The position numbers and the translations under genes are program-made. Positions 1-64,000 of a stretch of 64,000 nt of DNA are shown here, piece by piece. The stretch spans positions 96,001 through 160,000 of the forward strand of contig CAVVUS010000014.1 of NCBI GenBank assembly GCA_963751345.1, given 5' to 3'. The notes under the pieces were generated by a model, which made no database searches, was not told the origin of the DNA, and saw nothing but the letters and a program-made list of their open reading frames with translations. How positions within the stretch are numbered: the first letter of the stretch is position 1; every line of letters begins with the position of its first letter. The stretch comes from an uncultured Chloroflexia bacterium. Its GTDB lineage: Bacteria; Chloroflexota; Anaerolineae; B4-G1; SLSP01.

Positions 1-745
1 AGCATATTCGCCCCCATCAGGATGCGGTTGGGATCGTCGTGCTCCAGCAGGGGGATCATCGACGCGGAGAGCCCCAACGTCGCCTCGGGGCGCTCGTCGA
101 CGATGACCAGCCGCCCATCTCGGACGGTCGCGCCGACGGCGATGGTGAAGACGTGGCCCATGTTCGATCCCTCGGGCACCTCGAAGGGGCAGACGTAGCC
201 GAGCTGTCCGGGGGCGATCACGTCGTGGGCCTCCGGGACCAGGAGTCGACGAAGGTGGGTGTAATATGAAAACCAGTTGGTCTCGTCAACCGGCTGCACG
301 GTGACAAATCGCCCTTCCGTGCCGGCCATGAACTCGGCAACCCACGTGTCGAGGGGAAGCCACGCACGGGCCAACGACGGACATCCCAGGGCAAATCGGC
401 AGGTGCGTGCCCCAGGCGCGCCGCGACGAAATCGTAGAGCTGTTCGCCGACGCAGCGAATCTCGGCCTGATCCAGCTCCGGGCGCGAGGCGGTAGGGATC
501 ACCACCCTGCGCTGCCCACCGATCTCAAAGATACCCCGCTCGTCCGGCTGGGGCAGGTCAAAGGCCACGTCCAGTGCGTCGTCGTGTGCCCCCAAGGTAA
601 CCGCCACCCGGCATTCGTAGACACCGGTCGACTCGACGGCATAGCTGAGCAGCGGCAGCCGCTCGGCAAGCAGCGCCGGCAGCCGCTCATTCAGGAACGT
701 ATCGTATGAAGCTTTGTGCCAGGGTGTCGACACATCAATCGTCAT
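1..745 (-). CDS. Highly reduced RNA polymerase beta-subunit (RpoB) paralogue; 3' end beyond the window; one apparent 1-bp deletion at ~379-380
   Basis: Manual translation across the frameshift gives RpoB motifs in the correct order: DLPQPDERGIFEIGGQRRVVIP (~[22 protein letters not shown]), EIRCVGEQL (~RIRSVGEM), QPVDETNWFSYYTHLRRL (~QFMDQNNPLSEITHKRRI), GYVCPFEVPEGSNMG (~GRVCPIETPEGPNIG), SASMIPLLEHDDPNRILMGANM (~[22 protein letters not shown]). Confidence 0.85.
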
Positions 746-1362
746 CGTATTCCTCCTCCCTTATCCCCATCTTCTTCCCACTCACGTGCCAACTGTGCCC
801 GGGCATAATGCAATCGCGACTTTACCGTCCCCTCGGGAATGTCCAGCGCGTCCGCCGCCTCCCCGAGACTCATCTCCAACTCGTAGACGAGCCGGAAAAC
901 CCGACGCTTCTCCTCCGACAGCTTGTTGACGAGCTGGCGATACCTCGCGCGCTCCTCCGCCTGCTCGACGGCGGCCTCCGGCCCGAGAGAACCGGCATCC
1001 ACCATCCAGGCGGGCACGCGATTGTCGGCGTCGTCATCATCGTCGACGTCCGGGGGGATCTCCAACGGAAGCTCCCGCCGCCGCTGTACCGTGCGGAGAT
1101 GGTTGAGCGCCAGATTGGTCGCGATCCGGTAGAGCCACGCCTTGAACGTGCCCTCCCCCTGCCATTGGTCGGCCCGCATCCACACCCGCAGGAAAGTCTC
1201 CTGCACCACGTCGTATGCTGCAGCTTCATCGTGAACGATGTGGAGAAGGTAAAACCGCAGCGACGTAGCATAGCGATCGACAAGCACCTCGAACGCGTGC
1301 GAGTCGCGATCGAGAATGCTAGTCACCAGGTCACTGTCGGGTACGGGCGACGCGTCTTGCAT
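742..1362 (-). CDS. ECF (sigma-70 group 4) RNA polymerase sigma factor
   Basis: Sigma2 DVVQETFLRVW...FKAWLYRIATNLALNHLR and sigma4 EAADALDIPEGTVKSRLHYAR; start ATG at 1362 after GAGG; stop overlaps the next start (ATGA, 742-745). Confidence 0.95.
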   Translation of the reverse strand: MQDASPVPDSDLVTSILDRDSHAFEVLVDRYATSLRFYLLHIVHDEAAAYDVVQETFLRVWMRADQWQGEGTFKAWLYRIATNLALNHLRTVQRRRELPLEIPPDVDDDDDADNRVPAWMVDAGSLGPEAAVEQAEERARYRQLVNKLSEEKRRVFRLVYELEMSLGEAADALDIPEGTVKSRLHYARAQLAREWEEDGDKGGGIR

Positions 1363-1379
1363 GATGCCTCTACTATACA

Positions 1380-1405
1380 AGACACCGCTGGGCGCAGGAA
1401 AGTTC
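1380..1405 (-). promoter_or_regulatory. Putative ECF-dependent (autoregulatory) promoter GAACTT-N16-GTCT
   Basis: Minus strand reads GAACTT tcctgcgcccagcggt GTCTTG, ending about 15 nt upstream of the sigma start codon. Confidence 0.6.
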
Positions 1406-1459
1406 ACTACCACTTGTGTCTCTTCCCAGACGGACTAGGATAAGCACCGAGAGGCGACC

Positions 1460-2974
1460 ATGAGTGAAAACGACCCGGCAAAGCCGGACACACATCCCAA
1501 CATCATCCTGATCATGACCGACCAGCAGCGCTTCGACACCATTGGTGCGTGGGGCTATGAGCATATGATCACGCCGGCGATTGACCGAATCGCGCGGAAC
1601 GGCGTCTCCTTCAGCCAAGCCTACGCCCCTGGGGCTACATGCGTCGCGTCGCGGGCCGCAATGTTCACCGGGATGTGGCCCCACACCACCGGGGTCTACA
1701 GCTTTGACCCGTGGGCCGACCACCGCAACTGGGTTCAAGATCTGAATGACGCAGGGTACTGGTGCGCGAGCATCGGCAAGATGCACTTCAGTCCACGCGA
1801 TGTGCCGGGTGGCTTTCACGAGCGGGTGATCGTAGAGAACCCCACGAACCTGACCCTGGCCAACGGGGGGGCTGACGATGATTGGGGCCGTTACCTGAGC
1901 CTGTACGGGCTCGAGCGCCCCAACGCCCGCAACCGGTCTGACCCCGACTGGCTCGCCAAGCATCAAGGCGTCCCCTGGCATCTCGAGGAACGCTTCCACA
2001 GCGATGTCTTCATCGGCAACTCCGCGGTGGCCTGGATCAATGGCCACCGCGGCGAGCGCCCGCTCTTTCTGCAAGTAGGCTTTACAGGGCCGCACGAGCC
2101 ATGGGATCCGCTGCCACGCCACTTTGCGCTCTACGAGGGTCGCGAGCTTCCCCCCGCGGTGTGGCGCGAAGGCGAACTCGGCGAGAAGCCGCCACAGCAA
2201 GCGCGTATCAAGGAGTTCCACGCGACCACGTGGCACGAGTCGCAGATCTCGCTCGATGGCGCCTCGCCCGAAGCTATCGCCGAAATGCGGCGCCACTACT
2301 ATGCCAAGATCACGACTGTCGACGAGCAGATCGGGCGGGTGCTGGACGCATTGGAAACTCGGGGTTACCTCGACGACAGCCTGGTCGTCTTCTGCTCCGA
2401 CCACGGCGAGATGCTGGGCGATCACAAAATGGCCTACAAATGGCTGATGTACGATCCTATCGTTCACGTACCGCTGATCATCTGGGATAATCGATCCGCT
2501 GCACGGACGGGCGAGGTGCACGATCTGGTATCGCTTCTGGACATTGGCCCCACCGTGTTACAGGCCGCCGGCATCGATGTCCCCACCTACTTTGAGGGGC
2601 GCTCTCTGCTTCCGTACTTAGAGGGCGATCCAGCCGAGCCGCATCCCTACATTTTCTGCGAGGACAACTACCAGGTGATGATGCGCGGCGCGAACCACAA
2701 ACTCGTCTATTACATTGGCCAGGAAGAGGGCGAGCTTTACGATCTGCAGGAAGATCCCTACGAGCTGACCAACCTGTGGGACGATCCTACGTACGAAGCC
2801 ACCAAGACCGGCCTGCTTCACGATCTGCTCGACTGGTTGACCAGTAGCGTCTACTGGAACGCCGGCTACCGGCGCACACGTTCCCGCCATACGCAAATGC
2901 GTTGGCCGGCCCGCGGCGATGCCAACTTGCACGGTCGTTCTTCAGCGGATAATGGGCACACGGAGCGATGGTGA
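1460..2974 (+). CDS. Cys-type sulfatase (choline-sulfatase/arylsulfatase-like)
   Basis: PNIILIMTDQQR, CVASRAAMFTG (CxxxR), GKMH, SDHGEMLGDH, ELYDL..DPYE motifs. Confidence 0.93.
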   Translation: MSENDPAKPDTHPNIILIMTDQQRFDTIGAWGYEHMITPAIDRIARNGVSFSQAYAPGATCVASRAAMFTGMWPHTTGVYSFDPWADHRNWVQDLNDAGYWCASIGKMHFSPRDVPGGFHERVIVENPTNLTLANGGADDDWGRYLSLYGLERPNARNRSDPDWLAKHQGVPWHLEERFHSDVFIGNSAVAWINGHRGERPLFLQVGFTGPHEPWDPLPRHFALYEGRELPPAVWREGELGEKPPQQARIKEFHATTWHESQISLDGASPEAIAEMRRHYYAKITTVDEQIGRVLDALETRGYLDDSLVVFCSDHGEMLGDHKMAYKWLMYDPIVHVPLIIWDNRSAARTGEVHDLVSLLDIGPTVLQAAGIDVPTYFEGRSLLPYLEGDPAEPHPYIFCEDNYQVMMRGANHKLVYYIGQEEGELYDLQEDPYELTNLWDDPTYEATKTGLLHDLLDWLTSSVYWNAGYRRTRSRHTQMRWPARGDANLHGRSSADNGHTERW

Positions 2975-3040
2975 GGCCGCGCCACATCTCTCCGGTGTTC
3001 GCATCGGTTCAAGTCCACGCACCTATATAGGAGGCTAGCA

Positions 3041-5369
3041 ATGAGATACACTTATGACCGTCTGTCCGTATCCGACAACCGAGAGCCTGTCGACTACGTT
3101 GACACCAATATCGGCACGCTTTCGTACAAGACATGGTCGACCTCACCGGCCGTCCAGCTTCCCCATGGGATGATCGAGATCGACACCTACACGACGCCCG
3201 GCATCGGCGATAAGTATCTGGCAGACAAAATCTACGGTTTCACAACCGGGGCCTTCGCCCTGATGCCCACCGTCGGGAAGCCCGCGCTCTCGCCCGCTGA
3301 GAACGCCTCGGAGTACGATCACGATTTGGAGCTCGCTACGCCTTACCTCTACGCTGTGCTGTTGGAGGATAGTGGGATCGAGGTCGCGTACACCGCGAGC
3401 GAGCGGGCGGCCTACTTCCGCTTCGCCTTCCCGGAGACGGAGACCGGCAATGTCGTGGTCTACCTCGCAGGTGACGCCGAAGCGGCGTTCAACAACGATG
3501 GGAGTCTGACCGGCTCGCAGACCTTCTTCCGGACCAAGACGTACTTCCACATCGAGTTTGGCCAGGCTCCCGGCACGACACAGGTCACCGCGCTTGAGGA
3601 AGAGGCCGGGGCCGGTCGCGGCTGGCGCCGCCTTCGACCGTCGTTGGCCGCCATCGCGAGCTTCGGTGTGGCAGGGGGGAAGGAGGTTGAGGTCCGTGCA
3701 GGCATCTCCTTTATCAGCGCGGATCAGGCCCGCCGGAATCTGCACAGCGAGATCACGGGTTGGGACTTCGAGTTAACCAAGCGCCAGGCCCGCGAGAGCT
3801 GGAACACCGTGCTCCAGCGCATCCGAGTTGAAGGCGGCACGGAGGATCAGAAGACCAGCTTCTATACGGCGATGTATCGCGATCTGCAGCGCATGAAGAA
3901 CATCACCGAGGACGGCAAGTACTACAGTGGGTTCGATGGCGAGGTGCACGACGCCGGCGACCAGGATTTCTACAACGTCGATCAGCCCTGGGATACCTAT
4001 CGCTGTGCCCGCCCTCTGCAGTTCATCCTCGAACCCGAGCGCGTGAACGACATGCTGCAATCCTACACACGGATGGCCGAGCAGTTGGGCTGGATGCCGA
4101 TCACGCCTCACATCAGCGGCGAGCGCGCCACGATGGTCGGCCGGCACATCACGGCGATCATCACCGATGGATACAACAAGGGCTTCCGCGGCTTCGACCT
4201 GGAGACCGCTTACGCCGGCATGCGGGCGAGTGCGCTGGACAGAACCATCCTGCCCTGGGTAAAGGGGCCGGCGACAGAGCTCGATCGCGCTTACGACGAA
4301 CTCGGCTACTATCCCGCACTGCCCACCCGCGAGGATCAGAAGGTGGACGATCCTGACGAATGGCGGGCCAACGTCGAGAGGCATCATCATGTCAGAGATG
4401 CCGTACCAGATCACGTGGCTACCTGAGATCGGCGTAGACGAATGGGTGCCTGAGGTCGACCGCTGGCACCGGCGCCAATCAGTGTCGGTGACGCTGGAGA
4501 ACGGCTATGACGACTGGTGTCTTGCCCAGCTCGCCGAGGCCCTGGGCAAGGACGACGATGCCGAACACTTCATGTGGCGGGCCGCCGGCTACCGCAACCT
4601 CTTCAACCCGGCCATCGGCTTCATGGCGCCCAAGGACGCCGATGGCACCTGGGTCGAGCCGTACCATCCGATCCTGTCAGGCGGCTTCGCCGGTGAGGCT
4701 TTCTTCGCGGAGATGAATGGGTGGACCTACACGTTCCACGTCCAGCACGACGTCCAGGGCTTGATCGATCTGATGGGCTCGCGAGAGGCCTTCGTCGAGA
4801 AGCTGAACGCGCTCTTCACCGAGCAATACATCATGGACAAACCCGCTTTCTGGGGCCAATTCCCTGATGCATCGGGCCTGATCGGGCAGTACAGCCAGGG
4901 CAACGAGCCTAGCTTCCACGTGCCCTATCTCTACAACTACGCCGGCGCCCCGTGGCGGACACAGCGTCGCGTGCGGGATATCATGAAACTTTGGTATAAC
5001 GCGGGGCCGATGGGGCTCTGCGGCGACGATGACATCGGAGCGCTCTCGTCGTGGTACGTCTTCAGCGCGATGGGCTTCTACCCGACCTGCCCGGGACGCC
5101 CCACCTACGACCTCGGTAGCCCGCTCTTCGAGACAACGACCATCAGCATGCCGGAGGGCAAGACCTTCACGATCCACGCCAAGGGCGTGTCGGACCGCAA
5201 CAAGTACATCCAGTCCGCAACGCTCAACGGCGAGCCGTGGGATCGCCCGTGGCTGCGGCACAGCGACCTGGCCAACGGCGGCGTACTGGAACTGGTGATG
5301 GGCCCGCGCCCGAACAAGGAGTGGGGCAGCGATCCCTCCTCGGCGCCCCCGTCGATGTCGACGGACTAG
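3041..5369 (+). CDS. GH92 family glycoside hydrolase (alpha-mannosidase-like), frameshift near 4380-4390
   Basis: WDTYR, SVSVTLE..YDDW, GQYSQGNEPSFHVPYLYNY, GDDDIGALSSWYVFSAMGFYP split over ORFs 3041-4426 and 4389-5369; no signal peptide evident. Confidence 0.9.
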
Positions 5370-5381
5370 GTACGTCATAGA

Positions 5382-5427
5382 GATCTTCCAGGTTGCGCAC
5401 GCCGGCGGGTGCGCAACCTGGAAGGTC
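5382..5427. repeat. REP-like palindrome between convergent genes
   Basis: GATCTTCCAGGTTGCGCAC...GTGCGCAACCTGGAAGGTC; related copy at 46155-46187. Confidence 0.75.
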
Positions 5428-5436
5428 ACAACGCCG

Positions 5437-5949
5437 CTACAACGTCCCGGCGTACTCGACCTCGTACGGCTTGACCTGGTCGATGACCCAGTCTCGCCGC
5501 AGCCGGATGAGCTGCTCGATGTGCCACTGGCCGTGGACGACCCAGGAGGCGAGCATATCGCCTGCACGGATGGGCGCGTCCCACGGCGCCTGGATACTCG
5601 TGTCCCAGTCCGGTGTGCCTAAGCCCTCAAGCCACGTAAGCGACGCCTGACGTTCAGCCAGGAAGTTCTGTAGAGACGACGCCACGTCCCGGGTGTTATA
5701 CGCCCGCTCGGTGATCCACTCGAAGGGCCGGATCGGGTGCCAACCTGCATCCGGCCGGTTGAGGATGTGATCCAGGTGTTCGCGGAAGTCCTCGCGCTCC
5801 TCATCGTAGAGGTGATTGATCACCTCCAGAATTGACCACCGGTCGGGCGCAGGTTTCCATCGTGCCTGCGCGTCGGAGACGTCGGAGACCAGGTTGGCGA
5901 TCAGGTCCGCCTGCGTCGCCATCACCCGCTTCAGATACTCGAAGTCCAT
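5437..5949 (-). CDS. DinB family protein
   Basis: WKPAPDRWSILEVINHLYDEE and C-terminal HGQWHIEQL metal-binding histidines. Confidence 0.88.
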   Translation of the reverse strand: MDFEYLKRVMATQADLIANLVSDVSDAQARWKPAPDRWSILEVINHLYDEEREDFREHLDHILNRPDAGWHPIRPFEWITERAYNTRDVASSLQNFLAERQASLTWLEGLGTPDWDTSIQAPWDAPIRAGDMLASWVVHGQWHIEQLIRLRRDWVIDQVKPYEVEYAGTL

Positions 5950-5991
5950 CGCACCGCCCCCTCTCTTGCATTTCGCCTTCCAGGCATCGAG

Positions 5992-6109
5992 TCAGGCACC
6001 CTTCCTCGCCCGCTCGCTCAATGCCGCCAACAACGGGTCGGCGTCCTCGGTTCCAGAAATGCTCGCCAAACGCTGCAGAGAGACGGGTCTGCATCCGCCG
6101 TAGGTGAGG
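5992..6109 (-). pseudogene. Relic duplicate of the 3' end of the PIG-L deacetylase gene
   Basis: 6013-6048 matches 6192-6227 at 33/36 nt; encodes EDADPLLAALSE versus [12 protein letters not shown]. Confidence 0.6.
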
Positions 6110-6110
6110 A

Positions 6111-6162
6111 AGACCTTTGGGGTTTCCGGCCCGAGCAGACTCGGGCTTTGCCCCAAAGGTCT
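6111..6162. repeat. REP-like palindrome
   Basis: AGACCTTTGGGG...CCCCAAAGGTCT; second copy at 38198-38259. Confidence 0.8.
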
Positions 6163-6167
6163 CAGAG

Positions 6168-6941
6168 CTAGGAAGTGCCCTTCCAGACATACTCGCCCAA
6201 TGCCGCCGACAGCGGGTCGGCGTCCTCCGCGCAGAACCCGAAGTGTAGCCGGCGGCGCCAACCCTCGGCATAGGTGAAGCGGCCCGACATCTCACCTACC
6301 TGGTGGCTCAGGACCTCCATCATATCGAGATAGGAGTCCATCCCCTGGCTCTCGTCCAACCACACTTTCTGGCTCTGGTGGTGCGCCAACATCGCCCGCT
6401 TGGTAGGCAGCACGCCGGTGATGTCGACGAAGATCCCCGGGACGATCGGCTGACCCAGCGGATCGCAGTTGCCGTGAGGTTGAGCGTGGTAGACCGTGAC
6501 CTCTTGGTCAACCGGCGGCACCGGCGGATTGGTGGGGTAGTTAGGCATACCACGCGCGAATGCCGCCGTCACCGCCAGCCGTGCCGCATTCTGGTGATCC
6601 TCCATGTAGTCAACGGGCGATAGCACCAGCAGGATCTCGGGTGCCACCTCGCGCATCACCGCAGCCAGGCGCGCCAGCGTCGCCGGCTCATAGAAGATAG
6701 CCATATCCTCCACAAGGCTATCGTGATGGATCGCCCCGATGAAGGCCGCCGCCGCTCTCGATTCCTCGCGCCGGACGCGGATGATCTCCTCGCGACTATG
6801 GTGCAGCGTTCCGCAGGAGCCGTTGGCGATCGTCATCGTGTGCAGCTCATAGCCCGCCCGTCCTAGAAGGATGAGGGTACCGGCCATGAAAAACTCGATA
6901 TCGTCAGGGTGCGCGGAGACCGCGAAAGCGCGTTTGACCAT
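6168..6941 (-). CDS. PIG-L/LmbE family deacetylase
   Basis: AHPDDIEF motif, [17 protein letters not shown]; start overlaps the upstream stop (TGATG). Confidence 0.9.
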
Positions 6942-7869
6942 CAGTGCATCTCCGCTTCGCAGGAGCCGATGCCGCCCCGGAGGAAGTTGAACTGGACGTT
7001 CGGGTGATCCGCCAATAACGACATCGGGCACCGCGCTGTCGGGCAGCCGCTTGCCAGATCATCAGCGTCGTGAGGCGCATGCCGAAGGGGTTGTCGTGCG
7101 TCCCGGCCTGCCAGATCGAGACCTTCTCCGCCTTCCAGGTCTCCGCAGGGCCGACCGTGAGCGCCTGGCTCGGCACGTTCTGCACCACGCCGCCGCCCGA
7201 GGTGCGGGCATTCTGGATCAGCGTGATGGGGTGCAGGTCGACGACGCGGGTCTCCAGCTTGCGATATTCGGCAGGAGTGGGCGGGCGGTCAACGTACGGC
7301 CCCTCACGGCGCAGCGGATCGTTAAAGGCCCAGTGCTTGACCTCGCCCTGCCCGCCCTGCATCACGACGCAGCGCGCCGCATCCCAACTCGCCTTGTACT
7401 CGGCGAGATCGACGGCAGGGAAGTGCAGGTTCTCCGCAGGCATCCGCAGATCGGGCCGGATACGATCGAAGCAGAGCGCCATATCGGCACGGCGGAAACT
7501 GAGGGGGTGATCGATCGTGACTTCCTTGCCGTCGACGACCCACTCATCCATGCCCCAGAAGTGCGCGTAACGCAGGTCGAGCTCCAGCGCATTGACCAGC
7601 CGCGCGACCAGCGGCAACTGCTCTGTCGGCCCGATCGGGCCACAGATACCCGCGGGCGTCTCGTCGGTCGCCTGTCGCCAGGCATCGATGTACTCCAGTG
7701 CCTCGGCGAGGTAGAAGTCCTCCAACGTGTCGTAGAAAACCACGCGGAATCCGGGCCGGCTCAACGCCAGCATATCCTCCGGCGTCAGCCTGGCAGCGTC
7801 GTCCAGGATCTCCCGATCCAGCGTCGTGTAGTCCCACCAATCCGGCGCCACTTTGCTCAAGGGTCGCAT
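6941..7869 (-). CDS. Glucosamine-6-phosphate deaminase/isomerase (NagB)-like protein; indels near 7025-7057
   Basis: [30 protein letters not shown]; corrected C-terminus [16 protein letters not shown]...EAEMH. Confidence 0.8.
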
Positions 7870-7889
7870 CTGTGCCTCCTCTCGCGGAA

Positions 7890-7997
7890 AAGAGGATAGG
7901 GGATAAGGAAATAAGGGATAGGGGGGCTGGGTATTGTCCGGCCCATCCTGTCTCCCGTATCCCTTGGTTCCCTACTCCCTATCCCTCTCCTTACTCC
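7890..7997. repeat. Inverted tract of short 7-8-mer repeats (GGATAGG/GGATAAGG ... CCCTATCC)
   Basis: Purine-rich repeats followed by their pyrimidine-rich complement in an intergenic gap. Confidence 0.6.
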
Positions 7998-8971
7998 CGA
8001 TACACCGCCTCACGCAACCCCTTGATGTAGCCGATCGCGAACAGTCGCCCGATGCGGGTGTAGCCGGGGTGACCGTAGTCATCACCGGCCATCGTGGGCA
8101 CGTGGTCGGGGCGGCAGACGCCCTCGTAGCCGACGTCGCGATAGGCGCGCAGGCACTCCAGCATGTCGGTCTTGCCGTCGTCGTGGAACGTCTCGACGTA
8201 CTTCTCAGGCGTCCCGCGGACGTCGCGGAAGTGGACGAAGAAGACCTTGTCCTGACCACAGAAGTGGCGGATCGCGCCGGGCAGGTCGTCGGTCATCAGC
8301 GTGAAGTTTCCCTGGCAGAGCGCGATGCCGTTGACCGGGCTGGGGACGATGTCGAGCAGCTTCTGGTAGTTCTCGATGCTGCGCAGCACGCGCGCGAAGC
8401 CGCGAATCGGCGAGAGCGGCGGATCATCCGGATGCGCGGCCAGTTTGACGTTGTATTCCTCGGCCACGGGCACGACCTGCTCCAGGAAATACTGGAGGTT
8501 CGCCCAGATCTGGTCGTCGGAGAACACGCCATACTCGGTCAGCGGCGCGTCCTTCATCAGGTCGTGGTCGTACCCGGTCACGAGGGCGCCGCCGCGGGTT
8601 GGGATGGTGCTGGACGTGCGCAGCACGGTGACCCCCGCCATGAACTCATAGCACCAGACGGGGATCTCCAGCCGGCCCATGTTGCGGATGAACTCCTTGA
8701 TGACCTCGATCTCTTCGTCGCGTCCCGGAAGGCCCAGCTTGATCTTGTCCATCGGGGGCCGGCTCTCGATGACGGCCAACTCGAAGCCCGCGTTCGCATA
8801 CGCGGTCTTCATCCGCAGCAACGACATATAGCTCCACGGCTGCCACTCCGGATCGGCATCGGGGATAGGCTGCAGGCCAAACCCGCCGACCACGTAGTCG
8901 ACGCCGCACTGCTTGATAGGCAGCCAGAGTTCCTTCTGATCCGGATGAAATACCTCAGCGATCTTGATCAT
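7991..8971 (-). CDS. uxuA: Mannonate dehydratase family protein
   Basis: KLAAHPDDPP, NGIALCQGNF, FVHFRDVRG, RPDHVPTM, GRLFAIGYIKGL. Confidence 0.85.
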   Translation of the reverse strand: MIKIAEVFHPDQKELWLPIKQCGVDYVVGGFGLQPIPDADPEWQPWSYMSLLRMKTAYANAGFELAVIESRPPMDKIKLGLPGRDEEIEVIKEFIRNMGRLEIPVWCYEFMAGVTVLRTSSTIPTRGGALVTGYDHDLMKDAPLTEYGVFSDDQIWANLQYFLEQVVPVAEEYNVKLAAHPDDPPLSPIRGFARVLRSIENYQKLLDIVPSPVNGIALCQGNFTLMTDDLPGAIRHFCGQDKVFFVHFRDVRGTPEKYVETFHDDGKTDMLECLRAYRDVGYEGVCRPDHVPTMAGDDYGHPGYTRIGRLFAIGYIKGLREAVYRE

Positions 8972-8996
8972 GTCTCTCCTCTGTGAATCGATGTGA

Positions 8997-10208
8997 TCAG
9001 GTGAGCTTACGTGGCAAGGACAGTTCATCGCCTTCGCCCTCTCGGATCCTCTTCGTCTCGTCCAGCTCCATCCCCAGCCCCGGCGTGGTGGGCAGCGTCA
9101 CCTTGCCGTCCACGGGCGTGATGGGGTTCTTGAGGAAGTACTGGTGAATCGTGTTCCACTTGTCCAGATACTCCAGCAGCGGGCACGTGGGCTCCGGCTG
9201 CGAGGCGATCAGGTGCACCGTGGCGGGCACCGAGTGGCCGTGAGGGATCACCGGCAGGTCGTAGGCCGACGCCAGCGCGCAGATCTTGAGCATCTCGGAG
9301 ATGCCGCCCGCCCAGTAGATGTCGGGCTGAAGGACGTCCACGGCCCGCGCGTCCATCAAGGCCTTGAGCCCCCACCGCGTGTACTCGTGCTCGCCGCCGG
9401 CGATTGGGACCGAGACTGCCTGACGAATCTCGGCATACTGGGGGATCTTGTCGGGCAGCACAGGTTCTTCCAGCCAGCGTGGCTCATAAGGCGCCAACCG
9501 GCGCGCCATATCAATGGTATAGGGCACGTCCCAGCTCATCCAGCAGTCGAGCATCAGGTCGACGTCGGGCCCCACGGCCTCGCGCAAGGTCCGTACCAGC
9601 TCGACGTTCTTGGCGATGCCCTCCTTGCCGTCCGTGGGTCCCTCGCGGAAGAACCACTTCATCGCGCGGTAGCCCCGCGCGACCATCTCCTTGGCACGTT
9701 TAGCAACCAGCTCCGGCTCCAACGAGTAGCCCAACATGCTGGCATAGGCGGGGATCGACTCGCGCACGGGTCCGCCCAGCAGTCGGTAGACCGGAACGCC
9801 GGCCCACTTGCCCTTCAGATCCCACAGGGCGCAGTCGATCACGCTGAGCGCCATCATCGCCGTGCCCTTGCGCCCATGGACCATCGAGCGGTAAAGCCGG
9901 TCCCAGATGCGCTCCGTCGCCAGGGGATCGTGCCCGATCAACATCGGCGCGAGCTCGTGTTGGATAATGAAGGCCTGTTCCGACGTTGTGGGCCCTCCCA
10001 GCCCGGTGAGCCCTTCGTCGGTCTCGATCTCGCAGAACTGGGACTTCATGCTGTACCGACCGTCCCCGGCTTTGGCCAACCATCCGGCCCCCTGGGTCTT
10101 GTGCTCGGGATAGATATCCATCGGGCGAATCAGCCGCTCCTCCCAGAACTCGCCGGGGAAGGCCATCTCGCCCTGCACCTCGAACAAGCGGACTGCCGTG
10201 ATCTTCAT
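8997..10208 (-). CDS. Mandelate racemase/enolase-superfamily acid-sugar dehydratase (rhamnonate dehydratase-like)
   Basis: IDCALWDLKGK, LMLDCWMSW, WLEEP, GEHEYTRWG, LQPDI, IPHGHS. Confidence 0.88.
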   Translation of the reverse strand: MKITAVRLFEVQGEMAFPGEFWEERLIRPMDIYPEHKTQGAGWLAKAGDGRYSMKSQFCEIETDEGLTGLGGPTTSEQAFIIQHELAPMLIGHDPLATERIWDRLYRSMVHGRKGTAMMALSVIDCALWDLKGKWAGVPVYRLLGGPVRESIPAYASMLGYSLEPELVAKRAKEMVARGYRAMKWFFREGPTDGKEGIAKNVELVRTLREAVGPDVDLMLDCWMSWDVPYTIDMARRLAPYEPRWLEEPVLPDKIPQYAEIRQAVSVPIAGGEHEYTRWGLKALMDARAVDVLQPDIYWAGGISEMLKICALASAYDLPVIPHGHSVPATVHLIASQPEPTCPLLEYLDKWNTIHQYFLKNPITPVDGKVTLPTTPGLGMELDETKRIREGEGDELSLPRKLT

Positions 10209-10298
10209 GCACGCGCCTCCTTGATGACTGACCTGGTGGCCTCATTGTAGAAGGCGCCATGGCGGTGTCAAACACCCATCTGTCGTACCGTCATCAGG

Positions 10299-10327
10299 TT
10301 GACATATCCACTGGACAAGCCTACCAT
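10299..10327 (+). promoter_or_regulatory. Sigma70-type promoter upstream of the kinase operon
   Basis: TTGACA-N17-TACCAT. Confidence 0.55.
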
Positions 10328-10532
10328 CTTGGGTGCAGCCCACAATGGTGAGCCTACCTTCTCCACAACGGAACCCGGTACAGCATTCCCACGGTCGAGT
10401 TGCTATCCCTAGCGCTTGCGCAGGTGTTGCGCAAACGACGGACAGACGCCCGGCCGACCCGGCTCGATGTACACCGAAACTCCGGTTTGGGCATCGCCAG
10501 GTGGGGCCGGGAGCATAGAGGAGCACGATGGG

Positions 10533-13439
10533 ATGACATTGAGACGCAAGGTAGTAGTCCTATACACGGGCCTCGCCGTGGTGATCCTTGCCGTCGTCGG
10601 GGGATTGCTATCCGCCCAAGTCCGGCTCGACCAGCTCAGTAACCTTCAGCGGGAGCTATCGAACCAGCTCAAGCATATGGATTTCGCCCTGACCAGCTTT
10701 ATGGCGGAAGCAGACAGCGATGTCGCCGCCTTAGCCGCCAACAAGTTGGTTCGCATCAGGCAGGACCAGGAGTTCACCAGCTTCCTGGAAGCAGACCCGG
10801 AAACGTTCACCTATGACGTGGGCCAGACAGAACAAGATATCATTGACCTATTCAATGCCTTTCGTCTCACCCACCCCTATGTGAACTCGGTCTATATGGG
10901 GCGGCAGAACGGCAGCTTTGTCCGCTCCCACCCCCGGGCACAGCCCACACAGTACGATCCACGTACCAGGCCCTGGTATGTCCTGGGCTACGACAATCCG
11001 GGAGAGGTCCGGCACACCGCGCCTTATTCCGCGGTGACGACCTCGGATGTGAATATCGGCGTCGTGACAGCGCTTGTCGACGACGGGGGTCAGGTATATG
11101 GGGTCGTGGGGGCCGACATCACCCTGGCCAATCTGACCCAATACTTGTCGGGCTTTGAGATCGGCCATCAGGGTCAGATCCTGCTTCTCGACCAGAGCGG
11201 AACGATCCTGACCAGCAAGGACGAAGTGCTGCGTTTCCGGCCTGTCAGCCTACTCCTGGGCGACAAGGCGGATATGTTGCTGAGCGACCAAGACGGTATG
11301 TTGACCTTTGGGGCGGCGGCCGATGCCAGCCGCCTTTTCTATTACACCTCGCCCCGGCTCGGGTGGAAAATCGCGATTGTCGTCCCCGAGAGCCAGATCC
11401 GGCGCGAGATCTGGAGAGGCGTGTTACCCGGACTCACCGGGTTGCTCCTGGCCCTGATCTCATTGAGCGGGCTGACCTTTGCCGGCCTGAGCTTGGCGGT
11501 GATCCGGCCTTTGGTGCAGCTCGACGATGTCGCCCGCGGCATTGCCCGCACCGGCGATCTGGATCAGCAGGTCAAGATCAAAGCGGGGGATGAGATCGGA
11601 TCGCTGGCGTCATCTTTTAACCAGATGGTCCGGAGTATGCAGAATGCCCAGTATGATCTACAGCGGGAACGTGACCTGGCCGAAGCACTTAAGGATACAG
11701 CCGCCGCCCTGACAGCCACGCTGGACGTGGAAACCGTGCTAGACCGCATCCTCGAGAAGGTCAGCCGTGTCATTCCCAATGAGGCCTGCAACATTATGCT
11801 GGTCCAAGATGGCAAGGCTCGGGTCGTTCGGTGGTTAGGGTACAAGCCGTTTGGGGCAGAGGCGTTCATCGCCAATGTTGAGCTCTCGCTCACGGAGACG
11901 CCGGCCTTATGGCGGATGGTGTCGAGCAAGAAACCGATGCTTATCCCCGACGTTGAGGCGGATCCGGAATGGCGGCGATTTCCCGAGACGGCTTGGGTGC
12001 GCTGCTACGCCGCAACGCCTATCATCATACGGGATTCCGTCATAGGCTTCTTAAACGTGGAAAGTCCCATCCAGAGTTTCTATCAAGAGGATCAGCTAGA
12101 GTCGCTGCAGAGTTTCGCCGGATATGCTGCCGCCGCGATTGATAACGCACGGCTCTATGAGCAGGTGAAACGTGACGCAGTCGAACTGGAGACCCGCATC
12201 GAAGCTGCCACGCAGGAGCTTCGCCAGCGAAGCACAGAACTGGGAATCCTCTACGAGGTCGGCAGGGAGATCACCGCGACCTTGGCGCTCGACACAATGC
12301 TCCAGACAATTGTGGACAGCGCCATCCGGTTAGTGGATGCCGACAAGAGCCTGCTCGTGTTGCTCGATGCGCCGAAAGAGCGGCTGGTTGAGATCGTGGG
12401 GCACGGCTACGATCGTATGCAACTGGATGCGCACACCTTTGGCGAATTGCAGTCCGGCATCACCGGTTGGGTGCTCAGGGAAAAGGTTCCGACGCTGACC
12501 GGCAACCTCCAGAATGACGAGCGACAACGGGGCACGGCTTTGGCCAGTGCCCAGGCAAGCGGAGATCAATCGGCGGCGGTTGCTCCGTTGCTCATCGGGG
12601 ATCAGGTGCTCGGCACACTCACTGTGATAAACGGCCCTACAAAACGGGCTTTCACGCAGGCCGACTTGGGCCTGGTGACGATGCTGGCCAGCCAGGCCGC
12701 TGTCGCCATCCAGAATGCGCAACTCTATGAGGCTGCCCAGGAGGCGGATCGGCTCAAGTCCGCCTTCTTGGCAAGCATGTCCCACGAGTTGCGCACGCCG
12801 CTCAACTCGATCATCGGCTTTACCGGCATCCTGCTGCAGGGATTGGTGGGCCCGTTGAACGAAGAACAACAGAAACAACTCGGGATGGTAATGAACAGTG
12901 CCCGTCACCTGTTGGCCCTGATCAACGACGTACTGGATATCTCCAAGATCGAGGCGGGCGAACTCGAGCTGGCTTCGGAGACGTTCGACGTGCGCCAGAG
13001 CATCCAACGCGCCGTGCAGACCGTCACCCCGCTGGCCGACAAGAAGGGACTGCCACTCATCGTCGAGATGTCCCCGGAGGTAGGCTGCATCGTCGGTGAC
13101 CAGCGACGTGTGGAGCAGATTCTGATCAACCTGGCCAACAACGCCATCAAGTTCACCGACGAGGGGTCGGTCCGCATCAGAAGCGAGATTATGGGCGGCA
13201 AGCTTGTCACCCAGGTGGTCGACACGGGGATTGGCATCCGACCCGAGGACGTGGTCAAGCTGTTCAAGCCGTTCCGCCAGATCGATACCGGTGTCGCCCG
13301 CCAGCACGAGGGAACCGGCTTGGGGCTTGCCATATGCAATCGACTGGTGACCATGATGGGCGGCAGGATCTGGGTGGAAAGCCGGTGGGGTGAAGGAAGT
13401 ATCTTCTCTTTTTCACTGCCGGTCGACGATTGTGGATGA
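10533..13439 (+). CDS. Membrane sensor histidine kinase (Cache-HAMP-GAF-GAF-HisKA-HATPase)
   Basis: N-terminal TM, YDPRTRPWY Cache motif, DEIGSLASSFNQM HAMP, two GAF domains, MSHELRTPLN, NAIKFT, GTGLGL. Confidence 0.93.
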   Translation: MTLRRKVVVLYTGLAVVILAVVGGLLSAQVRLDQLSNLQRELSNQLKHMDFALTSFMAEADSDVAALAANKLVRIRQDQEFTSFLEADPETFTYDVGQTEQDIIDLFNAFRLTHPYVNSVYMGRQNGSFVRSHPRAQPTQYDPRTRPWYVLGYDNPGEVRHTAPYSAVTTSDVNIGVVTALVDDGGQVYGVVGADITLANLTQYLSGFEIGHQGQILLLDQSGTILTSKDEVLRFRPVSLLLGDKADMLLSDQDGMLTFGAAADASRLFYYTSPRLGWKIAIVVPESQIRREIWRGVLPGLTGLLLALISLSGLTFAGLSLAVIRPLVQLDDVARGIARTGDLDQQVKIKAGDEIGSLASSFNQMVRSMQNAQYDLQRERDLAEALKDTAAALTATLDVETVLDRILEKVSRVIPNEACNIMLVQDGKARVVRWLGYKPFGAEAFIANVELSLTETPALWRMVSSKKPMLIPDVEADPEWRRFPETAWVRCYAATPIIIRDSVIGFLNVESPIQSFYQEDQLESLQSFAGYAAAAIDNARLYEQVKRDAVELETRIEAATQELRQRSTELGILYEVGREITATLALDTMLQTIVDSAIRLVDADKSLLVLLDAPKERLVEIVGHGYDRMQLDAHTFGELQSGITGWVLREKVPTLTGNLQNDERQRGTALASAQASGDQSAAVAPLLIGDQVLGTLTVINGPTKRAFTQADLGLVTMLASQAAVAIQNAQLYEAAQEADRLKSAFLASMSHELRTPLNSIIGFTGILLQGLVGPLNEEQQKQLGMVMNSARHLLALINDVLDISKIEAGELELASETFDVRQSIQRAVQTVTPLADKKGLPLIVEMSPEVGCIVGDQRRVEQILINLANNAIKFTDEGSVRIRSEIMGGKLVTQVVDTGIGIRPEDVVKLFKPFRQIDTGVARQHEGTGLGLAICNRLVTMMGGRIWVESRWGEGSIFSFSLPVDDCG

Positions 13440-13488
13440 GAGAGCCAACGAAGGTGACGGTGGTCGGCAATCTGCAGGGGGTGAGCCC

Positions 13489-13917
13489 ATGACAGAAGAT
13501 CAAGAACCGGCAAGCGAGACCCGGCGACCGAGAATACTGGTCATCGAAGACAATGAACAGAATCTCTACCTGACAACCTATATCCTCGAAAAGCACGGTT
13601 ACGAGGTCATCCAGGCACGCGAGGGCCGCGAGGGGACCAGACTGGCAGCCCAGGTCGGGCCCGATCTGATTCTTCTGGACATCCAACTGCCCGAGATGGA
13701 CGGTTACCAGGTGGCACAGGCATTGAGGAGCAACCCGGCCCTGGACGGCGTGCCTATCGTTGCAGTCACGTCGTACGCCATGGTCGGCGACAGGGAGCGC
13801 GTCATAGCTGCCGGCTGCACCGGCTACATCGAAAAGCCTATCAATCCTGACACGTTTGTTGCCCAGGTAGAGGCGCAGTTGCCGGATAGTGCAGCCGGCA
13901 GAGGAAGTGGCATATGA
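13489..13917 (+). CDS. Single-domain response regulator (DivK-like)
   Basis: ILVIEDN, LILLDIQLPEMDG, AVTSYAM, YIEKPI. Confidence 0.92.
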   Translation: MTEDQEPASETRRPRILVIEDNEQNLYLTTYILEKHGYEVIQAREGREGTRLAAQVGPDLILLDIQLPEMDGYQVAQALRSNPALDGVPIVAVTSYAMVGDRERVIAAGCTGYIEKPINPDTFVAQVEAQLPDSAAGRGSGI

Positions 13918-15971
13918 CTCGAGTGCTGATCGTGGACGACCAGGAACAGAACCTCTATATGCTGCAGGTGCTACTACAAGGGCATAACTACGAGGTAATG
14001 TCAGCGCGGAACGGGATCGAGGCATTGGATCTTGCCCGGGAGCAGGCCCCGGATCTCATCGTCACGGATATCCTGATGCCCGGCATGGATGGTTTTGCCC
14101 TGTGTCGCGAGTGGATGGCAGACGCGAGGTTGCAGCATGTGCCCCTGGTCTTCTACACCGCCACATACACCGATCCCAGGGACGCCTCATTTGCCTTGAG
14201 CCTGGGAGCAGCGCGGTTCATCGTCAAGCCTGCTGAGCCGGATGCCTTTATCGAGATGGTGCAACAGGTGTTGGGCGATCACGCAGCACACCAGCTGACT
14301 CCCACCATCGAGCCGCATGGCCAGCCTACGGAGGTCTACTACCAGCAGTATAACCAAGCCCTGATCCGCAAGCTAGAGGACAAGATGGCGCAGCTCGAAG
14401 AGGCGAATCACTCGCTGGAGCTCGACATTGCTGCACGGGAACGGGTTGAAGAGGAACGTGCGGACCTGACTACCCAGATCCACGAACAGGCGCGTCAGAT
14501 GGAGCAGGTCCTCGCCACTGTGCCGGCAGGCGTGCTCCTACTGAATGCCGAGTGGCGTGTAGTGATGGCCAATCCCGCGGCCGAAGAAGACCTCACCGTC
14601 CTAGCCGATGCCAAGGTAGGAGACGTCCTCACCCGCCTTGGCGACCGTCCGCTGGCCGAGCTGCTCACCTCCCCGGTCACCAAGGGGCTGTGGCATGAGG
14701 TACGGGTGGGAGACAACGTCTTTGAGGTCATCGCCCGGCCTATGGCGGACGGCCCAGATCCGGAGCGCTACGTGCTGGTGGTCAATGACGTCACCCGCGA
14801 GCGCGAGATCCAGACGGAACTGCAGCAACAGGAACGCCTCGCCGCCGTCGGGCAACTGGCCGCCGGCATCGCACATGACTTCAACAACATCCTGGCCATC
14901 ATCGTCCTCTATTCCCAGATGGACCTCCATATCCCCGACCTTCCCGGACAGCTTCGTGCGCATCTACAAACCATCGCACACGAGGCCAAACAGGCCTCCA
15001 ACCTCATTCAGCAGATTCTGGATTTCGGCCGCCGTGCCGTCCTCGAACCTCAACCGCTGAACCTCGTGCCCTTCCTCAAGGAACGCGTCAAGCTGCTCGA
15101 ACGCACCCTTCCAGAGAGCATCAAGGTCGAGCTCAGCCACGCGCCGGATGAGGCTATCATCAGAGCCGATCCAACGCGTATGCAGCAGATGATCACCAAT
15201 CTGGCCGTTAACGCCCGGGACGCTATGCCCCAGGGCGGGACTCTGCAAATCGGACTGGAGAGATTGCGGTTCGGACCCCATGATGCCGTGCCACTCCGCG
15301 GGATGACACCCGGCCCGTGGATCAAGGTTATGGTCGGCGATACCGGCACGGGTATTGCACCCGAGACAGCGCTCCACATTTTTGAGCCCTTCTTCACCAC
15401 CAAGGAACGTGGCAAGGGCACGGGGCTGGGGCTCGCCCAGGTCTACGGCATCGTCAAGCAGCACGACGGCCATATTGACGTGCAAACCCAGATGGGCCTG
15501 GGCACTACTTTCACCATCTATCTACCGGCCCTCGAAGTGGCGACCTTCGAAGATGAACCTATGATTCCAATTAGTCTGCCCTTGGGACACGCCGAGACGA
15601 TTCTGGTCGTGGAAGACAACACGACCTTACGTGAAGCTGTGGTGAGCGCCCTGCACTTGCTCAACTACCAAACGCTGGAAGCTGCTGACGGACACGAGGC
15701 GCTGGCGATACTGGACGAAAAAGCCGCGGGCGTCTCCCTCATCCTGAGCGACCTAGTGATGCCCAAGATGGGGGGCCAGGCGCTATTCAGCGCGCTGCAG
15801 GAGCGCCGGCTAGCTGTGCCGGTAGTCATGATGACCGGCCATCCTATGGAACGTGAACTGCTCGACCTGCAAGCCCACGGCCTGGCCGATTGGGTGCTCA
15901 AGCCTCCCCGCGTTGAGACACTGGCTACGATGCTCGCACGAGTGCTGCATGGGAGAGATGCAGATACGTGA
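13914..15971 (+). CDS. Hybrid histidine kinase (REC-PAS-HisKA-HATPase-REC)
   Basis: N-terminal REC, GIAHDFNNIL, NARDAMP, FEPFFTTK, C-terminal REC SDLVMP. Confidence 0.93.
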   Translation: MTRVLIVDDQEQNLYMLQVLLQGHNYEVMSARNGIEALDLAREQAPDLIVTDILMPGMDGFALCREWMADARLQHVPLVFYTATYTDPRDASFALSLGAARFIVKPAEPDAFIEMVQQVLGDHAAHQLTPTIEPHGQPTEVYYQQYNQALIRKLEDKMAQLEEANHSLELDIAARERVEEERADLTTQIHEQARQMEQVLATVPAGVLLLNAEWRVVMANPAAEEDLTVLADAKVGDVLTRLGDRPLAELLTSPVTKGLWHEVRVGDNVFEVIARPMADGPDPERYVLVVNDVTREREIQTELQQQERLAAVGQLAAGIAHDFNNILAIIVLYSQMDLHIPDLPGQLRAHLQTIAHEAKQASNLIQQILDFGRRAVLEPQPLNLVPFLKERVKLLERTLPESIKVELSHAPDEAIIRADPTRMQQMITNLAVNARDAMPQGGTLQIGLERLRFGPHDAVPLRGMTPGPWIKVMVGDTGTGIAPETALHIFEPFFTTKERGKGTGLGLAQVYGIVKQHDGHIDVQTQMGLGTTFTIYLPALEVATFEDEPMIPISLPLGHAETILVVEDNTTLREAVVSALHLLNYQTLEAADGHEALAILDEKAAGVSLILSDLVMPKMGGQALFSALQERRLAVPVVMMTGHPMERELLDLQAHGLADWVLKPPRVETLATMLARVLHGRDADT

Positions 15972-16067
15972 GCGACTCGGTACGGCCAAGGCTTTGTACC
16001 CGGTGCCGGCATGGTCCGGCTGCGGCGTAATCGCGACACACCCATACAATCCACCAGGAGGCACTCA

Positions 16068-17123
16068 ATGACCATCAGGAACCTGAGCCCCAATCAGATG
16101 TTCGTGGAGATGGCAAAGGCCCACGTCCCCGAGTACCACTTCGCAGGCACGACGAGGGTCGATTTCGAGGCTTGGAAGCAGGAGGCCCTTCCCAAGGTGC
16201 TGGCCACGCTAGGCGACGCCCCGCCCGCGGTCGATCCCAACCCGCAGCTATTGGCCGAATGGGAATATCACGGCCTCAAGCGGCAACGCTGGATCATCGA
16301 CGTGCAGCCCTACCTCTCGGCGACGATGCTGGTGAACATTCCTCAAGGCCTCGGCGAAGATGAGAAGCGGCCCGCGATTCTCTGCTGTCACGGCCACGGG
16401 CAATTCGGCAAGGAGCCCGTGATGGGCAACGACTCCAGCCCCGAGCTGCGACAGGCCATCGCCGCCCACGGCTACAACTACGGGGAGGTGATGGCGCAGA
16501 AGGGCTTCATCACCTACGCCATCGATTGGATCGGCTTCGGGGAGCGCAACGACAGCCAGAAGCCCAACCACCTGGCGGTGGCGCGCAGCCGCGACTGGTG
16601 CAACCTCTACTACCTCCACGCCACGATGTTCGGTATGACCTCACTGTCGATCAACGTGGCCCACGGCAAGGTCGCGACCGACGTGGTGAGCGGCTTCCCG
16701 AACGTCGACGCGGACCGCCTCGGCGTGATGGGGCTGAGCGGCGGCGGCACGATGACGCTGTGGATGACACTGTGCGACGAACGGTTCAAGGCCAGCGAGA
16801 TCATCTGCTACAGCGACCTCTGGTGGGCCTTTGGGATGCGCGACATCAACTACTGCGGCATGCAGGTGGCCCCCGGACTTTTCAAGCTGGTGGACCTGCC
16901 CGACCTCCAGGGCCTGATTGCGCCGCGCCCGCTGTTGATCTCGATGGGGGCCAACGACACCTGCTTCAAGGTGGACACGGCGATGCAGTGCTACAACCAC
17001 CTCACCACGATCTACGAAGCCGCAGGCGCCTCCGACCGGCTCGACCTCGATCTCCATCCCGGCGAGCACGGCTGGGCGGGGAACAAGTCGGAGGGATTCT
17101 TCGGACAGTATCTAGGAGGATAG
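16068..17123 (+). CDS. Alpha/beta hydrolase (dienelactone hydrolase/acetyl esterase-like)
   Basis: PAILCCHGHG, GLSGGG nucleophile elbow, LIAPRPLL, HPGEH; RBS AGGAGG. Confidence 0.85.
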   Translation: MTIRNLSPNQMFVEMAKAHVPEYHFAGTTRVDFEAWKQEALPKVLATLGDAPPAVDPNPQLLAEWEYHGLKRQRWIIDVQPYLSATMLVNIPQGLGEDEKRPAILCCHGHGQFGKEPVMGNDSSPELRQAIAAHGYNYGEVMAQKGFITYAIDWIGFGERNDSQKPNHLAVARSRDWCNLYYLHATMFGMTSLSINVAHGKVATDVVSGFPNVDADRLGVMGLSGGGTMTLWMTLCDERFKASEIICYSDLWWAFGMRDINYCGMQVAPGLFKLVDLPDLQGLIAPRPLLISMGANDTCFKVDTAMQCYNHLTTIYEAAGASDRLDLDLHPGEHGWAGNKSEGFFGQYLGG

Positions 17124-17178
17124 GCGAGCGGTCAGCTTTCAGCGACCAGAGAGAATAGGTAGAGGGTATACGGTCGGA

Positions 17179-17210
17179 AACCTTGCGAAGGTTCGGACCT
17201 TCGCAAGGTT
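17179..17210. repeat. REP-like palindrome between convergent genes
   Basis: AACCTTGCGAAGGT-TCGG-ACCTTCGCAAGGTT; same arms at 19383-19449. Confidence 0.8.
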
Positions 17211-17253
17211 GTCCCACAGCGATGAAAAGTTAGGGTGCGAGGATGGCGCTCGC

Positions 17254-18528
17254 TCACTCCACGACCGTCAATTCACGCTCTGGCCCGATCACTGAGAGGT
17301 GACCATTAGCCTCGGCCCGACGCCGCACCCCTATCAGCAGCAAGGCGCCCACCAGGGTCCCCAGGGCCGCCAGGCCAAAGGCGACCGGATAACCTGCAAA
17401 GACGCCGGGCCGCAGGGCGTTGACGCCATCGATCAGCGGCCCGCCCAACCGGCTGACCGCCCCAGCCCCGGCGGTCGCCAAATTTGTGTATCCCAGGTAC
17501 TTGCCACCCTCGCCGGCGGGGATCAGGTCGGTCGCCAGGGCCCAGTTGACGCTCACAAAGACACCCGTAGCCATCCCCACGATCGCGCCGAACGCGTAGA
17601 CCATCTCCACGCTGCGTGCGAAGACGAGCAGCGCGATGCCGATCGAAGCCGCGATGCCCGCGGCGATGTTTAGCGTCCAACGCCCGATCTTGTCCGACAG
17701 CCACCCGGCAGGAAAGACCAGAAGCGTCAGAGCCACGCCAATTGCTGCCATCAGGTTGCCGGTCACCGCCGCGGCATTGGGCACCCCCAGCCAGTCGCGG
17801 ATGTAGTATTGGGCGAAGCTCTGCAGAATGTAGATCCCTGAGAGGATCAGGAAGCGCGAGAACAGCATCTCGGCGTAGGCCGGATAGCGGGCCAGGTCCG
17901 CCCGCACCGAAATCGCTCGTCGGGGCTTGGCTGACGTCGCGGTTAGCCGCGATTCGTGCGTCGTGAACACCGTCGTGGCCGCGCTCAGCGCCAGGACCCC
18001 GGCGATGAGCGCAAAGGCCAGACCTGGGTTATCGTTGCCCATCAACTGCCCGGCCACCAACGAGGTCACGACGAGGCCGCCCATGTCGAAGAGATTCTTG
18101 ATCCCCGACACCAGTCCCCGATGCTCGGCAGGCACCAGATCAGGGATAAGCCCTTGAGCGGGACCGTGGGCCATGTTCGAGACCACCTGCAACAGCACAT
18201 AGCCGACGGCCAGTTGCCATAGCTGAAGGGCGCCGGCCATAACGGCCAAACAACCAAGGCTTGCCAGAGTGCCGGCAACCATCCACGGTCGTCGACGCCC
18301 CCACCGGCTGCGAGTGCGGTCGCTCCATGCCCCGGCCAGAGGCTGAATCGCCATCGCAAGCATCAGCCCGACAAAAGTCAGCGCCCCGAGATAGGTATTC
18401 TTCAGCCCTTCCGGCACGAAGCGCAGAAGCAGGGCCGGCAGCACGATCGGGTGGAGCGCATTCCACATGAAAGCCAGCCCGAACCAGTAGACGTTCATCG
18501 CGACGTAGGCATAAGCTCGTGTCTTCAC
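17254..18528 (-). CDS. MFS transporter (SLC45/sugar-cation symporter-like)
   Basis: GAWSDRTRSRWGRRRPW, LIPDLVP, GWLSDKIGR, multiple TM helices; GTG start assumed. Confidence 0.88.
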   Translation of the reverse strand: MKTRAYAYVAMNVYWFGLAFMWNALHPIVLPALLLRFVPEGLKNTYLGALTFVGLMLAMAIQPLAGAWSDRTRSRWGRRRPWMVAGTLASLGCLAVMAGALQLWQLAVGYVLLQVVSNMAHGPAQGLIPDLVPAEHRGLVSGIKNLFDMGGLVVTSLVAGQLMGNDNPGLAFALIAGVLALSAATTVFTTHESRLTATSAKPRRAISVRADLARYPAYAEMLFSRFLILSGIYILQSFAQYYIRDWLGVPNAAAVTGNLMAAIGVALTLLVFPAGWLSDKIGRWTLNIAAGIAASIGIALLVFARSVEMVYAFGAIVGMATGVFVSVNWALATDLIPAGEGGKYLGYTNLATAGAGAVSRLGGPLIDGVNALRPGVFAGYPVAFGLAALGTLVGALLLIGVRRRAEANGHLSVIGPERELTVVE

Positions 18529-18558
18529 GGGTTTCTGCTCCTGGCCAAAGGGTGTAGG

Positions 18559-19380
18559 ATGGCGGCTATGGTACCGCCAATCGCTGCGGATGCACAATCA
18601 AGTGAACAAGGGCCTCTACCTATAGAAACACCTGAGGACGCGCGTCGTTACCACGTTCCGGCGAGTGTGTTGGGCACCCTGATCTGGGCAGCGACGATAG
18701 GGCGGCGACGCTCGTTCGCACGAGACGCGAGGACGGCGATGCAAGGCGTCTCCCCCCTGGTATTCGGGGCGGACCACGTGCCGACGGAAGGCGCCTGCCT
18801 TGTCACGTGCAACCACTATACCCGCCCGGGCTTTGGCGCGTGGTGGATAGCCCTGGGCATAGCGGCCGTGATTGCGGATCATCGTGCAGCAGGCGCCGCC
18901 GCTGACCTCCATTGGGTGATGACGGCCGCATGGCGCTATCCCAAAGGAGACTGGCGCCGCCGCGTGATCACACCTCTGACAGAGCGGGCGTTTGCGCGGG
19001 CGGCCCGTGTCTACGACTTCGTGACCATGCCCCCGATGCCGCCGGACCCGGCCGAGATCGACGCGCGAGCCTTGGCCGTTCGTCGCACCCTGCGTCTCGC
19101 GCATCGGTTAGTCGGGGAAGGTGGCTTGCTTGGCCTTGTGCCGGAGGGACGCGATACACCGGAACTTCTCGGCGATCCGCCGCCCGGCGCAGGTGCCTTC
19201 ATCGCACTGCTGGTCCAGGCCGGGATGCCGGTGCTGCCGGTAGGCGTCGCAGAGAACAACGGACGGATGTGGATCAGCTTCGGCGCGCCCTTCGTGCCCG
19301 AGATCCCACAGCGGCGTGCTGACCGCGACCGTGCGGTCAGCCGTCAGGTCATGGCCGCTATCGCCACACAGCTGCCATGA
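18559..19380 (+). CDS. PlsC-like lysophospholipid acyltransferase family protein (start uncertain)
   Basis: CLVTCNHY, GLVPEGRD, PVLPVGV acyltransferase blocks. Confidence 0.7.
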   Translation: MAAMVPPIAADAQSSEQGPLPIETPEDARRYHVPASVLGTLIWAATIGRRRSFARDARTAMQGVSPLVFGADHVPTEGACLVTCNHYTRPGFGAWWIALGIAAVIADHRAAGAAADLHWVMTAAWRYPKGDWRRRVITPLTERAFARAARVYDFVTMPPMPPDPAEIDARALAVRRTLRLAHRLVGEGGLLGLVPEGRDTPELLGDPPPGAGAFIALLVQAGMPVLPVGVAENNGRMWISFGAPFVPEIPQRRADRDRAVSRQVMAAIATQLP

Positions 19381-19382
19381 CC

Positions 19383-19449
19383 AACCTTGCGAAGGTGGCC
19401 CGAGCCCCGGAAACTGCGCCGGGGCTCGGGCTTGAACCTTCGCAAGGTT
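19383..19449. repeat. REP-like compound palindrome between convergent genes
   Basis: AACCTTGCGAAGGT [GCCCGAGCCCCGG...CCGGGGCTCGGGC] ACCTTCGCAAGGTT. Confidence 0.8.
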
Positions 19450-19457
19450 CAGGGGAC

Positions 19458-22400
19458 CTACCGCCTTGGCTGCGTATGCACCGTCAGACGCCGGACGTAG
19501 CCATCACGCCGGAAGATATGTGCGCTCAGGACGTCATCCAGTGTATTGCCGGGCAAGGTGCCGGTAGCGCCATCGCTGAAACACACCTCAGTCTGTCCTC
19601 CATGGTCGGCGATATAGATAACGGGCACCTGGCAGAAGGTGAAGGCCAGTGAGCCCGCCGGCAGGTCAATCGTCTGCTGCTCACCACCGACGTCGATGTA
19701 AGTAAAAGGCGTCGGAGCGTCGAGGAACTCAGACGCGCGCAGCAGCCCCGGCTCGAACCCCAGCACGCCGTCTTTGACGATGATCCCGAGTTCCCCCATG
19801 CGGGTCAGGATCTCCTCCTTCACCAGTCCCGTCATGCCCGGCTGTTTGGCGCCCTGCCCCGCCGGGGTATGCGAGTAGGGATCGGTCGGAAAGGCGCCGA
19901 AGACCTCCGGCGTCTTGTTGAAGCCCAGGCCCTCGCGGATGTCGTAGTAGGCATCGGCCAGGGCTGCGATGGTAGCTCCGCGTCCTCTCCCCTCCTCCGC
20001 ATCTCCCCTGTTAGGAGGGAGAGTGCGGAAGGCTTCCTCTGCCGCCAGCAATAGCTTGGCGACCATATGCCAATAGATACTGCCCAGCCCCTCGTAGGCG
20101 AAGAAGGTGCCGGACCGACCGGTGAACGAACTGTGGTCGAAGACGTCCTCGAACAGCTGCAGAATGTCGCTGGCCTCCGCTTCAACAAGGTCGGCATAAG
20201 CCTCTTGAGTTGCCAATGCATCCAGCGCCTGCCGGGCGTCCTTCGCATTGCGGAAGTCCCCGTTGAAGTGGTAGACACCGTTCTCGTCCCTGACGATCAA
20301 GGTTCGATCGCCGTCCGCGACGAGCCTGGCTACAAGGGCCGACTCGACGACCCGGTCTGCCGGAATAACGTTCTTGTGCAGGAAGCCCGGCAAGTCCTTA
20401 TCCGGATAGAGCATATAGGTATGCTGGTCCGCCCGATACATCCGGCTGTGACGCAGTGCGCGGAGCAACGCCAGCGATTCCTCGCCGGAGAGCATACCCG
20501 ACGAAAGGACCGCGACCTGGCCCTCAAGCATCTCGTAGAGGTGCCCCACCGACGCGGTGCCGTTGCCCAGACGCAGGACATTGTAGGCGTGGTAGAGGCC
20601 GTCCGGTCGCCGGTTGGCCCGCAGCGTGTGCTCGATGTAGCGCTGGGCCAGGTCAAGGAAGGCCACAAGCGAGGCTGTGGAGAGCGCCGCGACTTCGCCG
20701 GAGAGCCCGTTCTCGTAGAGCATCCACCGATAGTCGCTGCTGGCCTGCCCCAGAGCATCCATCACGGCACGACGCTCCTGGTCGCCAAACGAGACCTCCA
20801 ACGTCGATGCATGGGCGGTCAGACCACTACGCACAGCCTCGAAGAGCCGCAGCGTCTCGGTCGTGACCTCCACCACACCACTGTCCGCTAGGTGTGCCCT
20901 GAAGAACACCACGTAGCGTCGCAAATAGGCCAACGTCACGACAGAGAGTCCCTTGCCGACCAGTGCGTTGTTGGCGTCGTTCCACTCGGGTCGCTGAGTA
21001 TTCATCCAGATGCCGCCCTCGGGCACGAAGTTGCCCAACTTGGCCAGCAGCAGGATGAGCAGTTTCTCGGATAGGTTGACGTGGAAGACCTCGCCATCGG
21101 CGCCCTGCAGAAGCTTGCCGTCGGTCCCCATCACGTGCACGATTCCGGCGATCCGGTCATCCAGCTCGCGGTCGAACTCGATCGTCTCATACCAGTCCTC
21201 GACGAGGGCCGAATATGGCTTGATCCGGTAGGGCACGTTGGCGTGACTGAAGATGCGCTCGCTCAAGAGATGCTCGAGCCGCCCAGGATGGAACTTCGCA
21301 GAGATCTCCAGGAGCTTCTGAAGATAGATGATCTGGTGGTCACTCCAGTAGCCGATGTTGGCCCAGGGATCGTCCGGCGACGGTGCCTCCCACTCGATGC
21401 CATCGCGCGTCACGCGATAGGGATTGTAACCGTCGGCGGTCGTGGCGTTGAGGAAAGTGCTGATCATCCCCTCGACGAACTCGGGATAGCTCCAGGCCAG
21501 CGGCTCCCAGTTCTGGAAGATGTCGCGCCAGTTGCCCTGGTAGTCGAGCTTCCGCGAGCCGTCGGCCCTCTTGAGGTTGATCGAGAACTGGTTCCAGGGG
21601 CGGCTGGGATCACCGTGTCTGCGGCTGAAGGTGAGAGGGAGGTACGACATACAAAGACGGGCCAGGTCGGGCGAGCCGGTCCCGGTCGCCTTCTGCAGCA
21701 GCCAGTTGTGCAGGAAATGGTCCGGCAGGGCTGCGAGGAAGCTATGCTGCTCCCTGGCCACGTGGCGATTTCTGACCTCGACAAAGTCGAGGAAGTCGGC
21801 CTTATCGACAACGTAACCATCCGCAAAGATACCGCCGCGCATCACGTTGAAGAGGGTGTTCGAGAGATGGTGGGTCGTCGTCGCCCGATCGGCCGAGCGT
21901 TGGAGGCCGTCTGAGGCCGCGGCGATCGCCACCAACTCCTCGGTGCCCCTCGCGATGTCCACCTCCAAGCGGTCGGCCAACGTGTCCGACGGCCCGTCGA
22001 CGGATCTTCCCCACTTGAGCACGTTAATGAGCGTGGCGACGCTGCCGGCGTCCTGATTGACCTCCGCGACGACGTACCAGCGCTTCTGCTCCCCACCCGC
22101 CAACTCGAAGGCAGCGTTGACCAGATAGGCGCCGCGGACGCCGCGCACATCGGTTTCCTGGCTAACCGGGCGACCTCGCCGGAAATCGTCCAGTTGCCGC
22201 GTCGACAGGAGATAGCAGGGGGCCTCCAGCCCGGTCTGCCAGGCGGTCGTCGCCTTGAGCGACTCGCTGGGCTCCGCCAGGTCCGTCAACGTCGAGCTGA
22301 GGCCGAAGATTCCCAGGCCGGTCTCCGCCTCGAGCTCGTTACGCTTGTAGCCGTTGAGCAGGTTGCTAAACGCCGTCTGCAGCGCCGTCGTCGCGCCGTA

Positions 22401-22964
22401 GGGCAGGAGGTTCTGCAGCCCCGACACCAGGGCCACCTGCCGGGATTCGGGAGAAAGGTTCTCGATCCACGCGGTCATGACAAAACCGAACTCTTCGCTC
22501 GTGCGCCAGGCGTAGCAGTACCTGAGGTCCAGGTCGTGGTTGATCTCCTCGAAGATCAACTTGTCGCCGTAAAGGTTTTTGTAGATATTCCGTTCGGTCC
22601 TATACACGCCCGGACACCCGGCCCGAAAGGGCTCCCATAGCCACGTCCGACCGCCCTGGGTGACCAGGATCGCGGCAACGTGGCCGGTGTTGTCGCTGTT
22701 CTCGGTGAGCTTGTCGTCCGTGTAGTAAGGAAAGAGCGAGGACTCGGCGTTGGCGCGCCCTGCCGAGAGCCCGCCTGTGCTCGAGATAAATATCCAGTGG
22801 TCCGAGCTGCTGACCACGCTTATGAAGAAAGGTGGCATTTGGTCGTAGGCCCGAATGCAGTGATACGTCTCCCCCAACATCTCTGCGTAGCCGCCCTCCA
22901 CGCGACCGGTGTCGCTGCGGACGGGGCTATCCCCGACGTAGATTGTCCGTACTTGAGCGTTCAT
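19458..22964 (-). CDS. 1168-aa conserved protein, probable GH149 beta-1,3-glucan phosphorylase
   Basis: Size and motifs (PFFISVVSSSDHW, FPYYTDDK, FSRRHGDPSRPWN, YQGNWRDIFQNWE, YEGLGSIYWHM, AFPTDPYSHTP) match my recollection of GH149; needs HMM confirmation. Confidence 0.7.
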   Translation of the reverse strand: MNAQVRTIYVGDSPVRSDTGRVEGGYAEMLGETYHCIRAYDQMPPFFISVVSSSDHWIFISSTGGLSAGRANAESSLFPYYTDDKLTENSDNTGHVAAILVTQGGRTWLWEPFRAGCPGVYRTERNIYKNLYGDKLIFEEINHDLDLRYCYAWRTSEEFGFVMTAWIENLSPESRQVALVSGLQNLLPYGATTALQTAFSNLLNGYKRNELEAETGLGIFGLSSTLTDLAEPSESLKATTAWQTGLEAPCYLLSTRQLDDFRRGRPVSQETDVRGVRGAYLVNAAFELAGGEQKRWYVVAEVNQDAGSVATLINVLKWGRSVDGPSDTLADRLEVDIARGTEELVAIAAASDGLQRSADRATTTHHLSNTLFNVMRGGIFADGYVVDKADFLDFVEVRNRHVAREQHSFLAALPDHFLHNWLLQKATGTGSPDLARLCMSYLPLTFSRRHGDPSRPWNQFSINLKRADGSRKLDYQGNWRDIFQNWEPLAWSYPEFVEGMISTFLNATTADGYNPYRVTRDGIEWEAPSPDDPWANIGYWSDHQIIYLQKLLEISAKFHPGRLEHLLSERIFSHANVPYRIKPYSALVEDWYETIEFDRELDDRIAGIVHVMGTDGKLLQGADGEVFHVNLSEKLLILLLAKLGNFVPEGGIWMNTQRPEWNDANNALVGKGLSVVTLAYLRRYVVFFRAHLADSGVVEVTTETLRLFEAVRSGLTAHASTLEVSFGDQERRAVMDALGQASSDYRWMLYENGLSGEVAALSTASLVAFLDLAQRYIEHTLRANRRPDGLYHAYNVLRLGNGTASVGHLYEMLEGQVAVLSSGMLSGEESLALLRALRHSRMYRADQHTYMLYPDKDLPGFLHKNVIPADRVVESALVARLVADGDRTLIVRDENGVYHFNGDFRNAKDARQALDALATQEAYADLVEAEASDILQLFEDVFDHSSFTGRSGTFFAYEGLGSIYWHMVAKLLLAAEEAFRTLPPNRGDAEEGRGRGATIAALADAYYDIREGLGFNKTPEVFGAFPTDPYSHTPAGQGAKQPGMTGLVKEEILTRMGELGIIVKDGVLGFEPGLLRASEFLDAPTPFTYIDVGGEQQTIDLPAGSLAFTFCQVPVIYIADHGGQTEVCFSDGATGTLPGNTLDDVLSAHIFRRDGYVRRLTVHTQPRR

Positions 22965-23042
22965 AGGTTCGGAGACCCCTTTCTGGTATCAACAGAGGTG
23001 TTCGATGCCCAGTGTACGAGCGTCGCGGCATAGTGTCAAAGT

Positions 23043-23088
23043 GTAGTGCCTCTCGGTGCCGGGGACTTCGAAAGATCCCCGGCACTAT
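23043..23088. repeat. GTAG-type palindrome in a divergent intergenic region
   Basis: GTAGTGCC...GTGCCGGGGA-CTTCGAAAGA-TCCCCGGCACTA. Confidence 0.5.
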
Positions 23089-23207
23089 AGGAGGAGCCGT
23101 CATCCAGATGCCGGGCACCGACGCAACGTGCCAACGTGGTAACGTTCAAACGCACTTCAATTGGCAACCCCGGCCAAGGGCCTATAATGCCGATGCACAT
23201 GGAACGG

Positions 23208-24506
23208 ATGAACGATGTCCCGCGCCAGACTCTCAAACGCATCCTGGACCAGTACGGCCGCGACGTCTGTGACGACCCGCGACGCTGTGAGGCACTGCTG
23301 CGAGACTTCTGTGGTGAGTATCGCCGGGAGATCTTCGTGCTGATCAGTGCGCTGGAGGAAGGCGTCGCGGACGATCTCCGCAAGATGACCGCCCAGCTTC
23401 CCTACACGGTGGTGATGCCGCGGTTGGCGGCGGAGCTGCACGAGACGACGGCGCTTTCGGTGGAGGCTGCACAATGGGCCGTCAGGACCTGGGCCGAGGC
23501 CCTGGGGCTTGCATCTCAGGCAACGTCGACATCGCAGTCTTCCGTCGCCCAGGCCGGTGCAGGGTCCGCGCCGGGGTTCCGCCTGGCACGTCGCTGGCAG
23601 GCACACGACGGCGAGGTCTCCGGCCTCGCATTCGGTCCCGATGGGCGACAGTTGGCCTCTGTGGGGCTCGACGCGGTGGCGCGTATCTGGCCGGTGGCTG
23701 CCGCGAGGTCCCCCGGCGATGGACAGGAGTCGCCGGCCCTGAGTCAACAGACAGGCATTCTGACCTGTGTCGCCTGGCGTCCCGATGGCCTGGCCCTGGC
23801 ATTGGGCAGTGGCGATATGGGCATCTATCTCTGGCATTGGACCGAAGCCGGGGAGGATGTGCCGCGCCTCCGGGGGCACACCGGAGGGGTGACCGGTGTG
23901 TCCTATTTTCCAGACGGCAAGACGCTCGCCTCGTGCGGCCACGACGGCGCCATCCGTCTCTGGGAGACGCCGGCAGGCTCACAGAAGGCTGACCTGCGCG
24001 GGCATACCGGAAGCGTCTTGGCTCTGGCGATCGGTCCCGATGGACGGACGATTGCCTCCGCCGGAGGCTGGGACCGGACGGTGCGCGTATGGGACGTCGG
24101 ACAAAGCCAGGAGATGTGGGCGCTGTCGGGCCACACGGCACAGGTGACCTGCGTGAGCTTTGACTCCCAGGGAAAGCTCCTCGCCTCCGGCGGATGGGAC
24201 GAGACGGTCCGACTTTGGGACCCCAAGTACGGACGTGAACAGGGCCAGCTTGTCGAAAACGGGGACACGCTTCACCTGATCGCGACGCTCGCCATCGCAC
24301 CCGACGGTAGCGTGGCAGCCACGGGAGACTGGGGAGGCCAGGTTCGTCTCTGGCACCTGCAGCGGAGAGTCCTCCTGGGAAGATTGGCGGAACACAAAGG
24401 ACGCGTTCGGTCTGTCACCTTCAGCCCTGGCGGGCGGTGGCTGGCCTCTGCAGATGACCAGGGCGAGATCTGCCTCTGGCGTTCGGAAAACGCCGGTCGA
24501 CCGTAG
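23208..24506 (+). CDS. WD40-repeat protein with N-terminal helical domain
   Basis: About seven GH...WD-type repeats (LRGHTGGV...IRLWE; LSGHTAQV...VRLWD); N-terminal CDDPRRCEALLRDFCG domain. Confidence 0.9.
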   Translation: MNDVPRQTLKRILDQYGRDVCDDPRRCEALLRDFCGEYRREIFVLISALEEGVADDLRKMTAQLPYTVVMPRLAAELHETTALSVEAAQWAVRTWAEALGLASQATSTSQSSVAQAGAGSAPGFRLARRWQAHDGEVSGLAFGPDGRQLASVGLDAVARIWPVAAARSPGDGQESPALSQQTGILTCVAWRPDGLALALGSGDMGIYLWHWTEAGEDVPRLRGHTGGVTGVSYFPDGKTLASCGHDGAIRLWETPAGSQKADLRGHTGSVLALAIGPDGRTIASAGGWDRTVRVWDVGQSQEMWALSGHTAQVTCVSFDSQGKLLASGGWDETVRLWDPKYGREQGQLVENGDTLHLIATLAIAPDGSVAATGDWGGQVRLWHLQRRVLLGRLAEHKGRVRSVTFSPGGRWLASADDQGEICLWRSENAGRP

Positions 24507-24539
24507 GGTGCAACTTTCCGGAGATGAATTCGTAATGAA

Positions 24540-24678
24540 AAGAAGAAAACAGAATGAGAGAATGAAGAATCGAAAAGCCGGCGAATGTCAGCGCAGTGAG
24601 TACCTCAGGCTCACTGTGACGTTCGCTGATTTTCCATTCTTGATTCTTGGATTCTGCATTCTTGATTCTGGCATTCGC
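24540..24678. repeat. Inverted short-repeat tract (GAATG/AAGAAT ... ATTCTTG)
   Basis: AGAATGAG repeats followed by ATTCTTG/ATTCTG repeats in an intergenic gap. Confidence 0.6.
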
Positions 24679-24696
24679 TGAGACCGGGGACAAAAC

Positions 24697-25977
24697 ATGA
24701 ACCGTACACGCTGGATTTTCGTTGGTATTGTGGTCGTGGCGCTGGTTATCGTCGGCGCATCGCTGGCCTTCCGGGGCCTGCAGCCGGATAGCGGAGGGGT
24801 GACCACACCAGGGAACGCCGGCCAGCCGATTACCGTGGACCGCCCGGACGCCATTACGGTGCGCGTGATCACGGCGCTGCCGATCGAGACGTGGGTACGA
24901 AATGCAGCAGACGCCTATAACGCAACGTCGCCCAGCCTCGACGGAGTACCGGTCACGGTCGAGATCGTCGCAATGGATGGGCTCACGGCGTTGGGGCGTT
25001 GGGATCGCAACACCTTTGGCGCGCTGGAGCCCGGCGTCAACCCCGAGGATCTGGACCCGGCCGCCCAAGCCGCGTTGGAAGAGTTCCCAACCGCATGGAT
25101 CCCGGAAAGCCGATACCTCGTAGAGCTGGCAAATGCGTCCTACAAGGAGCGGCTGGGCCGCGACGTCTTCCTCACCGATGGTGAGTACCGGGCGCGCCCC
25201 ATCGCGACGAGCCTATTGACATGGGGCATCTACCAAAGCCGGGCCCAGGTGCTGCAGGACAAGTACGGCCAGATCAGTTGGGATACGATCCACGACGCAG
25301 CCACGGCCCAGGGGGGATGGCCAGAGCTGGGGGGAGATCCTAGCTGGGGTTACTTCAAGCTCGTGGTGCCCAACCCCAACAAGAACGTGGCCGGGTTGCA
25401 CGCGATGATCGCGGCTGCCGGTGAATATTACGGCCGGCCCGACATCAGCGTAGCCGATGTGACGAATCCCGACTTCCAGGCCTGGCTGAAGGAGCTGATG
25501 GGTGCGGTGACGGACTTCAGCAGTGCCAGCGCCTATACCGCCGAGGATTTCGCACTCTTCGGCTACAGCGTGGGTGACGGCGGTCAGCTCCTGGAGACAG
25601 ACCTGCTCCTCAATATGGAGGGGATCCTGACCCGGTGGGAAGACCCCATCAACCTCTATTATCCCCGCTATGTCACGTGGTTCGACTTCCCGTTCTCGGT
25701 CTGGGTGGGACCCGAGACGACCGCGTTGGAGAAGAACGCAGCCCTCGATTTCGAGCACTACCTGCTCAGCGACGAACAACAGCAGGCCGGTCTGGTCTAC
25801 GGGCTCCGCCCAGCAAATCCGGCGGTTCCGCTGGACGCTGTGCCGGACAGCCTCTTTGTGAAGTGGCAGGACCGGGGCGTCGAGAACGTGATACCGCGAG
25901 CGGATGCGATGCGCAACCCCGACCGCGACGTGCTCCTGGCCCTGCTCCGATGGTTTGAGTTGAACGTGACGGAATAA
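24697..25977 (+). CDS. Membrane-anchored substrate-binding-fold protein (paralogue of the downstream vWA-SBP, without the vWA domain)
   Basis: N-terminal TM; PTAWIPES, IATSLLTWG, FKLVVPNP...AGL, GLRPA parallel the downstream protein. Confidence 0.7.
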   Translation: MNRTRWIFVGIVVVALVIVGASLAFRGLQPDSGGVTTPGNAGQPITVDRPDAITVRVITALPIETWVRNAADAYNATSPSLDGVPVTVEIVAMDGLTALGRWDRNTFGALEPGVNPEDLDPAAQAALEEFPTAWIPESRYLVELANASYKERLGRDVFLTDGEYRARPIATSLLTWGIYQSRAQVLQDKYGQISWDTIHDAATAQGGWPELGGDPSWGYFKLVVPNPNKNVAGLHAMIAAAGEYYGRPDISVADVTNPDFQAWLKELMGAVTDFSSASAYTAEDFALFGYSVGDGGQLLETDLLLNMEGILTRWEDPINLYYPRYVTWFDFPFSVWVGPETTALEKNAALDFEHYLLSDEQQQAGLVYGLRPANPAVPLDAVPDSLFVKWQDRGVENVIPRADAMRNPDRDVLLALLRWFELNVTE

Positions 25978-25978
25978 C

Positions 25979-27739
25979 ATGAGCAACCCAACAGACTCAC
26001 CACTGAACCTGCCGCCCGATCCCAACATACAGCGCCGGCAGAGGCGGCTGGCGACACTTCTCGTCGTGATGGGGCTGATATGTGCCCTGGGGGGAGCCGC
26101 CGTCTATGGGGGGCGCGTCGCCCTGGATTGGATCAACCAGAGACTTCCACGCGGCACTCAGGCCCCCGGTGACGCCATCAGCGCGAGTGAACTGACCATC
26201 GCCGTCTCACCGGCGATGAAACCCGTCTTCGACCAGTTGGTGCAAAGCTTCAACGAGAGCACAGGCGATGGATCGTTGCCTATCCAGACGCTGGAACTGA
26301 CGCCGGAGAAAATGGTCGACCAGAGTTTGGAGGCCACACCTGCATTCCAGGCGTTGGCGCCCGACAGCAGCCTGTGGTTCCACCAACTGGAGCAGCGATG
26401 GGCTGCGTCGGTGGAAGGTGGCGTGCAGGGCTCGGTCATTCCGATCGCCAACCGGCGGGCGAGCACGCCCATCCGCTATGCCGTCAGCCCCGTCGTCGTC
26501 GTGGCTTGGGAAAGTGTGGCGCGGGATCTGGGTTGGCCCTTCGAGCCCCTTGGCTGGCAGGAAATTCAGCTCAAGGCGACCCGCGACCCCAACTTCAAGT
26601 GGAACCATCCCAGCACCAACAACGCCAGCGGGCTGCTGGCAACCCTGGCCGAGTTCTATGCGGGTGCGAATCTCACGCGTGGGCTCACAGAGGAGGCGGC
26701 GACAGCCACCAGCACGCTGGAATACGTCCGGAATGTGGAAGCCACCGTCCGCTTCTATGGTGAGGGCGAGGCTGTGATCCTCGATCGGCTGCACGCCGAG
26801 GGACGGAACTTCCTGGATGCCTTTGTGGCACAGGAACAGGTGGTCATCGCGTGGAACCAGGCGCAGCCCAGCGAGCGGTTGGTCGCCATCTACCCGGCGG
26901 AGGGCACGCTCTGGGCCGATCATCCTCTCGCGCTCCTGGAGCTCGATACCGTGACCGAGGCTCAGCGGCGCACCTACCAGGACTTTGTCACCTTCCTGAC
27001 GGGCAGCGAAGCGCAACGCACGTTGCTCGCTGCGGGCTACCGCCCTGCAGATCTCTCGATCGCGCTGGATGGCCCGGACAGTCCTTTCACCGGCAACGAC
27101 GCCGTGGACTGGCGTCAGCCGCAGACCACACTCCAGATTCCGGCTCAGCAGGTCGTGCAGGTCGTACAGAACGTGTGGCAGTACACCAAGCGGCCCACCA
27201 ACGTCTTCCTCGTCGTCGACACCAGCGGCAGTATGGAGGACGGCACCAAGATGGACAGCACCAAGGAGGCGCTGCTGGCCTTCCTGGACAACATCCAGGG
27301 GGACCGGGACCGGGTGGGCCTGATTGAGTTTGGCAGCGACATCAAACGCGTAGAGCCCCTGAGCACGCTGACCGATGACGGCAGACAGCGGCTCCAGGCC
27401 GTGATCCGGGCGATGCAGCCTCGTGGCAACACGGCCATGCTGGATGCGGTCTGGGAAGCCCACCAGCAGATCGTGCAGATCAATGACACCGAGGCCATCA
27501 ATGCCATCGTGGTCATGACCGATGGGCTGGAGAACGCCAGTCGCCATACCGAGATAGAACTACAGCGGGCCTTCAGCAACAGCGAGTCCCAGCGCATCGT
27601 GGTTTTCACCATCGGCTTTGGGTCGGATGCCGACGTAAAGCTCCTGCAGGAGATCGCCCTATCGGGGGGCGGGCAGTTCCGCAGGGCTGATGAAACCGAC
27701 CTCGAGGAGCTCTACAGAACCATTTCCACCTACTTCTAG
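25979..27739 (+). CDS. TM + solute-binding domain + C-terminal vWA (MIDAS) protein
   Basis: SPVVVVAW, IYPAEGTLWADHP, DTSGSM MIDAS, VVMTDGLEN, FTIGFGSDAD. Confidence 0.9.
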   Translation: MSNPTDSPLNLPPDPNIQRRQRRLATLLVVMGLICALGGAAVYGGRVALDWINQRLPRGTQAPGDAISASELTIAVSPAMKPVFDQLVQSFNESTGDGSLPIQTLELTPEKMVDQSLEATPAFQALAPDSSLWFHQLEQRWAASVEGGVQGSVIPIANRRASTPIRYAVSPVVVVAWESVARDLGWPFEPLGWQEIQLKATRDPNFKWNHPSTNNASGLLATLAEFYAGANLTRGLTEEAATATSTLEYVRNVEATVRFYGEGEAVILDRLHAEGRNFLDAFVAQEQVVIAWNQAQPSERLVAIYPAEGTLWADHPLALLELDTVTEAQRRTYQDFVTFLTGSEAQRTLLAAGYRPADLSIALDGPDSPFTGNDAVDWRQPQTTLQIPAQQVVQVVQNVWQYTKRPTNVFLVVDTSGSMEDGTKMDSTKEALLAFLDNIQGDRDRVGLIEFGSDIKRVEPLSTLTDDGRQRLQAVIRAMQPRGNTAMLDAVWEAHQQIVQINDTEAINAIVVMTDGLENASRHTEIELQRAFSNSESQRIVVFTIGFGSDADVKLLQEIALSGGGQFRRADETDLEELYRTISTYF

Positions 27740-27748
27740 GATTCGAGG

Positions 27749-28576
27749 ATGTCGAACCTGAGAGCGGAGATACAGGGGAAGGCCACAGGCGCCTTGCTGC
27801 AGTATGCGTTCCTGCGGATCGAGAGCGCGCTGGTGGTCGCCGGCGCGATCCTGTTGAGTGTGCTGCTGCCCAAGCCCTTCCCCTGGTGGCCGGGCTTTTG
27901 GCTCTGGTTGATTCTGGGGCTCTTCGCCTGGGGCATCATCGTTGCGACGAGCATCACCGACCCGACTACCTCGGCAAAGGTGCGTTGGCAATTGCTCCGC
28001 GATCGTCTCGATCTGATGCAGATCCAGGATGCCGGGCTACGCGAGCGGGTCGATGCGATGAGCCAGTACATCCGCGACGTCGAGGTGGATCTCAATCGCG
28101 CCGGGGATGCCGGCGAGGCTGCGGGCCTGGGCGAGATCGCGGGGATGATGTATGACTGGGTGGCGCAAGCTGCGCTCTTTGCCCGGTACGTCGATACCTA
28201 CCGCCGCGACTACCGGCTGGAGAAACGGCGCGGCGAGCTGCCAGGTCTGATCGAAACCCTGGTGGCCCGATTGAAGTACGAGAAGAACCCGGACATCATC
28301 GACCGGCTCAACGCAGAGATGGAAGCGCTGGGCAAGGATTGGCAGAGCCTGAAGCTGCTGGATGCGCAGATGCAACAGGCCGAGCCTCAGCTGAATCAAA
28401 GCCTGACAGCTCTTGCCAGGTCTGTCAGTGAGATGCACGTGATCGCAGCCGAGCGGGATCTGGTGAAGAATCGCCTGGATCACCTCAAGGCGGATGTTCA
28501 ACGACATCAGGGACAGATGGGAGATCTGGTGACGCAGGTAAAGCAGCTCTACACCGAGGCGCTGGACAAGCGCTAA
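27749..28576 (+). CDS. Hypothetical protein with two N-terminal TM helices and a long coiled-coil C-terminus
   Basis: Hydrophobic residues ~15-65 followed by heptad-rich helices; 9 bp after the vWA gene. Confidence 0.75.
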   Translation: MSNLRAEIQGKATGALLQYAFLRIESALVVAGAILLSVLLPKPFPWWPGFWLWLILGLFAWGIIVATSITDPTTSAKVRWQLLRDRLDLMQIQDAGLRERVDAMSQYIRDVEVDLNRAGDAGEAAGLGEIAGMMYDWVAQAALFARYVDTYRRDYRLEKRRGELPGLIETLVARLKYEKNPDIIDRLNAEMEALGKDWQSLKLLDAQMQQAEPQLNQSLTALARSVSEMHVIAAERDLVKNRLDHLKADVQRHQGQMGDLVTQVKQLYTEALDKR

Positions 28577-28608
28577 GCCGGAATAGGCCCTCTTGGAGGA
28601 CGAGAACT

Positions 28609-29754
28609 ATGAAGCGAATGCCGCAATGGTTGATACTGCTGGTAGCTGCCCTGTTACTGGTGGCGTGTGGCGGGGCCGGCGCGAAGGCCCCGACGAAGGG
28701 GGACGTCCTTGTCTATGTCGCGGTACCGCTGAGTGGCTTCCAGGCCAACGGCGGTCAGACCGTGTTGGGAGGAGTGCGGCTAGCCGCAGAACAGATCAAC
28801 CGCGACGGTGGGTTGGAGGGGTACCGCGTCGTGGTACAGCCGCTGGATGATGAGTCGGATAGCGACGTCGCGGTGGCCCAGGTTGACCAGATCCAGGCAG
28901 CGCTCCAAAGCGGCGCAGAGGTCCTGGGCGTCATCGGTCACCTGAACAGCGGCCAAACCCTTGCGGCTATGACCCTCTACTCGAAGATGGACCTGGTCGT
29001 CATCACGCCGACGGCGTCAGAGCAAAGTCTGACGCAGAAGGGCTATACCAACTTCTTCCGCGTCAATGCCAATGATGCGGTACAGGCGAAGGTCGACGCC
29101 CGCTTCCTGGTCGAGCACCTGGGAGCCCAGAAGGTTGCCGTGGCTTTCAACAACACGGAATATGGACAGGGGTTGGCATCCTCGCTCAGTGACGAGTTGG
29201 TGGCCTTGGGTGCCGAGGTCGTCACCCGGATCGAGGTAGAGGAAGGCCAGGGGACCTATGCAACCGAGGTCGCGCAGATTCAAGCGGCCTCCCCAGATGC
29301 CATCTTCTATGCAGGCTACGAGATCGAGGCGCCCTACCTGCGGACGGAACTGGTCCGGGCCGGGATCACCGTGCCTATGCTGTGCAGCGATGGCGCCTTT
29401 CTGGCAGCCACGATTGACGAGGCCGACGGCACAGCCGAGGGTATGTACGTGAGCGCGTTCGCTCCCAGCCCACGGGCCGTGGGCGATCAGGCCTGGTTTG
29501 AGGCCTATCAGGCGGTAGAATACAGGAATCCCGACACCTATTCCGTCAATGGTTACGTCGCGATGCAGGTCCTTGCGGACGGCGTCCGGCAGGCCGGGTC
29601 GATCAAGGCCGACCAGATCTCCGCGTCGCTGCGGGAGAACCCCGCACCGACGCTGCTCGGCGACATGACCTTCGACGCGAACGGCGACCTGGTCAATCCC
29701 CAGATCTGGATCTACCAGGTGGAGAATGCCGAGTTCCAGCAAATAGAGTGGTAG
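28609..29754 (+). CDS. Branched-chain amino acid ABC-type substrate-binding lipoprotein (LivJ/LivK-like), orphan
   Basis: Lipobox LVAC, PLSG, GVIGHLNSG, ITPTAS, FFRV, FDANGD. Confidence 0.9.
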   Translation: MKRMPQWLILLVAALLLVACGGAGAKAPTKGDVLVYVAVPLSGFQANGGQTVLGGVRLAAEQINRDGGLEGYRVVVQPLDDESDSDVAVAQVDQIQAALQSGAEVLGVIGHLNSGQTLAAMTLYSKMDLVVITPTASEQSLTQKGYTNFFRVNANDAVQAKVDARFLVEHLGAQKVAVAFNNTEYGQGLASSLSDELVALGAEVVTRIEVEEGQGTYATEVAQIQAASPDAIFYAGYEIEAPYLRTELVRAGITVPMLCSDGAFLAATIDEADGTAEGMYVSAFAPSPRAVGDQAWFEAYQAVEYRNPDTYSVNGYVAMQVLADGVRQAGSIKADQISASLRENPAPTLLGDMTFDANGDLVNPQIWIYQVENAEFQQIEW

Positions 29755-29779
29755 TGTTTTCACGAAAGGAGAAACAACG

Positions 29780-30760
29780 ATGGATATCGTAAGACTGGGA
29801 CGTTCAGGGCTCAAAGTATCACGCATCTGCCTGGGGACCATGACCTTCGGCTCGGGTGCCGACGAGGCTATGTCCTTCAGCTTGATGGATCGGTTCGTGG
29901 AATTGGGCGGCACCTTCCTCGATACCGCGAACGTCTACAACGGCGGGGCATCCGAGGAAATCGTTGGCCGCTGGATCAAAGAGCGCGGCGTCAGGGACGA
30001 CGTTGTACTGGCCACGAAGGTCTACGGGGCCACGGGGCCTGGGCCAAACGAAGCCGGGCTCTCCCGGATCAACATTCAGCGGGCGGTGGAGGCCAGCCTC
30101 AAACGCTTGCAGACCGACGTGATCGATCTCTACCAGATTCACCGGTGGGATTTCGAATCGCCGCCCGAGGAGACGCTGGGGGCGCTCGACGACCTGGTTC
30201 GCCAGGGCAAGGTACGCTACATCGGCTGTTCGAACTTGAAGGGGTGGCATCTCGCCAAGTACCTTGCGCTCGCGGCGACGCACCACCAGTCGCGGTTCGT
30301 GAGCATCCAGCCGCTTTACAGCGCGCTCAACCGCAGCATCGAGAACGAGGTCCTCGACGTGTGCGCCAATGAGGGCCTGGGCGTGATCCCCTACAATCCG
30401 TTGGCAGGTGGGGTATTGACCGGCAAGTACAAGCGTGGGCAGCCGCTTCCCGAGGATACGCGTCTGAGCGACTCGGAGGCCTATCGCCAGCGCTACTACA
30501 CCGAGACCACATTCGACATCGTGGAGGCCTTCGTCGAGGCCGCGGCGGAACGCGGCGTCACCCCGGCGCAGTTAGCCCTCGCGTGGGTTATGGCGGAGCC
30601 GCGCATCACCAGCCCCATCATCGGAGCCAGGAATCTGCGTCAGCTCAACGACACGCTGGGGCGGCTCGACTTCCAGCTCACGCCCGAGGATCGCGCCGAG
30701 ATCCCGTCCGTGCTGCCGGGCCGCTGGGTGGGCAGGGATCCCGTGTACGACCGGACGTAG
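29780..30760 (+). CDS. Aldo/keto reductase
   Basis: LGRSGLKVSRICLGTMTFG, DTANVY, SLKRLQTDVIDLYQIH, GKVRYIG, PLAGG. Confidence 0.95.
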   Translation: MDIVRLGRSGLKVSRICLGTMTFGSGADEAMSFSLMDRFVELGGTFLDTANVYNGGASEEIVGRWIKERGVRDDVVLATKVYGATGPGPNEAGLSRINIQRAVEASLKRLQTDVIDLYQIHRWDFESPPEETLGALDDLVRQGKVRYIGCSNLKGWHLAKYLALAATHHQSRFVSIQPLYSALNRSIENEVLDVCANEGLGVIPYNPLAGGVLTGKYKRGQPLPEDTRLSDSEAYRQRYYTETTFDIVEAFVEAAAERGVTPAQLALAWVMAEPRITSPIIGARNLRQLNDTLGRLDFQLTPEDRAEIPSVLPGRWVGRDPVYDRT

Positions 30761-30765
30761 GGGCT

Positions 30766-30810
30766 AAAACGTTGGAACGTTCAAACGTTTGAACGTTCCA
30801 ACGTTTTTTT
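30766..30810 (+). terminator. Perfect 42-bp palindrome plus U-tract (terminator-like)
   Basis: AAAACGTTGGAACGTTCAAAC-GTTTGAACGTTCCAACGTTTT followed by TTT. Confidence 0.7.
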
Positions 30811-30815
30811 CATAC

Positions 30816-30844
30816 TTGACACCAGCACGACTTTCGGGTACTAT
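30816..30844 (+). promoter_or_regulatory. Sigma70/SigA promoter of the trp operon
   Basis: TTGACA-N17-TACTAT immediately upstream of the T-box leader. Confidence 0.85.
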
Positions 30845-30867
30845 TGGTCACAATCTAAATACAGAAC

Positions 30868-31213
30868 AGCGTTGAACCGGAGAAGTAACATCGGCACGCG
30901 CGCCAGAGATGTGAGCCCAGCGGTGAAAGCTCACTCGCACACGGCAGATGTGAATGGACCGGGGAGCTGCCAGCCCGAACATGTATCCGGGGACGGATCT
31001 GGGTGGGGTCGGCCGGAGTCGCCACCGTTATCAAGGCAGAGGGTATCGGTTGTAGCTGGAACATAACCCGTACCTGCAAGAGTGGAGCTGGCTAATCGCG
31101 TCACACGACGCGATTTTTTGCGTTTATATAGGCATCACACACCAGCTCAAGTAGGGTGGCACCACGGGAAGCAAAACGCCTCTCGTCCCTTTTAGGGATG
31201 AGAGGCGTTTTTT
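30868..31213 (+). ncRNA. T-box riboswitch, Trp specifier
   Basis: AGTA (30884), AGAGA and GGTGAAA stem I motifs, specifier GAA-UGG-A (UGG 30955-30957), CCGTTA, T-box AAGTAGGGTGGCACCACGG (31149-31167), terminator hairpin 31173-31213. Confidence 0.95.
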
Positions 31214-31245
31214 GTTTTCCCAGCCGAGGATGAGGGGGAGTGAGA

Positions 31246-32766
31246 ATGAACACGACACAAAGACAGATGTCACGCAGCCAGTTTCGACAGGGCGCACAAC
31301 AGGGTGTCCTCGTGCCCGTCTATCGGGAACTGCCGGCCGACCTGGAGACGCCGGTCTCCGTCTATCTCAAACTGCGAGGCACGGGACCGAGCTTCCTGCT
31401 GGAGAGCGTGGAGCGTGCGGAGCAGATCGGACGGTACTCATTCCTGGGGTTCAATCCGCAACGCCAGATCATCACCCGCGGGCGAGAGCTAACCCTGGTT
31501 GAGGGCGATCGTACCGAGATCCGCAGCCTCGCCGAGGATGAGGATCCACTGGATGTCGTCAAGGCCGTGCTCGGCCGATTTCAGCCCATCGCGCCGGTCC
31601 ACGATCTGGTCACGGGCCTGCCGCGTTTCTTCGGCGGGGCCGTGGGTTACCTCGGGTATGACCTCGTGCGCTTCTTCGAGCACCTGCCCGACGACGAGGA
31701 CACCGATGACCTGGGACTGCCGGACCTTCACCTCCTTATCACGGACACGCTCGTCGTCTTCGATCACGTTCAGCACCGGCTGCTGCTCTTCGCCAATGCC
31801 CACGTCCCCGCGGGGAGCGACATCGAGGCAGCATACGAGGAGGCGGTGTCACGGCTCGATGCGCTCGAAACGAAGCTCCAGGCGCCCCTGTCCCTGCCAC
31901 CCACCGCGGCACGGGCCGATGGCCACGCTCTCTCCTCGACGATGACGCAGCCGCAATACGAGGCCGCGGTGCGCGCAGGGAAAGCCTACATCAAGGCAGG
32001 TGACGCCTTTCAGGTCGTCCTCTCGCAGCGGCTGGCCCGCCCTACGGAGGCCGAGCCGTTCAGCATCTACCGGACCCTCCGCCGGGTCAATCCCTCCCCC
32101 TATATGTTCTTCCTCGACCTGGGAGGCGAGCCCGCGACTTGCCTGATCGGGTCGTCGCCGGAGGTGCTGGTACGCCTGCAGGATCGCACCGCCGCCGTCC
32201 GCCCCATCGCTGGAACGAGACCCCGGGGGAAGGATGCCGCCGATGACAAGCGACTGGAGGCGGAACTGCTGGCCGATCCGAAAGAGCGCGCAGAGCACGT
32301 GATGCTCGTCGATCTGGGGCGCAACGATCTCGGTCGCGTCTGCGAGTTCAACACCATCCACGTGCCGGAGCTGTTCGTAACGGAGCGCTACTCTCACGTC
32401 ATCCACCTCGTCAGCCACGTCGAAGGCCAACTGCGCGAGGGCCTCGACGCTTTCGATCTGCTGCGGGCCACTTTCCCGGCGGGTACGGTAAGCGGCGCGC
32501 CTAAGGTCAGGGCGATGGAAATCATCGAGGAGCTGGAGGGCCTGCGGCGTGGGCCGTATGCCGGGGCCGTCGGCTACTTCGGCTTCAACGGCAATATGGA
32601 CACGTGCATCACGATTCGCACCATCGTGATGCGAGGCCAGACGGCCTATCTGCAGGCCGGGGCCGGCATTGTCGCGGATAGCGACCCGGAGCGTGAGTAC
32701 CACGAGACCCTGCATAAGGCCGAGGCACTCAGTACGGCCATACGGATGGCAGAGGAAGGAATCTAA
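31246..32766 (+). CDS. trpE: Anthranilate synthase component I
   Basis: FLLESVE, FQVVLSQR, NPSPYM, GSSPE, PIAGTR, KERAEHVMLVDLGRND, FPAGTVSGAPK. Confidence 0.97.
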   Translation: MNTTQRQMSRSQFRQGAQQGVLVPVYRELPADLETPVSVYLKLRGTGPSFLLESVERAEQIGRYSFLGFNPQRQIITRGRELTLVEGDRTEIRSLAEDEDPLDVVKAVLGRFQPIAPVHDLVTGLPRFFGGAVGYLGYDLVRFFEHLPDDEDTDDLGLPDLHLLITDTLVVFDHVQHRLLLFANAHVPAGSDIEAAYEEAVSRLDALETKLQAPLSLPPTAARADGHALSSTMTQPQYEAAVRAGKAYIKAGDAFQVVLSQRLARPTEAEPFSIYRTLRRVNPSPYMFFLDLGGEPATCLIGSSPEVLVRLQDRTAAVRPIAGTRPRGKDAADDKRLEAELLADPKERAEHVMLVDLGRNDLGRVCEFNTIHVPELFVTERYSHVIHLVSHVEGQLREGLDAFDLLRATFPAGTVSGAPKVRAMEIIEELEGLRRGPYAGAVGYFGFNGNMDTCITIRTIVMRGQTAYLQAGAGIVADSDPEREYHETLHKAEALSTAIRMAEEGI

Positions 32767-32779
32767 GGAGGAGAGAGCG

Positions 32780-33370
32780 ATGATACTGGTGATCGATAAC
32801 TACGATTCGTTTACCTATAACCTGGTGCAATACCTGGGCGAGCTCGGGGCCGACATCGTCGTGAAACGCAACGATGCGATCACACTCGACGAGGTCAGGC
32901 AGCTTCACCCCAGCCACGTCATCATCTCGCCCGGGCCGGGCACGCCGGAGGATGGAGGCATCTCCGTCGAGCTGATCCGGGCGCTCTACACGACGACGCC
33001 GATCCTGGGGGTCTGCCTCGGGCACCAGTGCATCGGGGCGGCCTTCGGCGGAAAGATCGACGCAGCGCCGCGTCTGATGCACGGCAAGACAAGCCCCATC
33101 TATCACTACAGCCAATCCATCTTCGATGGCGTGCCCAGTCCCTTCACCGGGATGCGCTACCACAGCCTTCTCGTCCACGAACCCGTGCCCGACTGTCTGA
33201 AGGTAACCGCCTTCACGACGGAAGGGGAGATCATGGCATTGGAACATCGGAGCGCGCCCGTGGTCGGCCTGCAGTTTCACCCCGAAAGTATCCTGACCGA
33301 GCACGGCAAGACCATTCTGAGCAATTTCCTCAACCTGTACGGAGGTTATCATGATCCGCGAAGCAATTGA
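32780..33370 (+). CDS. trpG: Anthranilate synthase component II (glutamine amidotransferase)
   Basis: IDNYDSFTYNL, ISPGPG, GVCLGHQ, RYHSL, QFHPES. Confidence 0.96.
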   Translation: MILVIDNYDSFTYNLVQYLGELGADIVVKRNDAITLDEVRQLHPSHVIISPGPGTPEDGGISVELIRALYTTTPILGVCLGHQCIGAAFGGKIDAAPRLMHGKTSPIYHYSQSIFDGVPSPFTGMRYHSLLVHEPVPDCLKVTAFTTEGEIMALEHRSAPVVGLQFHPESILTEHGKTILSNFLNLYGGYHDPRSN

Positions 33371-34393
33371 TCGACTACTTGCGGGACAGTCCCTCTCGGC
33401 GGAAGAGGCCGAGGATGTGATGGACGAGGTCATGGGGGAGAGGCCACCTCGGCGCAGATAGCAGGCTTCCTCATCGCCCTCCGTGCCAAGGGCGAGACCG
33501 TGAACGAGATCACCGGCTGTGCGCGTGCGATGCGCCGGGCAGCGACCAGGGTCCATCCCAGCCACGACAGTCTGATCGACACGTGCGGGACCGGGGGTGA
33601 CAAAGCCGGGACCTTTAACATCTCCACCACGACGGCCTTTGTGGTCGCGGGCGCGAACGTCCACGTCGCCAAGCATGGCAACCGGAGCGTCAGCAGCAAG
33701 TCGGGCAGCGCCGACGTCCTCAAGGCTCTGGGCGTAGCCCTGGAGCTGACGCCTGACCAGGTGGCACAATGCATCGATGAGATCGGCATCGGCTTCCTCT
33801 TCGCCCCGCTGCTCCATCCCGCCATGAAATACGCCATCGGGCCGCGTCGCGAACTCGGCGTGCGGACGATCTTCAACATCCTCGGCCCGCTGACCAATCC
33901 CGCGGACGCGAAAGCCCAACTGCTCGGCGTGTACGACCCGGCCCTCACCGACGTCCTCGCCCACGTCCTCAAGGCGCTGGGATCGCGCGCGGCGTACGTC
34001 GTCCACGGCCACGGCGGGCTCGACGAACTGACGACCACCGGACCCAACCGCGTGAGCCACTTCGGCGTCGGCGACACTAACGGCACGGTCGTCACGGAGA
34101 CCCTGGACCCGCAGGACGTGGGCTTCGAGCTGGCAACGCGGGAGGAGCTTGCCGGCGGTGATCCTGAGGCGAACGCGGCCATCACCCTCGCCCTGCTCTC
34201 CGGCAGGGAGCGCGGCCCGCGGCGAGACGTGGTGCTGCTCAACGCCGGCGCCGCGCTGCTGGTGAGCGGCACGGCGACCGATCTGCCGGGCGGCATTGCG
34301 CAGGCGGCCGAGAGCATCGACAGTGGTGCAGCGCTCGAAAAGCTGCAGGCGCTCATCCGTACCAGCCAGAGGCTGGCTGCCCAAGCGGCATAG
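33351..34393 (+). CDS. trpD: Anthranilate phosphoribosyltransferase (1-bp deletion in the G-run near 33434-33438)
   Basis: MIREAIDRLLAG N-terminus, then DTCGTGGD, FNIST, KHGNRSVSSKSGSAD, RTIFNILGPL. Confidence 0.95.
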
Positions 34394-34399
34394 ACAGAG

Positions 34400-35205
34400 A
34401 TGATCACCGGAACGATCCTGGACGAGATTATCGCCCACAAGCGTGTGGAGATCGCACGGGAGAAAGAGCGACAGCCGCCGGCAGACGTCCGCGATGCGGC
34501 AGCGCACGCGGCGCGCGCCGCGGGACTTCCTTGCCGCCCTCCGTGCTCCGGGCGTCTCGCTCATCGCGGAGGTCAAGCGTGCATCGCCGAGCGCCGGGGA
34601 TCTGCGGCCGGACCTCGATCCTGCCGGCCAGGCCGGGATCTATGAGAGCAACGGCGCTGCGGCGATCAGCGTGCTTACCGATCAGCGCTTCTTCCACGGC
34701 AGCCTGGAGGATCTGCACGCCATCCGGTCCACGGTCTCGCTCCCCGTACTGCGCAAGGACTTCATCCTCGATCCCTACCAGGTGGCCCAGGCCCGCGCCC
34801 ACGAGGCGGACGCCATCCTGCTCATCGTCGCCGCGCTCGACGACGCCAGCTTGCGCGACCTTCAAGCCTTGGCCTTCGACATGGGGATGGCTGTCCTCGT
34901 CGAGGTGCACAACCGCGAAGAACTGGACCGGGCGCTCGCCCTCGACCCGCAGATCGTCGGCATCAACAACCGCGACCTGCGCACCTTTGACGTCAGCCTG
35001 GCGACAACCGCCAGCCTGCGCCCCTACGTCCCCGAGCGGGACGATGCTCGTCGCGGAGAGCGGCATCCACACCCCCGCCGACGTACGCCGGCTCCGCGAC
35101 ATCGGCGTCGACGCAATGCTCGTGGGCACAGCCCTCGTTACCGCAGCCGACACGCCGGCGATGGTGCGGTCGCTGGTGGCGGCGGGAGAACTGAATGGGG
35201 AATGA
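34400..35205 (+). CDS. trpC: Indole-3-glycerol-phosphate synthase (indels near 34510 and 35035)
   Basis: ILDEIIAHK, IAEVKRASPS, LRKDFI, VEVH, GINNRDL, VAESGI spread over three frames. Confidence 0.93.
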
Positions 35206-35342
35206 AAGAATCAGGAATGAGCGACAAGGCGAGAGGATGAGAAAGTGAGAACTTCCGATCAATCGTCGCGCGTCACCCGTCACCGTCACACCGGGACCTC
35301 ACCGCCCTCGCTTCCCAGCCCTGACCGCCGGAGGCCCTGCCT

Positions 35343-36047
35343 ATGACTAAGATCAAGATCTGCGGCATCACCAACATCGACGACGCGGTCGTCGCGGCGG
35401 AGGCCGGAGCGGACTTCCTGGGCTTCATATTCCATCCGCCCAGCCCACGCTATGTCACGATCGACGCCGTGCGGGCCATCACCGGCGCGCTCTGGGCGAA
35501 GTTCGGCATCCAGGCGCCACGCTGCGTGGGCGTGTTCGTCGACGTGCCCGCAGATGTGGTGAGGACAACGATGGCACAGTCGGGGCTCGACCTCGCCCAA
35601 CTGCACGGCAGCGAACCACCCGACGTCGTGACCGCACTGCAGCCCTGTGCCTTCAAGGCGATTCGGCCACAAACGCGGGATGAAGCAGCCGCAGCTTACC
35701 ACGCCTACGTTGATACCGCTGCACCACGACGTCCCGACCGTCCGCAGCTGCTGGTCGATGCGTACCATCCACACGGTCGCGGGGGGCACAGGAGAACGGC
35801 GCCGATGTCACCATCGCCCGATGGCTTGCCGAACGATGTGTCATGATGTTGGCCGGTGGTCTGACGCCGGAGAACGTCGCCGATGCCATCGAGAGAGATG
35901 CAGCCTTGGGGCGTCGACGTCTCCAGCGGCGTCGAGGTGGCGAAGGGGCGCAAGGACCATACGAAAGTCAGAGCATTTATCGAAGCAGTGCGTTCGAGCA
36001 CGGCCGCGGTGCGCGCAAGCACTGCCGATCACGGAGTTACTCAATGA
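35343..36047 (+). CDS. trpF: Phosphoribosylanthranilate isomerase (indels ~35775-35900)
   Basis: [41 protein letters not shown]; stop overlaps the trpB start. Confidence 0.92.
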
Positions 36048-37264
36048 CCACGACTCACAAGACACTGTTATTGTCCGACGGCCCTTACTACGGCGCCTAC
36101 GGCGGCCGGTTCGTCCCGGAGATCCTGGTGCCCGCAGTGCAGGAACTAGAGACGGCCTACGACAAAGCCCGTGCCGACCCGGCATTCCGAGCGGAGCTCG
36201 ACGAATTGTTGCATACCTACGCCGGACGCCCAACCCCTTTGTCGCCCGCCCACCGGCTGACAGAGGCGCTGGGCGGGGCACGGATCTACCTCAAGCGCGA
36301 GGACCTGGCGCACACCGGCGCACACAAAATCAACAATGCTTTGGGCCAGGCGCTTCTGGCACGGCGGATGGGTAAGCACCGCATCGTCGCAGAGACCGGC
36401 GCGGGGCAACATGGCGTGGCGACGGCCACCGTCTGCGCGCTGCTGGGGATCGAGTGTGTTATCTATATGGGCACCACCGATATCGAGCGCCAGAGCCTCA
36501 ACGTCTTCCGTATGAAGCTTCTCGGTGCGGATGTTCGCGCAGTGGATAGCGGCAGTTGCACGCTCAAGGATGCCATCAATGAAGCCATTCGCGATTGGGT
36601 CACCAACGTGGAGAGCACGCACTATCTGCTCGGGTCGGCGCTGGGCCCCCATCCCTACCCGCGCATTGTCCGCGATTTCCAACGCGTCATCGGGGTAGAG
36701 GCGAGACAACAGATCCTCGACGCCGAGGGACGGCTGCCCGACCTCCTCATCGCGTGCGTCGGCGGGGGCTCCAATGCCATCGGCCTCTTCCATCCGTTCC
36801 TGGACGACCTGGACGTGGCTATGGTCGGCGTGGAGGCCGGGGGAACGGGCATCGAGGGCGGGCGACACGCTGCCCGCTTCGCCGATCCCGAGAGAGGTCG
36901 ACTGGGCGTGCTCCACGGGACCCAGACCTACGTGCTGCAGGATTCCGACGGACAGATCGCGCTGACCCACAGCATCTCCGCCGGGTTGGACTATGCCGCG
37001 ATTGGGCCGGAGCACGCCTGGTTGCGCGACGTGGACCGTGCCGACTATACCTACGCCACCGACGATGAAGCCCTGGATGCGCTCCAACGGCTCAGCGAAC
37101 TGGAGGGCATCATCCCTGCGCTGGAAAGCGCCCACGCCGTTGCGGAGGCGATCAAGCGTGCTCCACAGATGTCGCCCAACAACCTGATCATCGTGAACAT
37201 CAGCGGTCGTGGGGATAAGGATATGCATACGGTCGCGGGAGCGCTGGGGGTGAGGCTGACGTAG
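36044..37264 (+). CDS. trpB: Tryptophan synthase beta chain
   Basis: [63 protein letters not shown]. Confidence 0.98.
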
Positions 37265-37289
37265 CCGGTGACGATATGATCGAAGGCTG

Positions 37290-37388
37290 CTCTCTCGTTC
37301 GTTGTCTCGCGCTTACGCTCTTTCGCTCACTCGCTTTTTCGCTGATTCTGTATTCTTGTATTCTACGATTCTTACATCCTTGCTTCCC
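37290..37388. repeat. Pyrimidine-rich 8-mer tandem repeat tract between trpB and trpA
   Basis: TCGCT/ACGCT units then ATTCTGT/ATTCTTGT/ATTCTACG/ATTCTTAC units. Confidence 0.6.
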
Positions 37389-37398
37389 GGAGGTCCCT

Positions 37399-38193
37399 TT
37401 GAGCCGTATAGAAGCCACATTTCAACAGTTGAGACAGGCGGGGCGTACGGCGCTGATGCCTTATCTCACGATGGGCTATCCCGAACGCGATAGCGCGCTC
37501 TCGCTCGTGCCCGCCATCGCAGAGGCCGGTGCCGATCTGATCGAGTTGGGCGTTCCCTTCAGCGATCCTCTGGCGGACGGACCCACGATCCAGGCGTCCT
37601 CCCAGCGAGCGCTGGAGAACGGAATGAGCCTTTCGCGCTGCCTGTCCCAAGCCAGGGCCCTGCGCGCCGCAGGAGTGAAAATCCCCTTTGTCCTGATGGG
37701 ATACTACAATCCCGTCCTTCAACTCGGCATCAAGCGTTTCGCAGGCGAGGCCGCCACTGCCGGTATCGACGGCGTGATCATTCCGGACCTGCCTCCGGAA
37801 GAGGCAGAGAGCGTGCAGCCTGTGCTGCAGGCGGCGGGTCTCGACCTGGTCTACCTCGTCGCGCCGACCTCCGACGCCGCCCGCATCTACACCGTCACCG
37901 AGCATTCGGACGGCTTTGTCTACCTGGTCTCGCTCGTGGGGGTGACGGGTGCTCGAGACCAACTGACCCGCGATTTGGGGGAGTTTGTCGCCCGGGTCAG
38001 AGCCGCGACGTCAAAGCCCCTCGCCGTCGGGTTTGGCATCGGCACGCCCGAGCAAGCTGCAGAGGTCGCCGGTCTGGCCGACGGCGTGATCGTCGGCAGC
38101 GCTCTGATCAAGGCGATTGGTGGAGCCGAGGATCCCGTAGCAGCGGCCCGTGACTTCGTGGCAGCGCTGCGCCAGGGCATCGAGGAAGCCTAG
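37399..38193 (+). CDS. trpA: Tryptophan synthase alpha chain
   Basis: TTG start after GGAGGT; IELGVPFSDPLADGPTIQ, MGYYNP, PDLPPEE, GVTGAR, VGFGI. Confidence 0.97.
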   Translation: MSRIEATFQQLRQAGRTALMPYLTMGYPERDSALSLVPAIAEAGADLIELGVPFSDPLADGPTIQASSQRALENGMSLSRCLSQARALRAAGVKIPFVLMGYYNPVLQLGIKRFAGEAATAGIDGVIIPDLPPEEAESVQPVLQAAGLDLVYLVAPTSDAARIYTVTEHSDGFVYLVSLVGVTGARDQLTRDLGEFVARVRAATSKPLAVGFGIGTPEQAAEVAGLADGVIVGSALIKAIGGAEDPVAAARDFVAALRQGIEEA

Positions 38194-38197
38194 CGTC

Positions 38198-38259
38198 AAG
38201 ACCTTTGGGGTTTCTCTGTCGAGTGAGTGCCTGCTAGACAAAGAAACCCCAAAGGTCTT
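38198..38259. repeat. REP-like palindrome / probable terminator after trpA
   Basis: AAGACCTTTGGGGTTTCT...AGAAACCCCAAAGGTCTT. Confidence 0.8.
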
Positions 38260-38337
38260 CTGCCCTTGAGGTTCACGCCGGGCGATGCTATGATATCAGG
38301 CAGCGAAACCCCAACGACATCACCATAGGAGAAAGCC

Positions 38338-38889
38338 ATGAACGTCCTTGTCATCTATTCGAGTCCGAACCGTGACGGCCTGACCGCTGCCTGTGCCAAC
38401 GCAGCCTTGGAGGGTGCACGCGCGGCAGGCGCGACCGTCGAGGAAGTGCGACTTAACGATCTCGACGTCGGCATGTGCCAGGCATGCAACAATGGCTGGG
38501 GCACCTGCTCGCCGGAGCATGAGTGCCAGGTCGAGGATGATTTCCAGGCCCTTCACGCCAGGACGTGCGCTGCAGATGCGCTGATCCTGGTCACACCCGT
38601 TTACTGGGGGGAGATGAGTGAATCCGCCAAAGCGTTCACCGACCGCTTCCGCCGCTGTGAGGCTACCCGCGGCGACCAGAGTGGCCTGGCAGGTAAGCCC
38701 GTGCTCGCCGTCGCGGCGGCCGGGGGCAGCGGTGGCGGGATGATCACCTGTCTGGCGAGTATGGAACGCTGGATCCGCCACGTTCGTGCCTCGGTCTGGG
38801 ATCTGCTGCCCGTCAACCGCTGGAGCAGGGCCTACAAACTGACCGCAATTCAGCAGGCCGCTGGGGCGATGGTAGAGGCGCAATCTTAG
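38338..38889 (+). CDS. Flavodoxin-family / iron-sulfur flavoprotein (FMN reductase-like)
   Basis: SSPNRDGLT, CQAC....C.....C cysteine cluster, TPVYWG. Confidence 0.88.
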   Translation: MNVLVIYSSPNRDGLTAACANAALEGARAAGATVEEVRLNDLDVGMCQACNNGWGTCSPEHECQVEDDFQALHARTCAADALILVTPVYWGEMSESAKAFTDRFRRCEATRGDQSGLAGKPVLAVAAAGGSGGGMITCLASMERWIRHVRASVWDLLPVNRWSRAYKLTAIQQAAGAMVEAQS

Positions 38890-39010
38890 CATCTGCGCTC
38901 ACGGGGTACAGGGGACGTGGGACAATCTTTCCGGGTGGCAGGTCCCGGCGAGGCACAATCCAGGTCAGGAAGCACGCTCTGACCCTGTAATCTCTGACTC
39001 CCTGCCCCTG

Positions 39011-39039
39011 TTGATAATACAGTCAATTCGCTGTATACT
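39011..39039 (+). promoter_or_regulatory. TA operon promoter with palindromic operator
   Basis: TTGATA-N17-TATACT; inverted repeat ATACAG-N8-CTGTAT (39017-39036) overlaps the spacer and -10. Confidence 0.7.
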
Positions 39040-39076
39040 ATGTACATTCCAATGAAGGTATAACAGGAGGTGCGAC

Positions 39077-39346
39077 GTGTCTCAAAAGGTGAAAGTCACA
39101 GTGACACTTCCCTCCGAGATCATGGAAGTCATTCGCAAGGAGGCAGAGCCACGCGGCTACAGCAAGTTCATCGCCGACGCGGTGACCTATTACATCCAGG
39201 AGCAACAGAGGTCGGCCCTGAGAGAGAGGCTGGTTGAGGGCTACCAGGCCAGCGCCGAGCGCGACCAGACACTAGCTGAAGAGTGGCGCGCTCTTGAGGA
39301 TGAAGTGTGGTCGGAGAACGATGTCCCGATTGAGGAAGACGAGTGA
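39077..39346 (+). CDS. Ribbon-helix-helix antitoxin (MazE/EndoAI-like)
   Basis: KVTVTLP beta strand, SKFIADAV, LVEGYQ, acidic tail; overlaps the toxin start. Confidence 0.85.
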   Translation: MSQKVKVTVTLPSEIMEVIRKEAEPRGYSKFIADAVTYYIQEQQRSALRERLVEGYQASAERDQTLAEEWRALEDEVWSENDVPIEEDE

Positions 39347-39699
39347 CGGGGCGGCGCTTCCGGCGAGGGGACATCTGGACGGTAAACCTTGAGCCGGTTG
39401 TGGGCTCGGAACAGGGCAAAGCCCGTCCCGCGCTCATTATCCAGAATGACATCGGCAACCTTTACAGCCCAGTGCTAATCGTGGCAGCTCTCACCTCGGG
39501 GGACAACGCGCGCTACGACGTGCAAGTCGAAGTCAAGGCCCCGGAAGGAGGATTGCGCCGCAACTCGATCGTGCTCCTGAACCAGATCCGAACGATCGAC
39601 AAGCAGCGGCTGGGACGGTACTGGGGGCATCTGTCCACACAAACGATGCAGCGGGTGGACGAAGCCATCAGGATCAGCTTGGGCCTGGTACCACTCTAG
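39343..39699 (+). CDS. mazF: Type II toxin, PemK/MazF family endoribonuclease
   Basis: RRGDIW.V.L.PV.GSEQGK.RPALIIQND.GN, QIRTIDKQRL. Confidence 0.93.
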   Translation: MTGRRFRRGDIWTVNLEPVVGSEQGKARPALIIQNDIGNLYSPVLIVAALTSGDNARYDVQVEVKAPEGGLRRNSIVLLNQIRTIDKQRLGRYWGHLSTQTMQRVDEAIRISLGLVPL

Positions 39700-39779
39700 G
39701 TTCTTTCGACGATCGTACGGCGTCGGACGCCGTGCGATCCTGGCTTCACCTCATTGAGAAGCGGTACCGCTCTCGCCGC

Positions 39780-40748
39780 TCAACTATATCCGTGATACGG
39801 ATCGAACATCTCCCCCACACTTCGCCCGAGGTGCACACGCTGGATGACGCCCGACAGGAGTGGGGCGACCGAGATAATCGTCATGTTGGGCATCTTCTTC
39901 TCCGGCGGAATCGGCACCGAGTCGGTCATGACAAGCTCGGTGAATGGGTGTCGCCGGAGTTGATCGACCGCATCGGCCGAGAGAATCGCGTGCACAAAGC
40001 AGCCATAGATGTCGCGCACGCCCGCCTGAGACAGCGCCGAAGCCGCATCGCAGATCGTACCGGCCGTATCGACCTCGTCGTCCACAATGATGGCGTCCTT
40101 GCCCGACACCTCCCCGATGACCGTCAGCGCCTCGGTACGCATGTCGATCCGTCGCTTCTCCACAAAGGCGACAGGGAGATCGAGCTCGGTGGCAAACGTG
40201 CGTGCCTTCTTCGCAAAGCCCAGATCGGCCGCAACCACCACAGCGTTCTGCAAATCCTTCTGCCGCATATAGTCGGCCAGCAGCGGGAACGCCGTGATAA
40301 CGTCACCCGGGATGCTGAAGAAGCCCTGGATCTGGCCCGAATGCAGGTCCAGCGTAATGTAGCGGTCGGCGCCTGCAGCGCCGATCATGTCAGCGACGAG
40401 GCGGGCCGTGATCGGGATGCGCGGTTGGTCCTTCTTGTCGGAACGTGCGTAGCCCAGATAGGGAATGACCGCCGTTACCCGCCCGGCCGACGCACGCTTC
40501 AGCGTATCGATGAAGATCAACAATTCCATCAGGTTATCATTGGTGGGCGCTGACGTGGTCTGGATGATGAAGACGTCTTGACCGCGCACGCTGGAACCGA
40601 GGCGAACGAAAAGGTTGGTGTTGGGGTAGGTAATCACCTCACGCTTACATAGGTTGCGGTCGAGATACTTGGCAATCTGGGAAGCCAAATCAGGAGAGCC
40701 GGTCCCGCCATATAAGAGGATTTCACTAGCACATCCTACGTCTGCCAT
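39780..40748 (-). CDS. prs: Ribose-phosphate pyrophosphokinase
   Basis: SVRGQDVFIIQ, NDNLMELL, VIPYLGYARSDKK, DLHSGQIQGFF, IVDDEVDTAGT. Confidence 0.96.
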   Translation of the reverse strand: MADVGCASEILLYGGTGSPDLASQIAKYLDRNLCKREVITYPNTNLFVRLGSSVRGQDVFIIQTTSAPTNDNLMELLIFIDTLKRASAGRVTAVIPYLGYARSDKKDQPRIPITARLVADMIGAAGADRYITLDLHSGQIQGFFSIPGDVITAFPLLADYMRQKDLQNAVVVAADLGFAKKARTFATELDLPVAFVEKRRIDMRTEALTVIGEVSGKDAIIVDDEVDTAGTICDAASALSQAGVRDIYGCFVHAILSADAVDQLRRHPFTELVMTDSVPIPPEKKMPNMTIISVAPLLSGVIQRVHLGRSVGEMFDPYHGYS

Positions 40749-40810
40749 CGAGGTCCCCCCTTGCGATTATGGTTAGAATACAGCTAATGCGTTTGAACCC
40801 TACGCTTCGC

Positions 40811-41810
40811 TCAGGACAGGCTGTGCGAACGTTCCAGCGCGGCAGCCAGCAACTCCCGTGCGACCGATGCCGGATCCTGCTCACGACGTAGAACGGTCGA
40901 CACTGCGGCGTCGACTTGCTCCTCGTCCAATCGTCCAGCGATCCACGCCCGCAGGTAACACTGCAACCAAGTCTCTACCTCTGCCCGGGCCTGACGAGAG
41001 CGTAGAAGCTCCCATCCGCCACTCGATTCGAGGTAGGCACGGTGCCGGCCAATCGCCTCCACCAGCGCGCCGATCCCGCTCCGCTTCAAGGGCACTGGTC
41101 TCGAGCACAGGAACCGCCCAGCCGGCATCCCCTTCCCCCAATCCGAGAATCTGCATCTGCGCGGCACGCAGCGCCTGGACCGTCCGGTGAGCCTCCGGGC
41201 GATCTGCCTTATTGACGACGATGATGTCCGCGATCTCCATCAGGCCCGCTTTGAGCGCCTGAACGTCATCCCCCATGCCGGGTGCCTCGACCAGCACGAC
41301 CGTGTGGGCAACTCGGGCGACATCGACCTGGACCTGACCGGCGCCCACGGTCTCCACGAGGATCATAGGGATGCCCAGGGCGTCGAGAACTGTGACCACC
41401 CCACGGGTCGCGTGGGCAATGCCACCCGGATGTCCCCTTGAGGCCATACTGCGGATGAACACACCCGGATCGTCGGTCAGATCACGCATTCTCAGTCGAT
41501 CGCCCAACAATGCGCCGCCGGAAAAGGGGCTGGTCGGATCCACAGCCACGACGGCTACCTCTAGTGCTTTGAGACGGAACTCCCGGACGACCTCGTTGAC
41601 CAGGGTGCTTTTGCCGGCGCCCGTCGACCCCGTGAAGCCGACGATGTGCGCTTGTCCTGAACGGGGATAGAGCTCCGCCAACGCGGTCTGGCCCTCGGGG
41701 TGGCCGTTTTCAACCAGGGTCAGGAGGCGAGCCGTCGCACGCCGATCGCCCTTCAGCGCCTGAGAGACGAGGTGCAGGCCATCGGGAAGCTGCCTAGACG
41801 CTTTCGTCAA
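40811..41810 (-). CDS. meaB: Methylmalonyl-CoA mutase-associated GTPase (MeaB/ArgK); frameshift ~41090
   Basis: [45 protein letters not shown]. Confidence 0.93.
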
Positions 41811-42225
41811 AGGCGTCGCCTTCCACCGTCTCGCGTATGCAGGAGATAATGGATTGGGTCGTGGTGCCGGGGCCGAAAATCATCGCCACGCCCATCGCAT
41901 GGAGCTCGGGGATATCGTCTTGGGGAATGATGCCGCCCAGGAAGACCGGGACATCGTCCAGGCCGCGCTGGCGGAGCGCCTCAATAATCCGGGGGACCAA
42001 CGCCATATGTGCGCCGGACAGGATTGAGAGGCCTACGATATCAACGTCCTCCTGCAGCGCCGCCTCTGCCACCATCGAGGGGGTCTGCCGTAGTCCGGTG
42101 TAGATGACCTCCATCCCGGCATCCCGCAGGGCGCGAGCAACGATCTTTGCCCCTCGATCGTGGCCATCCAGCCCCGGCTTGGCAATCAATACACGAATCT
42201 TGCCGCTCAACGCCTCGTCTCTCAA
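41794..42225 (-). CDS. Cobalamin-binding domain protein (methylmalonyl-CoA mutase small subunit type); start may be ~42210
   Basis: [27 protein letters not shown]. Confidence 0.93.
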
Positions 42226-42270
42226 TCCCGACTCCCCTCACATAAAGGCGTCGTCAAGGGTTCGCCAGGC

Positions 42271-42870
42271 CTACAGCTTAGCACCGCAATTGACGCACAA
42301 CGTGGCTTCAGGATCGTTGAGAAACCCGCACCGTCCACAGACGATAGGCTGCGCCTCCGCCAACGGCGCCTGACATGCCTTGCAGTTCTGGGCGCCGATA
42401 TCATTCGGCGTACCACAATAGGGGCAGATGACGTGCATGAGCGTGCCCGCAACGCCACGCGCGCTTCCCTGGGCCTGGCAGTACTCATCAACAGCCTTCC
42501 ACACCTCAGAGCGCAGGCCCAGCCAGCGTACATTGCGTGCAATATCATCAAGATCGCCGAGGAGTCGGAAAGGGTTGAGCCAAGCCTGCACGCCACTCTT
42601 GGCCATATCCGCCGCGACGCTCAGCAGCTTCTGCTCACTGACCGCTACGGTGATCCCCGTAGCGGTGGGCGAAATATGGATGGTCACCGCGGTCGTCGGA
42701 TCTTCGTACTCCATCTGACGGTTCTGGATCTGCACGACGGCACGGCCGGCATCCCCCGCTAACCAGTGAGCCTGGGTCTCTCCCTCGTTGAAGCGCAGTA
42801 CGAGGTCCTGGGCAAGTTCTTTCGGATCGAGCTGACCGTGGTAGGCTCGCTGCTCAACCTTCTCCGGCAT
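42271..42870 (-). CDS. Double zinc-ribbon domain protein
   Basis: Four CxxC pairs at the C-terminus (CPYC, CKAC, CGRC, CVNC). Confidence 0.85.
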   Translation of the reverse strand: MPEKVEQRAYHGQLDPKELAQDLVLRFNEGETQAHWLAGDAGRAVVQIQNRQMEYEDPTTAVTIHISPTATGITVAVSEQKLLSVAADMAKSGVQAWLNPFRLLGDLDDIARNVRWLGLRSEVWKAVDEYCQAQGSARGVAGTLMHVICPYCGTPNDIGAQNCKACQAPLAEAQPIVCGRCGFLNDPEATLCVNCGAKL

Positions 42871-42887
42871 ATTGTGACTCCCCTGAT

Positions 42888-43157
42888 TTACCCGAGTTGG
42901 ACAAAGTCCTCAGCGGGCAAAACGAAGATGGTCGCCTTGTGCTCATTCGGGTTCTCAGGTGGGCGACAAGCCGCCTGGATTGTCGCAAAGAGCAACTCCA
43001 GTTGCTCCTGATCCACGCCAATCAGCAGCGTCACGTTCCCGCGGCGCAAGAACCCACCGGTACTCGCTATGCGCGTCATCCGGAAATCGTTCTCGACGAG
43101 GGCATCTGAAACGTCCATGGCATCCGAATCCTTGACGATCGCGACAACTAGTTTCAT
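42888..43157 (-). CDS. Cyclic-di-AMP receptor DarA/PstA (PII-like), short B-loop form
   Basis: MKLVVAIV..., TRIASTGGFLRRGNVTLLIGV, ATIFVL. Confidence 0.9.
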   Translation of the reverse strand: MKLVVAIVKDSDAMDVSDALVENDFRMTRIASTGGFLRRGNVTLLIGVDQEQLELLFATIQAACRPPENPNEHKATIFVLPAEDFVQLG

Positions 43158-43168
43158 CTCTGCTCTCC

Positions 43169-43510
43169 TCACAATTGCACAAAGCGCTCGACCGGCAGCA
43201 CAAAGACCGTCGCACCCCCTACCCGTGCTTCGATCATCATTGGATAACCCGGTGAGAGGGACAGCTCGACACCCATCGGCACATAGCGGATTCGGCTGGG
43301 ACACTTCTCACGAACCAATGAGAAAAAGATCGGCAAGCGCGGCTCAGACATCCCAACAACCAGCGTGACCATAGCTTCGTGCAGGAAACCACCGACGGCA
43401 TCCAAGGTGGTTACCGGGAACTGTTGCTCGTTGAGGGCCTTCAGGAGATCCTTTGACTGCCCTCCATCGATTATGGTGATGGCCATGCGATCGATTTGCT
43501 CGTCAGGCAT
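43169..43510 (-). CDS. Second DarA/PstA-like PII-fold protein, divergent
   Basis: AVGGFLHEAMVTLVVG, C.SR, VGGATVFVLPVERF. Confidence 0.85.
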   Translation of the reverse strand: MPDEQIDRMAITIIDGGQSKDLLKALNEQQFPVTTLDAVGGFLHEAMVTLVVGMSEPRLPIFFSLVREKCPSRIRYVPMGVELSLSPGYPMMIEARVGGATVFVLPVERFVQL

Positions 43511-43633
43511 ACGTGTCTCCCCCGTGAGGTTGCAGGTCTATCTTCCGTTGATTATAATGCCTTTGCAGTGATTTGTAAAAGAATAGGGAGCTGAACTTTG
43601 CCGAAATCCACCACCAGCCGGGAGCCCGACGAT

Positions 43634-44422
43634 ATGGCCGAACGCAACTACGTGAGTGCCGGGGATCTCGTGCTCCTGACCGGGAGTGACCGGAAACCCG
43701 CGATCGTCCGCATGCAGTCAGGCCTCGAGTACCAAACACATCACGGCGTCGTCACTCACGATGCGATCATCGGTCGCCGCTGGGGTGAAACCGTCGAGAC
43801 GCATTTGGGTTACGGCTACACGATTCTACCGCCCTCGCTCGATGAGATGATCCGCGACGTCCGCCGTGTCACGCAGATCATCTACCCCAAAGAGATCGGC
43901 TATATGCTGATGAAGATGAACATCGGGCCCGGCACGCGCGTGCTCGAAGCCGGGACGGGCAGCGGAGGACTGACCTTGGCGCTGGCGCGCATGGTCCAGT
44001 CCGAAGGCCACGTCTACAGCTATGAGGTGCGACCGGAGATGCAGGCCATCGCCGAGAACAATCTATTGCGAGTCGGCCTGGCTGGCTACGTCACCTTCAA
44101 AGTCCGCGACATCGAGGAGGGCTTCGACGAGCAAGGGCTCGACGCTGCCATCCTCGATGTGCGGGAGCCGTGGCTCTATCTCGAACAGGTCCACGCAGCA
44201 CTCCGCGGCGGCGGCTTCTTCTGCAGCCTGGTGCCGACCATCAACCAGGTAGGCGTGCTGCTGCGAAACCTCGAGATGCGGCCCTTTGGCTTCACCGAGG
44301 TCGAGGAACTGTTGCTGCGTCCCTATAAACCGATTCCCGCTCGGCTGCGACCGGTCGATCGGATGGTCGCCCACACCGGATATCTGATCTTCGCCCGCGC
44401 GCTGCTGCCGGCCGAGGAGTAG
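43634..44422 (+). CDS. trmI: tRNA (adenine58-N1)-methyltransferase
   Basis: THHG, TQIIYPKE, VLEAGTGSGGLT, LDVREPW, MVAHTGYL. Confidence 0.93.
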   Translation: MAERNYVSAGDLVLLTGSDRKPAIVRMQSGLEYQTHHGVVTHDAIIGRRWGETVETHLGYGYTILPPSLDEMIRDVRRVTQIIYPKEIGYMLMKMNIGPGTRVLEAGTGSGGLTLALARMVQSEGHVYSYEVRPEMQAIAENNLLRVGLAGYVTFKVRDIEEGFDEQGLDAAILDVREPWLYLEQVHAALRGGGFFCSLVPTINQVGVLLRNLEMRPFGFTEVEELLLRPYKPIPARLRPVDRMVAHTGYLIFARALLPAEE

Positions 44423-44465
44423 ACCACGACGCTTCGAACGGCCTCAGTCTTTAGCGTCCTCCAAG

Positions 44466-44536
44466 GTTAGTAGTAACGACTTCAGTCGTTCTGCCGGTGA
44501 CACCAACGGGAGACCGCTGAAGCGGTCACTACGAAC
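44466..44536. repeat. GTAG-type REP doublet between convergent genes
   Basis: GTAGTAACGACTTCAGTCGTT ... GACCGCTGAAGCGGTCACTAC. Confidence 0.8.
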
Positions 44537-44550
44537 CGGTCTGATCTTGA

Positions 44551-45600
44551 CTAGGTGACGGTGCCCCTGGCGGCGACGGGCCAGACCGCCTCGATGTGAC
44601 CGCCGCGCACGGCGACGACCTCGTCGAAGAGATTGCTGACCGGGCAGCAATGATTCGGGATCACCGTCACGCGCTCACCGATCTCGGGCTTGTGCGCGCA
44701 GGCCGAAAAGTCCACATGCCCGTGCTCCTCCGACATCGAGTAGAACCGTGCCTCCGGATACTCCAGGATCAGGCCGTGCCCCTCCAACCCCGAGAGGTCC
44801 GACGAGAAAGTCTTACTTCCCCCATCGAGGATACCGCGATCTGCGGTCGGCCGGCTGACGACGGTGCAGGCCACACTCAGGGCGATTTGATCGAGCGTCA
44901 TCGCGCCGGACCTGAGAGTCGCCCGGTCCCCGTAGACGTAGGTGCCCGCGCGGTACTCGGTGACCTCGGTCCGCTCGTGGGCAGACCATGCTGCCGGTGT
45001 CCCACCGTAGCTCACACAGGCGATCTCCAGCCCATCCGGGGCCAGCAACGCCCGCGTCGCGCGCACAAAGTCATCGCTCTCGGCGTTGTGCGGGAAGGTC
45101 ATCAGACCCCCAAAACTCAGGGCCGGTGCCTCCGCGACCGCCCGTGCCAGCTCCGCCGCCTCCTGCGGCGATTGCACGCCGCAGCGGTGGGCGCCGGTGT
45201 CGAACTCGACGAGTACCGGCAGCTCGATCCCGGCACGTCCGGCGGCCTCTGCGTAGCCCTGCACCGTGAATACAGAATCGCCCGTCACACTGAGCCGGAT
45301 GCGGCGGGCCAGCGCCATCAGCCGGTCGAGCTTGGCCGCACCGACGATGTTGTAGGGCAGGAAGATGTCGTCCAACCCGGCGTTCGCCATCGCCTCGGCC
45401 TCGCTCACCTTCTGACACGTGATGCCGACCGCGCCCGCCGCGAGCTGCTTGCGAGCAATGGCGGGAACTTTGTGCGTCTTGATATGCGGACGGTTGGCGA
45501 TCCCATGCGCGTCCAGGTATCCCTGCAGCCGGGCGATGTTCGCCTCCATCCGATCCAGGTCGATGACGACCACAGGCGTCATCAGGTCGTCGCTGCGCAT
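44551..45600 (-). CDS. D-threonine aldolase / DSD1-family PLP-dependent enzyme
   Basis: RPHIKTHK, GITCQKVSEAE, DTGAHRCG, EYRAGTY, SEEHG, IPNHCC. Confidence 0.9.
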   Translation of the reverse strand: MRSDDLMTPVVVIDLDRMEANIARLQGYLDAHGIANRPHIKTHKVPAIARKQLAAGAVGITCQKVSEAEAMANAGLDDIFLPYNIVGAAKLDRLMALARRIRLSVTGDSVFTVQGYAEAAGRAGIELPVLVEFDTGAHRCGVQSPQEAAELARAVAEAPALSFGGLMTFPHNAESDDFVRATRALLAPDGLEIACVSYGGTPAAWSAHERTEVTEYRAGTYVYGDRATLRSGAMTLDQIALSVACTVVSRPTADRGILDGGSKTFSSDLSGLEGHGLILEYPEARFYSMSEEHGHVDFSACAHKPEIGERVTVIPNHCCPVSNLFDEVVAVRGGHIEAVWPVAARGTVT

Positions 45601-45605
45601 CAGGG

Positions 45606-45992
45606 CTACTCCTGTGGGACGACGGCGATGCAGTCCACCTCGATCAGCATCCCACCGGAGAGCCCCGCACCCACCGTCGTACGGGCGGGATAGGGCTTCT
45701 GGAGGTATCGCTGGTAGACCTCGTTCATCTCCCCGAAGTTGCTCAGGTCGGCCAGGAAGACGCCCACGCGAACCACGTTGGCCCAGGACGTCCCCGCGGC
45801 CTCCAGCAGGGTGGTGATGTTGTCGAAGACCAACTCGGCCTGCTCGCGGAAGCTGCCGATCCGGAGCTCACCCGAGACGGGGTCGACCGGGCCCTGGCCT
45901 GAGACGTAGACGATTGGACCCCCAGCGACGATTGCCTGGGAATACGGACCCTTGGGCGTGGCACCCTTCTCTGTGAAGATTTCCTTGCGCAT
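45606..45992 (-). CDS. RidA family enamine/imine deaminase
   Basis: GPYSQAI, VSGQ, MNEVY, PARTTV (catalytic Arg), IEVDCIA. Confidence 0.93.
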   Translation of the reverse strand: MRKEIFTEKGATPKGPYSQAIVAGGPIVYVSGQGPVDPVSGELRIGSFREQAELVFDNITTLLEAAGTSWANVVRVGVFLADLSNFGEMNEVYQRYLQKPYPARTTVGAGLSGGMLIEVDCIAVVPQE

Positions 45993-46154
45993 TGTTGCCT
46001 CCTTTGGCGTGATAGGAATTAGGAATGGGTGAACTGGGATTGGGCCGAAAAGCCCACCGATGACAGATGCTGCTCCCTCTCCTGGGTCCGATTATACACA
46101 AGGTGCGCCGCTCAGATAGTGGGCCGAACCCGGCCCATTCCCTTCACGACGGTT

Positions 46155-46187
46155 ACCTTCCGGGTTGCTCGGAGCAACCCGGAAGAT
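46155..46187. repeat. REP-like palindrome
   Basis: ACCTTCCGGGTTGCTC-G-GAGCAACCCGGAAGAT, related to 5382-5427. Confidence 0.7.
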
Positions 46188-46223
46188 CAGACACGACTAC
46201 CCCCGAAAATCCAGAAAAAGGGC

Positions 46224-46278
46224 TTGCATTAGAACATAAGTTCTACTATAATGGGAATATAGGATAGAACGTTTGATC
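46224..46278 (+). promoter_or_regulatory. Sigma70 promoter with two LexA (SOS) boxes
   Basis: TTGCAT-N17-TATAAT (46224-46252); AGAACATAAGTTCT in the spacer (46231-46244); second box AGAACGTTTGATCT (46266-46279, one mismatch). Confidence 0.85.
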
Positions 46279-46301
46279 TATGCAAATCAAAAGGGAGGGG
46301 C

Positions 46302-46466
46302 ATGATGGTACGGCGCGAACCAAGGTGGAAACTGATTGATTGGTGGTCACTGGGCATCGCCAGCGCGGTCTTGCTCTTGGCGTTTGTGCTGCAACTGGGG
46401 CCGTCCGCAGACCAGGGGACGACCCTGGCGTCGACGGTCCTGGGCTTCCTGCAGTTTCTGTTCTGA
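46302..46466 (+). CDS. Small (54 aa) predicted membrane protein, not in the ORF track
   Basis: RBS GGGAGGGG; MMVRREPRWKLIDWWSLGIASAVLLLAFVLQLGPSADQGTTLASTVLGFLQFLF; directly after a near-consensus promoter. Confidence 0.75.
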   Translation: MMVRREPRWKLIDWWSLGIASAVLLLAFVLQLGPSADQGTTLASTVLGFLQFLF

Positions 46467-46520
46467 ATGTAGTGCGGGGCCGCGGCACGGTTCGATTTTG
46501 GGTATGACCCCAGTCCTTAC

Positions 46521-47309
46521 CTAACTTCTTCGCTTCGCCAGGAAGTCGAGGACGGCCCGATCAAAGGAAGCCGGTACCAGCAGGTTGGATGGGTCGCCCC
46601 CACCTTGCAGGATCCGGAATTGCGCGCCGGGGATACGATCCGCGGTGGTGCGCGCCATATTGATGGCAAGCTTCCCAAATGCGTCGCCAACCAGGACGAG
46701 CGTGGGCAGATCCATTTTGGGCAACTCGGTGATCACTGAAAAACGATTGACTTCCCGCCGTGCCTCGAGCAGCCAGCGCGAGGGCATCACCAGCAGGCGG
46801 CCGGCAAGGTACTGCCCCACCTCCGCGTGGCCCATCCTCTTGTACGTCCGGCGGATGAGGTAGGCCTGCAGCTTCGGCGGGAAGAACTTCAGGAGGAACC
46901 CCGCCAGCGACGCGTTGAACCGCTCCACAGGGCGGATGATGCCGCTCAGCGAGTCGACGAGGATCTGGCTGAGCGCGAGGGCGGGGTCGTTGACGACGAA
47001 CTGCTGCGCCACCATGCCGCCCATACTCACCCCGATGAGATGGGCGCGCCCCAGTTGGAGGATGGACACCAGATCGGTCAGATCGCGGGCGCAGTCATTG
47101 ATGCGGAAGGTGGATGGGATCTCGGATTGCCCGTGACCGCGCAGATCCGGGACAATGACGAAGTACCCCGCCGCAGGCAGAGACGTGATTTGCGGCTCCC
47201 ACATCGCGTGATCTGCCCCAATACCATGAATCAGCATAAGCGGCGGCGATGCAGGATCCCCATGGGTCTCGTAGTACAACGAGAGTTGGTCAAATGATTG
47301 GTAGTTCAC
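46521..47309 (-). CDS. Alpha/beta hydrolase (PcaD/enol-lactonase-like)
   Basis: LIHGIG, PDLRGHGQS, GVSMGG; the usual catalytic His position reads GDPSN, so it may be atypical. Confidence 0.85.
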   Translation of the reverse strand: MNYQSFDQLSLYYETHGDPASPPLMLIHGIGADHAMWEPQITSLPAAGYFVIVPDLRGHGQSEIPSTFRINDCARDLTDLVSILQLGRAHLIGVSMGGMVAQQFVVNDPALALSQILVDSLSGIIRPVERFNASLAGFLLKFFPPKLQAYLIRRTYKRMGHAEVGQYLAGRLLVMPSRWLLEARREVNRFSVITELPKMDLPTLVLVGDAFGKLAINMARTTADRIPGAQFRILQGGGDPSNLLVPASFDRAVLDFLAKRRS

Positions 47310-47322
47310 ACCTGTACTCGCG

Positions 47323-47943
47323 TCATGGATGTAGGTTGACCCTCACGGCTTCGGTATCCGGTGGCGAATCCGTCGCGTCGATGGGGGGCATCCTGCGCAG
47401 CCATACAAGCTGTCGAACGGCGGAGGTCACCCCGGCGACCGCCACGCCGGCAATAAAGGCGGATCCTGAAAGCACCGCAAGTACGATAAGAAACCCGGCC
47501 AGGGCCAGGTAACGTCCCATCTGGACGAGATAGCCCGTGCGTAGATGCATAGAGATCCTGCCATGTATGCCCCGCCGTGAGGCGCGATAGCCAAGGAGAT
47601 TGCCAACGTGCGTGGTGATGACGATGAGGAAGAGTCCCCAAACGTAACCGATGAACGGCACGCGCAGCTCCTGCGGGATAAAGTACAGCGCAGCGCCCAC
47701 CACGATACCGATGATCAATGCGGGGATCAGATGCCTTGGCGCCGCGATCTTCTCCTCCTTAACCGCCGATTGGAGCAGAGGGTTGCCCTCGACCGTGTTG
47801 ATGGGATAGCTCTGGTAGTGCTCACCATAGTGGAGACGCAGCTCCCGATTCTGCAGAATTGTGAGCAACCAATCCCCCCACATGAGAAAGAAGGTGACGA
47901 TACCAGCCGTCCAAGAGTGAGCCGCAAACCAATCGATGATCAA
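47323..47943 (-). CDS. Hypothetical multi-pass membrane protein
   Basis: 206-aa ORF with about five hydrophobic segments, co-oriented with the hydrolase. Confidence 0.7.
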   Translation of the reverse strand: MIIDWFAAHSWTAGIVTFFLMWGDWLLTILQNRELRLHYGEHYQSYPINTVEGNPLLQSAVKEEKIAAPRHLIPALIIGIVVGAALYFIPQELRVPFIGYVWGLFLIVITTHVGNLLGYRASRRGIHGRISMHLRTGYLVQMGRYLALAGFLIVLAVLSGSAFIAGVAVAGVTSAVRQLVWLRRMPPIDATDSPPDTEAVRVNLHP

Positions 47944-47999
47944 AGCTACCTCCCCACAGTGTTTGCCCTAATCATAGCGCCAATGTATGAAACGGGACA

Positions 48000-48044
48000 A
48001 ACAAAAGCCAGGCGGCTGATGGGATCTCTCCTCCATCAGCCGCC
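48000..48044 (-). terminator. Intrinsic terminator after glmS
   Basis: GGCGGCTGATGG...CCATCAGCCGCC hairpin with a downstream U-rich tract on the minus strand. Confidence 0.65.
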
Positions 48045-48111
48045 CGCACGAAGCTGTCCCGAAGGATGCAGCCTCTCATTTGTGCGCAGAGCGTGTGGTT
48101 GAGCCTTATCC

Positions 48112-49956
<1,845 letters not shown>

Positions 49957-50148
49957 AGTTCCACCTCCCGTATTATTTACACGATCGACAATGGCATTGC
50001 ATGAGAGGCGCGCGTGACAAAACAGAACGAGTGACGGATAGTGGCAAGCAATGGAGTACGACCGCATCCTAAGCGAGCAGCTCTACGAGCCCTCACTCGC
50101 TACTCGTCACGCATAGCCTCATCCCACCGGAGGTCGGTGGACTGCCCT

Positions 50149-50350
50149 GCCTCACGCTCTATCCCCGACAGTTACCTGCCGGCTTTGTAGTGAGGCTTAC
50201 TTCTAGGGGGAAATAGGGGAGGGCATAGTATCCCCTGACGGTCATCCGCCGAAGTGTACAGACTCCTTCGTCCATACATCACTCGATCAACCGTCTCCTC
50301 GTCATCCGCAAAGGCCTGGTAAACAAGCCCCGGGACCTGGCGCTGTTTCC
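50149..50350 (-). ncRNA. glmS ribozyme (GlcN6P-activated)
   Basis: Minus strand A^GCGCCAG (A at 50344), GACGAGG, AUCGAG...UCGGCGGAUG, P4 UACAAAGCCGGCAG-GUAA-CUGUCGG; lies upstream of glmS. Confidence 0.92.
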
Positions 50351-50454
50351 CCAACTATGTCAGTTACATCCGTTCGATACCACCTCCTCTGTTAAAAAGA
50401 ACATCAGTATCTTCATAATACACCCGTTATCACGAGAACGCAAGTAGCAACTAC

Positions 50455-50497
50455 AGAAAAGACGATCCCCGGGCTATCGATTCAGCCCGGGGATCGT
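50455..50497 (-). terminator. Intrinsic terminator after the ABC operon
   Basis: ACGATCCCCGGGCT...AGCCCGGGGATCGT followed by CUUUUCU. Confidence 0.7.
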
Positions 50498-50528
50498 AAC
50501 GGCTATCCCATCGACCGAAAAGGTCGGT

Positions 50529-51956
50529 TTACTGGGGGGCCGCTTCCTGCAGGTACTGGTCGCACGTGGTGACCGTATCGCCCAGCGTGGGCTCGACGGG
50601 GGTGCCACTCAGGACGGAGGTCAGCATGTCGTCGATCGCGGCGCGGCACTCATCGTAGCCCGCTACGGGCGACTCAATGCCGTAGTCCATGAACATGAAC
50701 CCAAACGCCTTTTCGTACGTCGGATTCTGCGCAAAGTAATCCTTCAGCAAGTCCGCTGCGGAGGCCCGTGTTGGGAAGTAGCCCGTGCTGCTCGCCCACA
50801 ACGCCTGCGGTTCCGGCTCGCTCAGGTACTTGATGAACAACCACGCAGCCAGCTGCTGCTCAGGTGTGCTCACGTAGATCGACTGGCTTGCGCCATAGAT
50901 GTTCATCCGCGGATCAGCGGTGGTGTGCGGCGGCGGGTTCACGCTCCACTGGAACCCTGCACCGGCATCCACTGCGGTCCCGTAGTACGCCAGCCCGGAG
51001 ATCGAGCCGACGGTGAACAGAGAGTACCCGTTGCCGAAGTCCGTCTGATCGCCATAGGCTTCAGTCGCCTGCTTCGCACAACCCTTGTCCACGAGATTCT
51101 GCCAGTAGGTCAGCGTATCGACGCCTGGCTGCTCACCGAACACGTACTTCGTCCCGTCCTCACCGATAATGTTCCCACCCCGGCTGAAGACGAACGTCGC
51201 AAACCGCGAGGCATCCACCGAGTAAACGTAGCCCATCGGCTCGCCATCACCGGTCGCGCCGGAGAACGGCTTCGCAGATGCTGCGCATGCCATCTGCTCG
51301 AACTCATCCCACGTCGTGGGCGGTCCGTCGAAACCGAGCTCCGTCAGCCAGTCCTGGTTGTAGTACATCACTTCCATCGACTTGTAGGGCGGCCAACCAT
51401 AGCGCGCGCTGAACTGCGGCAGATAGTCCGCGCCCAGCGCGATCGGGAAGAAGTCATCCAGCTCAGACTGGCTGTAGCCCCACTTGGCGCTGTCGATATA
51501 GGGATCCAACGACACCAGCACACCCTGCGTCGCATACGTCGCGGCCTGGTTCTGGTAAGCTACCGACATAGAGGGCAACTGATTCGCCGGAATGCCTGCG
51601 ATGATCTTCTGGTACAGGTCATCGTATCCACCCTGGCTCTCGCCGGAGACCGTGATCCCCCACTCGTTCGTGCGGTTGAACTCATCGATCATCGACAGCA
51701 TCAGCTCTTCACGGGATCCCGTGTGCTGATACCAGTAGGTCACTTCCTGACCGCTCGGATCGACGTTCTCCAGATCGCCGTAGATCGCCGGATCGTACGA
51801 AGCTGACGCGGCGGGTGCCTGCGTCGCCTCCGGGGCCATCGTTGCTTCCATCGCTGGCGTTGGGGTTGGTGCCGTTGTCGCGGTGCCACAGCCCGCTGCA
51901 ATCAGCACCACCAGCGTAAGACCTGACAGTAGCGCAAGTAGCTTGCGTTCCTTCAT
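50529..51956 (-). CDS. Carbohydrate ABC transporter substrate-binding lipoprotein (UgpB-like)
   Basis: Lipobox AAGC, Thr/Pro/Ala linker, MYYNQD, PPTTWDE, AAWLFIKYL, TGYFP. Confidence 0.92.
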   Translation of the reverse strand: MKERKLLALLSGLTLVVLIAAGCGTATTAPTPTPAMEATMAPEATQAPAASASYDPAIYGDLENVDPSGQEVTYWYQHTGSREELMLSMIDEFNRTNEWGITVSGESQGGYDDLYQKIIAGIPANQLPSMSVAYQNQAATYATQGVLVSLDPYIDSAKWGYSQSELDDFFPIALGADYLPQFSARYGWPPYKSMEVMYYNQDWLTELGFDGPPTTWDEFEQMACAASAKPFSGATGDGEPMGYVYSVDASRFATFVFSRGGNIIGEDGTKYVFGEQPGVDTLTYWQNLVDKGCAKQATEAYGDQTDFGNGYSLFTVGSISGLAYYGTAVDAGAGFQWSVNPPPHTTADPRMNIYGASQSIYVSTPEQQLAAWLFIKYLSEPEPQALWASSTGYFPTRASAADLLKDYFAQNPTYEKAFGFMFMDYGIESPVAGYDECRAAIDDMLTSVLSGTPVEPTLGDTVTTCDQYLQEAAPQ

Positions 51957-52079
51957 TCTGCCATCCTCCTTCTGTAAATTCGGAAATTGGGGTACATCTC
52001 CCGAGTGAACCCTTCACAACCTAGTATATCATACTGTAGCCCGGACATCACCTCCTTTCGTGTTGTCTTTCTCGTGCCA

Positions 52080-53398
52080 TCAACCCTTCAGACCCGTCGT
52101 TGAGATACCTTCTGTGAATTGGCGCTGCGTGAAGAAATAGAGGACCAGAATCGGAATCGTCGTGATCACGGAGCCGGCCATCGTGAGCTGAGTCTCGGCA
52201 GCGGCTTCCTGGATAAAGCTGGCCAATCCCACTGTGATCGGGCGCCACTTCTCCGTGCTCGTCACAATCAGAGGCCACTGAAGCTGGTTCCACGCCCAGA
52301 TCGTGTTGAAGATAACCACCGACATCAGCGGGGCCCTCGACAGAGGCACCACCACCTGCGTCAGGAAACGCAAGTGACTGGCACCGTCAATCAGCGACGC
52401 TTCATAGAGCTCATCAGGAATCTGGGCAAAGAACTGGCGCAGCAGGAAGACACTGAAAGCATTGACCATGAAGGGGATCGTCAGCGCGGTCCAGTTATTG
52501 TACCACGCATTGGCGATCCCTAAATGCTTGTTGAAGTAATCATTGAGCCCCACGATGATCAAGTAGTTGGGAATGATCGTGACCGCGCCGGGGATCATGT
52601 AGGTCGCCAGGTAGAGGGAGAAGAAGAAAGTTCTTGAGCGGGAACCACATCCGGGCAAAAGCATAGGCCGCCAACGTCCCCGTGACCACGACGCCTGCGA
52701 CGGTCAAGAGGGTGATGATGACGCTGTTGCGCATGAAGAGGCTGAAGTTCGCCTCAGTCCACGCCCTGATATAGTTGAACATCAACATGACGCCGACGTT
52801 CCACTGTTCCTTGACCACGAAGTGGTTGGGATCCGGATCCAGGACCTGGAAGTGAGGCCCCCACCGACCGCGGTCGGTGGCATAGTAGTTGGGGCCACCC
52901 ACTTGGCGTCCCCTTGATGCGGGTTGTGAACTGCTGGATGATACGAGATCCCACAGTCACGTAGAACGTATCGTAGTTCTGCGTATCATCGTTGGTGGTG
53001 TCGATGGCCAGGATAAGGACCTGAAGTGGCAGCGACTCCCCGTCTTCCACAGCCTTCTGCTGGATGAATGGCGTCACCTTGTCGACGAGCATGACCCCTT
53101 CCAAGTCAGGACTGAAGGAATGCGGCGCGTTCTGCCACGCATCCGTCGGCGTCATCTGAACGACGACCTCCTGCGCACGAGGGCGACCGACGTAAGGCGC
53201 CGGCGTCAGTCCTGCGGGCCAGGCTATCCTCGCCCCGTACTCTCCATACGTCTTGAACGACGTTTCAAGCATATAGATAAAGGGGACAATCGCGATGACT
53301 GCACCCACGGCGAGAACCAGATACAGCAACGCGCGGGAGAGCCTGCGACGCGCCAGATAGTGCCCTGTTTGGTCCTGAACGGCCGAAGTGTTAGCCAT
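52080..53398 (-). CDS. Carbohydrate ABC permease (UgpE/MalG-like) with a large extracytoplasmic insert; indels ~52630 and ~52900
   Basis: [30 protein letters not shown] (EAA loop), QRQFTEGI spread over three frames. Confidence 0.88.
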
Positions 53399-54590
53399 AG
53401 AAGACTCTCCCCTCGGACGCACGATTCTGAATCCACGTGAGAGCTAACATCACCCCGGTTAGCACAAAGGCCAGTGCCGATGCGTACCCGAAACGATTGC
53501 CTTCCCAGAAGTTCTTCCAGATCAGCATACTCGCCGTCAACGTGGTGCCGTTAGGCGCTCCTACTGGCCCAACCACCCTTGTCATGACATAGATGTGGTT
53601 GAAGGCACGAAACGTGCCTAGCACACCCATCATCACGAGGAAGTAGGTTGTCGGGGAGACCAACGGAATCGTGATCCTCCGCAACATCTGCCAGCGACTT
53701 GCGCCGTCGATCTCCGCGGCCTCGTAAAGTGCCGTGGGGATGTTCCCCAAGCCCGCCAGGTAAATCACGGCGTTGTATCCCACAAAGGTCCACACGTTGT
53801 AGACCATGACCGCGACGAGGGCCAGGCTCGGTCCACCCAGCCAGTTCGGCACGTTGACGCCCAGCAGGTCTCCGACGTAGACGCCGACGCCGGTGGCGTC
53901 GAACAGCCAACGAGGCAGATTCTTCTCAACTATTCCGAAATTCATAAGAAACTGGTTGATCATTCCCTTGGAGGGATCGAAAATCGACTGCCACACCGAA
54001 GCTGAAGCGACCGTGACGGTGACATAGGGGAGGAAGTAAATGATGCGCCAGGCCGTCTTGCCCCTGATATTCTGAAACAGAACAAATGCAAGCAGAAAGG
54101 AGAGTACAATCTGGAACGGGACTGTTCCGGCAGAGTACATGAACGTGATGGCCAACGAGCTAAACAGCATACTGTCCCCGTTCTTCAGCATCTGGGGGAA
54201 CCCCAGGAACAGCCCCATACCACCAACAATCAGCAGTCCCCCAAAGGCAAACCGAAAGATCAGTCCGCGCGTCGATGTCTCCGGCCCAATCTTTCGCCAC
54301 ACCAGCCACGACGCAGCCAGCAAGAGCAGACCACCAATCACATACAGGATGTCGATCGGCGTCCCGAGAGCCTTCAGGAAGTTCGCGAATCCGATGTAGG
54401 CCCCCTTACGGATGCGCCATTGGTGCAAGCTGATGTAGAACGCGTAACCGATCGGCAGAAGGTTAAAGGCCAGTAAGATCAGTGTTCCCGGAAGTAGAAA
54501 CGCATAGGCCTCAAGGGCCTCGCGGGTGCGCCGGAAGGAACGGCTCTCATACCAAGGGACTGACGGAACCGACTGCTCCGTTGGTGTCAT
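53391..54590 (-). CDS. Carbohydrate ABC permease (UgpA/MalF-like)
   Basis: [38 protein letters not shown]. Confidence 0.92.
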
Positions 54591-54681
54591 ATTGATCTCC
54601 TGGAGGAACTGGGACTGGGCATCACCACGTGCGCCATTATCCATCGTATCATGCTCAAGACAAACCGCCGGCAGCGCCGCG

Positions 54682-56001
54682 CTATTTACACAGCGTCATC
54701 TTCCAGCCATTGTCACCGATCTCAGCCGTGTAAACCGGCCGCGCTAGCGATTCGGCAAGGAAACGGGCCGAGTGCCCATCGAGGGACTCCTGATTCGGCC
54801 CACGGAATATCTCCTCCGGTACGACGACGACGTCGCCCGGATCGCGCTCTCCCAGGGCAGCGAGGACATCCTCTACGGTCAATAGCCCGGCCACGGTGAC
54901 GGTCTCACCGAAAAAGCGGTTCACTACCGGCACCACGTCGATTATGATCGACGTCTTCTCGGAGAACGTCCGGGCATATGCCATCAGCATAGGTGCAAAG
55001 AGCACACCGGTAACCCACGTCTGCCGGCGTCCAAGCCCGGACAAAGCCACATCGAGACTCTGGCGTTCGTCGAGAAAACGCCGAGCCATGCCCACACCAT
55101 TCTCAATCATCGCCGGAAGCAGCCCGTCATATGCTGCCTCCTCAGGCACTCGGGCACCGGCGCGCAGAAACCACTCGTCAGACGGATAGACAAAGCCGAC
55201 ACCCAACTCTGCTCGGAGCTTGACCTGCCATTCCAGTACAGAAGCCAAGACCCCGCCAACCTCCTCATCACGGTAGGGGCGAAGGTCGGGATCGTGCCAG
55301 CGCGTCAGCCCCACCGGCACCACGGATAGATCCCGAACCGCAGGGTAGAGCGCCGCCAGGTCGGCAATCGTCCGGTCCAGATGCTCACCATCATTGCGCC
55401 CCGGCACTAACACCGCCTGCGTGTGCAATTCGATCCCCATCTCGGCAAGGCGGTGAAGCTGGGCCAGGATCTCCGCGGCCTTCGGATTCCGCATCAGATC
55501 CACGCGGACCGCGGGTTCCGTCGCGTGCACGGACACGTAAAGAGGGCTCAAGTACTGCTCCTCAATGCGCTCCCAATCATCCGGATCGAGGTTGGTGAGG
55601 GTGATATAGTTGCCGTGGAGAAAAGAGAGGCGGTAGTCGTCGTCCTTGATATACAGCGACCCACGGAGATCCGGTGCCATCTGGGAAACGAAACAGAACT
55701 CACAGCGATTGCGGCAGACTCTGGGCTGCCCGTTAAAGATATCCTTGGCAAACTCAAGTCCAAACGGCTCGCCGTAACGGCGACGGACGTGACACTCTCG
55801 GCGCCGGCCCTCCTGCTCGTAGAGCAGGGTCAGATCGGGTTCGCCCGCATAGACCCTCACATCGATGGCGTCGCGCAGGGCCATGCCATTGATCGCCAGC
55901 AAGTAATCGCCGGGTCTCAGCCCGCAACGCTCACCGGCGCTCTTGCGGACAACCGCTGTAACCATGGCGGGAAGAACTCTGTCATTCTCGGCAGGGGTCA
56001 A
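54682..56001 (-). CDS. DUF512 / PDZ-containing radical-SAM-like Fe-S protein
   Basis: [46 protein letters not shown]. Confidence 0.88.
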
Positions 56002-56128
56002 CCATCAATATGGCAACGATAACATTTATCAAACACCGGTCTAGCTTTTTACTATTATACCCTAACTCGACCGGCCACCTGTTAACAAGGGGTTAACAAC
56101 AACCAGAGCCAGGACATCTCGATGAAGC

Positions 56129-57688
56129 CTACTCCCACTCGATGGTCGCGGGTGGTTTGCTGCTCACGTCATAGACGACGCGGTTCACCCCGGGGACCTC
56201 GTTCACAATCCGGTTCGCCACCCGACCCAGAAGATCGTAGGGGAGCTTAGCCCAATCGGCGGTCATAAAATCCTCGGTAGTCACGGCGCGCAAGGCCACC
56301 ACGTTCGCATAGGTCCGCCCATCCCCCATCACGCCCACACTGCGCACAGGCAGGAGCACGGCAAAGGCCTGGGACGTCTCGCGGTAGAGCCCGGCAGCCC
56401 ACAGCGCCTCCAGGAATATCGCATCTGCTGCCTGAAGCCTGGCCACCCGATCGGGCGTGATCTCGCCGAGGATCCGCACTGCGAGCCCCGGCCCCGGAAA
56501 GGGATGGCGCCAGACGAGCTTTTCCGGCAATCCCAGCAGGAGTCCCACCTGACGCACTTCATCTTTGAAGAGATCGCGCAGCGGTTCCACAAGCTCGAGA
56601 TCCATATCGTCCGGCAAGCCGCCGACGTTGTGGTGAGATTTAATGCGATCGGCAGACGCACTGCCGGCGCTCTCGATCACATCCGGATAGATCGTGCCCT
56701 GGGCCAGGAACCTGGCATGATTCAAGCGCCGGGCCTCAGCCTCAAAGACCCGGATGAACTGCTCGCCGATGATCCGCCGCTTGGCCTCCGGATCGGTCAC
56801 CCCTGCCAGTGCGGACAGAAAACGCGCCGAGGCATCAACCCGCACAAGGCGCATCCCCAGCGCTTCGTGAAAGGTAGTCTCGACCTGCTGCGACTCATCA
56901 CGACGCAGGAGGCCCGTATCGACGAAAATCGAGGTAAGTTGATCTCCCACCGCCCTATGGATAAGGGCCGCCACAACGGCGCTATCCACGCCCCCGCTGA
57001 GCCCCAGGACCACGCCCCCGTCGCCGACCTGCGCTTGGATACGCGCGACCGCCTGCTCAATGAACGCACCTGGCGTCCACAGCCCGTGACATCCGCAGAT
57101 GTCAAAGAGAAAATGGCGCAGAATTTCAGGCCCTTGAGGGGTATGATGGACCTCGGGATGAAACTGGGTCCCGTAAATGTGGCGCTGCTCATCTCCAATC
57201 GCGGCCACGATCCCATTCTCACTGCGCGCCAGCACCTCGAAGCCGAGAGGCAAAGTCTGGACGCGGTCGCCATGACTCATCCAAACAGACAGCGGGCCGG
57301 TAAGGTCGTTAAACAGGGCGCTCCCTCCCTGCGTGACCTGCACGCTTGCCGGACCGTACTCGCGCGCGGTCCCGGGCACGACCTTTCCCCCCAGACGCTG
57401 AGTCAGCACCTGCATTCCATAGCAGATGCCAAGAACGGCCACACGCGCATCGAGCAGATAGGCAGGCAGTGTGGGTGCGCCTTCGTCATAGACGCTGTTG
57501 GGACCGCCGGAGAGGATGAAGCCAACCGGCTCAAGGGACGCAACGCGCGCCGGATCGGCATCCCACGGGAGAATCTCAGCATAGACGTGCTGCTCGCGCA
57601 CACGCCGAGCAATGAGCTGAGTGTACTGAGAGCCGTAATCGAGAATTACAATTGTCTCAGATTGTGGCCCCATCCCTGGCTCACTCAC
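56129..57688 (-). CDS. guaA: GMP synthase (glutamine-hydrolysing)
   Basis: [50 protein letters not shown]. Confidence 0.98.
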
Positions 57689-58268
57689 CGAAGATGATAG
57701 TACCGTCGCTGCGCATCTCGTCGATGATCACCAGCGACACAACGGGGACGTCAAGATCCTGGAGGACGGCACGCCCACCCTCGAATGATTTCTCGACCAG
57801 GGTGCCGATGCCGACAACCTTGGCGTCTGCGCTTTGCACGATACGTGCCATCGCAGCGATAGTCTGTCCGGTCGCCAGGAAGTCATCGATGATGAGCACA
57901 CGATCTCCGGGGTGAAGGAACTCGGGGGAAACCATCAGTGACACCTCGCCACCCTTGGTATGGGAAGGGGCGAACTCGACGAAGACGGGATCGGCCATTG
58001 TCACCGGCTTGTGCTTCCGCGCGTAGACCAGGGGTAGGCCCATCGCATAAGCCGTGGCCATTGCCGGGATAATGCCCGAAACCTCCGCCGTCAGGACACG
58101 TGTTGGGTTCTGGTTTCCGAACTGACGGGCGAACTCCGCCCCGGCCTCCAACATCAAGGTAGCATCTACCTGGTGGTTAATGACACTGTCGATCTTGAGG
58201 ATCCCTTGGCCGAGGTTTCTGCCCTCCTGGCGGATGCGTCGCTTCAGATTCTCCATCTCCCCAATCAT
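57681..58268 (-). CDS. xpt: Xanthine phosphoribosyltransferase
   Basis: [42 protein letters not shown]. Confidence 0.92.
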
Positions 58269-58494
58269 CCTCCTCCGTGGCGTGACCCTTACCCGCCTAT
58301 GATATCACAGAACGTGGATTGGGCACGGCTTGGAACGTTCCGGCGTTGACCCGCCGCAGCACGGCGTGCAGCAACTCCGGAAGCCGTCGGCAAGCGCGAA
58401 CGGCGCGCGTCGCATTGCCAGTCGGCCGAACATGATAGCATAGTCTTCACAAAACTATGGCGGCACTGGCAGACCAGATGACAAACACTATACC

Positions 58495-59457
58495 ATAACA
58501 CACGAGACTGAGCGCCCGATCAGGCCCACCGGGACTGAGCGCCCGATCAGGCCCACCGGGACTGAGCGCCCGATCTGCAGCTACGAAGGGTCGCGGTATA
58601 GTTCTGAGTTCTGGACCCAGGCACGCACCTACGAGGATGCCGTAGAGCGCATCGCGCTCCAGGCGTTGTTGCCCCCACGGGGTGAGACGCTGATGGAGAT
58701 CGGAGCGGGCTTCGGGCGACTCGCTGAGATGTACTCGGGCTACAAAACCGTGGTGCTGCTTGACTACGCGCACACGCAGCTCTCACAGGCGGTCGAGCGA
58801 CTCGGACCGGGTGGTGCGGGAGGAGATCCGCGCTATCTCTACGTACAAGCGAACTTCTATCACCTCCCGTTTGTGGCCTCGCGATTTGACACGGTGACGA
58901 TGATCCGCACCCTTCATCATGCCACCGATGCATCTGCGGTGCTGCGAGGCGTCTCGGAGGCCCTGGCACCCAAGGGCGCTTTCGTCCTGGAATTTGCCAA
59001 CAAACGTAACGTCAAGGCCATCATCCGCTATCTCTTGCGGCGTCAGCGCTGGTCGCCGTTTGACCGAGCGCCCGTCGAGTTCGTAGATCTCAATTTCGAC
59101 TTCCACCCCAAGTGGATATGGGATCAGCTAGCACGCGCCGATCTCCGGCGAGATGCCATCCGCACCGTCTCCCACTACCGGATTGGAGCGTTGAAGCGGT
59201 GGGTGCCTCACCGGATCCTGGTGGCCCTGGATGCAATGGCACAGCCGACCGGACCGTTGTGGCAGCTCAGTCCCAGCGTCTTCGTTCGGGCGATCGCGGA
59301 CGCGACGAAGTCGCCGGCGGCACCGGACGCTTTCTTCAAGTGCCCGGCCTGCGGCGCATCCCTCGGTGCGCCACCCCAGGCCACCTTCAACTGCCAGTGC
59401 GGAAGGACCTGGCAGAAGAAGGGGGAGATCTACGACTTCCGTTATCCTGCCGAGTAG
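58495..59457 (+). CDS. Class I SAM-dependent methyltransferase with C-terminal Zn-ribbon; true start unresolved
   Basis: Frame is open upstream of 58666 (PICSYEGSRYSSEFW...); EIGAGFGR, LLDY, CPAC...CQC. Confidence 0.85.
   Translation: MTHETERPIRPTGTERPIRPTGTERPICSYEGSRYSSEFWTQARTYEDAVERIALQALLPPRGETLMEIGAGFGRLAEMYSGYKTVVLLDYAHTQLSQAVERLGPGGAGGDPRYLYVQANFYHLPFVASRFDTVTMIRTLHHATDASAVLRGVSEALAPKGAFVLEFANKRNVKAIIRYLLRRQRWSPFDRAPVEFVDLNFDFHPKWIWDQLARADLRRDAIRTVSHYRIGALKRWVPHRILVALDAMAQPTGPLWQLSPSVFVRAIADATKSPAAPDAFFKCPACGASLGAPPQATFNCQCGRTWQKKGEIYDFRYPAE
58506..58575 (+). repeat. 27-bp tandem repeat, 2.6 copies
   Basis: GACTGAGCGCCCGATCAGGCCCACCGG twice plus a 16-nt partial copy. Confidence 0.95.
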
Positions 59458-59528
59458 ATAGTATCGAAGCTACTTCAGGAGCAGGGTGAGACTCCCTGCT
59501 CCTTTCATTTCGGAGAGACCGAACATCC

Positions 59529-60468
59529 ATGCAAGTCGTCAGGCAATCGAAACCGGATCAGGAGCGGTGGCTGCAACTTCGCCGCGCGCTGTGGATCACC
59601 ATAGTGGGAAATGTGCGTCCTTGCCACCGGCAAGGGCATCGTCGCGTACCTGTCAGGCAGCGTTGCTCTCTACGCGGATGCCGCCAACTCCGTTTCTGAC
59701 GTCGCTTACTCGCTCCTGATGGCCCTGGGACTCTGGCTCTCACAGCGCCCCCCCGACATCAGCCACCCGCAGGGGCACAGTCGTTTTGAACCACTGGCGG
59801 GCCTCGTTGTTGCCACAGCTATGACCCTCGCGGCTTATGAAGCCGGCCAGACAGCGGTGGAGCGTTTCCTGCAAGGCGGTGCAGCGGTCGCAACCACAGG
59901 GCCGATCATAGCACTCCTATCAAGCGCTGCTATCAAGGCCGGGATGTACGTAGTCATCTCGCGAATCGCCCGGAAAGCCGGCAGCCCCACCTTGGGGGCC
60001 GCGGCAAAGGACAACCTCGCCGACGTGCTGACCTCGCTTGCGGCTTTCCTGGGCACCTTGGGATCGAGATTCATCAATCCCCTTGCGGATCCCATCGCCG
60101 GCATCGTCGTCGCCCTTTGGATCCTCAGGTCGGCGCTGAGCGTATGGAAGGAGAACCTCAAGTACCTCAGCGGAGGCGGGGCATCTTCGGAACTGCACAC
60201 CAAGATCGCCGACATGGCTCGATCCGTCCCCGGTGTCGACAAGGTCCACCAGGTGATCACCGAATATGTCGGGCCGGATCTCGTCGCCGATCTACACATC
60301 AATGTGAATGGCGACCTTCCGCTTTCCGAGGCACACGTCATCTCGGATGAGGTACAGAGGCGCGTCGAGGCCCTGGCAAGCGTGGACCGGGCCTACGTGC
60401 ATGTCGAGCCCTATGAGGCCGAGCCGCAGCCATCCGATACCCCCGGATCATCGGACGCCGAGCGCTAA
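59529..60468 (+). CDS. Cation diffusion facilitator (FieF-like); frameshift ~59615
   Basis: SVALYADAANSVSD, HPQGHSRFE, DNLAD, ADP, EAHVIS, VHVEP. Confidence 0.9.
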
Positions 60469-60523
60469 GCGCGCGCCGCTACGCCTTCCGATAGAGGCCA
60501 ACTGCGCTATAATGCTCCCGGCT

Positions 60524-61366
60524 ATGGCGTACGAAATCGAAGACCGCGTGCAAGTCAGACCCGCCCCCTTAGAGGCCGGATGGATGGCGCTCCCCTTTTT
60601 TGCAGCTCTGGGTGGCGCTTGGGCCTTCTCCCGTCCCCAGTTCGCGGAGGTATCCGTGAACCTCGCCATCGCGCTAGCCCTCGTCGTTGGTGGGTGGCAG
60701 CAGTTCTGGCGAGCGCTGACACACACGGATTGGGCCGCCCCGCTCCAGCAATGGCGAGGCTGGACCAAGGCTGCGGCGCTGCCTGCCTGGCCCTACATTC
60801 AGCCGGGGACACCCGGGGATGCCCTACATCACAGACTCTCGCAGATGCGCGCCTGGTGGCAGGATGTCGGGAAAGCAACGTTGTCCGCACCACTCCAGCG
60901 CGCAGTACTGGCAATTCTGATCAGCCTCCTGCTGGGCGTGGCAGTGGGTCGGCTGGCCCTGCTCCTCAGTCTGTGTTTCGTGACCCTCACCGAACTCGCC
61001 GTGTTGTGGCACGAAGGCGACGGGGAGGTTGGCACATTGTGGACGGGGAGCACGTTGGTGGGGTTGCCCTGGATCCTCGGCGGCACACTGGCCAACGCCG
61101 ATCTGTGGCAGCCGGCTGTCTCCGGGCTTGCGTTGGCCCTGACCGTTGGGCTCTTCGCCAAGCGTTCCTGGTGGTCGCTCGCCGGACCTATAGTGGGCGC
61201 CACATTCTTGATCTGGCAAGGTAGAGCTTCGGCCGCGGGTTGGCTTCTGCTCCTGGCACTGCCGGGACTCATCGTGCTGAGCCAACGCCCCAGCAAAGAG
61301 GGCTATCGCCGGTCTATCGGCCCGTGGGTTATCGCGATGGTCGCACTCGTGGCCTGGGTGCTATAA
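60524..61366 (+). CDS. Hypothetical integral membrane protein
   Basis: Many hydrophobic helices; TATAAT 10 nt upstream of the ATG; abuts the next gene. Confidence 0.7.
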   Translation: MAYEIEDRVQVRPAPLEAGWMALPFFAALGGAWAFSRPQFAEVSVNLAIALALVVGGWQQFWRALTHTDWAAPLQQWRGWTKAAALPAWPYIQPGTPGDALHHRLSQMRAWWQDVGKATLSAPLQRAVLAILISLLLGVAVGRLALLLSLCFVTLTELAVLWHEGDGEVGTLWTGSTLVGLPWILGGTLANADLWQPAVSGLALALTVGLFAKRSWWSLAGPIVGATFLIWQGRASAAGWLLLLALPGLIVLSQRPSKEGYRRSIGPWVIAMVALVAWVL

Positions 61367-61367
61367 G

Positions 61368-62211
61368 ATGGGCTGGGTGCTGGGTATCGTCGGCCTGATC
61401 CTGGTTGTGGCCCTCCTGTATTGGCAACTCATCATCGCGGAGGGGGCCTATCTGGGACGCTGGGTGGTCACGCTGCTCTACGATTGGTCGGCAAAGATTT
61501 ACGACCGCATCAAGCACTACGATACGGGCTACGAACAGTATTTCCTCGCGCGGCCGTTGACGAACGCCCTCTTCTCGTTTCCCAGCCCGGTTGTGCTGGA
61601 CGTCGCCACCGGCACCGCCCGCCTTGCCCGCACGCTGCTTCCCGAAGTGCGGGTTTCGCGGGCGCCTGATTGGTCTGGACCTCTCCCGGAAGATGCTGGA
61701 ACAAGCCGCACAAAACACGGAGCAATGGTCCGACCGCATCCTCTTCCTCTGGGACGACGCCTCCGAGCTACCCTTTCCCGACGACACCTTCGAGGTCACG
61801 ACGTGCCTGGAGGCGCTCGAATTCATGCCCAATCCCGACCAGGTGCTAGCCGAGATGGTACGCGTCCTGCGACCCGGCGGCCTCTTCCTGACCACCAATC
61901 GGATCGGGAATGATGCACGCTTGATGCCCGGACGCACCTACACCTCGGAGCGCCTGGCGGAAAAGCTCCAGGCACTGTCGTTGGAAATGGTGCAGATCCG
62001 TCCATGGCAAGTGGAATATGACCTGATCTGGGCGATCAAGCCGGGTGTCTGCGCCCCCTTGGGCGTGCGGCGTCTCGACACCTACTTGCGCTGTCCCGAA
62101 TGCGGGGCGGCAGTCACGCGCCGGCCGCATACCATCGTCTGCGAGAACGGACACGCGATGTCCATCGCGGCAGATGGCATCGTCGATATGCTGCACAGCG
62201 AGAAACAATAG
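61368..62211 (+). CDS. Membrane-anchored class I SAM methyltransferase with C-terminal Zn-ribbon; frameshift ~61643
   Basis: N-terminal TM, VLDVATGTARL, GLDLS, LPFPDDTF, VRVLRPGG, CPEC...CENGH. Confidence 0.88.
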
Positions 62212-62298
62212 TTGCCCGTTCGTGTCCGTGAGGACTGCTGCTCAGCCCCGCCGAATCTCCGGGGTTTTAACTGACAACCGACAACGGGAAACTGTCAA

Positions 62299-62877
62299 CT
62301 ATCTTCTAGGCAGTTGCGAGATTGCCTTTCGAATCTCCGCGATCACGCCCCTGGACTTGGCGCGCTTTGCCGTGACCATCGCACGATTGAGATAGGCCTT
62401 GGCTCTGGGGCGGTTGCCATGTCGCGAATAGAGAATGGCCAGGTTCCGCAGCGTCTTGGCCTCCCCCTCAAAATCCTCCAACGCGACCCTTAGCTCAAGC
62501 GCCTCGTCGTAGATGGTCGCCGCCTCTTGCCATTCTCCCATCCCGTCGTGTGCCGCGGCCAGATTGTTGAGGACCACCGCCTCGCCGGCGCGATCCTCGG
62601 CCTCCTGGTACAACTGGCGGGCATCCGTCGCGTACGTCATAGCGTCCTGCCAGTTCATCATCGCTAAGTGCACGCTGGCGATGTTATTGAGGGCTTCTGC
62701 CTTTCCGGGCAAGTCACCCTTCTCTTCCATCAGTCCGATCACCTCATTGTAAGCCTCAATCGCGGGCTCCCACTCGCCCTCCGCCAAGTGGGCCTTGGCC
62801 GCCGCATTGAGCTCCGCTGCCCGATCTTCCGGGGTCTCGGTCTCGTCCTCTGCCTGCACCTCGTCGGTGTCAACCAT
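62299..62877 (-). CDS. Tetratricopeptide repeat protein
   Basis: Repeating GD..G.A.ALNN.A 40-aa TPR units. Confidence 0.9.
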   Translation of the reverse strand: MVDTDEVQAEDETETPEDRAAELNAAAKAHLAEGEWEPAIEAYNEVIGLMEEKGDLPGKAEALNNIASVHLAMMNWQDAMTYATDARQLYQEAEDRAGEAVVLNNLAAAHDGMGEWQEAATIYDEALELRVALEDFEGEAKTLRNLAILYSRHGNRPRAKAYLNRAMVTAKRAKSRGVIAEIRKAISQLPRR

Positions 62878-62950
62878 GGAAACCTCCTAACTCACCTATT
62901 CCAAGCCCCCAACCCGTATCGTCAAATCTGTTGCCAGGCGGGGACTGCGG

Positions 62951-63568
62951 TTATGCTCTCGCACGTCGCATACGGCGACGGCGTTCCTCGAGCCGTTTGA
63001 GCACCCAGACTCCTACCACAGCCGCGGCCATCAGGTCGAAGACAACGCGAAGGCCCAAGTGTTGAAGGTTCAGGCCGAGAAACTGGGAGTGTATGGTGCC
63101 CAGGACAAATACCACGTAGTTAAGCCAATGAATCGCCTTCCAGTTCTTGCCGATGCTGGTCCGAAAGAGAGCGGTCAGTGACGTGATGGCGATCAACCAG
63201 AAGGCCGCACGGCCGCCGAGGCTGAAGAACGCATAGAAGGAGCTGAACTGCGGCAAGAAAACTGCAGGGGTGCCACTGCGCCAGGCCACACTGGTCGCGT
63301 GCGTGGCCAGCGCCACAAGCGCTGTGACCGTCACAACGTGATGGACTTTCGGGAAAGGCCGTCCGAAGAATCGGGTCAGCTCGCGCATATAGTTCGACGA
63401 GAGCACCGACAAGAATACACTCAGATAGCCCAGAAGCGCTGCGACCCGAACTAGCCGTCAATCGGGCAGACAAGGCGGTCGAGTGATACGACGGCCCGCG
63501 ACCAGCCCCAGGGCCGCGACGCCACTTACAAGAAGGAGCCACGTGTTTTTCGGTTTCCGACCCGGCAT
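62951..63568 (-). CDS. Ferric reductase/MsrQ-like heme-binding membrane protein; several indels in the 5' part
   Basis: KVHH, ATH, WKAIHWLNY, TIH conserved histidines; N-terminus recoverable only with frame corrections. Confidence 0.7.
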
Positions 63569-63599
63569 CTTTCCCTCCAATTTCGATTTGAGAGTGGGC

Positions 63600-64000
63600 T
63601 TACCTGCCCGCACCCTTCTTCTTGCCCTGAGCGCCCTGTAGTTGCTTCTGCCAGGTGTAGAGCATCGTCAGCGCATCTAGTGGGGTCAGGCTGTTCACGT
63701 CAAGCCGGCGCAGTTCGTCCACGATAGGGTGCTCCTGCGCGATGAGCACCGGTTGGAAAGCCTCGACCTCTTGTCGGGCCACGCCGGGGCGGAAATCCCC
63801 GCTTTCCAACTCCTCCAGCAGACTCTCCGCACGATGGACCACGGGCGCAGGGATACCCGCCAATCGCGCCACGTGAATGCCGTACGAGCGATCCGCCCCC
63901 CCTGTGACCACTTTGTGCAGGAAGATCACGTCGTGGCCGTCCTCCACAACATCCAGGCTGAAGTTTCGGACGTGAGGGAGATGCTCCTCCATCTCCAGCA
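63600..64000 (-). CDS. mutS: DNA mismatch repair protein MutS, C-terminal part (starts beyond the window)
   Basis: [38 protein letters not shown]. Confidence 0.95.

Follow-up and report, generated by a model that had tools for sequence, protein, structure and literature searches.

To our knowledge, all known cellular RNA polymerases are built on a five-subunit core of about 400 kDa, and the few single-chain relatives that we know of (YonO, the killer-plasmid protein Orf6 and tail-fused phage enzymes) are too divergent to reveal much about which parts of the bacterial enzyme are dispensable. YonO, encoded by the Bacillus subtilis prophage SP-beta, has according to the account in PMC5467207 been proven to be a DNA-dependent RNA polymerase, and a processive one; its single chain of about 100 kDa contains both barrels and makes RNA efficiently without detectable trigger-loop homology; the same account gives it almost no similarity to β and β′ beyond a few catalytic residues, and no known sigma factor. 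Orf6 of the yeast killer plasmid pGKL2 is presented in the review PMC2919709 as an Rpb2::Rpb1 fusion of 982 aa, in which the second-largest subunit precedes the largest one and about half of the coding sequence has been deleted; it is of eukaryotic descent, resides on a cytoplasmic linear plasmid, is given no sigma factor and, in the words of that review, had not been characterised biochemically. The jumbo-phage non-virion RNA polymerases of the phiKZ and AR9 type are portrayed as reduced β and β′ relatives that are independent of host subunits, phage-encoded, very divergent and composed of four or five polypeptides (PMC4666361; PMC5449584; PMC7598289). Natural β::β′ fusions (NCBIfam NF007172 and NF011417), in which the C-terminus of β is joined end to end to the N-terminus of β′, are housekeeping enzymes, both essential and full-length, with about 2850 aa.

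The locus described here combines a standard ECF sigma gene with a gene for one chain of about 1040 aa, both on a bacterial chromosome. It resembles a canonical core with its ECF sigma in having RpoB and RpoC homology in conserved-block order, the catalytic motifs, the clamp helices and the bridge helix, but a canonical core has two chains totalling about 2600 aa, whereas the chain considered here lacks lobe, flap and rudder loop as well as all that lies past the bridge helix, and coexists with a normal rpoB and rpoC. With YonO it has the single chain, both barrels and the absence of trigger-loop homology in common; it departs from YonO as described above in that its alignment with RpoB and RpoC reaches an hhalign probability of 99%, that it is chromosomal without a phage context and that it is tied to a sigma factor. 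The fusion order, the extent of deletion and the length recall Orf6, and the end-to-end junction recalls the natural β::β′ fusions, on whose models (NF007172/NF011417) the protein reaches 161-169 bits versus cut-offs of 4632-5372. A full-text literature search yielded no description of a sigma-linked, fused mini β::β′ protein, in agreement with the original prediction, which knew of no system of this form. The main text of one ECF classification (PMC7826278) does not mention an RNA-polymerase-subunit neighbour (six terms, no occurrences).

An ECF Sigma Gene Overlaps a Putative β::β′ Fusion Gene

The window, i.e., the whole stretch of 64,000 nucleotides that was analysed (C14:96001-160000), carries the locus at its left edge (Table 1); positions further to the left are given in the coordinates of L001, in which 16376 corresponds to window position 376 and 13596 to C14:93596. 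The stop codon of the sigma gene and the start codon of the next gene overlap as ATGA (742-745), so that the downstream open reading frame starts at 745. Such a coupling of an ECF sigma gene to a gene with RpoB motifs was the core of the original prediction, and it is borne out by Pfam, the NCBIfam model TIGR02937 and the ORF coordinates. The sigma protein matches Sigma70_r2 (E 2.2e-16) and Sigma70_r4_2 (E 5.3e-13), has no Pfam match for region 3 or region 1, leaving the sigma-2 and sigma-4 domains only, and scores 108.9 on TIGR02937 (cut-off 42.9). Judged from its sequence, it is an ordinary two-domain ECF (group 4) member of the sigma-70 family. An alternative GTG start upstream, at 1413 (ORF 742-1413), overlaps the promoter motif.

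Table 1. Features of the locus (positions are those of the window unless C14 or L001 is named).
Feature	Position	Strand	Remarks
ECF-type promoter-like motif TGAAC-N15-GGTGTC	1381..1406 (C14 97381-97406)	minus	about 20 nt before the ATG of the sigma gene
ECF sigma gene	742..1362	minus	206 aa from a conserved ATG at 1362; stop codon TGA at 742-744
Fused gene, first piece: N-terminal domain, β1 remnant	380..745	minus	ATG at 745 overlaps the sigma stop codon
Fused gene, second piece: β fork-loop region (CPFEVPEG), LEHDDPNR motif	1..374	minus	runs out of the window leftwards
First frame break	376..382	minus	three-frame translation versus intact homologues
Further frame breaks, same gene	L001 ~15400-15414 and ~15296		left of the window; three-frame translation

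In the open reading frame at 218-745, similarity to homologues is confined to the first ~122 codons, and this first piece of the fused gene has no Pfam match. The RpoB motifs (CPFEVPEG, LEHDDPNRILMGANM) are present in the frame at 3-374, which matches Rpb2_3 (E 1.3e-8). The gene does not end near the edge of the window but extends 2.4 kb beyond it to C14:93596 (L001 13596), and its leftward part encodes the β barrel (GDKMSNRHGTKG), a GEME motif, the β C-terminus, the clamp helices, DADFDGD and the bridge helix. The leftward extension that had been proposed as a check for Rpb2_6 and β′ domains thus recovered both of them (Rpb2_6, E 5.5e-40; Rpb1_2, E 3.7e-20, the latter in the β′ half with DADFDGD). 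Pfam searches with the gene pieces and with an intact homologue returned RNA polymerase domains alone and no anti-sigma domain. A separate canonical rpoB (contig C10) and rpoC (contig C11), another of the proposed checks, are present elsewhere in the source genome.

The source genome's copy contains three frame breaks within 3.1 kb. Intact homologues read through the first one without interruption (..PWDAALARAWLPLD..), and contigs of ~94%-identical relatives (two runs) differ from it by two 1-base deletions, at window positions 376/377 and 382 (L001 16376/16377 and 16382), which by frame arithmetic join the two frames. The one missing base that had been proposed at 379-380 therefore lies in the right place and gives the right net shift; the gene, however, has two more breaks than the single one assumed. 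In contigs of close relatives the reading frame continues across all three sites, the four DNA runs stemming from one study and containing relatives, rather than the source strain, in small shares (0.05-0.14). When ~14 other genes were compared with those of relatives, only GH92 was found to be split, a gene that G015 and G002 have in one piece, and rpoB of the same assembly is broken as well. The fused gene of the closest relative, G002, is likewise split, with one TGA inside the match; relative to G002, the pieces of the source copy have dN/dS values of 0.11-0.20. The breaks may reflect either assembly error or recent decay. Real recent decay is possible because three breaks occur in this gene while only GH92 among the ~14 others (and rpoB) is affected, and perhaps, although we regard this as rather unlikely, the source genome's own copy is a product of non-functional decay or an assembly artefact.

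The Fused Protein Is a Trimmed β Joined to a Trimmed β′

In three congeneric genomes the gene is a single continuous open frame of 1091, 1067 and 1016 aa, respectively, and among the protein clusters listed, the best 120 have lengths of 857-1067 aa and identities of 48-100%. The second gene of the locus is accordingly predicted to encode a single-chain fusion of about 1040 aa, in which a trimmed β is joined by its own C-terminus to a trimmed β′. Hence, the notion of a second, stripped-down polymerase gene tied to its own ECF sigma has stood up, while that of a β subunit alone has to give way to a β::β′ fusion with DFDGD.

We aligned the family profile by hhalign with the source genome's own RpoB and RpoC. 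Residues 130-270 of the fused protein correspond to RpoB (probability 98.9%), residues 311-519 to RpoB up to its C-terminus (99.6%), and residues 587-990 to the part of RpoC that spans the clamp helices through the bridge helix (99.9%), with 27-41% identity over the aligned core. Retained on the β side are the β1 domain, the fork-loop and LEHDD regions and the double-psi barrel; on the β′ side these are the double-psi barrel with the Mg-binding DFDGD, the clamp helices and switch 2, as well as part of the funnel and the bridge helix (residues 950-990 in the alignment with RpoC). The β lobe, the flap, the rudder loop, the β′ N-terminal region, which in the canonical subunit carries the zinc-binding domain, and the ~490 residues that follow the bridge helix in RpoC are missing, a short β′ C-terminal motif being the sole remnant of this last portion. 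The trigger loop and the jaw of RpoC are located after the bridge helix; in the fused protein the bridge helix is followed by only ~50 residues, against the ~490 of RpoC, and hhalign found no match beyond residue 990, which leaves no trigger-loop homology. The LEHDD motif, expected at about residue 236, occupies residues 233-237 of an intact homologue, and the ~430 N-terminal residues that had been reckoned as lost are only part of the reduction, which also took away the lobe, the flap, the rudder loop and all that follows the bridge helix.

On the whole-protein models of NCBIfam, the fused protein scores 178.5 for rpoB (TIGR02013, cut-off 801.15) and 89.3 for rpoC (TIGR02386, cut-off 963.5). 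Pfam, NCBIfam and PHROGs hold no model for the family, merely partial RNA polymerase matches, and the database annotation of the cassette is hypothetical only. A search for shorter proteins that might represent natural split forms gave mostly contig-end fragments and is not evidence for such forms.

Catalytic Residues Are Conserved and the Family Is Under Purifying Selection

Residue conservation was counted over 44 aligned family members. The catalytic triad DFDGD (D748, D750, G751, D752) and the bridge-helix arginine R971 are present in all 44, the β-barrel lysine K316 (motif GDKxxxRHGxKG) in 43, and R713 and P715 of the NRAP motif in 41 each. The second lysine, K324, which we take to be the counterpart of K1073 in E. 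coli β, is found in 37 of the 44 (M in five, A and G in one each), and of the acidic FED residues D293 is found in 40 and E292 in just 24. K324 and E292 thus vary in this family though they are otherwise near-universal residues; a list of universal two-barrel polymerase residues is given in the review PMC2919709. N598 shows no variation within the clamp-helix stretch, in which at least 90% of the members also have Y591, R603 and P610.

A full-length, stop-free coding sequence is present at 74 of 88 loci, and 77 of 80 metagenome matches are free of internal stops; the match in G145 contains one TAA. Six independent pairs gave dN/dS values of 0.11-0.24, and dN/dS is low in every segment, in the clamp helices and beyond. 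The fused family is under purifying selection. A decayed pseudogene, the outcome named in the original prediction as speaking against it, was considered for the family as a whole and rejected on these stop-free matches and dN/dS values, the source copy being a matter apart.

The Sigma Gene and the Fused Gene Are Inherited Together

A sigma gene lies directly upstream of the fused gene on the same strand at all 10 genome loci, and directly upstream at 51 of the 62 metagenome loci with enough upstream DNA; at two more it is found 0.4-1.2 kb upstream. The adjacency to an ECF sigma that had been suggested is therefore conserved among homologues. The sigma orthologues found 5′ of the fused gene elsewhere are 44-84% identical to that of the window. 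Within the genus, 5 of 22 genomes have the sigma orthologue, and exactly these five have the fused gene. The fused gene was detected in 4 of 21 congeners, 3 of 400 genomes sampled from the class and 2 of 400 sampled from the phylum; the cassette is thus rare among Chloroflexota (5 of 800 other genomes sampled). A third conserved gene was not found, no other neighbour occurring at more than 7 of the 88 loci. Hence, a conserved and so far unnamed two-gene cassette is present in some Chloroflexota.

A Conserved ECF-Type Promoter Motif Precedes the Operon

The motif TGAAC-N15-GGTGTC is present at the same place before all 59 family sigma genes inspected, in 51 exactly and in eight with one mismatch, and its spacer is 15 nt long in 58 of them and 14 nt in one. 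The canonical ECF promoter consensus has AAC in its upstream half and GTC in its downstream half, and the cassette motif shares both elements. A Shine-Dalgarno-like stretch (GTAGAGG) lies between the motif and the sigma ATG. At the two sigma-less loci L097 and L098, the motif directly precedes the fused gene.

In the source genome (G000) the full motif is unique, with no second copy beyond chance, and a stricter form of it occurs exactly once per genome in five other carriers, always at the sigma gene. A looser pattern gave 16 matches in these five genomes versus 11 in a reversed control; without the five operon promoters, the count is 11 versus 11, and hence nothing above chance. Likewise, the 88 family loci contain no further copies beyond chance.

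Structure Prediction for the Fused Protein and Its Complex With Sigma

An AlphaFold2 model of the fused protein (pLDDT 89.9, pTM 0.87) contains a helical hairpin at residues 587-632 and a 27-residue helix at 960-986, the latter within the stretch aligned with the bridge helix and including R971. Its best Foldseek matches are bacterial and plastid β chains (E 1.6e-23). The N-terminal domain, modelled with a pLDDT of 88.9, has 3mlq_C as its best Foldseek match (E 0.019, probability 1.00, TMq 0.60), followed by chains of RNA polymerase second-largest subunits; its sequence profile found no match at E<=10 among PDB sequences. The language-model features of this domain (Atlas) resemble those of jumbo-phage proteins (score 0.91-0.92), a similarity that serves as a lead only.

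Prediction of a complex between the sigma protein and residues 1-790 gave a weak pass with a score of 0.45 (0.46, 0.45 and 0.40 in the individual runs), the best of three controls reaching 0.00; at least 28% of the contacts agreed between runs, and the partner pLDDT was at least 61. When this procedure was calibrated, 58 of the 80 solved complexes reached the mark, as did 2 of the 110 mismatched pairs, and the passes at 0.60 or under comprised 7 of the 80 solved complexes and both mismatches. The score may reflect likeness alone, because sigma-core complexes have already been solved.

A Possible Minimal Sigma-Dependent RNA Polymerase

The architecture of the fused protein, its conserved catalytic residues, the purifying selection acting on it, its strict co-inheritance with the sigma and the conserved ECF-type promoter in front of the operon are all observed, and we lean slightly towards the reading that the locus is a self-contained cassette consisting of a promoter, an ECF sigma and a single-chain minimal sigma-dependent RNA polymerase. 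Among the three functional ideas that accompanied the original prediction (a dedicated polymerase, a mimic that sequesters the sigma, a decoy), the conservation of the catalytic residues makes the first the best fit. The sigma would dock on the retained clamp helices, and the two proteins would form a small holoenzyme that starts at TGAAC-N15-GGTGTC promoters. Such a holoenzyme would transcribe at least its own operon, thereby creating a positive feedback, and possibly further targets, and it would act beside the normal polymerase without replacing it. More tentatively, and short of what we would call probable, the locus may be an autonomous, self-amplifying orthogonal transcription unit in which a promoter of 26 bp, an ECF sigma of 200 aa and a single-chain β::β′ enzyme of 115 kDa together make up the smallest sigma-dependent cellular-type RNA polymerase, one that would operate without α, ω, flap, lobe and trigger loop.

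Several observations fit less easily. The variation of K324 and E292, the absence of a second promoter copy above chance, the frame breaks of the source copy and of G002, and the weakness of the complex prediction all count against this reading. The flap is the usual anchor of sigma-4 in the standard domain map, and since it is missing, the proposed small holoenzyme leaves the reading of a promoter with a strict 15-nt spacer without an explanation; the host core carrying the cassette sigma could read the operon promoter instead. Moreover, catalysis could be slow because the RpoC portion after the bridge helix is gone except for the short C-terminal motif. YonO provides a precedent for a polymerase without a trigger loop, and we count it in favour of a sigma-dependent polymerase.

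The family amounts to a deletion series that nature has made in the bacterial enzyme itself, under purifying selection and tied to a standard sigma and a defined promoter. If active, it would define a minimal sigma-dependent polymerase and show how far the bacterial enzyme can be pruned and yet use a sigma; it would also offer a tractable model of sigma docking without the flap and, for synthetic biology, an orthogonal transcription module of compact size. If, instead, it is a core mimic that controls its sigma, it would stand for a new class of anti-sigma.

Alternative Readings of the Cassette

The conserved catalytic core would also suit an active nucleic-acid polymerase of which the sigma is not a subunit. 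Sigma and host core would then only switch the operon on, and the enzyme, acting by itself, could be primase-like, RNA-templated or promoter-independent, and perhaps serve in stress or defence. The elements that hold DNA and guide RNA exit are gone (the lobe, the flap, the rudder loop and what comes after the bridge helix), searches for extra operon-type promoters found none, the cassette has a patchy, accessory distribution, and single-chain relatives work without a known sigma, the promoter factor of YonO being given as unknown in the account cited for it (PMC5467207). Nevertheless, regulation would not need sigma and enzyme to be so strictly adjacent and co-inherited, the clamp helices, the standard dock of sigma-2, are kept and conserved, and neither recurrent defence or mobile neighbours at the 88 loci nor a family member in the viral contig scan were found. 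We therefore regard this alternative as unlikely.

Quite unlikely, in our judgement, is a core-polymerase mimic, which would act on the sigma as an anti-sigma or as a protein that stores it, or else serve as a decoy for molecules that target the polymerase. Transcription of the operon would then fall to the host core with the ECF sigma, the promoter being of an ordinary ECF type that a host holoenzyme could read, and the clamp helices of the fused protein would hold the sigma back in the manner of co-transcribed anti-sigma factors. The gene occupies the slot typical of an anti-sigma gene, with its ATGA overlap, and Pfam detects no anti-sigma domain nearby; the clamp helices form a conserved stretch, the protein has lost the flap and what follows the bridge helix, both important in normal initiation and catalysis, and the weak complex score is compatible with any kind of binding. 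However, a pure binder would have no need of the invariant DFDGD and bridge-helix arginine, of K316, R713 and P715 at their near-complete conservation, or of switch 2. The low dN/dS throughout, from which the clamp helices do not stand out, and a length of 1040 aa, very large for an anti-sigma, also argue against a mimic.

The sparse and patchy spread of the cassette, its presence or absence at one syntenic site, the IS200-like transposase that adjoins it in L097 and L098 and the jumbo-phage-like features of the N-terminal domain (again as a lead only) would be in keeping with phage or mobile-element cargo, namely a YonO-like viral polymerase resident in the chromosome. We consider this improbable. 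A viral contig scan yielded 20 relatives, all of them distant giant-virus and phage Rpb2-like genes, and no family member, the best reaching 38% identity over a fragment; fold matches to viral proteins (BFVD) are weaker than those to bacterial ones (E 6.8e-16 versus 1.6e-23). In addition, there are no recurrent phage or integrase genes near the cassette, and flanking repeats were found neither at the filled nor at the empty site.

That the gene is, across the family, a decaying, functionless rpoB/rpoC duplicate or an assembly artefact, to which the three frame breaks of the source copy, the split G002 copy with its TGA, the TAA in G145 and the stops in 3 of 80 metagenome matches might point, is hardly credible in view of the lengths of the best 120 clusters listed, the 77 stop-free matches, the low dN/dS of the family and of the source-copy pieces, the breakage of the essential rpoB and of GH92 in the same assembly, and the in-frame bridging of all three breaks in relatives.

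An ECF sigma gene is followed by a single-chain minimal beta::beta-prime gene

The gene downstream of the ECF sigma gene at the left edge of the window encodes a minimal single-chain beta::beta-prime protein that is conserved, coupled to a sigma factor and as yet unnamed (the mini protein; the two genes together form the cassette). The RpoB motifs, ATGA overlap and frame break reported in the original prediction were all recovered by ORF and Pfam analysis; its miniature beta paralogue stood as far as the RpoB blocks are concerned, but not as beta alone, since a beta-prime half with DADFDGD lies to the left of the window. The sigma protein contains Pfam regions 2 and 4 (E 2.2e-16 and 5.3e-13) and scores 108.9 with NCBIfam TIGR02937, above the cut-off of 42.9. 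The ORF starting at 745 gave no match in a Pfam search, and the second frame contains CPFEVPEG and LEHDDPNRILMGANM.

Leftward extension and a domain scan, proposed as a check in the original prediction, located Rpb2_6 and Rpb1_2 in the continuing gene of the source genome (G000; 49 contigs, 5.4 Mb). In locus L001 (C14:80001-98000; window coordinate + 16000, the window being C14:96001-160000), the RpoB-like frame runs on for 325 aa (Rpb2_6, E 5.5e-40; motif GDKMSNRHGTKG), a GEME motif lies in a short third frame, and a 566-aa frame carries DADFDGD (Rpb1_2, E 3.7e-20). The locus thus consists of four pieces with three frame breaks and both catalytic barrels, while one open frame of 1091, 1067 or 1016 aa spans every piece in the congeners G015, G019 and G009, respectively. 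Separate canonical polymerase genes, whose presence the prediction had wanted confirmed, are found on contigs C10 (rpoB) and C11 (rpoC, at about 450849), so that rpoB and rpoC are non-adjacent in this assembly.

The best 120 protein-database clusters each comprise 857-1067 aa, share 48-100% identity and contain both Rpb2_6 and Rpb1_2; they are named "hypothetical protein" or after Pfam domains only. Organism names, where given, point to Anaerolineae or Chloroflexi/Chloroflexota, apart from a single Hydrogenedentes label. Fragments in the database are labelled Limnocylindrales, Ktedonobacteraceae, Caldilineaceae and, once, Armatimonadetes.

Features of the cassette, the mini protein and related loci (P0001, intact 1041-aa protein of G019, is the residue-numbering reference)
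Feature	Reference	Position	Strand	Remarks
ECF sigma gene	window	742-1413	minus	ORF; start at ATG 1362 indicated by orthologue alignment
ORF downstream of sigma	window	start 745	minus	ATGA overlap with sigma stop
Second frame of mini gene	window	3-374	minus	leaves window at left edge; Pfam Rpb2_3, E 1.3e-8
GH92-like glycoside hydrolase	window	3041-5369	plus	frames of 461 and 326 aa overlap at 4389-4426
Canonical rpoB of G000	C10	~143861-147768		two frames overlapping near 145900-146030; then rpsL, rpsG, fusA-like genes
Consecutive beta blocks	P0001	147-210, 211-268, 262-300, 311-451		phmmer against PDB sequences
Beta-prime	P0001	640-817		phmmer against PDB sequences
RpoB 395-661 of N piece	mini protein	130-270		hhalign probability 98.9%
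RpoB as far as C-terminal tail	mini protein	311-519		hhalign probability 99.6%
RpoC 472-984	mini protein	587-990		hhalign probability 99.9%; clamp helices, switch 2, DFDGD barrel, funnel, bridge helix
IS200-like transposase ORF; promoter-like motif before polymerase gene	L097	2761-3318; 3929-3954		L098 likewise

Domain anatomy of the mini protein

We compared P0001 with PDB sequences (phmmer) and an alignment of 44 family members with the RpoB and RpoC proteins of G000 itself (hhalign). About ten residues (301-310) stand in place of about 138 residues (795-932) of clostridial beta in the phmmer alignment, a stretch that we take from the standard domain map to be the flap. Against RpoC, gaps of 20 and 50 residues fall at the rudder loop position and in the dock region, and about 50 residues follow position 990, compared with about 490 at the equivalent place in RpoC; by eye, these C-terminal residues appear to resemble the conserved beta-prime C-terminal motif. 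Residues 523-586 gave no significant hhalign match and contain no conserved cysteines among the 44 members, and hence the zinc-binding domain has probably been lost. An invariant HPW motif (H546, P547, W548) is presumably similar to the ..HIW motif of the beta-prime N-terminus.

No sequence match was obtained for the N-terminal 129 residues: their hhalign probability is 2.6%, and their domain profile had no hits at E ≤ 10 among PDB sequences. Modelled alone (pLDDT 88.9), this domain matched best to chain 3mlq_C (E 0.019, prob 1.00, TMq 0.60), the beta1 domain co-crystallised with the RNA-polymerase-interacting domain of Mfd, and next to poxvirus and mycobacterial second-largest-subunit chains; on these structural matches, it is most likely a beta1 remnant from which the lobe has been excised. 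The whole-protein model (pLDDT 89.9, pTM 0.87) is matched best by bacterial and plastid beta chains (E 1.6e-23) and more weakly by viral proteins.

Catalytic residues and purifying selection

The aspartates and glycine of DFDGD, as well as R971 at the start of the bridge helix, are present in all 44 aligned members; K316 is kept in 43, R713 and P715 (NRAP) in 41 and D293 in 40. E292 is found in 24 of the 44, and the second barrel lysine, K324, in 37, with replacement by M (five members), A (one) or G (one). This looser conservation at K324 and E292 speaks against an active site of wholly canonical type. K324 is replaced in the intact G019 and G015 proteins (L016, L015) and kept in G000. According to a review, the glutamate is likewise absent from YonO-like and RdRP enzymes (PMC2919709), and YonO polymerises efficiently although it shows no homology to the trigger loop (PMC5467207).

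Internal stops are absent from 77 of 80 metagenome matches, and 74 of 88 loci carry a full-length stop-free CDS. Over six non-overlapping pairs (82-89% aa identity), dN/dS (Nei-Gojobori) was 0.11-0.24 overall and below 0.45 in each segment; eight closer pairs differed too little to be informative.

Linkage to the sigma gene and the operon promoter

The ECF adjacency whose conservation the original prediction had asked about holds widely: each of the 10 genome loci, one of them in G555, a genome of another class that is complete on a single contig, has a sigma orthologue (44-84% identity) immediately upstream in the same orientation, and sigma is adjacent in 51 of the 62 metagenome loci with at least 650 bp upstream. 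Two of these 62 have sigma 0.4-1.2 kb upstream with an inserted ORF between; nine lack it (the L082/L085/L086/L088/L103/L124 group, the pair L097/L098, and L080). Members of the six-locus group are nearly identical and have repeated, apparently non-coding upstream DNA in common; the L088 protein is 87% identical to that of the sigma-linked L089. Of the 22 genomes of the genus, the 5 with the enzyme, and no others, have a sigma orthologue (E ≤ 1e-30). Apart from sigma, each neighbour family is confined to 7 or fewer of the 88 loci. In G202, a divergently oriented gene (L026 12090-14108, plus strand) directly adjoins the cassette's own sigma gene and encodes a 672-aa protein whose N-terminal, ECF-sigma-like region is 30% identical to the cassette sigma.

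The ECF-type promoter-like motif TGAAC-N15-GGTGTC precedes every one of the 59 sigma genes whose upstream DNA is long enough (51 exact copies, eight with one mismatch, a 14-nt spacer once); its distance from the start codon is constant, and GTAGAGG usually follows. In the sigma-less L097/L098 it stands immediately before the enzyme gene, and an IS200-like transposase ORF is located upstream. The motif is unique in G000, and a stricter form is found a single time in each of five other carrier genomes, invariably at this operon; a loose form gave 11 copies in these carriers, after removal of the operon copies, against 11 for the reversed control. Judged from these counts, the sole promoter that we can putatively assign is therefore that of the sigma/mini operon itself.

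Does the sigma factor dock on the mini enzyme?

The clamp-helix hairpin (587-632) is kept and partly conserved. Complex prediction with sigma and residues 1-790 scored 0.45 (runs 0.46, 0.45, 0.40), against 0.00 for the best of three controls, with at least 28% of contacts common to the runs and a partner pLDDT of at least 61. Of the 80 solved complexes and 110 mismatched pairs used for calibration, 58 and 2, respectively, reached the mark, counts that are approximate here because custom alignments were supplied; of these passes, only 7 of the solved complexes and both mismatches scored 0.60 or below. The outcome was rated as weak support for binding of the enzyme by sigma and, since sigma-core complexes have already been solved, may reflect likeness only.

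A sigma-dependent polymerase is the reading of the pair to which we incline, by a little over even chances. Its main mechanistic gap is the missing flap, the usual anchor of sigma-4, which leaves sigma-4 without that anchor. Under two rival readings, the protein would be either a mimic of the core whose target is its own sigma or a polymerase working independently of sigma.

Three frame breaks in the G000 copy

The breaks may be assembly errors. The essential rpoB of G000 is likewise broken (two frames, of 723 and 624 codons), as is GH92 (461 + 326 aa), which is intact in G015 (779 aa) and G002 (775 aa); the GH92 split may be either an assembly indel or a true frameshift. In one soil study, contigs from relatives that are about 94% identical show indels of -2, -2 and +1 at the three sites, each of which restores the frame by frame arithmetic, and the G000 pieces show a dN/dS of 0.11-0.20 relative to G002. 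However, this read evidence is low-depth, contig-derived and not from this strain, and the G002 copy is broken too. Moreover, when some 14 marker genes or neighbours were set against their counterparts in relatives, GH92 and the mini gene alone proved to be split, so that three breaks in 3.1 kb exceed the background.

Distribution and genomic site

The gene was found in 4 of 21 other genomes of the genus, as strong matches in none of 19 genomes from 13 other genera of the order, and in 3 of 400 and 2 of 400 other genomes of the class and phylum, respectively, these counts being samples with many incomplete genomes. In G000 and G002, the cassette lies between a response-regulator/kinase pair and GH92; at the syntenic site of G011, GH92 follows this pair after 325 bp. 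This comparison of filled and empty sites showed no flanking repeats, and the cassette thus behaves as a discrete accessory unit.

In G002 (L018 4826-7030), response regulator and histidine kinase form one 734-aa ORF, which may be another indel of a few-contig assembly; in G000 they are separate (240 and 506 aa). Between G000 and G002 (L001 11296-17362 versus L018), dS is 0.14-0.34 for the cassette and 0.57-0.75 for the flanking response-regulator/kinase genes, a difference that could stem from recent exchange of the cassette or from differing codon constraints.

Follow-up and report, generated by a model that had tools for sequence, protein, structure and literature searches.

A reduced single-chain beta-beta' RNA polymerase homologue paired with an ECF-type sigma factor in an uncultured Chloroflexia bacterium: a candidate second transcription system

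The window is a 64,000-nucleotide stretch of contig CAVVUS010000014.1 (positions 96,001 to 160,000) from an uncultured Chloroflexia bacterium. Its positions 1-745 code, on the minus strand, for the first approximately 247 residues of a single-chain beta-beta' polymerase (mini-polymerase). The gene extends past the window start into the adjoining DNA, which is numbered here as positions 1-8000 of locus L001 (contig C14, 88001-96000). A gene for an ECF-type sigma factor of 206 aa (742..1362, minus strand) directly precedes the polymerase gene; its ATG at 1362 was picked from the alignment of 10 orthologues, and its stop codon overlaps the polymerase start codon (ATGA). An ECF-type promoter-like motif, TGAACYT-N12-YGGYGTC (1381..1406, minus strand), ends 18 nt upstream of the sigma ATG.

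In this genome (G000) the polymerase gene is divided into several pieces. Piece A (386..745, minus strand, residues 1-120), delimited by its open reading frame and three-frame translation and co-linear with intact orthologues, starts at codon 743-745 and comprises the beta N-terminal (protrusion) part together with the junction of the lobe deletion. Frame break 1 (about 375..385, minus strand) is represented in the nucleotide alignment with the nearest relative (G002) by two extra bases, which shift the frame by -1. The in-window part of piece B (1..377, minus strand, residues about 123-247) matches Pfam RNA_pol_Rpb2_3 and RNA_pol_Rpb2_6 on a 325-aa frame and includes the Rif-cluster I equivalent, the fork loop 2 deletion, GYVCPFEVPEG and the R678/M681 block. 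Piece B reaches L001 7415. Frame break 2 (L001 7405-7413), the short piece C and frame break 3 (L001 7296) follow, and the beta'-like piece D (L001 5596-7296) carries the motif DADFDGD.

The initial annotation described this gene as an RpoB paralogue with domain-precise deletions. All the motifs named there are found on the minus strand of the window: GQRRVVIP (494-517) and EIRCVGEQL (437-463) in piece A, THLRRLLVPEAHDV at the fork loop 2 deletion site (219-260) and the IPLLEHDDPNRILMGANM block with the R678 and M681 equivalents (3-68) in piece B. The segment VQPVDETNW with the Q513 equivalent (273-299) also belongs to piece B. As a label, RpoB paralogue is too narrow: beta and beta' are joined here in one protein, which has a sigma factor of its own and is no spare beta subunit. 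The annotation overlooked the frame break (GQRRVVIP and EIRCVGEQL stand in another reading frame than THLRR), the fusion to a beta' half, and two additional deletions, of beta 708-791 and of the flap (823-1053).

Three frame breaks within 1.1 kb of a 3.2-kb gene could mean that the copy in this genome is a decaying pseudogene, with nothing functional at window positions 1-745. The density of breaks is approximately 10 times that of 14 long housekeeping genes, and of the rest of a 43-kb syntenic stretch, and the G002 copy also has one frame break together with a 72-nt in-frame insertion. About 3 of the 14 housekeeping genes (about 40 kb) are broken in the same assembly. By our arithmetic, about 0.27 breaks are expected in the polymerase gene and the probability of three or more is about 0.003, which makes random assembly error a poor explanation by itself. 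Decay is opposed by a dN/dS of 0.187 between G000 and G002 (997 codons, dS 0.23; 0.16-0.20 per piece, with the 33 codons of piece C left out) and by the lack of in-frame stops inside any piece, and for these reasons any inactivation should be very recent. Frame errors do occur in this assembly, since the essential rpoB and two aminoacyl-tRNA synthetase genes are frameshifted in it. Each of breaks 1 and 2 is made up of two separate insertions of one base, 4-8 nt from each other, which looks more like consensus noise than mutation. The frames are intact in three assemblies of the genus built from short reads. In contigs of relatives that cover the region of frame break 1, X1 has one base fewer at each of L001 8377 and 8382, and X5 two fewer at 8380. 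A search of sequencing runs turned up no RNA run, and the best DNA run shares 0.13 of words; over the locus, the contigs of relatives are of low depth and 85-94% alike (one 99+), and they cannot settle the reality of the G000 frame breaks. The three breaks are quite probably assembly errors; a real, recent inactivation is rather unlikely, and to a similar degree it is doubtful that the copy is a pseudogene.

The intact gene is one open frame in other genomes of the same genus, coding for 1056 aa in G015, 1041 aa in G019 and at least 1015 aa in G009. Among the best 120 database matches, 117 are 960-1110 aa long and contain both Rpb2_6 and Rpb1_2. A profile built from 173 homologues was aligned to E. 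coli RpoB (NC_000913.3). Family positions 107-203 correspond to beta 474-581, 210-265 to beta 652-707, 267-297 to beta 792-822, 301-394 to beta 1054-1147, and 370-519 to beta 1177-1342, that is, to the beta C-terminus. In the second half, positions 558-771 match E. coli beta' 266-514 (138 bits), including the clamp helices and the Asp-triad motif, with a 25-residue gap at beta' 312-336 (rudder), and positions 787-955 match beta' 588-794. The bridge helix lies within the latter match and appears in the structural model as a long high-confidence helix (976-1008), after which only about 50 residues remain. Both double-psi barrels, the Mg-binding Asp triad, the beta lysine/arginine NTP site, the Rif-cluster/hybrid-binding segment, the bridge helix and the beta' clamp helices are thereby retained. 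Missing from the beta half are the flap and lobe, fork loop 2 and two more segments. The beta' half is without its Zn domain, lid and rudder and has lost the whole stretch that begins with the trigger loop and ends with the jaw. As for the RpoC Zn-binding domain, no conserved Cys is present after residue 185 in the family alignment.

The placement of the beta deletions proposed earlier from a manual alignment agrees with both the 173-homologue profile and phmmer. Between beta 140-147 and the beta-455 motif, 21 residues replace the 315 of E. coli (beta 140 to 455) in 143 of the 173 members, so the lobe is missing. The profile alignment of piece A with E. coli beta 119-147 is weak (0.5 bits); the EIRCVGEQL equivalent pairs with the beta-455 motif in phmmer comparison with solved beta subunits. 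Fork loop 2 is missing, with 20 residues from TH.RR to G.VCP vs 31 (a loss of 11), and the shrinkage noted around 580-660 is seen as 40 vs 104 residues from PEGPN to IP..EH, segment 582-651 being absent. For the flap, 23 residues are counted vs 251 in E. coli (beta 812 to 1063), in 164/173 members. Since the lobe is absent, and with it the jaw and trigger loop, which lay out of sight of the initial annotation, the altered handling of downstream DNA suggested by the initial annotation may fairly be expected from the sequence.

Selection rather than decay had also been suggested there. For the family this is borne out by the deletion endpoints, the Asp triad and dN/dS; the present copy, however, has three frame breaks. 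As counted from alignment columns, the endpoints are identical in 136-164 of the 173 homologues (modal spacing is exact in 143, 152, 162, 136 and 164 members across the five beta deletions). The Asp triad of DxDGD is found in 176 of 179 full-length members (DADFDGD in this copy), and GDK..RHG.KG in 147/179 (GDKMSNRHGTKG in this copy). Columns K319, R323, H324 and K327, which correspond to the E. coli K1065, R1069, H1070, K1073 motif, are invariant or nearly so. Values of dN/dS of 0.15-0.20, not near 1, were also obtained in six further pairs, in which dS is saturated; for canonical rpoB of the G000/G002 pair dN/dS is 0.047. Judged from these substitution rates, the family is under purifying selection.

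The structure was predicted for the G015 orthologue, which is 76% identical to this copy over the 325-aa piece. The AlphaFold2 model has a mean pLDDT of 94.4 and a pTM of 0.93, and its residues 1-504 superpose on a solved beta subunit (497 aligned, 2.6 A, Z 30.4, chain residues 22-1137, 31% identity).

The Rif-pocket equivalents are retained as the initial annotation stated (Q513=Q, D516=D, H526=H, R529=R); we take these to be general hybrid-binding residues. Among the 173 members, the R528 equivalent is kept in 172, R687 in 172 and H526 in 160. The S531 equivalent is indeed Leu in this copy (codon 240-242, minus strand, piece B). Read as a resistance substitution in the initial annotation, this residue varies across the family (L 42, I 29, R 28, V 18, F 12 of 173); on the evidence of the alignment, Leu here is not a selected resistance allele, and the rifamycin insensitivity proposed earlier stays conjectural.

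Some actinomycetes have second rpoB genes, and the beta homology together with a non-Ser residue at position 531 could point to a spare rifamycin-resistant beta subunit replacing RpoB in the host core. Every intact member is covalently fused to a beta' homologue, and a protein of this make-up could not take the place of beta in the host core. The lobe and flap are absent, position 531 is variable instead of being fixed, and the score against the rpoB equivalog is 171.6 bits vs a cut-off of 801, which makes a spare beta subunit hardly credible.

Assignment to the two-barrel (double-psi beta-barrel) RNA polymerase superfamily is clear, with the DxDGD barrel, the basic NTP-site barrel and the bridge helix all present. 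Pfam matches of this copy are RNA_pol_Rpb1_2 (E 4e-20) and RNA_pol_Rpb2_6 (E 5.5e-40), and the best PDB matches are bacterial beta and beta' (E 1e-39 and 4e-28). The protein falls outside the RpoB equivalogs TIGR02013 (171.6 bits vs 801.15) and NF001616 (167.4 vs 896), and outside the RpoC equivalogs TIGR02386 / NF011498 (119 bits vs 963.5). No curated family for the mini-polymerase was found, and Foldseek against BFVD returned nothing closer than giant-virus subunits. Among the PADLOC anti-phage defence models, no family matched the polymerase and one weak match (E 0.0064) was obtained for the sigma factor. The literature search yielded no description of the mini-polymerase family; a prior mention is possible in the 2012 J Struct Biol survey of the bacterial transcription apparatus. 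The main text of the ECF reclassification paper does not mention RpoB, RpoC or Rpb, and its supplements may list gene context. The family is large and apparently undescribed.

The family occurs in 4/21 genomes of the genus and in 1/400 genomes of a sample across the phylum, as well as in Poribacteria, Latescibacterota, Spirochaetales and Hydrogenedentes. A scan of genome contigs was dominated by canonical rpoB/rpoC, and family members made up just 6 of its 80 retained loci. The location is chromosomal and the context is not that of a phage. In collections of phages (50,697 records) and plasmids (72,556 records), no match covered at least 80% of the query. A scan of IMG/VR, including family-specific peptide patterns, gave a best ORF of 283 bits, true members scoring at least 600; the best viral ORFs are other fused forms, and separate viral beta'-then-beta genes score at most 175 bits. 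A longer version fused to sigma was not detected, the 3 longer matches all being other kinds of fused RNAP, which is weak evidence.

The sigma partner is recognised by Sigma70_r2 (2.2e-16), Sigma70_r4_2 (5.3e-13) and Sigma70_ECF in Pfam and by TIGR02937 (108.5 bits vs a cut-off of 42.9); it has regions 2 and 4 only, as an ECF (group 4) factor. In 9/9 loci with upstream DNA, its orthologue immediately precedes the polymerase gene and shares its strand. No other conserved neighbours occur at those loci, and no alpha or omega gene lies alongside; the genes flanking the pair are on the opposite strand in L026, L027, L028 and this genome. Among 40 related genomes, a sigma orthologue (63-84% identity) is present in exactly the 4 with the polymerase, and the best sigma match in genomes without it reaches at most 43% identity. 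The exact promoter pattern is found upstream of sigma in 8/10 loci from four phyla, the other two being variants. With GAAC at -35, GTC at -10 and ECF-like spacing, it is a putative autoregulated ECF promoter.

In the 5.4 Mb G000 genome the promoter is one of just 2 strict matches to the pattern, and one of the two is inside a coding frame. In 5/5 further genomes the motif marks the module, and other matches number 0-2 each vs 0-2 for the reversed-pattern control, as expected by chance. With one mismatch allowed, 48 matches vs 20 in the control are obtained, mostly coding. The regulon search of G000 and the five further genomes thus gave no convincing second promoter copy, which counts against an autonomous system and leaves it with no known output. 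Another observation against such a system concerns the flap, the tip of which anchors sigma region 4 in the ordinary holoenzyme: it is absent, yet the -35 element is conserved at canonical ECF spacing, as would fit sigma with the host core.

Ordinary ECF autoregulation could account for this promoter. The operon would then be switched on by sigma together with the host core RNAP, and the mini-enzyme, on its own or assisted by a factor other than sigma, would be active on special templates (single-stranded DNA, RNA or nicked DNA, for example) or serve a priming-like function. The standard layout and spacing of the -35 and -10 elements, the missing flap, which positions sigma region 4, and the missing lobe, jaw and rudder, which hold duplex DNA and stabilise the open complex, are in line with it; other two-barrel enzymes use RNA or single-stranded templates, according to the available text of PMC9508822. 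If sigma served the host core, it should persist in genomes without the polymerase or act at further targets. No such targets were found, and orthologues are present in 4/4 genomes with the polymerase and 0/36 without it, adjacent in 9/9 loci. Moreover, the clamp helices, at which sigma region 2 docks, are among the best beta' matches (138 bits). This division of labour between sigma and mini-enzyme is considered improbable.

The beta' clamp helices are the docking site of sigma region 2 in ordinary RNAP, and the gene position just downstream of an ECF sigma is usually held by anti-sigma factors. The protein could therefore be a mimic of the core, which sequesters or buffers its sigma through the clamp helices and makes no RNA. 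Its gene stands immediately downstream of sigma with overlapping stop and start codons (ATGA), the clamp helices are retained and the search for target promoters came up empty. For binding alone, the Asp triad (176/179), GDK..RHG.KG (147/179), the near-invariant R528, R687 and H526 equivalents and a complete two-barrel core with bridge helix (pLDDT 94) would be superfluous, so a catalytically silent mimic is very unlikely. A complex prediction for polymerase residues 262-1056 with sigma gave a score of 0.01 (mark 0.32) and was counted neither for nor against binding.

An autonomous, sigma-directed second transcription system, made up of the mini-enzyme and its own ECF sigma in a two-gene operon, is on balance the probable explanation. 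An ECF-type promoter would drive the genes of sigma and of the approximately 1050-residue mini-polymerase. The mini-enzyme would polymerise RNA from the catalytic core of fused beta and beta', sigma would bind to it, rather than only to the host core, and the system would switch itself on via positive feedback at its own promoter. According to the available text of PMC5467207, YonO has nothing homologous to a trigger loop, and still its RNA synthesis matches that of the multisubunit enzyme in efficiency; in vitro, synthesis can do without the flap, lid, zipper, rudder and lobe.

More tentatively, and with more doubt than confidence, the locus could be read as a complete, orthogonal second chromosomal system in about 3.8 kb, with a reduced polymerase, a private ECF sigma and a private positive-feedback promoter. 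If so, it would be the smallest sigma-dependent RNAP known, and the lobe, flap, Zn domain, lid, rudder, trigger loop, jaw, alpha and omega would all be dispensable for sigma-directed initiation. Transcription might continue when antibiotics or phage factors block the host enzyme, because many inhibitor-binding elements are absent or altered. If active, the family would show, as a natural experiment, which parts a sigma-dependent RNA polymerase of bacterial type needs at the least; to our knowledge, this question has been approached so far only via single domain deletions (E. coli, Thermus) or the more divergent YonO. A 1050-residue chain, a 200-residue sigma and a defined promoter could be tractable for cryo-EM and single-molecule work and are a candidate orthogonal expression system. 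The patchy spread raises the question of the selective use of a private polymerase.

The mini-polymerase shares with canonical bacterial RNAP and its ECF sigma factors a clear beta/beta' homology, the same active-site motifs, the clamp helices and an ECF-type sigma with its promoter. Unlike canonical RNAP, it is one chain of approximately 1050 aa vs approximately 2750 aa for E. coli beta and beta' (1342 + 1407), lacks the lobe, fork loop 2, flap, Zn domain, lid, rudder, trigger loop and jaw, travels with no alpha or omega gene, and scores far below the rpoB/rpoC equivalog cut-offs. Full-length beta-beta' fusions (NCBIfam NF011417, NF007172) have the same order in one reading frame; in contrast, their housekeeping subunits are complete, the chains run to about 2800-2900 aa (2839 and 2890 model positions), and the mini-polymerase scores 175.4 vs a cut-off of 4632 and 164.6 vs 5372 bits, respectively.

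YonO of the Bacillus subtilis SPbeta prophage, as far as the consulted text of PMC5467207 describes it, is likewise a single polypeptide (approximately 100 kDa) related to the multisubunit enzyme, and both proteins lack the trigger loop and most nucleic-acid-holding domains. That description sets the two apart, since YonO is prophage-encoded, has only a handful of catalytic residues in common with msRNAP and works with no specificity factor that is known, whereas the mini-polymerase is readily recognised as beta plus beta', chromosomal and tied to a sigma. Jumbo phage RNAPs (phiKZ, AR9), in the portions of the sources available, are similar in having reduced beta/beta' homologues without alpha or omega; they differ in being very divergent, phage-encoded and composed of several polypeptides, with no sigma-70-family factor. 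The phiKZ RNAPs are described in these sources as rifampicin-resistant in infection.

The closest architectural analogue, judged from the accessible parts of PMC2919709 and PMC6211774, is K2ORF6p of the yeast cytoplasmic linear plasmid pGKL2 (Rpb2::Rpb1, 982 aa). It has the same beta-like then beta'-like order and a similar size, about half of each subunit is deleted, and the lid and rudder are absent. Unlike the mini-polymerase, K2ORF6p is of eukaryotic or viral descent, needs the small beta' C-terminal subunit K2ORF7p, and is served by a UCS promoter and a capping enzyme instead of sigma (PMC2919709, PMC6211774). The killer-plasmid Rpb2::Rpb1 fusion was termed unique in the consulted part of a 2018 paper, and the present family would be its bacterial parallel.

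Window positions 1–1413 of the minus strand carry three consecutive reading frames. The first encodes an ECF-type sigma factor (ATG at 1362, stop 742–744), whose stop is overlapped by the ATG (743–745) of the first frame of the mini-polymerase, a cut-down fusion of RNA polymerase β and β′. This 120-residue frame contains GQRRVVIP (494–517) and EIRCVGEQL (437–463); the second, running on the same strand from ~377 down past the window start, contains THLRRLLVPEAHDV (219–260), GYVCPFEVPEG and IPLLEHDDPNRILMGANM (3–68). All motifs that the initial annotation assigned to an RpoB paralogue are present, but they lie in two different frames with a break near 378–385. In the genome under study (G000; 5.4 Mb, 49 contigs, the window being C14 96001–160000), the mini-polymerase consists of four pieces, the window and the preceding 8 kb (L001) taken together. 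Frame 2 totals 325 aa and matches Pfam Rpb2_3 and Rpb2_6; next in L001 follow a short third frame with a GE.E switch-3-like block and a 566-aa frame with Rpb1_1, Rpb1_2 and the DADFDGD motif. The frame changes between pieces are −1 at all three places. Ordinary rpoB (contig C10) and rpoC (C11) are also present, and the mini-polymerase gene is an extra, fused β-β′ gene beside this canonical pair. Its orthologues in the same-genus genomes G015 and G019 are single open frames of 1056 and 1041 aa, and that of G009, cut by a contig end, has at least 1015 aa. In the nearest relative, G002, there is one frame break, at a place other than those in G000.

A profile of 173 full-length homologues was aligned to E. 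coli RpoB and RpoC (from NC_000913.3). Family residues 57–85 correspond, weakly, to β 119–147, residues 107–203 to β 474–581 with an 11-residue gap at fork loop 2, residues 210–265 to β 652–707, 267–297 to β 792–822, 301–394 to β 1054–1147 and 370–519 to β 1177–1342, the β C-terminus. The same β blocks were obtained by phmmer against solved structures. Deletion spacing was counted in all 173 members as residues between alignment anchors (E. coli numbering). The modal distance is 21 between β 140 and 455 (exact in 143/173; 315 in E. coli), 20 from TH.RR to G.VCP (152/173; 31), 40 from PEGPN to IP..EH (162/173; 104), 45 from NM.RQ to FED (136/173; 128) and 23 from FED to GDK (164/173; 251). The deletions described earlier as domain-precise thus have endpoints common to the homologues rather than variable ones, the modal spacing being exact in 136–164 of 173 members. 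The G000 copy retains the equivalents of Q513, D516, H526, R529, R678 and M681, and has Leu at S531. Leu had been read there as a resistance substitution, which the family does not bear out: this position is variable and mostly bulky hydrophobic or Arg (L 42, I 29, R 28, V 18, F 12; n = 173), with no fixed "resistance" residue.

In the β′ half, the profile aligns family residues 558–771 with β′ 266–514 (138 bits), clamp coiled-coil and Asp-triad motif included, and residues 787–955 with β′ 588–794, as far as the bridge helix. About 50 further residues bear a weak likeness only, to β′ 1320–1354. The rudder (β′ 312–336) is without counterpart in the profile, and trigger loop, SI3 and jaw are absent. 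Both β′ Zn sites are lost, since no conserved Cys occurs past residue 185 of the family alignment; the lid is lost too, because ~36 residues separate the AHIWF-like motif from the clamp helices, versus ~160 in β′. The Asp triad is present in 176 of 179 full-length members.

An AlphaFold2 model of the G015 orthologue (112-row alignment) reached a mean pLDDT of 94.4 and a pTM of 0.93, with disorder limited to residues 571–584. Its residues 1–504 superpose on a solved β subunit (497 residues aligned, 2.6 Å, Z 30.4, 31% identity) over β chain residues 22–1137, and the top Foldseek matches are bacterial and plastid β and β′ chains. The G002 gene carries an in-frame 72-nt insertion (L024, its locus, ~6900–6975, equivalent to L001 ~7021), a partial repeat of the neighbouring ...PPGGWWE... 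segment. As it falls in the sole low-confidence loop of the model, the junction loop is length-variable.

YonO, according to passages of its description (PMC5467207), synthesizes RNA efficiently without a trigger loop, and its authors state there that in vitro synthesis can do without flap, lid, zipper, rudder and lobe. With this precedent, the mini-polymerase could plausibly be active without a trigger loop. The closest published analogue is K2ORF6p, an Rpb2::Rpb1 fusion of 982 aa from a yeast linear plasmid (PMC2919709, PMC6211774), this protein and YonO being compared here by published description; a passage of a 2018 paper terms the yeast fusion unique among RNAPs. Full-text literature searches gave no description of the bacterial family, and the main text of the ECF reclassification paper contains no reference to RpoB, RpoC or Rpb.

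Selection was estimated as dN/dS by the Nei-Gojobori method. Between G000 and G002 the ratio is 0.187 for the mini-polymerase (997 codons, dS 0.23; single pieces 0.16–0.20), 0.27 for sigma and 0.047 for canonical rpoB (dS 0.42); six further mini-polymerase pairs give 0.15–0.20 at saturated dS (1.2–1.6). The mini-polymerase dS is about half that of rpoB, which could reflect later exchange of the sigma/polymerase module between lineages or a different codon constraint.

Relative to G002, the breaks in G000 comprise two extra bases at L001 ~8377/8382, two more at 7405 and 7413, and one base missing at 7296. Each of these three sites is matched, in low-depth contigs from relatives, by an indel that restores the frame. 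The G000 assembly does contain frame errors, essential genes included: its canonical rpoB (C10 143861–147767, outside the window) is split at residue 703 while 96% identical to an intact 1302-aa G002 gene, and splits also affect two class-I aminoacyl-tRNA synthetase genes (C18 171080–173120 and the start of C13). Whole are rpoC, two dnaE and two gyrA/parC genes; altogether 3 of 14 long genes (~40 kb) are broken. Over a 43-kb stretch syntenic with G002, 24 ORFs were compared, of which five align in more than one frame; for one of the five, a change in G002 is the better explanation. Two of the five are in the window, close to the mini-polymerase: a GH92-like gene (3041–5369, plus strand) is split into 461 + 326 aa (778 aa in G002, 786 in G015), and a NagB-like gene (6904–7869, minus strand) shifts frame towards its 3′ end. 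With three breaks in 3.2 kb, the mini-polymerase exceeds this background about tenfold (~0.27 expected, P ~0.003), so that random error alone fits poorly. Recent decay of the G000 copy is therefore a possible, if less likely, explanation; low dN/dS in every piece implies that any such decay is very recent.

Among the best 120 proteins of a word-index search, 117 have 960–1110 aa and all carry Rpb2_6 and Rpb1_2; labels, where given, are "hypothetical protein" or a plain Pfam domain list, and the named sources belong to Anaerolineae, Chloroflexota, Hydrogenedentes and Poribacteria. At E ≤ 1e-30, an exhaustive search gave 469 cluster representatives. Among the 150 listed, 65 have 940–1110 aa, three are far longer (1948–2309 aa) and the remainder are mostly shorter pieces. 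Further carriers among named genome records are Caldilineaceae, Latescibacterota and Spirochaetales. The distribution is patchy: the gene occurs in 4 of 21 same-genus genomes versus none of 19 further genomes from the family and order, and a junction-specific query had one match among 400 other genomes sampled across the phylum. No NCBIfam model scores the mini-polymerase at its cut-off, none in PADLOC matches it, and its PHROG matches are generic β and β′ families. Members were not found in the phage collection, the plasmid collection or IMG/VR, and the genes flanking the module are ordinary metabolic ones.

Single ORFs of 1447–2830 aa with β GDK..HG and the β′ Asp triad occur on the viral (IMG/VR) contigs L159/L160, L168, L169, L170/L188, L176 and L183; they reach only 215–283 bits against the mini-polymerase profile and look like other, unrelated β-β′ fusions. 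Metagenomic proteins P0270 and P0271 (1919 and 2236 aa) combine β, β′ and alpha-subunit domains (PF01000, PF01193), and ESM Atlas clusters of 1164–1787 aa contain Rpb2_6 together with Rpb1_2. The variety of fused RNAPs seems greater than published work would indicate.

An orthologous ECF sigma gene (85–413 bits) immediately precedes the polymerase gene, in the same orientation, in all nine loci with upstream DNA, which share no other conserved neighbour. Opposite-strand genes stand on both sides of the pair in G000 and in the loci L026, L027 and L028; sigma and mini-polymerase form a self-contained bicistron. A sigma orthologue (63–84% identity) occurs in exactly the four of 40 related genomes that have the polymerase, versus at most 43% identity for the best match in those without it. 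Catalytic-core conservation and the confident fold point to a working polymerase, and strict linkage, co-occurrence and the retained clamp helices to its private sigma as initiation factor. Such a sigma-dependent mini-enzyme is somewhat probable. A non-catalytic, sigma-binding mimic is very improbable.

Of 10 loci from four phyla, eight carry TGAACYT-N12-YGGYGTC upstream of the sigma ATG and two carry variants; this putative promoter has the typical ECF GAAC/GTC layout. Its canonical spacing, together with the missing flap, speaks against sigma as initiation factor of the mini-enzyme: sigma may instead work with host core RNAP, if only at the promoter of its own operon. An active mini-enzyme that makes no use of sigma is considered unlikely. 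The strict pattern occurs twice in G000 (5.4 Mb), at the module and within a coding frame; five other genomes have the module site and 0–2 more, versus 0–2 for a reversed control, and no regulon emerged from the search with this pattern. In the sigma orthologues (742–1362 in G000), regions 2 and 4 are joined by an acidic linker (alignment columns ~108–135), after which comes a P-x-W-[MFA]-[VI]-[DE] motif conserved in all but the Spirochaetales member. This may provide the contact that takes the place of the flap-tip anchor.

Downstream of the module, response regulator and histidine kinase are two genes in G000 (L001 3296–5538) and one 742-aa frame in G002 (L024 2802–5027), the latter probably a frame error. 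A sulfatase gene adjoins the module both in G000 (window 1460–2974, plus strand) and in the distant Spirochaetales locus (L031 3301–4725), which may be chance in sulfatase-rich organisms.
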